Shown here: piece after piece, positions 1 to 24,000 of the stretch
Numbering within the stretch: the first letter of the stretch is position 1
How the letters are laid out: the number at the start of each line of letters is the position of its first letter
From: Rathayibacter soli
GTDB taxonomy: Bacteria > Actinomycetota > Actinomycetes > Actinomycetales > Microbacteriaceae
Length of the DNA stretch: 24,000 bases
Direction: 5' to 3'
Assembly: GCF_030866825.1 (NCBI RefSeq)
Contig: NZ_CP133020.1
Coordinates: 4,164,924-4,188,923 of the forward strand
Position numbers and translations under genes: made by a program
Notes under the pieces: model-generated
Seen by the model: the letters and a program-made list of their open reading frames with translations, nothing else
Told to the model about the DNA's origin: nothing
The model's database searches: none

Positions 1-786
1 GTTACGGGCGCCATCGCGATCTCATTGCTCTACGCGTGCCTGGCGATCGGGCCGATGAGCATCCTGTCGCCGCTGACCGCGGTCGTGTCGGCGGTGATCC
101 CGATGTCGTGGGGGCTGATCGGCGGCGATCGATTTGCCCCGATCGGCTACGCGGCACTCGCGCTCGCCCTCGTCGCGGTCGTGCTGGTCGGCTTCGTACC
201 CGAGCGCGGCGCCGTTCGGCCCAGCCTGCGCGGCATTCTGATGGCGATCGGCTCCGGCCTCATGATCGGCGTCTTCATGATCCTGATCGACGCGACCCCG
301 CACGAATCTGGGCTGGTGCCGCTGATCATGAACCGCGGTGTCAACGCCGCGATCATGTTCTCGACCGTCGGGCTGATTACCCTGTGGCACCGGCGCGGGC
401 GCCGGGTGAGCGTTCTGGCCGACGTCACGCGCGGGGTGACGAGCAGCGTTACGGGCGGGGTTACGGGCTGGGTCACCACCGCTGGCGGGCACGGCACGGC
501 CGATGGCGGCAGCGCTGATGACGGCAGCGCCGCACCTGCTCGAGGCGGTTGGCGACCGGGCATAGTGCTCGCGACAGCGGGCGGGTTGGTCGACGCGACC
601 GCGAACATCCTGATGCTGGTCGGAATGCGCATCGGCGACCTCAGTGTGATCGCTGTGCTGACGGCAATGTATCCGGCCGGAACGATCATCCTCGCGGCCG
701 TCGTCTTACGCGAGCGGATCGCACCGGTGCAGTGGGTTGGCCTCGTGCTGGCGGTCGGTGCCGCCGGAATGCTTGCGCTCGCCTGA
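1..786 (+). CDS. EamA/DMT-family transporter, 5'-truncated by window edge
   Basis: Frame 1 is open from nt 1 (VTGAIAISLLYACLAIGPMS...), so the start at 25 in the ORF track is probably internal. Strongly hydrophobic with two EamA-like halves (..PLTAVVSAVIPMSWGLIGG.. and ..LTAMYPAGTIILAAVVLRERIAPVQWVGLVLAVGAAGMLAL). Stop TGA at 784-786. High GC3. Confidence 0.8.
   Translation, partial: VTGAIAISLLYACLAIGPMSILSPLTAVVSAVIPMSWGLIGGDRFAPIGYAALALALVAVVLVGFVPERGAVRPSLRGILMAIGSGLMIGVFMILIDATPHESGLVPLIMNRGVNAAIMFSTVGLITLWHRRGRRVSVLADVTRGVTSSVTGGVTGWVTTAGGHGTADGGSADDGSAAPARGGWRPGIVLATAGGLVDATANILMLVGMRIGDLSVIAVLTAMYPAGTIILAAVVLRERIAPVQWVGLVLAVGAAGMLALA
424..480 (+). repeat. Imperfect in-frame 12-nt tandem repeat encoding (V-T-x-x)x5 in the central loop of the EamA transporter
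   Basis: gtc acg cgc ggg / gtg acg agc agc / gtt acg ggc ggg / gtt acg ggc tgg / gtc acc acc = VTRG VTSS VTGG VTGW VTT, followed by a Gly/Asp/Ala-rich stretch. Confidence 0.6.
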
Positions 787-995
787 GCTCGCCCCGCCCC
801 TCACCCCACAGATTGCGTCGAGTGCGTCCATGTGGCCATTTCCGGCTCGTTTTCACGCTCGATACCGACCAGATGAGCGCACTCGGCCGCGGGTTCAGAG
901 CGGAATGCGAAGTGGATTGTTAGGCAAGCCTCAGCTAAGTTTGTAGAGCAGCTTCGCTGTGCAGCGCCCCTGACTGGCACGAATACGCCTTGCAA

Positions 996-1022
996 GAACA
1001 CGACTCGCACGAACACGACTCG
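996..1022 (+). repeat. Direct repeat gaacacgactcg x2 (15-nt period) just upstream of the ECF S-component start
   Basis: gaacacgactcg at 996-1007 and again at 1011-1022. The ATG is at 1034 and no GGAG-like Shine-Dalgarno lies between. Confidence 0.7.
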
Positions 1023-1033
1023 AAACGACACAC

Positions 1034-1618
1034 ATGCACAAGCTGAGCACCCGCCTGCTCTTGACGCTCGCCGCGATCGGCGTCGCGGGCGGCATCGTGT
1101 GCCTGCCGACAATCTACGCCGGCACCGCGCTACTCGCGGTCGCCCCTCCGCTGTATGGCCTGATCGTCGGGGCATACGTCTTTCCCGGCGTGATCGCTCA
1201 ATCATTGTTGCGGCGTGGCGGCGTTGCCTTCGCGACAGCGACGTTGGCCGGCCTCGTTGCTGCCCCGTTCTTTCCAGGCGGTGTCGCCTACATTCCGGCG
1301 TTTGCGCTCGTCGGAGCGTTGCAGGAGGTGCCGTTCGCGGTCAGCGCGTACCGGTACTGGCGTGGCTGGGTTTTCTACCTGACAGCGGTTGTCGTCGGGC
1401 TGAGTATCGCCGTCGCCGAGTTCATCGCCGTCGCCGGCGAACGTGCGCCGCTGTGGGTCCAGATCGTCAAGCCCGGTGTGTTCGTTGTCAGCCTGGTGGT
1501 CTTCACAGTGCTCGGCCGCGCCGTCGCGGCCGGGCTGAATCGGGCGGGCGTCGGCCGCGGCCTCGCGCTTCCCATTGATCGGCGCCGCGTCGCCCGGGTG
1601 CAGAATCCAGTTCCGTGA
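1034..1618 (+). CDS. ECF transporter S (substrate-capture) component, YkoE-like (COG4721 thiamine/HMP-precursor type)
   Basis: 194-aa all-hydrophobic protein. The pattern (..YGLIVGAYVFPGVIAQSLLRRGGVAF.., ..GALQEVPFAVSAYRYWRGW.., ..VLGRAVAAGLNRAGV..) parallels B. subtilis YkoE as I remember it. It sits directly upstream of a fused double ATPase and an EcfT gene, which is the ykoEDC order. The only in-frame start after the upstream stop at 971-973 is ATG 1034 (plus a CTG at 974). Confidence 0.75.
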   Translation: MHKLSTRLLLTLAAIGVAGGIVCLPTIYAGTALLAVAPPLYGLIVGAYVFPGVIAQSLLRRGGVAFATATLAGLVAAPFFPGGVAYIPAFALVGALQEVPFAVSAYRYWRGWVFYLTAVVVGLSIAVAEFIAVAGERAPLWVQIVKPGVFVVSLVVFTVLGRAVAAGLNRAGVGRGLALPIDRRRVARVQNPVP

Positions 1619-3444
1619 CTGCGGCGAGCAACACGACGAGCAACGCGGCGAGCAACACAAGACCCGACGCGACGCCCGCTGCCGCGCCTGACGCGCGGGT
1701 CGAAACGCCGCCGGTGCTCACAATCGACGGCGTGCGCATCCGCCACGCCGAACAGGATCGCTGCACTCCCGACAACATCACGTTCACGGTGCGCCCGGGC
1801 GAGGTCGTGCTCCTGCTCGGCCCGAGCGGCTGCGGCAAGTCCACTCTCACGCTGGCGATGAACGGGCTCATCCCGCACGCGATCGCCGCCACCCTCGACG
1901 GCACCGTCACCGTCGGCGGCGTGAGCACCGCCGACACCTCGCCCGCTCGGCTGAGCGAGAACGTCGCCATGGTCTTCCAAGATCCGGATGCCCAGATCGT
2001 CACCGGCAGCGTGCTCGACGAGGTTTGCTTCGGGCCGGAGAATCTGCGACTGCCGGTCGAGGTTGTGCGAGGGCGCGCCGAGACGGCCCTGCGCCAGGTG
2101 GGTTTGTGGGAGCGCCGCGCCGAGAGCCCAGACCGGCTCTCAGGCGGCGGCAGACAGCGACTTGCGATCGCCTGCGCGCTGGCACTGGATGCCCCCCTGC
2201 TGGTTCTCGACGAACCGACTGCGAACCTGGACCCCGCCGGAATCGATGAAGTGTATGCCGTGCTGCGCTCACTCGTCGAAGGCCCATCGAACCGTGCGAT
2301 CGTGCTGGTCGAGCACAACCTCGACGCCGCAATCGACCTGGTCGACAGAGTCGTCGTGCTCGACGCCGCGGGCCGGCTCGCCTTCGACGGACCGGTCGGT
2401 CCGACGCTGCGCAACAACGCGGATGCGCTCCTGCAGCTCGGCGTCTGGCTGCCCGTCGCGACTCTGGCCGCGCTTCGGCTGCGTGCCGCAGGCCTGCAGC
2501 TGGACCCGCTGCCGCTGACTCCCGCCGAGTTGCGCGCAGCCCTGGACTCAGTGCCCGCAGACGCGGTGCCCGCAGACGCGGTGCCCGCAGACGCGGTGCC
2601 CGAGCGCGGCCGAAGGCAGCTCCAGCAAGACCGCGAGGATGCCGCGCTCATCCAGGTGCGCGAACTCACGGTGCACACAGGGAAAGTGCCGGTTCTGCAC
2701 GAGGTGAGTCTGGACATCCACCGCGGTGATTTTCTCGCCGTGATCGGCATTAACGGCGCTGGCAAGACGACCCTGGTGCAGGCGATTGCCGGGGTCGTAC
2801 CGTCACCGCGCGCAGCAGTCCGGCTCGGGCAGCTCGACGTCGGCCGGGCCGGCGCGCGTGAGCGAGCGGCGCACGTGGGCTTCGTGTTCCAGAACCCGGA
2901 ACATCAGTTCCTGGCCTACACCGTGTTCGATGAGCTGGCGCACGGTTTGCGCATCCGCAAAGTCGCCGCCGCCGAGATCGACGCGCGGGTCAGCGCGATG
3001 CTGGAACGGTTCGGGCTCGCAGACGTGCGCGACCGGCATCCGTTCCTGCTGTCGGGCGGGCAGAAGCGACGCCTGTCTGTCGGGTCCGCACTCATTGACG
3101 GCGCGGACGTTCTGGTGCTGGATGAGCCGACGTTCGGGCAAGATCGCGCACGCGCAGGAGAGCTATTGGCAATTCTCGATGACCTGAACGCAGCCGGCAC
3201 CACGGTGATCATCGTCACGCACGATCTGCAGTTGGTCGCCGAGCATGCCAGCCATGTCGCGGTGCTGTCTGGCGGCCGGTTGTTGGCGCACGTACGAACC
3301 GAGGCGGCGTTCGCGGATGCCGCACTGATCGACCGCGCCGGGCTGCGGCTGCCACCGCTCGCGCAGGCGATGCGCGGGCTGCGCAAGCATCCGGAACTGC
3401 AGGGCGTCGTGCGGTTGAGCGACCTGCCCGGGCCGTCGCTATGA
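1615..3444 (+). CDS. ECF transporter fused double ATPase (EcfA-EcfA', YkoD-like ABC ATP-binding protein)
   Basis: Two complete ABC cassettes. Walker A: GPSGCGKST and GINGAGKTT. Signature: LSGGGRQRL and LSGGQKRRL. Walker B: LLVLDEPTANLD and VLVLDEPTFGQD. H-loops: VEHNL and VTHDL. GTG start at 1615 overlaps the upstream TGA (GTGA). Confidence 0.92.
   Translation: MTAASNTTSNAASNTRPDATPAAAPDARVETPPVLTIDGVRIRHAEQDRCTPDNITFTVRPGEVVLLLGPSGCGKSTLTLAMNGLIPHAIAATLDGTVTVGGVSTADTSPARLSENVAMVFQDPDAQIVTGSVLDEVCFGPENLRLPVEVVRGRAETALRQVGLWERRAESPDRLSGGGRQRLAIACALALDAPLLVLDEPTANLDPAGIDEVYAVLRSLVEGPSNRAIVLVEHNLDAAIDLVDRVVVLDAAGRLAFDGPVGPTLRNNADALLQLGVWLPVATLAALRLRAAGLQLDPLPLTPAELRAALDSVPADAVPADAVPADAVPERGRRQLQQDREDAALIQVRELTVHTGKVPVLHEVSLDIHRGDFLAVIGINGAGKTTLVQAIAGVVPSPRAAVRLGQLDVGRAGARERAAHVGFVFQNPEHQFLAYTVFDELAHGLRIRKVAAAEIDARVSAMLERFGLADVRDRHPFLLSGGQKRRLSVGSALIDGADVLVLDEPTFGQDRARAGELLAILDDLNAAGTTVIIVTHDLQLVAEHASHVAVLSGGRLLAHVRTEAAFADAALIDRAGLRLPPLAQAMRGLRKHPELQGVVRLSDLPGPSL
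2551..2602 (+). repeat. In-frame 15-nt tandem repeat (gtgcccgcagacgcg x3 plus a partial copy) encoding VPADA VPADA VPADA VPE in the inter-cassette linker
   Basis: Three identical copies at 2551-2565, 2566-2580 and 2581-2595, then gtgcccg at 2596-2602. Confidence 0.9.
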
Positions 3445-4292
3445 GCACGGGCGAGAGCGCGGGTTTGGGTGCGGGCACCGGCAGGGGAACGGTGACCGAC
3501 CCGTATCAGGCACGATCGGATGCTACGCCCCGGCGGTTCTTGTACGGCCTGAATCCGCTGGCCACGCTCGCCGCAGTGCTGCCGGTCATCGTGGCTGCAC
3601 TGTTCACCCGCAACGTCGCCACGCCGTTCGCGCTCACGGTGCTTGGAGTGGTCATCCTGCTCGTCGGAGTGCGTCTGAGCCTGAAAGCGCTGATCCTGCT
3701 ACTGGTCGCACTGCCGGCGTTCGTCTGCGTTCTGACGGTGAGTTTCGGGGTCTGGACCGATCCGGCCATGGTTGCCGACACTCCTGTGGTGGTGCGACTT
3801 GGTGGATTCCAGCTGTACGCGGGCGCTCTCGAGGTGGGCTTGGCCACGGCTCTGCGCCTGGCCGTGCTGATCGTGCTCGCGTTGGCCTGCTCGCTGGCGA
3901 CGCAGGGGGCGGACTTCGTGCGGTCGGCAGTCCGTTACCTGCGCGTTCCATACCGAATCGGCTACACGGTGCTCGCGGCCTACCGTTTCGTGCCCCGGTT
4001 CGGCCGCGAACTGGAGGTGATCCGGCAGGCGCACCGCGTGCGCGGCTCGGCGGGCGGGCGTGGGCCGATCGGCGCCATCCGACGCGGATTCGGCTCGGTG
4101 GTTCCGCTGCTGGCCGCCGCGATTCGGCATGCCGAACGGGTCGCCCTGGCGATGGATGCGCGCGCGTTCGGTGCATACCCCACTCGCACGGAGCGTCATG
4201 AGGTGCCGCTGCGCCTGTGCGACGGTGTCGCCATTGCCGTTTTCTGGCTGGTGGCTGCGGGGATCTTCGTGCTGACGGCGGACCTGCGGTAG
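3441..4292 (+). CDS. ECF transporter transmembrane T component (EcfT/CbiQ family, YkoC-like)
   Basis: 283-aa polytopic membrane protein. The C-terminal half carries the Arg-rich cytoplasmic helices typical of EcfT (..AYRFVPRFGRELEVIRQAHRVRG.., ..AAAIRHAERVALAMDARAFG..). ATG at 3441 overlaps the ATPase stop (ATGA). Confidence 0.85.
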   Translation: MSTGESAGLGAGTGRGTVTDPYQARSDATPRRFLYGLNPLATLAAVLPVIVAALFTRNVATPFALTVLGVVILLVGVRLSLKALILLLVALPAFVCVLTVSFGVWTDPAMVADTPVVVRLGGFQLYAGALEVGLATALRLAVLIVLALACSLATQGADFVRSAVRYLRVPYRIGYTVLAAYRFVPRFGRELEVIRQAHRVRGSAGGRGPIGAIRRGFGSVVPLLAAAIRHAERVALAMDARAFGAYPTRTERHEVPLRLCDGVAIAVFWLVAAGIFVLTADLR

Positions 4293-4343
4293 CTTGCGGG
4301 CAGCGCGGTGTCCCAAGGCGCGATGGCATGAGCGCGATCTATC

Positions 4344-5186
4344 ATGACACTCGTGTCTTCCACAAATGGCGAGGCCCGAGCCGCCGAGTCTGGTGCGACA
4401 GGCTTCAAACTGGCTGTGCTCGCGGCGGACCGATCCCTCGGCATTGCGTGGGCAGATCCCGGCGCCTGGCGAGCGGATGCCCCAGCATTGGCTCTCTTGA
4501 GCCAGCGCGAGCGCACACGCTACGCCGCGTTCACTCGACCGGAAGCCGCACACAGCTTTGCGCTCGGCAGAGCACTCATCAGGGAACTCGTCGCCTATGT
4601 GTCGGCGGTGCCCGCCGACGCAGTGAGGGTCGACGCGATGTGCCCGACTTGCGGCGGGCCGCACGGGAAGCCGATCATCGCGGCTCCCATTGCTGCGCGC
4701 GGGCGCATCCACGTGAGCGTGTCACGATGCGTGGGCGTCGTCGTTGCCGCCGCGACCACGGCAGGGCCGATCGGGGTCGACGTCGAGCCTGCAGACACCG
4801 GCAAGGACCGCATTTCCGGCGTCCGGTCGATCGCACCCGCCCCGCCCGGCATCGACGCAGAATCCGCTGAGGCAACGCTGCGCCGGTGGACGGCGATCGA
4901 GGCCGTGCTGAAAGCCGACGGGCGCGGGCTGACACTCGATCCATCAAACGTCACCTTTTACCGCACGGCGAGCGCGGCTGACCCGGCAATCGCGGCTGAC
5001 GCGACCGGTGGTGCGGTAACGGCGCAGATCGGTGACGAGCGCGCTCGCTACGCGGTGACGCATCCGCAGATCGACTGGGCGTTCGTGGTTGGGATCGCCG
5101 TGGCTCAGCGCGGCGGCGGGAGCGCCGGAAGCGCGTGGTCGACCAGCCACCGGTCGAAGAAGTCGTCCAGTGGTGCGTCGGAGTAG
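4344..5186 (+). CDS. Sfp-type 4'-phosphopantetheinyl transferase
   Basis: Motifs GGPHGKPII, IGVDVEP and WTAIEAVLKADG (the W-x-x-K-E-A-x-x-K-like PPTase motif). The first ~20 codons have low GC3, so the true start may lie downstream of 4344. The stop at 5184-5186 is fixed. The C-terminal ~25 aa look like non-conserved read-through into the convergent gene. Confidence 0.75.
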   Translation: MTLVSSTNGEARAAESGATGFKLAVLAADRSLGIAWADPGAWRADAPALALLSQRERTRYAAFTRPEAAHSFALGRALIRELVAYVSAVPADAVRVDAMCPTCGGPHGKPIIAAPIAARGRIHVSVSRCVGVVVAAATTAGPIGVDVEPADTGKDRISGVRSIAPAPPGIDAESAEATLRRWTAIEAVLKADGRGLTLDPSNVTFYRTASAADPAIAADATGGAVTAQIGDERARYAVTHPQIDWAFVVGIAVAQRGGGSAGSAWSTSHRSKKSSSGASE

Positions 5187-6436
5187 CGGGACGCGAGCGC
5201 CCGAAAATCGGCGGTCGTGACGCATCCGTAGCGAAACGCATCCGTCCAGTCGTGCAGCAGCCGGAAGAACGCGTCGTCGCCGATTCGCAGCCGCAGCGCG
5301 TGCAGTGTCAAGGCGCCGCGTTTGTAGACGCGATCGTCGAACATGGCGCCGGGCCCCGGGTCGGCGATCGAGAGGTTCGCACGCAGTTCGGCGAGCTGCG
5401 CGTGGTGAAGACGGGCGCAGGCATCCGCACTGGACGAGCCGGAGCGCTCCGACCACAACCATTCCGCGTAGCAGGCGAATCCCTCGTTGAGCCAGATGTG
5501 CCGCCAGGCGGCGATGCCGACGCTGTTTCCGAACCACTGGTGAGCGAGTTCGTGCGCGATCAACCGGTCGGATCCGCCGTTACCGTCGGCGTGGTTCGCA
5601 CCGAAGACCGCCATGCCCTGTGCTTCCAGCGGGATCTCCAGGTCGTCGGCTGTCACGACCACGCCGTAGCCGTCGAACGGGTACGGACCGAACGATTCCT
5701 GGAACAGGGCCATCATGCGGTCGAGGTGTCTGAAGTCACGGTGCACCCGGTGCTCGATCGCCAGCGGGTACGCGAACAACCCGCGTACTCCGTTCAGGTC
5801 GGGGTGCGCCCGCTTGTATTGGCCGATCTGCACGGTCGCCAAATAGGTCGCAGTCGGCTGCGCCTGCTCGTACACCCAGACGCCCTTGCCGTGCGCGACC
5901 CGGTGGTCTCGGAGCCTGCCATTGCAGATCACCGTGTACTGCTGCTCCGTCGAAACGCGGATGCGGTAGGTCGCCTTCGACGCCGGGTGGTCGTTGCACG
6001 GGAACCAGGTGGACGCCCCGGACGGCTGGGCGGCGACGATCACGCCGTCTGTCAGTTCCTCCCAGCCGACGGCGCCCCACGGGCTGCGCCGGGGAGCGGG
6101 CGCCCCGCCGTAGCTGACGATGACGGTGAACACCGACCCCGCCGCGACAACCGACGCCGGCGTGACAACCAGCTTGTAGCCGGGATGCGAGATCTTGGCA
6201 GCGGGAACGCCGTTGACGCTCACCTTGACCGCTCGCAGCTTTGCCAAGTCGAAACTGAACCGATGCAACGGCTCGGTTGCGACCGCCTGAATCTTCGCCG
6301 TGGCATCCAGCCGGTTTCTGACCACGCGATAGTCGAGGTCGAGGTCGTACGACGCGACAATGTATCCGCCATTGCCGAGGCCGGGCAGGTAGGTATCCCC
6401 CGCACTGTTGGCACCCGCTTGGACCGTGCTCATCAC
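5105..6436 (-). CDS. M1-family zinc metallopeptidase (aminopeptidase N / LTA4H-like fold)
   Basis: HELAH (nt 5540-5554) followed 18 residues later by the Glu of WLNEGFACYAE, giving HEXXH-X18-E. The N-terminal beta-domain resembles M1 family members. Start is GTG 6436 or the adjacent in-frame ATG 6433. No Shine-Dalgarno; the start lies inside the 17-nt repeat array. Confidence 0.9.
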   Translation of the reverse strand: MMSTVQAGANSAGDTYLPGLGNGGYIVASYDLDLDYRVVRNRLDATAKIQAVATEPLHRFSFDLAKLRAVKVSVNGVPAAKISHPGYKLVVTPASVVAAGSVFTVIVSYGGAPAPRRSPWGAVGWEELTDGVIVAAQPSGASTWFPCNDHPASKATYRIRVSTEQQYTVICNGRLRDHRVAHGKGVWVYEQAQPTATYLATVQIGQYKRAHPDLNGVRGLFAYPLAIEHRVHRDFRHLDRMMALFQESFGPYPFDGYGVVVTADDLEIPLEAQGMAVFGANHADGNGGSDRLIAHELAHQWFGNSVGIAAWRHIWLNEGFACYAEWLWSERSGSSSADACARLHHAQLAELRANLSIADPGPGAMFDDRVYKRGALTLHALRLRIGDDAFFRLLHDWTDAFRYGCVTTADFRALASRYSDAPLDDFFDRWLVDHALPALPPPR

Positions 6437-6517
6437 TGGACCGTGCTCATCATTGGACTGTGCTCATCACTGGACCGTGCTCATCACTGGACCGTGCTCA
6501 TCGTTTGCTGCTCATCA
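6421..6517 (-). repeat. 17-nt tandem repeat array (unit ATGAGCACGGTCCAGTG on the minus strand) filling the whole Pls-like/peptidase intergenic space
   Basis: Plus-strand units ggaccgtgctcatcact at 6421-6437, 6438-6454 (1 mismatch), 6455-6471 (1 mismatch), 6472-6488 and 6489-6505 (diverged 3' end), then a degenerate copy up to 6517. Each unit duplicates the peptidase start region. Confidence 0.92.
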
Positions 6518-9500
6518 CTTGGTCGACGTGTGATAGTCGGCGGTCGTCACTTCACGCCACGGCCCGATGGGGTTGCCGCTCCAGCGACTGAACGCTGGCA
6601 CATATTCGCCGCGCAACACGAGCGACGCCGGCCCGACGCTCGCGTGGCTGCCGATCCGCGCAGCGGGCAGGATGACGCTGTGCGGGCCGATCGTCGACCC
6701 GGTATCGAAAGTGACTGTGTCGATGCTCATGATTCGATCATGGAACAGATGTGTCTGCACCACACAACCGCGATTCACGGTCGACGCGTCGCCGAGCCGC
6801 ACGAGGTCTGCTTCCGGCAGCCAATAGCTGTCGCACCAGACCCCACTCCCGATCGAGGCGCCGAGGCTGCGCAGCCACCAGACCAGCGCGGGAGTGCCAG
6901 CGGCCGCCTGCGCGAACCAGGGAGCCGCGACCATTTCGACGAACGTGTCTGCAACCTCACTGCGCCACACGAACGATGACCAGAGCGGATGCTCACCCGC
7001 CCGGATGCGCCCCACCAGCAGCCACTTCGCCACCGTCGAGAAGGCGGCGGCCACGGCTCCGGCCGCGAGCATGACGACGCCACTGAGCAGCACAGCCAGC
7101 CAGACATCGAACGCCGCTGTGATGGCGGCAAGCATGAGCAGCACCCCGAGCCCGACCGCGCAGGTCACAACAACGGGCACGAACCGGCACAGCTCCCACA
7201 GTGTACGGGCGATGCGCAACGAGGCGCGCGGGGCGAAAGTACGACTCTGATCCCCGACCGCCGCGGTTCTGCGCAGACGCACGGCCGGCGATCCGAGCCA
7301 CGACGAGCCGGCTTTCGACTTGCGCGGGGCGGAAGACAGCACAGCAACCAGCCCGTCGCGCGGCACCGTGTGCCCGGGCCCGGCCATCCCGGAGTTGCCG
7401 AGGAACGCTCGGGCGCCGATCTCGGCACGGGCGACCCGCAGCCGGCCACCGCCGAGCTCGTAGGAGGCAACCAGGGTGTCGTCGGCCAGGAACGCACCGT
7501 CTTTCACCGTCGTCATCACGGGCAGCAGCAGCACCGTCGACGCCTCGACGTCCCGCCCCACCTTCGCCCCGAGCATCCGCAACCAGACCGGCGTGGCCAG
7601 GCTCGAATAGATGGGGAAAAGCATGGTGCGCGCCAGATCAAGCAGTCTCTCACTCGCCCAGACCTGCCAGCCGATCCGAGAGCGCACCGGATACGTTCCC
7701 TCGCGGATGCCGATCCCCAGCACCCGCACGAACAACACAACGAGCAACGCCAGCACAATGCCAGCCACGATCGTCGCGGGCACCAGCATCGCGAACGCGC
7801 GCAGGGCGGCAACGCCGAGGCTCGGCGCGTCGCGCAGCACAGGCGCTGCCACGACAACCCCCGCCGCAAGCGCGATGAACGGCAGCAGTGAAACGATCAG
7901 CGAAGCCCCACCGAACGCAAAGACCCAACGCGTGGCCTGCCGCGGCCGCTCGGACGGCCACCACAGATCGGCCGAACCGACCCGAGCGGCCGGCGAACCG
8001 GCCCACCGCTGCCCGGCCGGCACACGGCCGAACACAGACGACCCCGGAGCAACCACCGCGTTCTTGCCGATCCGCGCACCGGGCAGCAGCGTGCTGCGGG
8101 CCCCGATCGAGGAGTTTCCGCCGATGCGGATCGCGCCGATGCGCAGCAGGTCACCGTCGATCCAGTAGCCGGAAAGGTCGACCTCCGGCTCGATCGAAGC
8201 CCCGGCGCCGATGCGCAGCATCCCCGTGACCGGCGGGATCGCGTGCAGGTCGACGTTGGGAGCTATGGTCGCGCCGAGCGCGCGCGCATAGTACGAAATC
8301 CATGGCGCTCCGGCGAGACTGACCGCACCGAGCTGATGCGCGATCTGCTCGGCCAGCCACAGCCGCAGATGTACGCCGCCGCCGCGCGGATAGTCGCCGG
8401 CGCGCACCCCGGCAAGCAGGGTGCGGGCGCACACGACGGAGATTGCCATCCGCCCGAACGGCGTCACGAAGATCAGCAGTGCGATCACGAGCCCCCACAC
8501 ATTGACGTGCGGCAGAAAGCCGAAGCCGCCGAAACCGGAAAGGATCTGGCTTGCCGTCAACAGATACAGCAGCCAGCGCACCCCGCTCAGAATGAACAGT
8601 GGGACGCCGAGAATCGTCTGCAGCCACTGCATCCGCCGCGGCGTCCGCGAAACGACGTGTTCGGATGTCCGCACCACCGGCCCATCGTCGGCCCGCGCTT
8701 TCAACTCGGTCGCCATCGCACCGAGCCTGGGGTGTGCGTAAATATCGGCAACCGTGAATTCCGGATCGTTCTCGCGGATGCGGGTGACCAGCTGAGCCGC
8801 AGCGAGGGAGCCGCCGCCGAGGTCGAAGAAGTTCGCGTCAGCATCCGTCACCGGAATTCCGAGCACGGAGCGCCACTGCTCGGCGAGCTGCCGCAGGCCC
8901 TCGTCCATGCTGTCGGATTCGGCGGGGTCCTGCAGCAACGGCCAGGGTAGCGCGTCGCGATCGACCTTGCCCGAGGTGCGCGTCGGCAGTTCATCCATCA
9001 CCGCGAGCAGCGGCACGATCGCCGCAGGGAGTTCCGCGCGTAGCCGGGTGAGGCTGGCCGCACGATCAAATGCGCCTGGGTCGGCGACCGACAGGTAACC
9101 GACGAGCACCTTGTTGCCCGCCTCGGTCGTTCGTACTGCGGCCGCGGCGGCCGTTACTCCCGGCAGCGCCTGCAGTGCCGCTTCGATTTCACCCAGCTCG
9201 ATGCGTCGTCCACCGACCTTGACCTGATCGTCTGCCCTGCCTTGAAAGATCAGCCCAGTGGGCTCAAAACGCACGAGGTCACCGCTGCGATAGGCGCGCG
9301 GCCAGCCGAGCGCGGCATCCGCAGCGTACTTCTCGGCATCCTTCACCGGGTCGAGGTACCGGGCCAGGCCGACACCGCCGATGACGAGCTCACCGACCTC
9401 GCCGTCTGCAACGGGTTGCCCGTTCGCGGCGAGAACTGCGAGATCCCAGCCGTCCAAGGGCAGGCCGATCGGCACGGGTTCGCCGGGATGCAGCAGCGCC

Positions 9501-10540
9501 GCGCACGCCACGACAGTCGCTTCGGTCGGTCCGTAGGTGTTCCACACCTCACGCCCCTCGACCGCCAGGCGATCCACCAGTTCGCGCGGGCACGCTTCGC
9601 CGCCGAAGATGAGCAGTCGAACGTTCTCAAGGGACTCAACCGGCCACAGCGCCGCGAGTGTCGGCACCGTCGAGACGATCGTTATGCCGTGCGTGGTCAA
9701 CCAAGGCCCCAGATCCGTTCCGCTGCGCACCAGCGAGCGCGGCGCGGGAACCAGGCAGGCGCCGTTGCGCCAGGCCAGCCACATCTCCTCGCAGGATGCG
9801 TCGAATGCTACGGACAGTCCGGCGAGCACCCGGTCGCCGGGCCCGATCTTCTCCCGTTGCACGAACAGTCGCGCTTCTGCATCGACGAATGCGGCGGCCG
9901 AACGGTGCGTCACGGCGACGCCCTTCGGAGTGCCCGTCGACCCCGAGGTGAAGATGATCCACGCGTCATGGTCAGGCGAGGGCGGCGTCACGATCACGTT
10001 CGCATGCGTGCTGGCGTGTGGCGGGGTGCCAGCAAAGAGCGAGCGGTCGCCAGGCGGATGGTCATGTCCCGCTACCGACCGGCCGGCCTCGCCGAACGGC
10101 TGGGTCCGCTCGCCTGCCGGCCTGGTTTCGTCGAGCGCAAGTCGCGATGACGGCTCGAAGACGCCGTTAGCTACGATCACTCCGCTCACCGTAGCCTCGC
10201 CGAAGACGAGTTCGGCGCGCTCGACGGGATCGTCGGCATCCACCGGAACATAGGCGGCGCCCGCCGCCAGAATCGCCAAGATCGCCACGTACAGTTCTCG
10301 TGAGCCGGACGGCATCCGCACGCCGACGCGATCACCGGGTTGCACGCCGGCCTCATGCAGCCGCGCGCTCACACGCACGACGCGCGCCATCAGTTCCCGA
10401 TAGCTCAGGGCGCCTGCGGCATCTTCGAGTGCCGATGCCTCAGGGAACCTCTGCGTCGTGTCTCGCAGAATGTCCAGCAGTGTTCGCTCCGGCGCGGCAA
10501 AGCTGCTGCGGAGCAGGGTTCCGGGCGGAGAGTCGTTCAC
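6515..10540 (-). CDS. Pls/PosA-family single-module membrane NRPS (epsilon-poly-L-lysine synthetase-like homopoly(amino acid) synthetase): A-T-2TM-C1-2TM-C2-2TM-C3
   Basis: GTG start at 10540 with GGGAG 7 nt upstream. Full set of adenylation cores (IIFTSGSTGTPKGV, FDAS, NTYGPTE, GELVIGGVGLARYL, YRSGDLV, GRADDQVKVGGRRIELGEIE, SGKVDRDAL). Carrier motif FFDLGGGSLAA. Then three hexapeptide-repeat soluble segments separated by three pairs of hydrophobic helices. No HHxxxDG condensation motif and no thioesterase domain. Confidence 0.9.
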   Translation of the reverse strand: MNDSPPGTLLRSSFAAPERTLLDILRDTTQRFPEASALEDAAGALSYRELMARVVRVSARLHEAGVQPGDRVGVRMPSGSRELYVAILAILAAGAAYVPVDADDPVERAELVFGEATVSGVIVANGVFEPSSRLALDETRPAGERTQPFGEAGRSVAGHDHPPGDRSLFAGTPPHASTHANVIVTPPSPDHDAWIIFTSGSTGTPKGVAVTHRSAAAFVDAEARLFVQREKIGPGDRVLAGLSVAFDASCEEMWLAWRNGACLVPAPRSLVRSGTDLGPWLTTHGITIVSTVPTLAALWPVESLENVRLLIFGGEACPRELVDRLAVEGREVWNTYGPTEATVVACAALLHPGEPVPIGLPLDGWDLAVLAANGQPVADGEVGELVIGGVGLARYLDPVKDAEKYAADAALGWPRAYRSGDLVRFEPTGLIFQGRADDQVKVGGRRIELGEIEAALQALPGVTAAAAAVRTTEAGNKVLVGYLSVADPGAFDRAASLTRLRAELPAAIVPLLAVMDELPTRTSGKVDRDALPWPLLQDPAESDSMDEGLRQLAEQWRSVLGIPVTDADANFFDLGGGSLAAAQLVTRIRENDPEFTVADIYAHPRLGAMATELKARADDGPVVRTSEHVVSRTPRRMQWLQTILGVPLFILSGVRWLLYLLTASQILSGFGGFGFLPHVNVWGLVIALLIFVTPFGRMAISVVCARTLLAGVRAGDYPRGGGVHLRLWLAEQIAHQLGAVSLAGAPWISYYARALGATIAPNVDLHAIPPVTGMLRIGAGASIEPEVDLSGYWIDGDLLRIGAIRIGGNSSIGARSTLLPGARIGKNAVVAPGSSVFGRVPAGQRWAGSPAARVGSADLWWPSERPRQATRWVFAFGGASLIVSLLPFIALAAGVVVAAPVLRDAPSLGVAALRAFAMLVPATIVAGIVLALLVVLFVRVLGIGIREGTYPVRSRIGWQVWASERLLDLARTMLFPIYSSLATPVWLRMLGAKVGRDVEASTVLLLPVMTTVKDGAFLADDTLVASYELGGGRLRVARAEIGARAFLGNSGMAGPGHTVPRDGLVAVLSSAPRKSKAGSSWLGSPAVRLRRTAAVGDQSRTFAPRASLRIARTLWELCRFVPVVVTCAVGLGVLLMLAAITAAFDVWLAVLLSGVVMLAAGAVAAAFSTVAKWLLVGRIRAGEHPLWSSFVWRSEVADTFVEMVAAPWFAQAAAGTPALVWWLRSLGASIGSGVWCDSYWLPEADLVRLGDASTVNRGCVVQTHLFHDRIMSIDTVTFDTGSTIGPHSVILPAARIGSHASVGPASLVLRGEYVPAFSRWSGNPIGPWREVTTADYHTSTK
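8807..8809 (-). other. Codon of predicted phosphopantetheine attachment serine (Ser578) of the Pls-like carrier domain
   Basis: The minus strand reads aac ttc ttc gac ctc ggc ggc ggc tcc ctc gct = NFFDLGGGSLA. The tcc codon is the reverse complement of gga at 8807-8809. Confidence 0.8.
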
Positions 10541-10623
10541 AACTGAGCTCCCGTCAATTCGTCCGGCGCTCTGAGCCTCACGACGCTACCGGGGCAAGGT
10601 TGCCAGGCGGCAAACGGCTTCGC

Positions 10624-11190
10624 TCACGAGTTCTTCAGCAGCGCGATCAGGCCTGCCTTGTTCAGTCGCGAGTAGTTCTCCAGCCCTTTCGCGTGGGCTT
10701 GGCCGCGCAGCATCGCGACGGTGGAACGCTCCAACATCGTCAGTGGGGCGTGGGCAGGCGCCTCTGCCGGGGCTGCCGCCTCAGCAGGCGCTGGGATGCT
10801 CGGCGTTGCGGTGCCCGACGACACTGCGGGCTTGACCGGCGTGGCTTTCTCGGCAGACACGGCAGTCTTGGAAGACGCGGCCTTCTTGGCCGAAGCTGCC
10901 TTCTTGGCCGGAGCTGCCGACTTGGCCGCCTTGGCAGACTTCGCAGCGCTCGGCTTCTTCGCAGGCTCGCTCTTCTTCGACTTGGCCCCCTTCGAGGCCT
11001 TGTCGTTCTTGGCAGGCGCGGTCCCCTTGGCCCGTTTCAGCGACAGTTCCAGGTCCTTCGCCTTTGCCTTCGCTTTGGCGCGGGTTTTCTTCTCCAGCTT
11101 CTTCGCTCGGAGCAACGCTTCATCGACCGCATCCTTGGCGTCCGAGTATGCCTTCTTCGCGGCCTTTTCGAGCTTCTTCGCTTTCGGCAC
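10624..11190 (-). CDS. Lys/Ala-rich basic protein with C-terminal Rho_N (Rho termination factor N-terminal / SAP-like) domain
   Basis: AKKA/AKSA-rich, histone-H1-like low-complexity body. The C-terminal end LERSTVAMLRGQAHAKGLENYSRLNKAGLIALLKNS matches the Rho_N helix-hairpin pattern. High GC3 from the GTG at 11190 (VPKAKKLEKAAKK...), with GAAGGGGTGG upstream. The ORF-track TTG start at 11301 adds 37 codons of low GC3, so I prefer 11190. The start remains uncertain. Confidence 0.7.
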   Translation of the reverse strand: MPKAKKLEKAAKKAYSDAKDAVDEALLRAKKLEKKTRAKAKAKAKDLELSLKRAKGTAPAKNDKASKGAKSKKSEPAKKPSAAKSAKAAKSAAPAKKAASAKKAASSKTAVSAEKATPVKPAVSSGTATPSIPAPAEAAAPAEAPAHAPLTMLERSTVAMLRGQAHAKGLENYSRLNKAGLIALLKNS

Positions 11191-11377
11191 GTGCGGTACC
11201 ACCCCTTCACTGCGAACTACGTCGATTGTGGGCAATTCTCCCACTCTGTGGCCAAATCTTCGGCGCGCGCGCTCAAGCCCCAGCGAATGGCCCGGCAGCA
11301 ACTCACCACGCCCTCCCTCTTCACGGCGCCGAGTGCAAATCCGTCAAGTGCGCTTGTGGCCGGGCGTCGCGCGGCCC

Positions 11378-12235
11378 TCACCATCGCGCGCGAAGCCAGT
11401 CCAACGCGACCGGGCACGCATCCAGCACCGAAATGTGCCCATCGCGCGGGCGAACCCACAGTTCTGCATCGGGCAGCTGACGCAAGAGCCACTCCGAGTG
11501 TGCCGGGGGCACGACGCGGTCGCGACTGCCGTGCACCAGCAGCACGGGTGCCCCGATATTCGCGATCTCGAAGCCCCACGGTGCCACGTAAGCGAGATCG
11601 TCGTCGATCAAACCATTCGGCCCGGCAGCGGATGCAACCGCGACGTCCGCGCCGAGCGATGACCAACGGTCATTCAACGCCGCATAGTCGCGCTCAAGGA
11701 AGCTTGACGGATCGAACTCCGCGGTGTTCTCGTGCTCCTCGCGCGCGGCGCGTCCCCGCACAGCGGCACGCAAGGAAGCACCGTCTGACGCCATCCCCGC
11801 GAACCAGTCGAGGCCATCCGCCGCGTACGGCGCCAGCGGAGCCAGGGTCGCCAGGCACGCCACGGCAACGACTCGTTCGGGCAGTAGAGCCGCGCAGGCC
11901 AGCGCGTGCGGGCCGCCCCCAGATGCCCCCATCACGGCGAACCGTTCGACACCGAGGGTATCGACCAGCTGCTCGACATCGGAAGCCGCCGAACCAACAC
12001 TCCGACCCGGGTGCGGCGACGACCCGCCATAGCCCGGCCGACCATACGACAGCATGCGGATGCCCCGCGCGGCCGCCGCTGCCAGCAACGGCTCGAGCAG
12101 TGCCCCGGTCTGCGGAGAACCGTGATGCCACAGCACGGTCGGCTCGTTCGTGGCATCCGCGGCACGCGCGCTGTCATGCACGCGCAGGGTGCGGCCATCC
12201 TGAAGCTGCAGATCTCGAACATTTGCCATCTGCAC
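11378..12235 (-). CDS. alpha/beta-fold hydrolase
   Basis: The HHGSP oxyanion region and the nucleophile elbow GASGGG (G-x-S-x-G) are spaced as in alpha/beta hydrolases, with C-terminal ..LVHGSRDRVVP.. and ..DGH.. residues. Start is GTG 12235 or ATG 12229 (uncertain, no clear SD). Confidence 0.85.
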   Translation of the reverse strand: MQMANVRDLQLQDGRTLRVHDSARAADATNEPTVLWHHGSPQTGALLEPLLAAAAARGIRMLSYGRPGYGGSSPHPGRSVGSAASDVEQLVDTLGVERFAVMGASGGGPHALACAALLPERVVAVACLATLAPLAPYAADGLDWFAGMASDGASLRAAVRGRAAREEHENTAEFDPSSFLERDYAALNDRWSSLGADVAVASAAGPNGLIDDDLAYVAPWGFEIANIGAPVLLVHGSRDRVVPPAHSEWLLRQLPDAELWVRPRDGHISVLDACPVALDWLRARW

Positions 12236-12263
12236 ATCGTAGAGCGGGCCCGCGCCCGCGCCC

Positions 12264-12322
12264 GCGAGCCGTCACGTTTGGTTCAAAAACCCGTCGTTCT
12301 TGCGCCAAACGTGACGGCTCGC
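12264..12322 (-). terminator. 59-nt near-perfect palindrome/hairpin between the LLM oxidoreductase and alpha/beta hydrolase genes (U-tract-less terminator or protein-binding site)
   Basis: gcgagccgtcacgtttgg (12264-12281) is the exact reverse complement of ccaaacgtgacggctcgc (12305-12322). The 23-nt spacer can pair further (caaaaac / gttcttg), leaving a 5-nt loop. No T/U run on either side. Confidence 0.5.
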
Positions 12323-12342
12323 CGACCGGCACCGCGCCACAC

Positions 12343-13374
12343 CTACGCCAGCAGGTCGCGCACCATCGGAATCACCGTGCTGCCGTACAGCTCGACGCTG
12401 TGCATCAGTTGCTCGTGCGGCATTGGGCCGGTCGCGTACTTCAGGTCGAAGCGCTCGACTCCGAGCGTGGTGATACTCGCCGCGATCTTGCGCGCGACCG
12501 TCTCAGGCGAGCCGACATACAACGATCCGGATGCGATTTCGCTCTCGTATCCGGCCCGAGTCGTCGGGCCCCAGCCACGCTCGGCTCCGATCCGGTCCAG
12601 CGACTCACGATAGTGCGGCCACAGCTGCTCACGGGCCAGCTCGTCGGTGTCGGCGATGTGCCCCGGCGAGTGCACTCCGAGCGGCAACGGCGCCGTCTCG
12701 AGCTTGTCGGCCGCACGCTTGTACAGGTCGATGAACGGCAAGAATCGCGCGGGCGCCCCGCCGATGATCGCGAGCATCATCGGCAGCTCGTAACGCACTG
12801 CACGCACGACGGACTCGGGCGACCCACCGACGCCGATCCAGGTCTTGATGCGGCCGCGCTCTGTTTTCGGATACACCTGCTGGTTCGTCAGCGGCGCGCG
12901 CAGTCGACCCTGCCAGGTGACGGCATCTTCACGCAGCAGGTGGGAGAACAGGTCGAGCTTCTCGTCGAAGAGCTCCTCGTATTGGGCGAGGTCGTAGCCG
13001 AACAGCGGGAACGACTCCGTGAACGAGCCGCGGCCGAGAATGATCTCGGCACGGCCGCCGGATACCGCATCCACCGTCGCAAAACGCTCGAACACGCGCA
13101 CCGGCTCGTCGGAGCTGAGAACCGTCACAGCGGATCCCAAACGGATGCGTTCGGTCCGGCCCGCGATCGCCGCCAGCACTGTCTCCGGTGCGGAGATCGC
13201 GAAGTCGGCCCGGTGATGCTCACCGAGGCCGATGAAGTCGACCCCGACCTGGTCGGCGAGCACCGCCTGGTCGATCACGTTGCGAATGACCTGCGCGTAC
13301 GAGAGCTTCTCGCCGTTTGCGTCGTTCGTGATGTCGCCGAACGTGTCGAGCCCGAGTTCTAATGTGCCTGCCAT
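12343..13374 (-). CDS. LLM-class (luciferase-like) flavin-dependent oxidoreductase
   Basis: N-terminal ELGLDTFGD...VDFIGLGEHH and ..IRLGSAVTVLSSDEPVRVFERFATVDAVSGGRAEIILGRG.. are typical of the LLM family. ATG at 13374 with a purine-rich GAGAGGATGAGG upstream. Confidence 0.9.
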   Translation of the reverse strand: MAGTLELGLDTFGDITNDANGEKLSYAQVIRNVIDQAVLADQVGVDFIGLGEHHRADFAISAPETVLAAIAGRTERIRLGSAVTVLSSDEPVRVFERFATVDAVSGGRAEIILGRGSFTESFPLFGYDLAQYEELFDEKLDLFSHLLREDAVTWQGRLRAPLTNQQVYPKTERGRIKTWIGVGGSPESVVRAVRYELPMMLAIIGGAPARFLPFIDLYKRAADKLETAPLPLGVHSPGHIADTDELAREQLWPHYRESLDRIGAERGWGPTTRAGYESEIASGSLYVGSPETVARKIAASITTLGVERFDLKYATGPMPHEQLMHSVELYGSTVIPMVRDLLA

Positions 13375-13502
13375 GCCTCATCCTCTCGCGTTCAATGCCG
13401 CTCTGCCGCGTCGATCGGCGCTCTATGCGTTTGCATCTATCTAGCCAACCACGCACCGCGCGAATGCATTCCCGCTGGCGGGGTTCGTGGGTCATTGCCG
13501 TT

Positions 13503-13627
13503 CCCGGAGCGGAGTCGGGCGGCCCTTCGGCGAGCTCAGGGATCGGACGGGCAAGCTCAGGCGTCCCGGTCGCTGAGCGGAGCCGAAGCGCCCTAACGAC
13601 GGGCCCTTCGGCGAGCTCAGGGACCGG
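13503..13627. repeat. Dispersed hairpin-forming intergenic element, locus A (about 1.5 tandem copies)
   Basis: ggtcgctgagcggagccgaagcg (13568-13590) ... ggcccttcggcgagctcagggaccgg (13602-13627). There is an earlier partial copy: gagcggagtcgggcg + ggcccttcggcgagctcaggga (13521-13542). CTGAGC pairs with GCTCAG and GCCGAAG pairs with CTTCGGC. Related copies occur at 14273-14300 and 17671-17744. Confidence 0.75.
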
Positions 13628-14237
13628 GGGGCAGGATGATCAGGTCGAGGAACGTGGCCAGGTGTTCGGCAACGTCGACCGTTTGCGGTTGCAGCAACCA
13701 TTGCAACTGGATGCCGTCCCACAGCGCGACAAGCGAACTCGCCGCGATCAACGGGTCGACCCCTTCACGCAACCGGCCGGCGTCACGAAGTGCCTCGAAC
13801 TCGCGCGTGTACGCCTCGCGCAGTGAGGAAAAGCGGCCGATGAAGTACTCGCGACCCGGATGCTCCGTCGTCGTCGACTCGGCGGATAACACCGCGTACA
13901 ACGCGATCAGCCCGGGGATGCTCTCGTTCGCGCGAGCCTGCGCAAGGAGGTGCTCACGAAAGCCTGCGGCATCCGCCGTCTCGGGTTCCTGAGCTTGCCG
14001 AAGGGCGCCCCCGTGATCACGCAACTCGAGCACGGCCAGCAGCAGGTCTTCTTTGGTCGGAAAGTGATGGGTCAGATTCGAAAGGCTGATCCCGGCTGCT
14101 CCCGCCACCTCACGTAGAGACCCCGCGTGATAGCCGCGGGCTGCGAAAACCTGGTGCGCGGCGTGCAAGATCTGTTGCCGACGAGCAGCTGTCTTGGAAT
14201 ACTGCCCGCGACGTGCGGGTCCGGATGGTGTTGCCAT
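13617..14237 (-). CDS. TetR/AcrR-family transcriptional regulator
   Basis: N-terminal HTH ..RRQQILHAAHQVFAARGYHAGSLREVAGAAGISLSNLTHHFPTKEDLLLAVLE.. I prefer the ATG at 14237 (GGAGG 6 nt upstream) over the ORF-track ATG at 14252. The stop TGA (13617-13619) lies inside the dispersed repeat. Confidence 0.9.
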   Translation of the reverse strand: MATPSGPARRGQYSKTAARRQQILHAAHQVFAARGYHAGSLREVAGAAGISLSNLTHHFPTKEDLLLAVLELRDHGGALRQAQEPETADAAGFREHLLAQARANESIPGLIALYAVLSAESTTTEHPGREYFIGRFSSLREAYTREFEALRDAGRLREGVDPLIAASSLVALWDGIQLQWLLQPQTVDVAEHLATFLDLIILPPGP

Positions 14238-14272
14238 CGGTTCCCTCCCCATCCACGCGCCGGTGAGCTGGT

Positions 14273-14300
14273 CCGCCCTTCGACAAGCTCAGGGACCGGG
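14273..14300. repeat. Dispersed intergenic element, locus B (right half only)
   Basis: ccgcccttcgacaagctcagggaccggg matches the right arm of the locus A and C elements. The upstream tgagct (within cggtgagctgg) can pair with agctca. Confidence 0.5.
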
Positions 14301-14318
14301 CACGGATGCTGCAGCTCG

Positions 14319-14370
14319 CTCGGCCAGGCTGCTCGGCCAGCCCGCTCTGCCAGCTTACCGGCCAAAATAG
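14319..14370. repeat. Four imperfect 13-nt direct repeats (core CTCGGCCAG) in the TetR / GH2 divergent promoter region
   Basis: ctcggccaggctg (14319-14331), ctcggccagcccg (14332-14344), ctctgccagctta (14345-14357), ccggccaaaatag (14358-14370). They lie 75-125 nt upstream of the GH2 ATG. Confidence 0.6.
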
Positions 14371-14395
14371 GTCACTTGTTCCGTTTTGATGATAA

Positions 14396-17632
<3,237 letters not shown>

Positions 17633-17670
17633 GAGCACGGGCTCACACCCTCCGCGACGACGGAGCGGGC

Positions 17671-17744
17671 GGTCGCTGAGCGCAGCCGAAGCGCGCCCCA
17701 CCCGGACCCTTCGGCAAGCTCAGGGAACGGCAAGCTAGGGAACG
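17671..17744. repeat. Dispersed hairpin-forming intergenic element, locus C; likely bidirectional terminator between the convergent GH2 and PBP4 genes
   Basis: ggtcgctgagcgcagccgaagcgcg (17671-17695) + ggacccttcggcaagctcagggaacgg (17704-17730) + partial duplicate caagctagggaacg (17731-17744). Same two-helix hairpin as locus A (CTGAGC/GCTCAG and CCGAAG/CTTCGG). It sits between the stop codons at 17632 (+) and 17758 (-). Confidence 0.65.
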
Positions 17745-17757
17745 ATCCGCTCCCGCG

Positions 17758-19422
17758 CTACGGGTTGGCCGCCGACCAGAGGGAGGCTGCTATGGCACCG
17801 ACGTCATCGTTCGCGTCAAGTATTGGCTGCACGGTGGCATCGCCACCGGCGTTGTTGACGACGACGTTGTTGACGACGACGTTGAAGACCTGCCAGCTGC
17901 CGTCAGCAGCCTGGAAGAACCCGGCGAGCGATTTGGTCTGCACTGTGAGCCGTCCGTTGAGTCTGTCCAGATCGGCGACGGTGCCGGTTTTGGCCATGAC
18001 CTTGCCACGTGCGGGGCTGGAGGTCTGCACATCCTTCAGAGAGCCGTCGACACCCAGGATCGGCAGGCAGGCTCTGAATGCGTCGAAGTCCGGTTGGGTG
18101 AGCCAGTAGCGCAGGAGTTGAGTGAGCGCAATCGGTGACACGCGGTCGACGGGGACGCCCCCGCGCCCGTCGGATTGCGCGACCAGGGTCGTATCGACCC
18201 CGACCTTCTTCAGGAATGCGTGCATCGGGGCAAAACCGCCATTGCAGTCGGTCTTGCCGGCTTGAACCGCCAACAGGCACACGGCCAGGTTGGCGCCGAG
18301 GTTGTGGCTGACCTTCAGAATCAGCTTGGCGTAGTCCTTATACGGCGGTGAGACGTATGCGGCGACCTTGGTCTTGCTCGTGTACGTTTTGGCTGACGGC
18401 AGCACCTTCGGGTTCGTGCCCGTTGCCTTGGCCGTCACGGCCACACCCTCCTTCTTCAACGCGTCGATGAACACGGTGCGAGCGAACGAGGCCGTATCCG
18501 CAATATCGGCGGTCTGCAGCATAGGCTTGGCGTCTGCTGCGATCGTGCCGGTGACCTTAATAGTGCCGGGCGCATGCCCTTTGATCGTCAGCACGCTCTT
18601 TTGACCGGCGGCGACAGTTTTCACGTCCGAGACGACCTTCAGCGAGGACGCGTGCGGTCGATAGGTCAACGTCGCATCCTTGCCTTCGGTCGTCGGAGTT
18701 GCCAACAGGTCGATGAGATTGTCGTTGATCATCACGGGGGTCGGGTCCGGTTCGAACGTCGAGTGGAACAGCCGATCGTCGATCATCGCATTGCCGTCAA
18801 CGCGGGTGATGCCAGACTTGCGCACCTGCGCGGCCAGGTTCTTGATACCAGCGAGCGGATCTTCGGGCGTCAGAACCGCGCCGGGAACCGAGTTCGCGTC
18901 GGCGTGGTCGAAGTTCTCCCACGCGATGCCGCCCGACTTCGTCGTGCGACCGCCGAGCGAGAGATCGCCGGAACCCACCAGCACAAGGTCACCCTTGAGA
19001 GTGCTCTTGTCTCGGCTGCCGACGGCATAGACCGGAGTCGTGAATTTGTGATCGGCGCCGAGCAGTTTCCACGCGGCGGATGTCGAGAAGAGTTTCGCAG
19101 TAGAGCCCGGCATGAACATCTGATCGGCAGCATGCGCCTGCACGACGTGACCGGCGGCATCCGTTTGCAGCAGCCCCAGCGACGCGCTGGCGAACTGCGG
19201 CTTGTCCATGACGGCCTGCGCACCCGCCGGAAGCGGGAGGTCTGGAGTGCGGTCTGCCTTCACCGCGGTGCTCGCCTCCGCTGCGGCGTTCGCCTCCGCT
19301 GCGGCGCCGGCATTCGTTGCCGCGCCTGGGTACGCCCCGGCCGTCAGAGTCAGCGTCGCGCCAACCATAACCACGACAGCGAGCGCCGCTACTCCGCCCG
19401 TCGTCCCCTGGAATCTCATCAT
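17758..19422 (-). CDS. dacB: D-alanyl-D-alanine carboxypeptidase/endopeptidase, PBP4 (peptidase S13) family, secreted
   Basis: SxxK (PGSTAKLF), SxN (KVSHNLG) and KTG (MAKTGTV) motifs spaced as in PBP4. N-terminal signal-like segment GGVAALAVVVMVGATLTLTAGA. ATG ATG start with GGAGG 7 nt upstream. Confidence 0.88.
   Translation of the reverse strand: MMRFQGTTGGVAALAVVVMVGATLTLTAGAYPGAATNAGAAAEANAAAEASTAVKADRTPDLPLPAGAQAVMDKPQFASASLGLLQTDAAGHVVQAHAADQMFMPGSTAKLFSTSAAWKLLGADHKFTTPVYAVGSRDKSTLKGDLVLVGSGDLSLGGRTTKSGGIAWENFDHADANSVPGAVLTPEDPLAGIKNLAAQVRKSGITRVDGNAMIDDRLFHSTFEPDPTPVMINDNLIDLLATPTTEGKDATLTYRPHASSLKVVSDVKTVAAGQKSVLTIKGHAPGTIKVTGTIAADAKPMLQTADIADTASFARTVFIDALKKEGVAVTAKATGTNPKVLPSAKTYTSKTKVAAYVSPPYKDYAKLILKVSHNLGANLAVCLLAVQAGKTDCNGGFAPMHAFLKKVGVDTTLVAQSDGRGGVPVDRVSPIALTQLLRYWLTQPDFDAFRACLPILGVDGSLKDVQTSSPARGKVMAKTGTVADLDRLNGRLTVQTKSLAGFFQAADGSWQVFNVVVNNVVVNNAGGDATVQPILDANDDVGAIAASLWSAANP
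17851..17889 (-). repeat. In-frame 15-nt tandem repeat encoding NVVVN NVVVN near the PBP4 C-terminus
   Basis: gttgttgacgacgac at 17851-17865 and 17866-17880, then the partial copy gttgaagac. Confidence 0.85.
19273..19308 (-). repeat. In-frame 18-nt tandem repeat encoding AAAEAN AAAEAS just after the PBP4 signal peptide
   Basis: cgcctccgctgcggcgtt (19273-19290) and cgcctccgctgcggcgcc (19291-19308). Confidence 0.85.
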
Positions 19423-19698
19423 CGACGCCCCTCCAGTGTGCTCGGATCCGATACGAGCGGACGCGCCCCGGGCCGTTATCCCGAAAGTTGACCCTCGCGC
19501 TCGACTCTCACTGTTCCGGAATCAGCGGCCGAGCACAATGGACCTAGATCGTCAGTCTCGGTGTACCGCCCATCGTCTCAGCGCCAGTGCGGGTAGGTCA
19601 CATATGCAAACTTGCACGCTCTGTCAGGTCGACTTCTCCCTCGAGTATGAAGCACGCTGCCGCGCCATGGAACGCACACAGCAGGCACGGCCAGCCGA

Positions 19699-21315
19699 TC
19701 ACTCGATAGGCTTCGCAGTTGCATCGGCCTGCCCGAGATCGATAATCTTCGGCGCACGCTTGTCGGGGCGCGCGATCACGAAATAGATGCCGCCGACGAT
19801 CAACAAAATGAGCATGACGACGAGCGTTATCCAGTCGAAATTGAACAAGGCACCGCGAGGGCTGTCAAGGCCCGTCGGTATCAGGATGTTGACGAGCATG
19901 GCCGCGAGGTATGCCGCCCCGACAATCGCAACCGGCCAATACCACTTGCCGAGTTTGAACGCACCCATAGGCTTCCACCCGCGGGCGTGCGCGATCATCG
20001 ATCCGATGACGGTGAGCAAGAACGACAGATAGATGCCGGACACGCCGAACGACACGAGCGCGGTCAACGGGTTGATCCCTGCCGGGTACTGAAACCACAG
20101 AATCTGAATGTTCTTGGCGCTCGGTTGCACAGTCACCAGCAGCGAAAACAGGATCGGAATGATTCCAGCGATGAGCAGCGCATTGATCGGTGTGTGGAAC
20201 CGAGGTGAGACCTTGCTGATCCACTTGCTGGCGGGCAGCGCCTTGTCGCGTGCGTACGAGTATGCAAGTCGGGACCCAGCGCCTTGCACCGCCGTACCGC
20301 AGGAGAAGAACGCGACGCAGATGACCAACAAGAACAGATCCTGCGCCCAGGCCGGCAACTCGGCGAGGATCACCGGGATGCCGCCTGCGAATGAGATCGC
20401 AGACGCGTAACCATGAGCGGAGGAAGGCGTTGCGAGCAGCAGCGCGGCCACGAGCACGAACGACGCAATTCCTCCGTACAGCAACGCTCCACGCATCGCG
20501 CGGGGCACGACCTTGGACGCCTGCTTGGTCTCCTCCGAGATGTCACCCGCCGATTCGAAGCCATAGAAGATGTACGCGTGCGCGAGGATTGCCACCAGCG
20601 CTGCGCCGAAGAACCAGTTGCCGCCGAAGCCGACGCCCAATGTGTTGGTGTGGAGGTTTTCGGCGCCGTGCGTGCTGAAGAGGAAGTCAAAGCCGTGGTG
20701 GAACCCCACGAACGCCAATGCGACGGCGACGCCGAACGTGCCGACTGTCTCGACATACACGCCCAACCGGGCGACAATACCCATGACCTTGGCGCCAATG
20801 CTGTTAAGCGTGGTCTGGACCACGATGTACGCGATCGTGATAATGAGAATGACGACGTGCGAGGTCGGGTCGATTTTTGTGCCGAACAGGTTGTTGATGA
20901 GCGCGCTGAGGTACGGAATGACACCCGTGTCGACACTGGCGACGGTGACCAGCAATGCCAGCCCATAAATCCAGCCAACCCACCATCCGTAGCTCGGGCC
21001 GACGTTTCGCCTGCCGTATTGGTACAGCGCGCCAGCGATCGGGTAATGGCTGGCCAGTTCGCCGAACACGAGGGCGACGAGCAGCATGAAGCCGACAACG
21101 GGGATCATCAGCCAGATGTAAGCCGGTCCGGCTGCGCCGACTCCGAGCACAAACAGCGAATACACGCCGACCATCGGTGACAGGTACGAGAATGCCACGC
21201 TGAAATTGTCGAAAAATCCGAGCACCCGTCGCAGTTCCTGCGGGTATCCGAGGCGCTTGAGGCGAGCAGCGTCTTCCTTGTCGTGCAGTTCGACTTGAGC
21301 TTCGGGTTGCATCAT
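19699..21315 (-). CDS. APC-superfamily amino acid (amino acid/polyamine/organocation) permease
   Basis: 538-aa protein with roughly 12 or more hydrophobic segments. The N-terminal ..FSVAFSYLSPMVGVYSLF.. and ..GELASHYPIAGALYQYG.. are typical APC signatures. ATG ATG start with GGAG 7 nt upstream. Confidence 0.88.
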   Translation of the reverse strand: MMQPEAQVELHDKEDAARLKRLGYPQELRRVLGFFDNFSVAFSYLSPMVGVYSLFVLGVGAAGPAYIWLMIPVVGFMLLVALVFGELASHYPIAGALYQYGRRNVGPSYGWWVGWIYGLALLVTVASVDTGVIPYLSALINNLFGTKIDPTSHVVILIITIAYIVVQTTLNSIGAKVMGIVARLGVYVETVGTFGVAVALAFVGFHHGFDFLFSTHGAENLHTNTLGVGFGGNWFFGAALVAILAHAYIFYGFESAGDISEETKQASKVVPRAMRGALLYGGIASFVLVAALLLATPSSAHGYASAISFAGGIPVILAELPAWAQDLFLLVICVAFFSCGTAVQGAGSRLAYSYARDKALPASKWISKVSPRFHTPINALLIAGIIPILFSLLVTVQPSAKNIQILWFQYPAGINPLTALVSFGVSGIYLSFLLTVIGSMIAHARGWKPMGAFKLGKWYWPVAIVGAAYLAAMLVNILIPTGLDSPRGALFNFDWITLVVMLILLIVGGIYFVIARPDKRAPKIIDLGQADATAKPIE

Positions 21316-21438
21316 TGCGTACTCCGGCTTCTGTTTGAAACGTCGATCTCGAACACGCGCACATTGAAGGTAAACAATCGCAACGCGGCACTAAAACACT
21401 AAACCCATATGTTTGCGGAAGGCTATACTTTTTTTGGA

Positions 21439-21448
21439 TCGAATTCGA
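21439..21448. promoter_or_regulatory. Perfect 10-bp palindrome TCGAATTCGA in the permease / GntR divergent region (candidate operator)
   Basis: It lies in the AT-richest part of the intergenic region, next to tatactttttttgg (a possible -10 TATACT at 21424-21429). It does not fit the GT-N-AC GntR consensus well, so confidence is low. Confidence 0.2.
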
Positions 21449-21487
21449 AGAGTTTCAGGCTCAACGAGACAGCGGGAGTGCACAGAA

Positions 21488-22291
21488 ATGGCGTCGAACC
21501 GCCCGGCAGAGGTCGGCCTGACGACCGCGACTATCAGTGCAATCCTTAACGCGGACACGAACGAGACCGGTCGCGCCGATCAAATCACTGGGCGGCTCGC
21601 GCAGGCGATCCGGCTGGGCTTGATTCTGGACGGCGAGCGTTTCCCGCCCGAGGCTGACCTTGCGCGTCGACTCGGCGTCGCGCCTGTCACGTTGCGCGAA
21701 GCACTGGCGATTCTCCGCGAACGCGGACTGGTCGTTACCCGGCGCGGCCGGGACGGGGGCACCTTTGCCCATATGCCGGTTGACAGCGACCTGTCGCTGC
21801 CGCCCCCCCGGCTGGCAGAGTTCAGCACGCACGATCTCCGCGAACTCGGCGACTACCGTCGCGCGATCTCCGGCATGGCCGCGTATCTGGCCGCCGAGCG
21901 CGCCTTGCCGGACGAGATCGAGGCGCTGGACGTTCAGCTGGAGCGTCTGAGGGTGGCGGCGAATCCCGCGGAGCGCAGACGGGCCGATGCGCAATTGTGG
22001 GTGGTCATCGCCGCGGCGTCTCAATCGGCGCGGCTGACCCGGGAGGAGCAGCAGTTCCGTGTGGAAATCGGTGATCTTCTTTGGCAGCCGCTTTCAGACG
22101 ACGAGCTCGCTGAATCCATCCGCTCGAGACAGTCGTTGATTGCTGCGATCTCCGAGCATGCGCGACAGCGCGCCAGAGCGTGCGTGGAAGCGAGCGTCCT
22201 CACCGAGACGAATCGTTTGCTCCTGCTTCGGGTGGGCCTCTACAAGGGCGAGAACAGTGGCACAGCGACCATGGGGCGTGATACGCAGTGA
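21488..22291 (+). CDS. GntR-family transcriptional regulator, FadR subfamily (winged HTH + FCD-like C-terminal domain)
   Basis: ..RFPPEADLARRLGVAPVTLREALAILRERGLVVTRRGRDGGTFA.. is the GntR wHTH, followed by an all-helical C-terminal domain. I prefer the ATG at 21488 (GGGAG 10 nt upstream) over the ORF-track TTG at 21413. Confidence 0.85.
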   Translation: MASNRPAEVGLTTATISAILNADTNETGRADQITGRLAQAIRLGLILDGERFPPEADLARRLGVAPVTLREALAILRERGLVVTRRGRDGGTFAHMPVDSDLSLPPPRLAEFSTHDLRELGDYRRAISGMAAYLAAERALPDEIEALDVQLERLRVAANPAERRRADAQLWVVIAAASQSARLTREEQQFRVEIGDLLWQPLSDDELAESIRSRQSLIAAISEHARQRARACVEASVLTETNRLLLLRVGLYKGENSGTATMGRDTQ

Positions 22292-22962
22292 ACTCGACGA
22301 AAGCACTCAGCCGGTTGGCCCAGATCACTACGGAACTCGAAGACCTCTTCGCTTTGCTCCGACCCGTTGTCCACGGCTTCGCCCGGATAGCCGCGCTCAA
22401 GCAGCCGGTTCGCGAGGACCTGATCGACCTTCGAGGCGCGATCGCGGATGTCGTTGAAAGCCCGGGTCCCGTTGCCGGCGCCGGCGTGATTGTTGCACCG
22501 GGCATCCTCGCAGATGCGCCCCACTGGATGGAGTGGTGGTGGGCCGTGCCGCACCGTGATCCCGAAGCACTTCGAGTCAACCTCGAACCCACGGCGCCGG
22601 ATTTCTTCGACTACACCGCGGCCGAATGGTTTTCGATACCCGAACGGACCGGATTCAGGCATGTCGCAGGGCCATACGTTGACTATGTCTGCAGGACCGA
22701 CTACGCCTTTACCCTCGCGCAGCCGGTGCGCGCGGTCGGCACATTCGTCGGCGTTGCAGCACTCGACATCACAGCCTCACGATTAGAGCGCCGAGTGCTC
22801 CCGCTGCTCAGTTCACTGCCGGGCCCAGCAACGCTGGTCAACGCCGCCGGCAGGGTGATCGCGTCAACCTCACCATCGGTGTGGCCAGGCCAGCGCGTGC
22901 CTGCTTCAGCGGGTGAACCGCTGGGGGGGGCATCCGTTTTCGGCTGGCAGCTGGTTGGGTGA
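22288..22962 (+). CDS. Stand-alone Cache-like (extracellular-sensor-type fold) domain protein with no TM segment or output domain
   Basis: ..FFDYTAAEWFSIPERTGFRHVAGPYVDYVCRTDYAFTLAQPVRAVGTFVGVAALDITASRLE.. fits the Cache core pattern (aromatic...W...PY.D......T...P.....GV...D). No hydrophobic helix. GTG at 22288 overlaps the GntR stop (GTGA). Confidence 0.7.
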   Translation: MNSTKALSRLAQITTELEDLFALLRPVVHGFARIAALKQPVREDLIDLRGAIADVVESPGPVAGAGVIVAPGILADAPHWMEWWWAVPHRDPEALRVNLEPTAPDFFDYTAAEWFSIPERTGFRHVAGPYVDYVCRTDYAFTLAQPVRAVGTFVGVAALDITASRLERRVLPLLSSLPGPATLVNAAGRVIASTSPSVWPGQRVPASAGEPLGGASVFGWQLVG

Positions 22963-22979
22963 CCTCAGGTCGGCCGGCC

Positions 22980-24000
22980 TCAGGCAGCGTGCGCCTGCGG
23001 CACGCGCGCGCCACGCGCGGCCATCAGGTCGGCAACGGCGTTCAGGGCGATCGCAGCGGGGTCATCCGGATGCTGCAGCACAACGGGCATGCCTGCATCG
23101 CCGCCCTCGCGCAATGCGAGGCTGAGCGGAACGGAAGCCAGCAGCGGCACCGGCTGCTCCTGGCCGATAGACAGGCGGGCGGCAACTTCGGAGCCGCCGC
23201 CGCTGCCGAACAGGTCGATCATGGAACCGTCCGGTGCCGCGAACCCGGCCATGTTCTCAATCACGCCGAACACGCTCTGCCCGGTCTGGCGGGCGAGCGC
23301 GCCGCTACGCTCCGCGACATCCGCTGCGGCAGGCTGCGGGGTGGTGACCACGAGAATCTCGGCGTGCGGCAGCATCTGCCCGACCGAGATCGCGATGTCG
23401 CCGGTGCCGGGGGGCAGGTCGAGCAACAGAATATCCAACTCGTCGAAGTGCACGTCGGTGAGGAACTGCTTGATGGTGCGGTGCAACATCGGCCCACGCC
23501 AGGCGACGGCGACGGAGTCGTCCTCGATGAACATGCCGATCGAGATCGCTTTCACCCCGTATGCGATCGGCGGCAGCATCATGCTGTCCACCCGGGTCGG
23601 TTGCTGAGCGGACCGCACGCCGTCTTCGTTCGCGGTGACCAGGCCGAGCAGTCCAGGGATGGAGAAGCCGAAGACATCCGCGTCGATGAGACCGACCCGC
23701 AGGCCTTTTGCCGCGAGCGCGACCGCGAGGTTGGCGGTGATGGTCGACTTGCCGACGCCGCCCTTGCCGCTCGTGACCGCGTAGACGCGGGTGGGCGAGT
23801 CCGGGCCGAATTGGATGCCGCGGGTTGCCGCCTCACCGCGGAGCTTCACAACGAGCTTCTCGCGTTCGGCTGGCGACATGGCAGTGACGAGCACGGTCAC
23901 GGCGGTGACGCCGGCGACCTTCGCGACTGTGTCGTGGACATCCTGCTGGATGCTCTTCGAGTTGGGGCAGGTGGCGATCGTCAAGCGGATGCCTACGGTC
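22980..24000 (-). CDS. Mrp/ApbC/NBP35-family P-loop ATPase (Fe-S cluster carrier family) with N-terminal DUF59-like domain, 5'-truncated by window edge
   Basis: Deviant Walker A SGKGGVGKST, ..LLLDLPPGTGD.., ..ENM..FGSGGG... The frame stays open to nt 24000 (..TVGIRLTIATCP..), so the start at 23984 in the ORF track is internal. Confidence 0.9.
   Translation of the reverse strand, partial: TVGIRLTIATCPNSKSIQQDVHDTVAKVAGVTAVTVLVTAMSPAEREKLVVKLRGEAATRGIQFGPDSPTRVYAVTSGKGGVGKSTITANLAVALAAKGLRVGLIDADVFGFSIPGLLGLVTANEDGVRSAQQPTRVDSMMLPPIAYGVKAISIGMFIEDDSVAVAWRGPMLHRTIKQFLTDVHFDELDILLLDLPPGTGDIAISVGQMLPHAEILVVTTPQPAAADVAERSGALARQTGQSVFGVIENMAGFAAPDGSMIDLFGSGGGSEVAARLSIGQEQPVPLLASVPLSLALREGGDAGMPVVLQHPDDPAAIALNAVADLMAARGARVPQAHAA

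What the first reader, a model, noticed from the sequence alone, without database searches (positions are those of the whole stretch)
1034..11190. Candidate cationic-homopolymer locus: basic Rho_N protein -> Pls-like synthetase -> M1 peptidase, convergent with an ECF transporter + Sfp-type PPTase operon
Seen directly:
- On the minus strand, the Lys/Ala-rich protein (10624-11190), the Pls-like gene (83-nt gap, own GGGAG SD) and the M1 peptidase (repeat-coupled) are co-directional.
- On the plus strand, the ECF S-AA'-T genes are followed after 51 nt by an Sfp-type PPTase. Its 3' end runs into the peptidase gene.

Established knowledge: the Pls carrier domain needs an Sfp-type PPTase to become active. 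In S. albulus, as I recall, a poly-lysine-degrading peptidase gene (pldII) lies directly downstream of pls and controls polymer accumulation and self-protection.

Inference: the PPTase is the dedicated activator. The M1 peptidase is the polymer-trimming or self-resistance partner. The ECF transporter may be unrelated vitamin-precursor uptake or may be co-opted. The combination of synthetase, coupled M1 peptidase and adjacent PPTase is a compact, testable three-gene system.
Basis: partly seen in the sequence, partly recalled or inferred. Interest (0 to 1): 0.65.

Follow-up and report, generated by a model that had tools for sequence, protein, structure and literature searches.

The report
Polylysine synthetase, peptidase, activating enzyme cassette

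Summary

Interpretation supported, but not new.
- The 1341-aa gene is a Pls/PosA synthetase (TIGR02353, 709 bits). Its adenylation domain matches S. albulus Pls (PDB 7WEW, E 1e-184), with the same predicted Lys pocket.
- **Peptidase.** A two-domain M1 peptidase lies directly downstream on the same strand in 38/38 Microbacteriaceae, 20/20 fetched class-level loci and 79/80 named actinobacterial loci. Stop and start usually overlap. This is the published pls-pldII arrangement.
- **PPTase.** A divergent Sfp-type PPTase is adjacent in 34/38 Microbacteriaceae, and also in Micrococcaceae, Intrasporangiaceae and Propionibacteriaceae. It is never adjacent in the sampled Mycobacteriales, Kribbella or Sphaerisporangium loci; five checked genomes with no PPTase beside that pls copy have other Sfp-type PPTases.
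- **One client.** The window's genome has only two PPTases and two carrier domains, so this PPTase has one visible client.
- **ECF transporter.** It is not a conserved neighbour.
- **Rho_N protein.** The Lys/Ala-rich protein recurs directly upstream of pls in 7/38 sampled and 10/20 named Microbacteriaceae loci. Its domain family also occurs in Pls-negative genomes.
- **Repeat.** The 17-nt repeat, a chain of five mini-ORFs between pls and the peptidase, is unique to this genome among 41 loci.

Earlier follow-ups in this scan described the same cassette on other DNA and judged it ordinary; I agree.

The parts
6515..10540 (-). pls: single-module membrane NRPS of the Pls/PosA family. It has an A domain, a T domain with Ser578 in LGGGSL, and six TM segments in three pairs flanking three tandem C-terminal domains.
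   Evidence: TIGR02353 709 bits (cut-off 423), PF00501 and PF00550, with no C or TE domain. PDB 7WEW (S. albulus Pls A domain) E 1.4e-184. Hydrophobic segments at about 642-661, 681-705, 872-904, 907-948, 1116-1145 and 1150-1176. The pocket residues D247 A248 E251 T294 I311 G313 T335 V343 V344 K525 are invariant in 12 orthologues.
6420..6517 (-). pls-peptidase junction. A 17-nt tandem repeat forms five overlapping stop/start mini-ORFs (MSSKR*, then MSTVQ* four times) leading to the peptidase ATG at 6433.
   Evidence: TRF finds period 17, 4.9 copies, 93% matches. The mini-ORFs and overlaps were read out. The 17-mer occurs nowhere else in the genome. All 40 other loci have a short junction without this repeat, mostly with direct TGATG/ATGA/GTGA overlaps.
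5105..6433 (-). PldII-type two-domain M1 zinc peptidase, about 442 aa, with HELAH-X18-E and no signal peptide. An alternative GTG start lies at 6436.
   Evidence: PF01433 and PF17900. Closest structure is 6A8Z, the two-domain M1 protease of D. radiodurans, E 1e-51. The zinc motif is intact here and in 40 orthologues. Orthologues at E<1e-110 occur only next to pls.
4344..5186 (+). Divergent Sfp-type 4'-phosphopantetheinyl transferase, convergent with the peptidase gene and overlapping its 3' end by 82 nt.
   Evidence: PF01648 28 bits. The AlphaFold model (pLDDT 73.6) has AASDHPPT, Sfp, PptT and PcpS as best PDB folds at probability 1.0. G144-x-D146 and W182-x3-E186-A-x2-K190 are invariant; position 148 is Glu in most of the 17 homologues. 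It is one of only two PPTases in the genome.
10624..11190 (-). Lys/Ala-rich protein of 188 aa with an N-terminal helical motif, a low-complexity K/A/P spacer and a C-terminal Rho_N-like domain. It is a recurrent but non-obligatory neighbour upstream of pls.
   Evidence: Rho_N scores 17.9 bits, below the cut-off. The same architecture lies directly upstream of pls in G064, G027, G099, G036, G024, G119 and a Rhodoglobus MAG and in 10/20 named Microbacteriaceae loci. The domain family is also present in Pls-negative genomes.
1034..4292 (+). ECF transporter S-AA'-T operon. It is a neighbour only and not part of the polylysine module.
   Evidence: Domain assignments. There are no ECF-S or ECF-T homologues in 120 other pls loci. 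No riboswitch was found.

Best explanation
The core is a three-gene cassette for a lysine polycation, most likely epsilon-poly-L-lysine.

How it works (all steps inferred from homology; nothing was assayed):
1. The Sfp-type PPTase transfers phosphopantetheine from CoA to Ser578 of the Pls carrier domain.
2. The Pls adenylation domain activates L-lysine and loads it on that arm.
3. The three membrane-embedded C-terminal domains add it repeatedly to a growing chain.
4. The M1 peptidase is translated from the same mRNA. It cuts the polymer, setting chain length and protecting the producer, as PldII does in Streptomyces albulus.

In lineages with no other Sfp-type PPTase the cassette carries its own. 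The ECF transporter is an unrelated neighbour. The Lys/Ala-rich Rho_N protein is an occasional Microbacteriaceae accessory of unknown role.
For: **Family membership**
- TIGR02353 scores 709 bits, with an A-T architecture and no C or TE domain.
- Six TM segments lie in three pairs.
- The A domain matches 7WEW at E 1.4e-184. The pocket residues, read by motif anchoring as DAETIGTVVK, are identical in both and invariant in 12 orthologues from ten families.

**Peptidase**
- An orthologue at E<1e-110 is directly downstream on the same strand in 38/38 Pls-positive Microbacteriaceae and absent from 83 Pls-negative ones.
- In the class sample all 20 fetched loci have it. By the coordinates, by my tally 44 of 45 full-length pls genes do.
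- It is present in 79/80 named loci.
- Stop and start overlap at most junctions.
- The literature describes pls-pldII as coupled, polymer-degrading and protective (PMC9223678; PMC8117764).

**PPTase**
- It has an Sfp fold and conserved catalytic motifs.
- It is adjacent in 34/38 Microbacteriaceae.
- In named loci it is adjacent in 18/20 Microbacteriaceae, in 10 of 11 Micrococcaceae loci (Arthrobacter, Paenarthrobacter, Pseudarthrobacter, Kocuria, Specibacter), in Humibacillus and in a Propionibacteriaceae MAG. None is adjacent in Nocardia, Rhodococcus, Mycobacterium, Tsukamurella, Williamsia, Gordonia, Kribbella or Sphaerisporangium.
- The window's genome has only two PPTases and two PP-binding domains, the Pls T domain and one ACP.
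- Of five other genomes with an adjacent PPTase, three have exactly AcpS plus that one. One has a third PPTase, and in one Pfam missed the adjacent copy.
- Five genomes with no PPTase beside that pls copy all have other Sfp-type PPTases.
- Pairwise identities of Pls, M1 and PPTase co-vary across 17 loci (Spearman 0.67-0.73).
Against: - No product, transcript or enzyme activity was observed.
- The PPTase match to Pfam is weak (28 bits) and the model is of moderate confidence (pLDDT 73.6, TM about 0.45).
- The PPTase is co-directional with the ECF operon across a 51-nt gap, so it may be transcribed with that operon rather than with pls.
- Two genomes of one genus (G007, G107), Leifsonia shinshuensis and Microbacterium sp. 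RU1D have no detected PPTase beside pls-M1.
- The peptidase has no signal peptide, whereas PldII is described as acting outside the membrane (PMC9223678).
- I did not hold the S. albulus PldII sequence. Orthology to it rests on conserved position and on what the papers say.
- The five-step mini-ORF chain may weaken peptidase translation in this strain.
Confidence: 0.85

Rival explanations
1. The PPTase is the organism's general Sfp-type enzyme. It merely sits near pls and serves other, undetected carrier proteins or is expressed with the ECF operon. It is not a dedicated activator.
For: It is co-directional with the ECF-T gene across a 51-nt gap. It is unlinked from pls in G007 and G107 and not detected within 6 kb in L. 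shinshuensis and Microbacterium sp. RU1D. Four Pls-negative Microbacteriaceae have weak homologues.
Against: Only one non-ACP carrier domain was found in the whole genome. Adjacency holds in 34/38 genomes and in several other families, in two different arrangements. The ECF genes never accompany it elsewhere.
Confidence: 0.08
2. The synthetase makes a polymer other than secreted epsilon-poly-L-lysine. Examples are a different linkage or chain length, or a cell-associated polycation with a physiological rather than antibiotic role.
For: Linkage and length are set by the C-terminal domains, which are only about 57-60% identical overall to Streptomyces-like orthologues. The family includes PosA and other polymer synthetases (PMC10522769). 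The peptidase looks cytoplasmic.
Against: The pocket residues are identical to those of S. albulus Pls. C. variabile Pls, at 51% identity to S. albulus Pls, still makes epsilon-PL (PMC8117764). The pls-peptidase context is described there as specific to Pls and different from the other three synthetases.
Confidence: 0.12
3. The whole 10.6-kb block (ECF transporter, PPTase, peptidase, pls, Rho_N protein) is one functional island. In it the transporter and the basic protein serve polymer production or immunity.
For: A genome of the same genus has the same flanks but carries a single serine-hydrolase gene instead of window 787-11377. The Rho_N protein recurs next to pls. Long Lys-rich forms were seen mainly in Pls-positive genomes.
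Against: ECF-S and ECF-T are absent from all 120 other pls loci. The Rho_N domain family is present in 63/121 genomes, including Pls-negative ones. The replacement in the congener does not show that the genes arrived together.
Confidence: 0.1

Closest known systems
pls-pldII operon of Streptomyces albulus (epsilon-poly-L-lysine synthetase and type II degrading enzyme)
   Same: The synthetase has the same architecture. Its A domain matches 7WEW at E 1e-184 with the same pocket residues. A zinc peptidase gene lies directly downstream on the same strand, with translational coupling as the general rule (PMC9223678).
   Different: A PPTase gene is attached here, whereas the Streptomyces-like locus I fetched has none adjacent. 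Direct stop/start overlap is replaced in this strain by a 17-nt repeat chain of mini-ORFs. Overall Pls identity to the Streptomyces-like orthologue is 57%.
Corynebacterium variabile Pls operon (shown to make epsilon-PL when expressed in S. coelicolor)
   Same: It is a non-Streptomyces actinobacterial pls forming an operon with a homologous peptidase. The same paper found Pls homologues in Microbacterium, Arthrobacter, Micrococcus and others (PMC8117764).
   Different: That paper does not mention a PPTase (the term does not occur in it). No Corynebacterium locus was among those I fetched. The other Mycobacteriales loci I sampled have no adjacent PPTase.
PosA, delta-poly-L-ornithine synthetase of Acinetobacter baumannii, and the other Pls/PosA polymer synthetases
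   Same: Same protein family (TIGR02353) and the same iterative membrane mechanism (PMC10522769).
   Different: They differ in substrate pocket and gene context. The peptidase partner is reported as specific to Pls-type loci (PMC8117764).
Sfp of Bacillus subtilis, PptT of mycobacteria and human AASDHPPT (type II PPTases)
   Same: Two-lobed fold (Foldseek probability 1.0) with the GxDxE and WxxxE(A/S)xxK motifs.
   Different: Sequence similarity is very low (phmmer E 0.11 to Sfp). This clade has an invariant C-x2-C-G-x(1-4)-H-G motif where Sfp has YGKP.
Two-domain M1 metallopeptidase of Deinococcus radiodurans (PDB 6A8Z/6IFF)
   Same: Short M1 enzyme of about 440-470 aa, without the C-terminal ERAP1-like domain, with HEXXH-X18-E.
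   Different: The alignment shows only moderate similarity (E 1e-51). I did not examine its gene context.

Membership tests
Pls/PosA family synthetase (epsilon-poly-L-lysine synthetase type) | N-terminal adenylation plus thiolation didomain, with no canonical condensation or thioesterase domain | tested here: met
   PF00501 covers residues 26-394 and PF00550 covers 551-611. No C or TE family appears among the Pfam or NCBIfam hits.
Pls/PosA family synthetase (epsilon-poly-L-lysine synthetase type) | C-terminal Pls/PosA domain (TIGR02353) above the curated cut-off | tested here: met
   709 bits against a cut-off of 423.1, covering profile positions 2-695.
Pls/PosA family synthetase (epsilon-poly-L-lysine synthetase type) | Six transmembrane helices in three pairs separating three tandem soluble domains | tested here: met
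   A Kyte-Doolittle scan gives three pairs of hydrophobic segments between residues 642 and 1176. This is a simple hydropathy scan, not a topology predictor.
Pls/PosA family synthetase (epsilon-poly-L-lysine synthetase type) | Lysine-specific substrate pocket as in S. albulus Pls | tested here: met
   The ten pocket positions, located by motif anchoring to the GrsA numbering, read DAETIGTVVK in both the window protein and 7WEW. They are invariant in 12 orthologues.
Pls/PosA family synthetase (epsilon-poly-L-lysine synthetase type) | Product is epsilon-linked poly-L-lysine | not testable with these tools
   Needs expression and chemical analysis.
PldII-type pls-coupled peptidase | Gene directly downstream of pls on the same strand and translationally coupled | tested here: met
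   It is adjacent here and in 38/38, 20/20 and 79/80 loci. Here the coupling runs through five overlapping mini-ORFs instead of one overlap.
PldII-type pls-coupled peptidase | Zinc metallopeptidase active site | tested here: met
   HELAH-X18-E is present here and in all 40 orthologues. PF01433 and PF17900 are both over cut-off.
PldII-type pls-coupled peptidase | Sequence orthology to S. albulus PldII itself | not tested
   I did not hold the PldII sequence. Orthology is inferred from conserved position in Streptomyces-like genomes and from PMC8117764 Fig. 1C as described in its text.
PldII-type pls-coupled peptidase | Hydrolyses epsilon-poly-L-lysine (endo-type) | not testable with these tools
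   Needs an enzyme assay.
Sfp-type (type II) 4'-phosphopantetheinyl transferase | PF01648 domain over cut-off and a two-lobed fold of about 230 aa | tested here: met
   PF01648 scores 28.0 bits against a cut-off of 25. The N-terminal lobe scores 18.4 bits, below its cut-off. The model's best PDB matches are AASDHPPT, Sfp, MuPPT and PptT at probability 1.0, TM 0.44-0.55.
Sfp-type (type II) 4'-phosphopantetheinyl transferase | Catalytic metal-binding and base motifs (GxDxE; WxxxE(A/S)xxK) | tested here: met
   G144, D146, W182, E186, A187 and K190 are invariant in 17 homologues. Position 148 is Glu here and in most of them.
Sfp-type (type II) 4'-phosphopantetheinyl transferase | Modifies the Pls carrier domain | not testable with these tools
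   Inferred from one-to-one counts of PPTases and carrier domains and from linkage.
Rho_N domain (PF07498) | Match above Pfam's gathering score | tested here: not met
   17.9 bits against a cut-off of 24.9. A profile built from seven pls-adjacent copies finds only this gene in the genome, at E 8e-22. It is a Rho_N-like subfamily, not a certified member.

The most novel reading that the evidence does not exclude
In Microbacteriaceae the polylysine cassette has a fourth, fast-evolving partner. This would be a histone-H1-like Lys/Ala-rich protein with a Rho_N-like nucleic-acid-binding end, acting in self-protection or regulation, for example by shielding nucleic acids from the intracellular polycation. 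In this strain, a 17-nt repeat that strings five stop/start mini-ORFs between pls and the peptidase would act as a copy-number-tunable attenuator of the peptidase-to-synthetase ratio, and hence of polymer length.
Probability: 0.2. Interest if true: 0.55.

Novelty: new member of a known kind. Interest (0 to 1): 0.3.

Why it matters
- **Practical value.** Epsilon-poly-L-lysine is a commercial food preservative. A self-contained three-gene cassette (activator, synthetase, trimming peptidase) from a small-genome actinobacterium is a convenient unit for heterologous production and for studying control of chain length.
- **Annotation rule.** The cassette carries its own Sfp-type PPTase in lineages that otherwise have only AcpS, and none was adjacent in the loci sampled from lineages that have PptT-like enzymes.
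- **Limits.** None of this changes what is known about how the system works.
- **Open points.** Only the recurrent basic Rho_N neighbour and the mini-ORF chain remain unexplained.

Tried and rejected
- **Sequencing runs.** I could test neither co-transcription nor repeat copy-number variation in reads.
- **Wrong-frame profile.** My first PPTase profile was built from wrong-frame ORFs. I discarded it and rebuilt it with strand and frame respected.
- **False negatives for Rho_N.** Plain tblastn and a whole-protein genome search found no Rho_N homologues. These were false negatives caused by low complexity. A C-terminal domain profile found them.
- **Promoters and terminators.** The consensus scan found no promoter-like site and two weak terminator-like sites that belong to no gene end, fewer than in shuffled sequence. 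Rfam found no riboswitch or other RNA.
- **Lys content.** The comparison of Rho_N proteins between Pls-positive and Pls-negative genomes is noisy. Start codons are uncertain, some domain coordinates are wrong, the threshold was chosen after seeing the data, and related genomes are not independent. I report it only as a lead.
- **GXMEN motif.** I considered arguing endo- versus exo-peptidase action from it. I rejected this because the alignment of IPLEAQG to GAMENWG is ambiguous.
- **ECF and CoA supply.** I considered the ECF transporter as a supplier of CoA precursor for the PPTase. I rejected this because the ECF genes never co-occur with pls elsewhere.


Full report
**What is there.** The window is high-GC (about 67%) DNA from a 4.74-Mb single-contig genome. 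The closest Pls proteins come from Leifsonia, Diaminobutyricibacter and other Microbacteriaceae at 72-78% identity in the C-terminal part.

- On the plus strand lies an ECF transporter: the S component 1034-1618 (PF09819), the fused A/A' ATPases 1615-3444 (TIGR04520 and TIGR04521, both over cut-off), and the T component 3441-4292 (CbiQ).
- After 51 nt comes a 280-aa PPTase, 4344-5186.
- On the minus strand lie a Lys/Ala-rich ORF (10624-11190, GTG preceded by GAAGGGG), the 1341-aa synthetase (6515-10540, GGGAG 7 nt before its GTG), and a 442-aa M1 peptidase (5105-6433).
- The PPTase and peptidase ORFs overlap tail to tail by 82 nt.

**The synthetase.**
- It scores 709 bits on TIGR02353, the Pls/PosA family model (cut-off 423). 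It has AMP-binding and PP-binding domains and no condensation or thioesterase domain.
- A hydropathy scan gives three pairs of membrane segments between residues 642 and 1176, flanking three soluble stretches. This is the published Pls layout (PMC8117764 legend).
- Its adenylation domain matches the crystal-structure sequence of the S. albulus Pls A domain (7WEW) at E 1.4e-184.
- I located the ten specificity positions by anchoring on the FDAS, VPT, LIxGGE, NTYGPTE and GKxDR motifs (Stachelhaus positions of GrsA, from established knowledge). They read DAETIGTVVK in both proteins.
- All ten are invariant in an alignment of 12 orthologues from ten actinobacterial families.
- The code is close to the canonical NRPS lysine code as I recall it. 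L-lysine is therefore the predicted monomer.
- It is the only member of the family in this genome.

**The peptidase.**
- It has both M1 domains and an intact HELAH-X18-E site. It lacks the C-terminal domain of long M1 aminopeptidases.
- Its nearest solved relative is the two-domain M1 enzyme of Deinococcus radiodurans (6A8Z, E 1e-51). Neither it nor its orthologues have a signal peptide.
- In an even sample of 121 Microbacteriaceae genomes, 38 have a Pls gene (32 of 101 genera). All 38 have an orthologue of this peptidase (44-64% identity, E<1e-110) directly downstream on the same strand.
- The 83 Pls-negative genomes have only distant PepN-like or paralogous hits.
- In an even sample of 301 genomes of the class, every peptidase hit stronger than 1e-120 lies next to a full-length pls. 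By my tally of the coordinates, 44 of 45 full-length pls genes have it. There is a sharp score gap to the unlinked paralogues. All 20 class-level loci that I fetched confirm it.
- Of 80 named loci from Microbacteriaceae, Micrococcaceae, Nocardiaceae, Mycobacteriaceae, Kribbella and others, 79 have it; the exception is Gordonia sp. B21.
- At most junctions the pls stop overlaps the peptidase start (TGATG, ATGA or GTGA).
- This matches the literature. In S. albulus, pldII is adjacent to and translationally coupled with pls, degrades the polymer, affects chain length and is needed for self-protection (PMC9223678). The C. variabile pls, which was shown to make epsilon-poly-L-lysine, forms the same operon with a homologous peptidase (PMC8117764).
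- I did not have the PldII sequence itself, so orthology to it is inferred from position.

**The PPTase.**
- By sequence alone it is marginal: PF01648 28 bits, HetI model E 3e-8 (below its cut-off), phmmer E 0.11 to Sfp.
- An alignment of 17 homologues from pls loci shows invariant G144-x-D146 and W182-x3-E186-A-x2-K190. These correspond to the metal-binding and catalytic motifs of Sfp-type enzymes. Position 148 is Glu in most of them.
- An AlphaFold model built on that alignment (pLDDT 73.6, pTM 0.75) finds only type II PPTases as best folds: AASDHPPT, Sfp, MuPPT, PptT, PptAb and PcpS, all at probability 1.0.
- The argument for a dedicated role is genomic. The genome holds two PPTases, an AcpS-sized one and this one. 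It holds two PP-binding domains, a 122-aa ACP frame and the Pls T domain. A clade-specific profile finds no second copy.
- Across Microbacteriaceae a homologue is next to pls-M1 in 34 of 38 genomes. It is convergent after the peptidase in 31 and upstream on the same strand in three. The other four are as follows:
  - One is broken by a contig end.
  - One has the PPTase beside a second pls paralogue.
  - Two genomes of one genus have it unlinked.
- Only four of the 83 Pls-negative genomes have even a weak homologue.
- In the named set the PPTase is attached in 18/20 Microbacteriaceae, in 10 of 11 Micrococcaceae loci (Arthrobacter, Paenarthrobacter, Pseudarthrobacter, Kocuria, Specibacter), in Humibacillus and in a Propionibacteriaceae MAG. 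It is attached in none of the Nocardia, Rhodococcus, Mycobacterium, Tsukamurella, Williamsia, Gordonia, Kribbella or Sphaerisporangium loci.
- Spot checks fit a simple rule. Of five genomes with an attached PPTase, three have just AcpS plus that one. Five genomes with no PPTase beside that pls copy all have other Sfp-type enzymes.
- Pairwise identities of the three proteins co-vary across loci (Spearman 0.67-0.73). This is expected for genes inherited together, although related genomes are not independent.

**What does not belong.**
- No ECF-S or ECF-T homologue lies near pls in any of the 120 other loci. The occasional ATPase hits are generic ABC similarity.
- There is no riboswitch upstream of the ECF operon.
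- The flanking genes are an EamA transporter, an alpha/beta hydrolase, a luciferase-like oxidoreductase, a TetR regulator and a GH2 beta-galactosidase.
- A genome of the same genus (G050) lacks pls, the peptidase orthologue, the PPTase and the Rho_N domain. It keeps the EamA flank (79%) and the hydrolase/oxidoreductase flank (75-86%), with a single 399-aa SxxK serine-hydrolase gene between them instead of window 787-11377. The 10.6-kb block therefore sits in a variable site. This does not show that the ECF genes and the cassette arrived together.

**The basic Rho_N protein.**
- Whole-protein searches were blinded by low complexity.
- The one database homologue, from a Rhodoglobus MAG, sits 6 nt upstream of a pls-M1 pair.
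- Re-reading the upstream regions showed the same tripartite protein directly before pls in several genera. It has a helical KxEKxAxKA...AVDEA...KLxKKxR head, a K/A/P-rich spacer and a C-terminal ...LRxRAxxxGxxGYSxLxKAQL... domain.
- A profile of the C-terminal domain finds it adjacent to pls in 7 of 38 sampled genomes and in 10 of 20 named Microbacteriaceae loci: Leifsonia twice, Microbacterium seven times, and Salinibacterium on the opposite strand. In one genome of another family it lies upstream of the PPTase instead.
- The domain family is also present in 63 of 121 genomes, including Pls-negative ones, with acidic or neutral spacers in some.
- Long Lys-rich forms were seen mostly in Pls-positive genomes. 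That comparison is noisy and post hoc.
- I read it as a recurrent accessory neighbour of unknown role, not as a core part.

**The repeat.**
- Between the pls stop (6517-6515) and the peptidase ATG (6433) lie 78 nt made of 17-nt units. These encode MSSKR* and four MSTVQ* mini-ORFs. Each stop overlaps the next ATG, and the last unit runs into MSTVQAGAN..., the peptidase.
- The units are copies of the first five codons of the peptidase.
- None of the 40 other loci examined has this repeat, and the 17-mer is unique in the genome.
- It looks like a strain-specific expansion of an ancestral TGATG junction that keeps coupling formally intact.

**Verdict.** The locus is a regular member of the known pls-pldII system, and standard pipelines already name the gene 'Pls/PosA family non-ribosomal peptide synthetase'. 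Earlier follow-ups in this scan reached the same conclusion for the same three-gene cassette on other DNA. The association with a dedicated PPTase is well supported here and was not mentioned in the papers I could search. It is, however, an unsurprising feature of a biosynthetic cluster.

Noticed in passing
window 16630-16742: A palindromic dispersed repeat of about 110 nt (GGTGGTCGAGTAGC...GCTACTCGACCAAC) gives more than 230 BLAST matches in the window's genome and dozens in the congener. This copy lies in frame inside the GH2 beta-galactosidase ORF (14444-17632), between the LacZ_4 and small-chain domains, without a stop.
   Followed up: partly
window 787-11377 versus L132 (G050:C18) 2242-3489: The whole 10.6-kb block (ECF operon, PPTase, peptidase, pls, Rho_N gene) is replaced in a genome of the same genus by one 399-aa SxxK serine-hydrolase gene between conserved EamA and alpha/beta-hydrolase flanks. 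The TetR and beta-galactosidase genes (13617-17362) are also missing there.
   Followed up: partly
window 4344-5186 (residues 100-108 of the PPTase): The pls-linked PPTase clade has an invariant C-x2-C-G-x(1-4)-H-G motif where Sfp has YGKP. It holds in 17 homologues from four families and may be a metal site.
   Followed up: no
class-level genomes G405, G374, G245, G385, G329, G297, G219: These genomes (6.1-9.1 Mb, and 4.3-5.1 Mb for G219/G297) carry additional proteins that score 590-790 bits on the Pls/PosA C-terminal model. Their open frames are only about 870-1190 aa, apparently without an adenylation domain, and the peptidase is not adjacent.
   Followed up: no
G089:C1:2188642-2190701: In this Microbacteriaceae genome pls is split into two overlapping frames, a probable frameshift. 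The peptidase and PPTase next to it are intact.
   Followed up: no
loci L135, L146, L156, L160, L162, L166, L130: Long Lys-rich Rho_N-like proteins also occur unlinked, or 8-13 kb from pls, in Pls-positive genomes. The copies sampled from Pls-negative genomes are mostly short or not Lys-rich. This is suggestive only.
   Followed up: partly
window 787-1033: No riboswitch (TPP or other) was detected upstream of the YkoE-like ECF operon at Rfam gathering thresholds. A 15-nt-period repeat lies at 972-1022.
   Followed up: partly

Follow-up and report, generated by a model that had tools for sequence, protein, structure and literature searches.

The synthetase and peptidase genes

Encoded in succession on the minus strand of the 24-kb Rathayibacter soli window (the whole stretch of DNA analysed here) are a large synthetase and a metallopeptidase, with a short tandem array between them. 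In the direction of reading, the features are as follows.

6515–10540, minus strand: Pls/PosA-family single-module NRPS of 1,341 aa, a homopoly-amino-acid synthetase (TIGR02353, AMP-binding, PP-binding)
6502–6515, minus strand: degenerate first unit of the array, ATGAGCAGCAAACG, 14 nt, forming mini-ORF 1 (MSSKR*)
6434–6501, minus strand: four full 17-nt units with ATGs at 6501, 6484, 6467 and 6450, each encoding MSTVQ* and ending in GTGATGA
5105–6433, minus strand: M1-family zinc metallopeptidase of 442 aa, PldII-like (PF17900, PF01433)

The synthetase matches TIGR02353 above the cutoff over 640–1325 (E = 6e-213), contains PF00501 and PF00550, and is identical to WP_308466219.1 of R. soli. The peptidase has an HExxH motif and a downstream Glu (H294, E295, H298 and E317) that are invariant in 23 peptidase sequences, and its N terminus aligns with those of 22 homologues; ATG 6433 is its true start codon, and a GTG lies in frame at 6436. 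The NCBI annotation of R. soli gives the same 442-aa peptidase and the same 1,341-aa synthetase. These assignments (TIGR02353, PF01433 and PF17900) bear out an earlier note, made by a model from the sequence, which had recognized a Pls-like synthetase and an M1 peptidase at the two sides of the array. With A and T domains and a Pls-type C-terminal membrane/tandem-domain region in the synthetase, and an M1 peptidase immediately downstream on the same strand, the locus is of the pls–pldII type, an operon described in ε-poly-L-lysine producers (PMC8117764). Gene order is the same as in that operon, with the Pls-family synthetase first and the M1-type peptidase after it.

The junction array

Located at the synthetase/peptidase junction is a 17-bp tandem array (6420–6502; TRF period 17, 4.9 copies, 93% matches, score 152), the top-scoring tandem repeat of the window. 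The unit ATGAGCACGGTCCAGTG, with three mismatches or fewer allowed, has six matches in the window against 0.12 expected, and at least six were found in 0 of 100 shuffles. The array first pointed out in the earlier note is thus real and far beyond chance. Elsewhere in the 24-kb window there is no further copy of the unit save a chance three-mismatch match at the start of a different gene.

Read directly on the minus strand, the synthetase stop TGA occupies 6517–6515, and ATGs lie at 6515, 6501, 6484, 6467, 6450 and 6433; both GTG 6518–6516 and ATG 6515–6513 overlap the synthetase stop. The spacer from this stop to ATG 6433 is composed of the degenerate 14-nt unit and the four 17-nt units. Traced by script, a chain of ORFs runs through it, MSSKR* followed by four copies of MSTVQ*, with the last stop on the peptidase start, so that the ATG positions and the chain given previously were recovered both by reading and by script. 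All junctions have the form GTGATGA, comprising two in-frame starts (GTG and ATG) and two in-frame stops (TGA TGA), and each junction therefore offers a −4 as well as a −1 overlap. The stop of mini-ORF 1 (TGA 6500–6498) overlaps ATG 6501 as ATGA. That each UGA overlaps the next AUG had been noted before and holds throughout, the GTG start and the second TGA having been overlooked.

None of the three frames stays open through the array. Co-directional ORFs overlap by 1 or 4 nt at six junctions (GTGA, ATGA or TGATG); the two real genes stand 81 nt apart, and their overlap exists only via the mini-ORF chain. A spacer of 78 nt, as reported previously, is correct to the in-frame GTG 6436; to ATG 6433 it is 81 nt. 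The peptidase gene opens with the last, partial copy of the repeat, 14 nt long, and the stretch shared between unit and gene is 14 nt (15 in the variant unit), where the earlier reading had the units copying the gene's first 17 nt. The variant unit is 6467–6451, with ACA and CAA as its two substitutions, both synonymous for MSTVQ.

Simple slippage of the 17-nt unit does not account for the degenerate 14-nt one at the start of the array. Derivation as a 17-nt unit less 3 nt was considered and rejected, as only 3–4 of the 7 remaining positions match.

A sister strain with two units fewer

A sister strain, L085, is represented by an independent short-read assembly (Logan) from a different sample, about 3.3% divergent; it was reached through the peptidase 90% cluster only, the Pls 90% cluster having one member. 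Comparison of copy number with a related strain, as the earlier note had proposed, gives 2.9 copies in L085 against 4.9 in the window, a difference of two units, and the corresponding 34-nt gap in the array is the sole indel in 2,052 bp. The array is therefore a real copy-number-variable repeat. In both strains the mini-ORF chain and the peptidase ORF are unbroken, with three mini-ORFs in L085 and five in the window, the degenerate first one included. Amplification of the junction, and regeneration of the chain after a change of whole units, had both been proposed before, and agree with a sister strain that has two units fewer and keeps the chain. The first unit of L085, ATGAGTAGCAACCG, encodes MSSNR*, and a further mini-ORF reads MSTVQW*. 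Owing to its presence in both strains, the degenerate first unit is older than the strain split.

An assembly or sequencing artefact, named in the earlier note as what would undo its reading, is very improbable. Assemblers can miscount tandem repeats, but here the same array occurs at the same place in an independent assembly of a different sample, with strain-specific substitutions. The whole array is also only 83 bp long, below ordinary read length, and each unit adjacency in L085 would, reasoning from its sequence, be spanned by a single 31-mer with distinguishing bases.

A function of the MSTVQ pentapeptide or of its translation, for example as a regulatory leader peptide or ribosome-arrest sensor, is scarcely credible. 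Its one favourable sign is the variant unit, both substitutions of which are synonymous; the CAA of this unit, however, is found in the peptidase gene itself and in every sister-strain unit, and is probably the ancestral state rather than a selected synonymous change. Selection on the pentapeptide was rejected on this ground, as ancestry explains the synonymous pattern better. The sister strain moreover has MSTVQW* and MSSNR*, the peptide is simply the N terminus of the peptidase, and no alternative-hairpin or terminator architecture accompanies it. Attenuation through a leader peptide or uORF was likewise set aside, with no terminator-like site, no alternative hairpins and no Rfam match.

Exact scans of metagenome contigs, one for the unit–unit junction and one for the 30 nt that directly follow the array, gave no match, and an exact-sequence look-up for further R. 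soli peptidase alleles returned no contig. The N-terminal 140 aa of the peptidase, used as a query, retrieved one fragment of 57% identity and missed the source protein itself.

The ancestral junction

The comparison comprised 80 actinobacterial loci among the matches listed, mostly relatives at 41–59% identity rather than the nearest Microbacteriaceae, of which loci L081–L084 were added individually. In about 72 of the 80 loci listed, across Actinomycetota, the synthetase gene immediately precedes the peptidase gene, and in about half of the Pls–peptidase loci analysed the two genes overlap by 4 or 1 nt (−4/−1). The closest relative, L081 (70% identity), has the junction TAGTG, and L082, from Rathayibacter oskolensis, has GTGA; gene calls give overlaps of 4 nt in L083 and 1 nt in L084. 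A 17-nt start-codon array is found at none of the 80 junctions listed, and is absent also from the other relatives examined, including L081 and L082. Streptomyces-type pls–peptidase loci mostly have an ordinary spacer of 47–199 nt between the genes, unlike the repeat array that makes up the spacer in R. soli.

Following the conserved NPIGPW motif at the synthetase C terminus are 13 residues in R. soli, L081 and L082 alike. With the C terminus of the synthetase and the N terminus of the peptidase both of exact ancestral length, the 81–82 nt between them are an insertion. The junctions of relatives, L081 (TAGTG) and L082 (GTGA) among them, support an ancestral state in which stop and start overlapped directly, which had already been suggested in the earlier note.

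Possible routes of initiation at the peptidase

No Shine–Dalgarno (SD) sequence was found upstream of the six array ATGs. The anti-SD duplex energies there range from −1.2 to −2.9 kcal/mol, weaker than the window background mean of −3.3, as expected from the earlier description of every copy as lacking an SD. No sigma-70-like promoter and no intrinsic terminator was found in 5000–7200, and an internal promoter or terminator was rejected, no such site being predicted in the region. TANNNT hexamers are absent from the minus strand over 6620–6400 (none within 190 nt upstream). The RNA of the array has no Rfam match, and 199 of 200 shuffles are more structured than it is (z = +2.5). With no family and a weak structure an RNA element was also rejected; so was a DNA operator array, the unit being without dyad symmetry by inspection.

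Since none of these signals (SD, promoter, terminator, RNA structure) was seen in the array, serial termination–reinitiation would be the most plausible route to the peptidase, as far as the sequence indicates. Reinitiation requires an overlap or a very short gap, a gap of +38 nt almost abolishing it, and 15 nt of upstream ORF are enough for coupling (PMC10666635). Of five E. coli gene pairs from which the SD was removed, three lost 60–90% of reinitiation and a fourth lost all of it (PMC6728339). After five or six consecutive SD-less restarts, very little peptidase might be made. Against the sister strain, dN/dS is 0.146 for the peptidase and 0.065 for the 3′ end of Pls; the peptidase is thus still under purifying selection and has stayed functional behind the array. 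Purifying selection despite serial hops fits either efficient hops or another route of initiation.

Such a route could be de novo loading at the SD-less AUG 6433, or a transcript start in or near the array, with the mini-ORFs as bystanders or decoys. The weak structure of the array RNA suits this proposal, as open start regions favour SD-independent initiation, but a transcript start is disfavoured by the lack of a sigma-70-like promoter and of a TANNNT −10 hexamer within 190 nt upstream. In Actinobacteria, initiation without an SD or a leader is common, as reported by Shell and colleagues in 2015. Selection on the peptidase across six hops would be readily accommodated, and bioBF, an overlapping E. 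coli pair, provides a case of de novo initiation without a strong SD (PMC6728339). However, the six AUGs do not differ in context, so that de novo loading would occur mostly at the five-codon ORFs and the relay would still be needed, and the overlap conserved in relatives suggests that coupling matters at this junction. We therefore regard independent initiation as rather unlikely.

Relation to known coupled and repeat-bearing junctions

Mycobacterial MIRUs were reportedly first found in tandem, in the senX3–regX3 intergenic region, by Supply and colleagues in 1997. In a 2025 review of translational coupling (PMC12548453, citing Supply et al. 1997), they are repeats whose internal ORF couples at −4 to the downstream gene, and they provide a precedent for the relay, of which the earlier note had known no described example. 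Similar to MIRU and MIRU-VNTR loci, the R. soli array is a tandem repeat between two operon genes that varies in copy number between strains; each repeat bears a short ORF with a stop overlapping the next start, and the downstream gene remains coupled, the insertion thus being tolerated (PMC12548453). MIRUs are 40–100 bp long, occur scattered over many loci and are presumed mobile, whereas the R. soli unit is 17 bp, copied from the local junction and without another copy in the 24-kb window; its ORFs have only five codons, and its host belongs to the Microbacteriaceae, not Mycobacterium.

Every junction of the chain is a canonical −4/−1 overlap, as in ordinary ATGA/TGATG termination–reinitiation coupling, which differs from the R. 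soli arrangement of six junctions in series, with no SD at the restart codons and with intervening ORFs that have no plausible protein product. Bicistronic-design cassettes, a biotechnological use of coupling (PMC12548453), similarly employ a short throw-away ORF to bring the ribosome to an overlapping downstream start, but contain one leader ORF with the SD for the second start, whereas the R. soli array is a natural one in which the short ORF is repeated and no SD is present.

A further parallel is with simple-sequence contingency loci, in which slippage-prone repeats beside several possible start codons at a gene's 5′ end change translational output heritably, as they may in R. soli. In the Haemophilus lic1 locus, which has tetranucleotide repeats and alternative start codons, the repeats lie inside the reading frame, and frameshifts give on, off or weak expression. 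A unit change in R. soli leaves the frame relationship intact and gives no off state, and thus no on/off switch. From the two alleles known, which are dS ~0.1 apart and differ by one length change over that distance, there is no sign of the hypermutability typical of contingency loci.

Origin and persistence of the array

We read the array as a strain-variable 17-bp VNTR at an ancestral overlap, near-neutral, with coupling preserved as a side effect and not as the work of a dedicated regulator, and give this reading a probability of about 65%. It is closest to the neutral duplication that the earlier note had listed as its alternative. Replication slippage or unequal exchange at the overlapping stop and start of the pls–peptidase operon would have duplicated a unit consisting of GTGATGA and the first 14 nt of the peptidase gene, 3n+2 nt long. 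Once a unit of this length carrying GTGATGA is duplicated, the mini-ORF chain arises automatically, each copy becoming a five-codon ORF whose UGA would overlap the next AUG or GUG.

Synthetase and peptidase probably share a transcript, and ribosomes leaving the synthetase most likely reach the peptidase by successive local termination–reinitiation. A plain 81-nt spacer would uncouple the genes; the repeat spacer would be tolerated. Ribosomes are probably lost at each SD-less hop, which would make peptidase output smaller than at a directly overlapping junction and would reduce it further with every added unit. Our preferred reading is an expansion that is tolerated, being near-neutral or mildly deleterious.

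Persistence of the chain is accounted for by redundancy of the junctions. In simulation, 238 of 243 single substitutions (98%) leave the chain unbroken; that it has persisted therefore does not speak for selection, and chain conservation was ruled out as evidence of function. Tandem arrays with a unit other than 3n are ordinary in comparable DNA (about 25 in 614 kb).

These figures bear on an adaptive reading of the rheostat proposed in the earlier note: the number of repeats would be a selected, reversible and heritable control of the synthetase:peptidase ratio, with slipped-strand events adding or removing units, and would tune the amount of polymer-degrading enzyme made alongside the synthetase. 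The copy numbers of two close strains do differ by exactly two units with the junction regenerated in each, serial SD-less reinitiation should lower output multiplicatively, and the balance of synthetase and degrading enzyme is plausibly relevant to fitness. The proposal is nevertheless unlikely: the array is absent from all other Pls–peptidase loci examined, chain integrity follows from the redundancy just described, a single length change over dS ~0.1 shows no hypermutability, and short non-3n arrays are common. In its strictest form, a heritable graded attenuator with a fixed-factor drop in peptidase per 17-nt unit, selected copy number and no off state, it is equally improbable; if it were true, strains with two and four units would differ in the ratio of synthetase to degrading enzyme, with consequences for polymer length, accumulation or self-protection. 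With two alleles only, neutrality is indistinguishable from weak selection on copy number.

The array is a real natural curiosity; most likely it is an expansion that the operon tolerates, not a regulator shaped by evolution. Whether bacterial ribosomes can hop through several minimal ORFs, and what is lost per hop, is still debated between 70S scanning and strictly local restart. The locus is a natural two-allele test case (three against five mini-ORFs) in which all junctions are canonical overlaps, no SD, promoter signal or RNA structure acts as a confounder, and the downstream gene is still under selection. A tandem duplication that includes the overlapping stop/start signal heals itself, and at coupled junctions repeats can thereby expand without the damage to the operon that would otherwise follow; this logic has been proposed for MIRUs, a dispersed element, and in R. 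soli it has arisen locally. For work on poly-amino-acid producers, the array is a possible natural knob on the balance of synthetase and degrading enzyme.

Flanking the insertion is a short microhomology.

6518–6522, minus strand: CCAAG at the synthetase end, read directly and present in L085 too

A second CCAAG lies at 6422–6418, in the 5′ end of the peptidase gene, exactly 100 nt from the first. Without the 82-nt insertion the two would stand 18 nt apart, and the pair is a candidate slippage substrate that may have had a role in the origin of the array.

The synthetase–peptidase pair and its junction

Between a synthetase gene and a peptidase gene, both on the minus strand, is a tandem array in which each short ORF closes over the start of the next. 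The features, all read on that strand, are:

10540–6515, minus: synthetase ORF, 1341 aa, with AMP-binding and PP-binding domains
6515–6502, minus: degenerate first unit, 14 nt, ATGAGCAGCAAACG
6501–6485, minus: unit 1, ATGAGCACGGTCCAGTG
6484–6468, minus: unit 2, ATGAGCACGGTCCAGTG
6467–6451, minus: unit 3, variant, ATGAGCACAGTCCAATG
6450–6434, minus: unit 4, ATGAGCACGGTCCAGTG
from 6433, minus: peptidase gene start, ATGAGCACGGTCCAAGCGGG...
6433–5105, minus: M1 metallopeptidase ORF, 442 aa

Both ORFs are identical to NCBI-annotated Rathayibacter soli proteins, start codons included. Synthetase residues 640–1325 match the Pls/PosA family model TIGR02353 (E = 6e-213), and the pair has the pls–pldII arrangement known from ε-poly-L-lysine producers (PMC8117764). 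The peptidase N terminus (MSTVQAGANSAGD) aligns residue by residue with 22 homologues, with invariant zinc-binding residues, so ATG 6433 is the real start. Each of the identical-protein records, WP_308466218.1 and WP_308466219.1, is listed under two names, Rathayibacter soli and Glaciibacter superstes, reflecting either a second genome with identical proteins or a relabelled organism.

On the minus strand of 6300–6660, the synthetase ORF ends in ...ACC AAG TGA (stop at 6517–6515). The top-scoring tandem repeat of the window follows (6420–6502; period 17, 4.9 copies, 93% matches, Tandem Repeats Finder (TRF) score 152), and the 17-nt unit has six matches in the window at up to three mismatches, with 0.12 expected by chance. 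A script that follows a ribosome from each stop to the nearest overlapping start returned MSSKR*, MSTVQ* four times and then the peptidase start. Strand reading, TRF, unit matches and script thus agree with the earlier note on the array, its position and its mini-ORF chain. Two details differ: the proposed 78-nt spacer is right if counted to GTG 6436, the distance to ATG 6433 being 81 nt, and the units, described as copying the first 17 nt of the gene, share 14–15 nt with it. The GTGATGA at each junction supplies in-frame codons of both kinds, two starts (GTG, ATG) and two stops (TGA TGA); as 17 = 3n + 2, no frame stays open across three successive units.

Ancestry and origin of the array

Peptidase relatives were sought in one genome per species, giving at least 80 loci. 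Directly upstream and on the same strand in about 72 of 80 peptidase loci among the matches listed is a Pls C terminus, 55–77% identical to that of the window. The best-placed peptidase start and the Pls stop overlap by 4 nt in about 27 loci and by 1 nt in about six, around half of those analysed; in Streptomyces-type loci the spacers are mostly 47–199 nt. The junction reads TAGTG in a Microbacteriaceae MAG (70% identity), the closest outside the species among the relatives examined, and GTGA in Rathayibacter oskolensis, bearing out the suggestion that direct stop/start coupling was ancestral. R. soli and both these relatives have 13 synthetase residues past the conserved NPIGPW motif, and R. 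soli and R. oskolensis have 12 peptidase residues ahead of a conserved GD; in R. soli both genes therefore keep their ancestral ends, and the intervening 81–82 nt are an insertion.

No start-codon-bearing array was found at the junction in the 80 peptidase loci listed. Several have repeats of other kinds there, and the pls–peptidase junction seems repeat-prone across lineages. In four loci of Streptomyces, Kitasatospora and Streptacidiphilus (L043, L049, L050 and L055, near 2800–2950), the spacer itself consists of C/G-rich tandem repeats of 5–18 nt without start codons. In an Amycolatopsis MAG (L048, 2919–3003), the pls stop and the peptidase start overlap as GTGA, and the peptidase continues into 9.4 copies of an in-frame 9-nt repeat, GAACCCGGA, encoding an (NPE)n N-terminal extension; here a junction expansion was taken up as coding sequence.

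Flanking the insertion are two copies of CCAAG (6522–6518 and 6422–6418), exactly 100 nt apart; with the 82 nt removed, 18 nt would separate them, and such a pair could plausibly serve as a substrate for slippage. At the Pls stop, the 10-nt string GTGATGAGCA matches the inter-unit junctions exactly. The array could have arisen by an 18-nt in-frame duplication followed by loss of 1 nt, or by a direct 17-nt event; both would fit, and neither explains the 14-nt first unit.

In 614 kb (the window and the fetched loci), TRF counted about 25 tandem arrays whose period is no multiple of 3 (copy number ≥ 2.5, score ≥ 50), most of them apparently between genes. Arrays of this type are commonplace in the DNA examined, and that of R. 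soli is unusual only in its location. Strong arrays in five unrelated actinobacterial loci (L063 4342–4546, L053 4284–4439, L080 4316–4418, L026 3705–3762 and L031 4317–4349; periods of 73, 41, 31, 19 and 13 nt, none divisible by 3) coincide with the end of the peptidase match or come within about 60 nt of it; there is an inverted repeat in the L053 unit.

A second allele

The only other member of the peptidase 90% cluster is a 443-aa protein from the Logan assembly of run SRR29826476, on a 2052-bp sister-strain contig (L085). Its junction reads ...ACCAAG TGA TGAGTAGCAACCG, ATGAGCACGGTCCAATG, GTGAGCACGGTCCAATG, ATGAACACAGTCCAAGCGGG. This independent assembly of a different sample confirms the array, and the degenerate 14-nt unit common to both strains makes it older than their split. 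L085 differs from the window at 26/690 and 41/1362 positions (about 3.3%), and the sole indel is 34 nt, exactly two units, within the array. Copy number therefore varies between strains (4.9 in the window, 2.9 at period 17 in L085; TRF), in keeping with the predicted amplification and whole-unit change. The unit variants follow usual tandem-array behaviour: CCAATG ends every sister-strain unit and the odd R. soli unit, the derived CCAGTG ends three R. soli units, and the most diverged unit is an edge unit.

The 14-nt unit (ATGAGCAGCAAACG; ATGAGTAGCAACCG at L085 668–681) has only ATGAGCA in common with the 17-nt unit, and its derivation from the latter by simple deletion failed. It differs between strains at 2 of 14 positions, close to the synonymous rate.

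Persistence of the chain

The chain is intact in L085 (MSSNR*, MSTVQW*, (M)STVQ*, then the peptidase), where an A-to-G change turned one ATG into GTG and also shifted the stop of that ORF to the second TGA. In a simulation, the chain survived 238 of the 243 single substitutions possible in the R. soli array; the chain itself is the arithmetic outcome of duplicating a 3n + 2 unit with an overlapping stop/start signal. Owing to this origin and built-in robustness, persistence is no evidence of function; junction redundancy explains it, and the adaptive rheostat proposed earlier is not supported.

Between the strains, the peptidase has 26 synonymous and 12 non-synonymous differences (dN/dS 0.146, dS 0.083; dN/dS 0.065 for the Pls 3′ end). 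Purifying selection has clearly acted on the peptidase ever since the array came about; the array therefore leaves the gene unsilenced.

Probable route of ribosomes to the peptidase

As the earlier note had it, no Shine–Dalgarno (SD) sequence precedes any of the six AUGs, array copies or peptidase start (anti-SD duplex energies −1.2 to −2.9 kcal/mol; the background averages −3.3 over the window, and the synthetase start reaches −6.3). No sigma-70-like promoter or intrinsic terminator was found in 5000–7200, no TANNNT hexamer on the minus strand from 6620 to 6400, and no Rfam family match at the array. In reporter work, reinitiation was local, gaps of about 14 nt costing 40–80% and a gap of +38 nt nearly abolishing it, and the last 15 nt of the upstream ORF sufficed (PMC10666635); of five E. 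coli pairs, three lost 60–90% of reinitiation on SD removal and a fourth lost all of it (PMC6728339). Together, the scans and these data indicate that the two genes would be uncoupled by 81 nt of plain spacer. The overlapping five-codon ORFs could pass ribosomes from synthetase to peptidase, with probable loss at each hop, and we infer that ribosomes probably reach the peptidase in this way. The chief alternative is de novo initiation at the peptidase, independent of an SD, on open RNA; of 200 shuffles, 199 were more structured than the array RNA (z = +2.5).

Precedent

VNTR typing rests on MIRU copy number, and Supply et al. reportedly described in 1997 MIRU units in tandem within the senX3–regX3 spacer. 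Mycobacterial MIRUs, as presented in a 2025 translational-coupling review (PMC12548453, citing Supply et al. 1997), insert at start codons, with an internal ORF coupled at −4 to the gene, minimising the effect of the insertion. A relay of this kind thus has a described precedent, contrary to the earlier note, which knew of none. Unlike MIRUs, the R. soli unit is 17 bp and generated locally from the junction, its ORFs are as short as any shown to sustain coupling, and its host belongs to a different actinobacterial family. The best reading of the array is that a coupled junction was duplicated, that the duplication is tolerated and varies in copy number, and that coupling survives as a by-product; it is of use chiefly as a clean, naturally occurring system in which serial termination–reinitiation can be measured.

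Other features of the window

Next upstream of pls lies a 225-aa Lys/Ala/Ser-rich ORF (10624–11301, minus; …AKKAASAKKAAS…), partly made of 18- and 9-nt tandem repeats (10759–11077), with its stop about 80 nt from the pls start; it resembles a histone-like or basic low-complexity protein. Convergent with the peptidase gene (5105–6433, minus) is a 4′-phosphopantetheinyl transferase-family ORF (4344–5186, plus; ACPS, E = 2e-6), the 3′ ends overlapping by 82 nt, which may encode the PPTase priming the Pls T domain; a weak ACPS gene likewise adjoins the peptidase in a Diaminobutyricibacter-like locus (L084). Inside a double ABC-ATPase gene (1615–3444) is a perfect in-frame 15-nt tandem repeat (2551–2602, plus; GTGCCCGCAGACGCG, 3.5 copies, 100% match, score 104), which probably encodes VPADA-type repeats linking the two ATPase domains. 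The stop of this ABC-ATPase gene overlaps the start of a CbiQ-family permease gene as ATGA (3441–3444, plus), an example of ordinary coupling, and the opening of the latter gene, ATGAGCACGG, accounts for its three-mismatch match to the repeat unit.

Follow-up and report, generated by a model that had tools for sequence, protein, structure and literature searches.

A probable epsilon-poly-L-lysine synthetase gene and its neighbours in Rathayibacter soli

We analysed a window of 24,000 nt of Rathayibacter soli DNA (the whole stretch under study) and found that it carries a gene, pls, that is very probably an orthologue of the epsilon-poly-L-lysine synthetase (Pls). Together with the genes for a PldII-like M1 peptidase and a dedicated phosphopantetheinyl transferase (PPTase), it makes up a small module (Table 1). 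[quoted passage not shown] The architecture of the protein, its homology, its substrate pocket and its gene context are established below.

Table 1. Features of the pls locus (positions in the window).
Feature	Position	Strand	Evidence
pls, single-module A-T-(TM/LbH)x3 homopolymer synthetase, 1341 aa	6515..10540	(-)	ORF, 100% identity match, TIGR02353
Adenylation domain (aa 20-535), code DAESIGTVVK	8936..10483	(-)	Pfam AMP-binding, TIGR01733, 65% identity to 7WEW
Variable A2-A3 loop (aa 106-194)	9959..10225	(-)	alignment of 121 homologues
Carrier (T) domain (aa 551-611)	8708..8890	(-)	Pfam PP-binding 50 bits, GGGSL motif
C-terminal polymerisation domain (aa 640-1325)	6566..8623	(-)	TIGR02353, full profile, 709 bits
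TM helix pair 1 (aa 635-668, 681-708)	8417..8638	(-)	hydropathy, AlphaFold2 helices
Soluble LbH unit C1 (aa 709-868)	7937..8416	(-)	Pfam Hexapep 804-836, hhalign to C2 and C3, Foldseek
TM helix pair 2 (aa 871-902, 908-941)	7718..7930	(-)	hydropathy, AlphaFold2
Soluble LbH unit C2 (aa 944-1112)	7205..7711	(-)	hhalign, AlphaFold2
TM helix pair 3 (aa 1120-1143, 1146-1175)	7016..7183	(-)	hydropathy, AlphaFold2
Soluble LbH unit C3 (aa 1177-1341)	6518..7012	(-)	hhalign, AlphaFold2
17-nt repeat, 4.9 tandem copies, in the pls-peptidase spacer	6420..6502	(-)	TRF score 152, 93% matches
M1 zinc metallopeptidase, PldII counterpart	5105..6433	(-)	Pfam Peptidase_M1 and M1_N, HELAH-x18-E at aa 294
Sfp/HetI-type 4'-phosphopantetheinyl transferase	4344..5186	(+)	Pfam ACPS 28 bits, NCBIfam HetI 33 bits
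Lys/Ala-rich protein with C-terminal Rho_N-like helix pair	10624..11202	(-)	translation; directly upstream of pls

Architecture and substrate pocket of the synthetase

The pls reading frame starts with GTG, and the R. soli protein matching it at 100% identity is called "Pls/PosA family non-ribosomal peptide synthetase" by NCBI. Because the NCBIfam model of this family, TIGR02353, matches over its full length and well above its cutoff of 423 bits, and because NCBI itself uses the family name, we assign the protein to the Pls/PosA family. Pfam placed AMP-binding at aa 26-394 (233 bits) in addition to the PP-binding and Hexapep matches. The 1341-aa ORF and all the motifs quoted in the initial annotation are present at the positions given: A1 at aa 45-54, A2 at 95-105, A3 at 195-208, FDAS at 246-249, NTYGPTE at 334-340, A6 at 383-396, A7 at 417-423, A8 at 434-453 and A10 at 523-531. 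The carrier motif spans aa 571-584 and contains the phosphopantetheine-attachment residue Ser578 at nt 8807-8809, as had been claimed. Also in agreement with that reading, the Pfam search returned neither a condensation nor a thioesterase domain in Pls, and a motif search of its sequence did not find HHxxxDG.

The 10-residue specificity code of the A domain is DAESIGTVVK, showing that the code read by hand, DAESIGTV-K, was right. By far the best PDB match was the A domain of Streptomyces albulus Pls (7WEW; E 1e-184, 65% identity over 486 positions), which has the same residues at the code positions. DAESIGTVVK is also the NRPSpredictor2 code of S. albulus Pls BAG68864.1 and is common to six epsilon-PL synthetases whose function is confirmed by experiment (Jiang 2021 Data Set S3, PMC8117764). 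When R. soli Pls was aligned with 119 close homologues and Streptomyces Pls, 118 of the 121 sequences had this code. The residues contacting Lys-AMP in the Pls_A structure are D213, E217, S256, T301 and K495 (PMC11253843); their counterparts in R. soli, by alignment to 7WEW, are D247, E251, S290, T335 and K525, all conserved. The identity of the code with that of S. albulus Pls and the retention of the five contacts point to a basic substrate, most likely L-Lys, as proposed initially, and the computed code gave no hint of a non-basic specificity.

An insertion between A2 and A3 had been noticed earlier and is indeed present, but its size is about 46 aa and not the ~25 aa claimed: the loop is 89 aa long in R. 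soli versus 43 aa in Streptomyces Pls. In the 121-sequence alignment, the loop of most Microbacteriaceae measures 58-90 aa, varies across the family and is closed by a conserved LFxGxPxHPST tail. Only 36% of its positions are shared with homologues, compared with 82% in the remaining A domain.

Kyte-Doolittle hydropathy revealed six hydrophobic segments arranged as three pairs in Pls, and an AlphaFold2 model covering aa 621-1341 (pTM 0.82) has long helices at the residues listed in Table 1, each pair being followed by one left-handed beta-helix (LbH) unit. Both analyses uphold the predicted 2+2+2 topology. The three soluble segments, described earlier as hexapeptide- or LbH-like, are mutually homologous (hhalign probabilities of 98.5, 98.6 and 94.9%), and the only PDB matches that Foldseek returned for the C-terminal model were left-handed beta-helix acyltransferases and gamma-carbonic anhydrases; together with the Pfam Hexapep match, these results bear out the description. 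The three units also align colinearly with C1, C2 and C3 of Streptomyces Pls, at 41, 50 and 56% identity. A C-terminal domain of the TIGR02353 type was matched at E<=1e-30 by 691 representatives of 50%-identity clusters. Homologues share 78-84% of LbH-unit positions (84% in C3, the most conserved unit), against 36% in loops, and this domain-specific conservation indicates purifying selection.

Genes adjoining pls

The M1 peptidase gene lies directly downstream of pls and is 40% identical to the gene right after pls in Streptomyces L001. Of 80 actinobacterial pls loci, 64 have an orthologue in the same position, the Streptomyces pls-pldII pair among them. PldII is the epsilon-PL-degrading enzyme that S. 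albulus encodes beside its pls gene. A hydropathy and RR-motif scan found no signal peptide on the R. soli peptidase, and its N-terminus cannot be longer, since stop codons close the frame upstream. Most actinobacterial orthologues likewise have no signal peptide, while those of the S. albulus PldII type carry a Tat signal peptide; because the R. soli enzyme lacks it, its role may differ from that of PldII. At the pls-peptidase junction, relatives have overlapping stop and start codons and no repeat array, whereas in R. soli the spacer is filled by a 17-nt tandem repeat, every copy of which is a mini-ORF, MSTVQ*. The repeat is an amplified pls/peptidase coupling junction.

The PPTase gene noted beside pls is real and convergent with the peptidase gene, and homologues keep the same position in other Microbacteriaceae (Leifsonia, Agromyces and Pseudoclavibacter). 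On the other side of pls, the Lys/Ala-rich protein starts at GTG 11190 or 11202, the longest ORF extending to 11301. Leifsonia poae and Agromyces encode similar proteins immediately upstream of their pls genes, and its membership of the pls system is uncertain.

Proposed mechanism and alternative readings

We infer the product, its epsilon linkage, its chain length, its export and the expression of the gene, and propose the following scheme. The adjacent PPTase would put the phosphopantetheine arm on Ser578. L-lysine would be bound by the A domain, with D247 and K525 holding the alpha-amino and carboxyl groups and E251, S290 and T335 holding the epsilon-amino group, if these residues act as they do in 7WEW. 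The A domain would then form Lys-AMP and load the lysine as a thioester onto the carrier domain. The C-terminal domain, its three homologous LbH units presumably held at the cytoplasmic face by the three helical hairpins, would let the epsilon-amine of free lysine or of a growing untethered oligomer attack the thioester, and repeated attack would yield an isopeptide-linked polycation leaving the cell. This mechanism of polymerisation by the C-terminal domain reportedly comes from Yamanaka 2008 and is summarised in PMC10522769. The M1 peptidase, presumably co-transcribed, would hydrolyse the polymer for self-protection or length control; as no signal peptide was found, its predicted site of action is the cytoplasm.

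Could an enzyme of this family make another cationic homopolymer, such as delta-poly-ornithine, poly-Dab, poly-Dap, epsilon-poly-beta-lysine or an arginine polymer? The idea is tempting, as Rathayibacter-type cell walls contain diaminobutyrate. The Pls/PosA family has diversified in substrate and several of its pockets are uncharacterised (PMC10522769), and PosA also activates Lys weakly, so that pocket codes are not absolute. However, the residue at code position 2 follows the length of the substrate, being Ala where this is Lys, Met where it is Orn and Phe where it is Dap or Dab. In R. soli it is Ala, and the whole code is that of Pls rather than DMEHNGTVSK (PosA) or DGESISVVNK (beta-Lys). 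Within the window there are no genes for a lysine 2,3-aminomutase or for Dab or Dap supply, and the operon partner is a Pls-type peptidase, a pls-specific context unlike that of Dab/Dap synthetases (Jiang et al., PMC8117764). We therefore regard a different homopolymer as very improbable.

Polymerisation of lysine for a purpose other than a secreted antibiotic seems unlikely to us. Here pls would be a vertically inherited, near-housekeeping module of Microbacteriaceae, whose polymer or short oligomers act intracellularly or at the envelope, perhaps as a polycation that buffers nucleic acids, polyphosphate or the charge of the surface, and are recycled by a cytoplasmic peptidase. Close homologues (69-78% identity) in about 20 named Microbacteriaceae genera, the strong conservation of the catalytic parts, the peptidases without signal peptides, the dedicated PPTase and Lys/Ala-rich protein flanking the pls-peptidase pair in several genera, and the lack of detected secreted epsilon-PL in native Corynebacterium variabile (PMC8117764) would all fit. 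All characterised family members, however, secrete their polymer, broad conservation equally fits a useful secreted antimicrobial, and the signal-peptide result comes from the hydropathy and RR-motif scan. A silent or decaying locus without product is scarcely credible: the pls ORF is intact and keeps every catalytic motif, Ser578 and the substrate pocket, its conservation is domain-specific as selection would give, and the peptidase and PPTase ORFs are intact too, even though the repeat array disrupts the normal translational coupling of pls to the peptidase and the C. variabile homologue, the one coryneform enzyme put to the test, is silent under laboratory conditions, both natively and when placed in C. 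glutamicum (PMC8117764).

Comparison with known Pls and PosA systems

The epsilon-PL synthetase of S. albulus NBRC 14147 (BAG68864.1; 7WEW) resembles R. soli Pls in its domain order, an A-T unit and then three LbH units set between six TM helices, in its identical code and Lys-AMP contacts, and in the M1 peptidase gene (pldII) directly downstream. The A domains are 65% identical and the whole proteins about 51%, the latter value being taken from the Pls of Streptomyces L001 as a proxy (92% identical to S. albulus Pls in the A domain); the full-length colinear alignment with L001 gave 50.7% identity over residues 5-1325, and the polymerisation domain is 48% identical to that of Streptomyces Pls. 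The R. soli locus differs from that of S. albulus in its longer A2-A3 loop (by 46 aa), its adjoining PPTase, its peptidase without a Tat signal peptide and its repeat array in place of the stop/start junction. The R. soli peptidase shares with PldII the pls-adjacent position, and has an M1 fold with HExxH-x18-E, but is unlike it in lacking a signal peptide and direct stop/start coupling to pls.

C. variabile DSM 44702 Pls is 51% identical to S. albulus Pls, and its heterologous expression in S. coelicolor yielded epsilon-PL as a 26-35-mer (Jiang et al. 2021, PMC8117764). Like R. soli Pls, it is a coryneform actinobacterial enzyme, and the two have their code and pls-peptidase operon in common, though the host families differ, and R. 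soli Pls is as diverged from Streptomyces Pls as the C. variabile enzyme is from that of S. albulus. PosA, the delta-poly-L-ornithine synthetase of Acinetobacter baumannii, makes a 7-12-mer of ornithine (PMC10522769). PosA is built of the same three parts and belongs to the same NCBIfam family, and in its AlphaFold model, too, six helices lie beneath three packed LbH units; its code, unlike that of R. soli Pls, has Met instead of Ala at the length-determining position 2.

The enzyme family of R. soli Pls is well described, and databases already identify members of it in this bacterial group. The novelty in this host implied by the initial annotation does not hold, given that NCBI already names the family and that homologues in coryneform actinobacteria, including Microbacterium and the epsilon-PL maker of C. 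variabile, were published in 2021 (PMC8117764). The identity of the Microbacterium homologue to C. variabile Pls is listed there as 74885, presumably 74.885%. antiSMASH labels the clusters of coryneform Pls homologues NAPAA.

The lysine pocket of the synthetase

The G+C content of the window is 60-70%, and the 1341-aa product of the pls ORF is 100% identical to a Rathayibacter soli (Microbacteriaceae) protein that NCBI names "Pls/PosA family non-ribosomal peptide synthetase". We searched this protein against Pfam and counted matches above the curated cutoffs; only AMP-binding (aa 26-394), PP-binding (aa 551-611) and a single hexapeptide repeat stretch (Hexapep, aa 804-836) passed. The protein thus has the single N-terminal A-T didomain of the Pls/PosA family (TIGR02353). 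All adenylation core motifs were found at the positions given by the initial annotation, as were the carrier motif and Ser578 (nt 8807-8809). That annotation's claim that condensation and thioesterase domains are lacking held as well, as Pfam found neither at these cutoffs and the HHxxxDG motif is absent from the sequence.

Features of the pls locus, in window positions
Feature	Position	Strand	Description
ECF-type transporter operon	1034-4292	+	ABC_cobalt-like membrane component, fused double ATPase, CbiQ T-component
15-nt tandem repeat	2551-2602	+	perfect, in-frame, 3.5 copies, encodes VPADA
Sfp/HetI-type PPTase	4344-5186	+	convergent with peptidase
M1 zinc peptidase	5105-6433	-	Pfam Peptidase_M1 and M1_N; HELAH-x18-E motif
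17-nt tandem repeat	6420-6502	-	4.9 copies, 93% match, TRF score 152
pls ORF	6515-10540	-	1341 aa
Lys/Ala-rich protein	10624-11202	-	directly upstream of pls

We then compared the adenylation (A) domain with known structures. By far the top PDB match was 7WEW (E 1e-184), the A domain of Streptomyces albulus Pls crystallised with Lys-AMP, and R. soli Pls was 65% identical to it across 486 aligned positions. The ten Stachelhaus positions were placed by motif anchors and then checked on the pairwise alignment with 7WEW. Both proteins carry the 10-mer DAESIGTVVK, which is also that of S. albulus Pls BAG68864.1, so the lysine code that had been read by hand from the sequence was borne out. NRPSpredictor2 output published by Jiang et al. 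2021 (Data Set S3) lists the same code, the nearest code being "lys", for BAG68864.1 and for the other confirmed epsilon-PL synthetases, fungal ones included. According to a 2024 review of A-domain structures (PMC11253843), D213 and K495 of Pls_A hold the backbone groups of lysine, and E217, S256 and T301 hold its epsilon-amine. The R. soli equivalents in the alignment with 7WEW are D247, K525, E251, S290 and T335, so that all five Lys-AMP contacts are conserved. Patel and Gulick argue that the length of the substrate is determined by code position 2, with Ala specifying Lys, Met specifying Orn and Phe specifying Dap/Dab; this position is Ala in R. soli Pls. The exact code was present in 118 of the 121 aligned sequences, which comprised R. 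soli Pls, 119 close homologues and Streptomyces Pls. The R. soli enzyme therefore has the Lys-specific pocket of Pls sensu stricto.

Could the enzyme use a different cationic monomer instead of lysine? We regard this as unlikely, given that the pocket is identical to that of Pls and that the window holds no supply genes for other monomers. A PosA-type delta-poly-L-ornithine synthetase was rejected because its pocket, DMEHNGTVSK, has Met at position 2 where R. soli has Ala, and positions 4, 5 and 9 differ too. A poly-Dap or poly-Dab synthetase, which needs Phe at position 2, was rejected on the same residue, and neither transaminase nor aspartate kinase genes for Dap/Dab supply were found within the window. 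The pocket of epsilon-poly-beta-lysine synthetase, DGESISVVNK, differs from DAESIGTVVK, and no lysine 2,3-aminomutase was found within the window; this candidate was also rejected, as was the reading of the gene as a canonical NRPS module. A dead gene is likewise unlikely, and the pseudogene reading was rejected because the motifs are intact and conservation is domain-specific. A lysine-activating Pls is the reading that we retain, and the initial identification of the gene as such is correct.

The A2-A3 loop was the one feature in which the initial annotation needed correction. The extra sequence it reported is present, but the size of about 25 aa was too small: the loop has 89 aa in R. soli vs 43 aa in Streptomyces, and its length differs across Microbacteriaceae, mostly between 58 and 90 aa. 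Homologues share 36% of loop positions vs 82% for the remaining A domain, the conserved exception being an LFxGxPxHPST tail.

Among the matches listed, the best non-identical homologues of R. soli Pls (76% identity) came from Diaminobutyricibacter and Leifsonia, and no other Rathayibacter species appeared among the best 120 matches. The explanation is either that other sequenced Rathayibacter lack pls or that R. soli is closer to Leifsonia than its name implies.

The membrane-bound polymerisation domain

The Pls/PosA-family model that had been expected was found in the C-terminal part: TIGR02353 (NCBIfam, Pls/PosA C-terminal domain) matched aa 640-1325 over profile positions 2-695 of 695, with 709 bits vs a curated cutoff of 423. 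The domain family is large, with 691 representatives of 50%-identity clusters at E<=1e-30. In hydropathy analysis, R. soli Pls showed three pairs of hydrophobic segments, six in all. We also modelled aa 621-1341 with AlphaFold2 from 39 homologues (pTM 0.82, mean pLDDT 76.9), and this model placed long helices at aa 635-668, 681-708, 871-902, 908-941, 1120-1143 and 1146-1175. The anticipated 2+2+2 transmembrane pattern was thus recovered from hydropathy and modelled helices, without a dedicated topology predictor. After every helix pair, the model predicts a short strand, two helices and then a series of short strands, as is typical for a left-handed beta-helix (LbH); unit 1, the first of the three units, had the lowest modelling confidence.

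The three helix-pair-plus-soluble units were mutually homologous in profile-profile comparison with hhalign (98.5, 98.6 and 94.9% probability, E 1e-15 to 5e-8). A Foldseek search of the PDB returned solely LbH proteins, namely hexapeptide-repeat acyltransferases and gamma-carbonic anhydrases, with modest E values near 1e-3. These results agree with the three LbH-like soluble segments of the initial annotation. The Foldseek fold search found no solved structure of the whole C-terminal domain in the PDB, a PDB sequence search gave no match for R. soli Pls beyond aa 624, and the literature search for a solved polymerisation-domain structure gave only a 2023 AlphaFold model. In the AlphaFold/RoseTTAFold picture of PosA, six bent helices lie beneath three packed beta-helices (PMC10522769), and our C-terminal model agrees with it.

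For comparison with a full-length enzyme, we used Pls of Streptomyces sp. MspMP-M5 (locus L001) as a proxy for S. albulus Pls, as it is 92% identical to 7WEW in the A domain. R. soli Pls was colinear with it over residues 5-1325 at 50.7% identity, rising to 66% within the A domain and falling to 48% within the polymerisation domain. The C-terminal segments aligned with C1-C3 of the Streptomyces enzyme, as predicted, at 41, 50 and 56% identity for units 1, 2 and 3. The Corynebacterium variabile Pls, which makes epsilon-PL of 26-35 residues when expressed in S. coelicolor (PMC8117764), shows the same divergence (51% identity to S. albulus Pls).

The architecture, the pocket and the context are observed features of this locus, and we infer the product, probably epsilon-linked poly-L-lysine, together with its linkage, chain length, export and expression. 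Lysine polymerisation reportedly follows the mechanism of Yamanaka et al. 2008. In R. soli, the PPTase would prime Ser578 of the carrier, and the A domain would form Lys-AMP and then load the carrier. The beta-helix domain, a pseudo-trimer anchored in the membrane, would catalyse round after round of attack on the thioester by the epsilon-amine of free lysine or of an oligomer. The polycation would then be released, and the M1 peptidase may degrade or trim the polymer.

The peptidase partner and the repeat at its junction with pls

The M1 peptidase gene lies directly downstream of pls on the same strand, and its product is 40% identical to that of the gene after pls in the MspMP-M5 locus. An orthologue was immediately downstream and on the same strand in 64 of the 80 pls loci sampled across Actinomycetota. 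R. soli thus matches the order of pls and pldII, the gene for an epsilon-PL-degrading enzyme, in S. albulus, which was noted also for C. variabile (PMC8117764), and it has the PldII-type peptidase operon of Pls sensu stricto.

The two peptidases differ in their N-termini. PldII carries an export signal for action outside the membrane, whereas hydropathy and motif analysis found no hydrophobic or twin-arginine segment in the R. soli peptidase, whose N-terminus cannot be extended upstream because the frame is closed. S. albulus-type orthologues from three Streptomyces loci (L001, L002 and L004) have RRALLRGAAL-type Tat signals, unlike the R. soli peptidase, and most other actinobacterial orthologues resemble R. 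soli in having no Tat-type signal. The lack of a signal peptide here and in most actinobacterial orthologues suggests that the peptidase of this clade is cytoplasmic rather than extracellular.

The junction between the two genes is also unusual. In all three Microbacteriaceae examined (Leifsonia poae, Agromyces and Pseudoclavibacter), pls and the peptidase gene have a simple stop-start overlap, ATGA or TGATG. In R. soli, by contrast, an 82-nt spacer made up of 17-nt tandem units separates the pls stop from the peptidase ATG, and each unit consists of the first five peptidase codons plus TGA. The result is a chain of mini-ORFs after the pls TGATG junction, MSSKR-stop once and MSTVQ-stop four times, before the true start MSTVQAGANS..., with each stop overlapping the next ATG. 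The array looks as if slippage had amplified the coupling junction; its effect might be to damp translation of the peptidase, or it might be neutral. Two of the 17-nt repeat units had no match in an exact-match metagenome scan.

Possible role of the polymer, and neighbouring genes

A non-antibiotic, physiological role of the polymer, although less likely, is hinted at by three observations: the synthetase is widely conserved (among the matches listed, homologues at 69-78% identity come from some 20 named genera), the peptidase has no signal, and the C. variabile pls gene is silent in culture (PMC8117764). A more elaborate version, which we hold to be improbable as a whole, is that Microbacteriaceae vertically inherit a four-gene module of a Lys/Ala-rich Rho_N-like protein, pls, a cytoplasmic M1 peptidase and a PPTase, that polylysine acts within the cell or on its envelope and is not a secreted antibiotic, and that the R. 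soli 17-nt array of five coupled mini-ORFs tunes the amount of peptidase per synthetase.

According to Jiang et al. 2021, Pls homologues are concentrated among the coryneform actinobacteria, with Microbacterium, Arthrobacter and Brevibacterium as examples (PMC8117764), and these homologues have the same pocket and peptidase operon (PMC8117764; Data Set S3). Microbacterium genome papers report such loci as epsilon-poly-L-lysine clusters, for which the antiSMASH label is NAPAA. No characterised Microbacteriaceae Pls enzyme was apparent in the literature searched. R. soli pls adds little to basic biology. The family, its architecture, the lysine pocket, the peptidase partner and the spread through coryneform actinobacteria have all been published, and genes of this kind are already flagged by annotation pipelines (NCBI PGAP, antiSMASH NAPAA). 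As a food preservative, epsilon-poly-L-lysine is in commercial use, and producers outside Streptomyces are of applied interest.

The adjacent PPTase that the initial annotation mentioned is present. Its homologue converges on the peptidase in all three of Leifsonia poae, Agromyces and Pseudoclavibacter; among 80 other actinobacterial pls loci, none had such a PPTase beside pls. The 3' ends of the R. soli PPTase and peptidase genes overlap by 82 nt, and the C-terminal tail of the PPTase is of low complexity and rich in Ser, Gly and Lys. The Lys/Ala-rich protein matched nothing in Pfam or NCBIfam; its N-terminus carries AKKxxLEKA, its long middle part is KA/PA-rich, and a Rho_N-like helix pair lies at its C-terminus. 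Such a protein is also encoded directly upstream of pls in Leifsonia poae and Agromyces (L081 7283-7909; L082 7414-7914).

The remaining neighbours, an ECF-type transporter, an alpha/beta hydrolase, a luciferase-like monooxygenase, a TetR regulator and LacZ, are not conserved. No Rfam family was found anywhere in the window, and thus no lysine riboswitch; a consensus scan for promoters and terminators around the operon yielded no hits above chance level. The transporter operon, whose end is separated from the PPTase gene by 52 nt, is not kept beside pls in relatives. Within its fused ECF/ABC ATPase gene (1615-3444), the VPADA repeat lies in the linker that joins the two ATPase domains.
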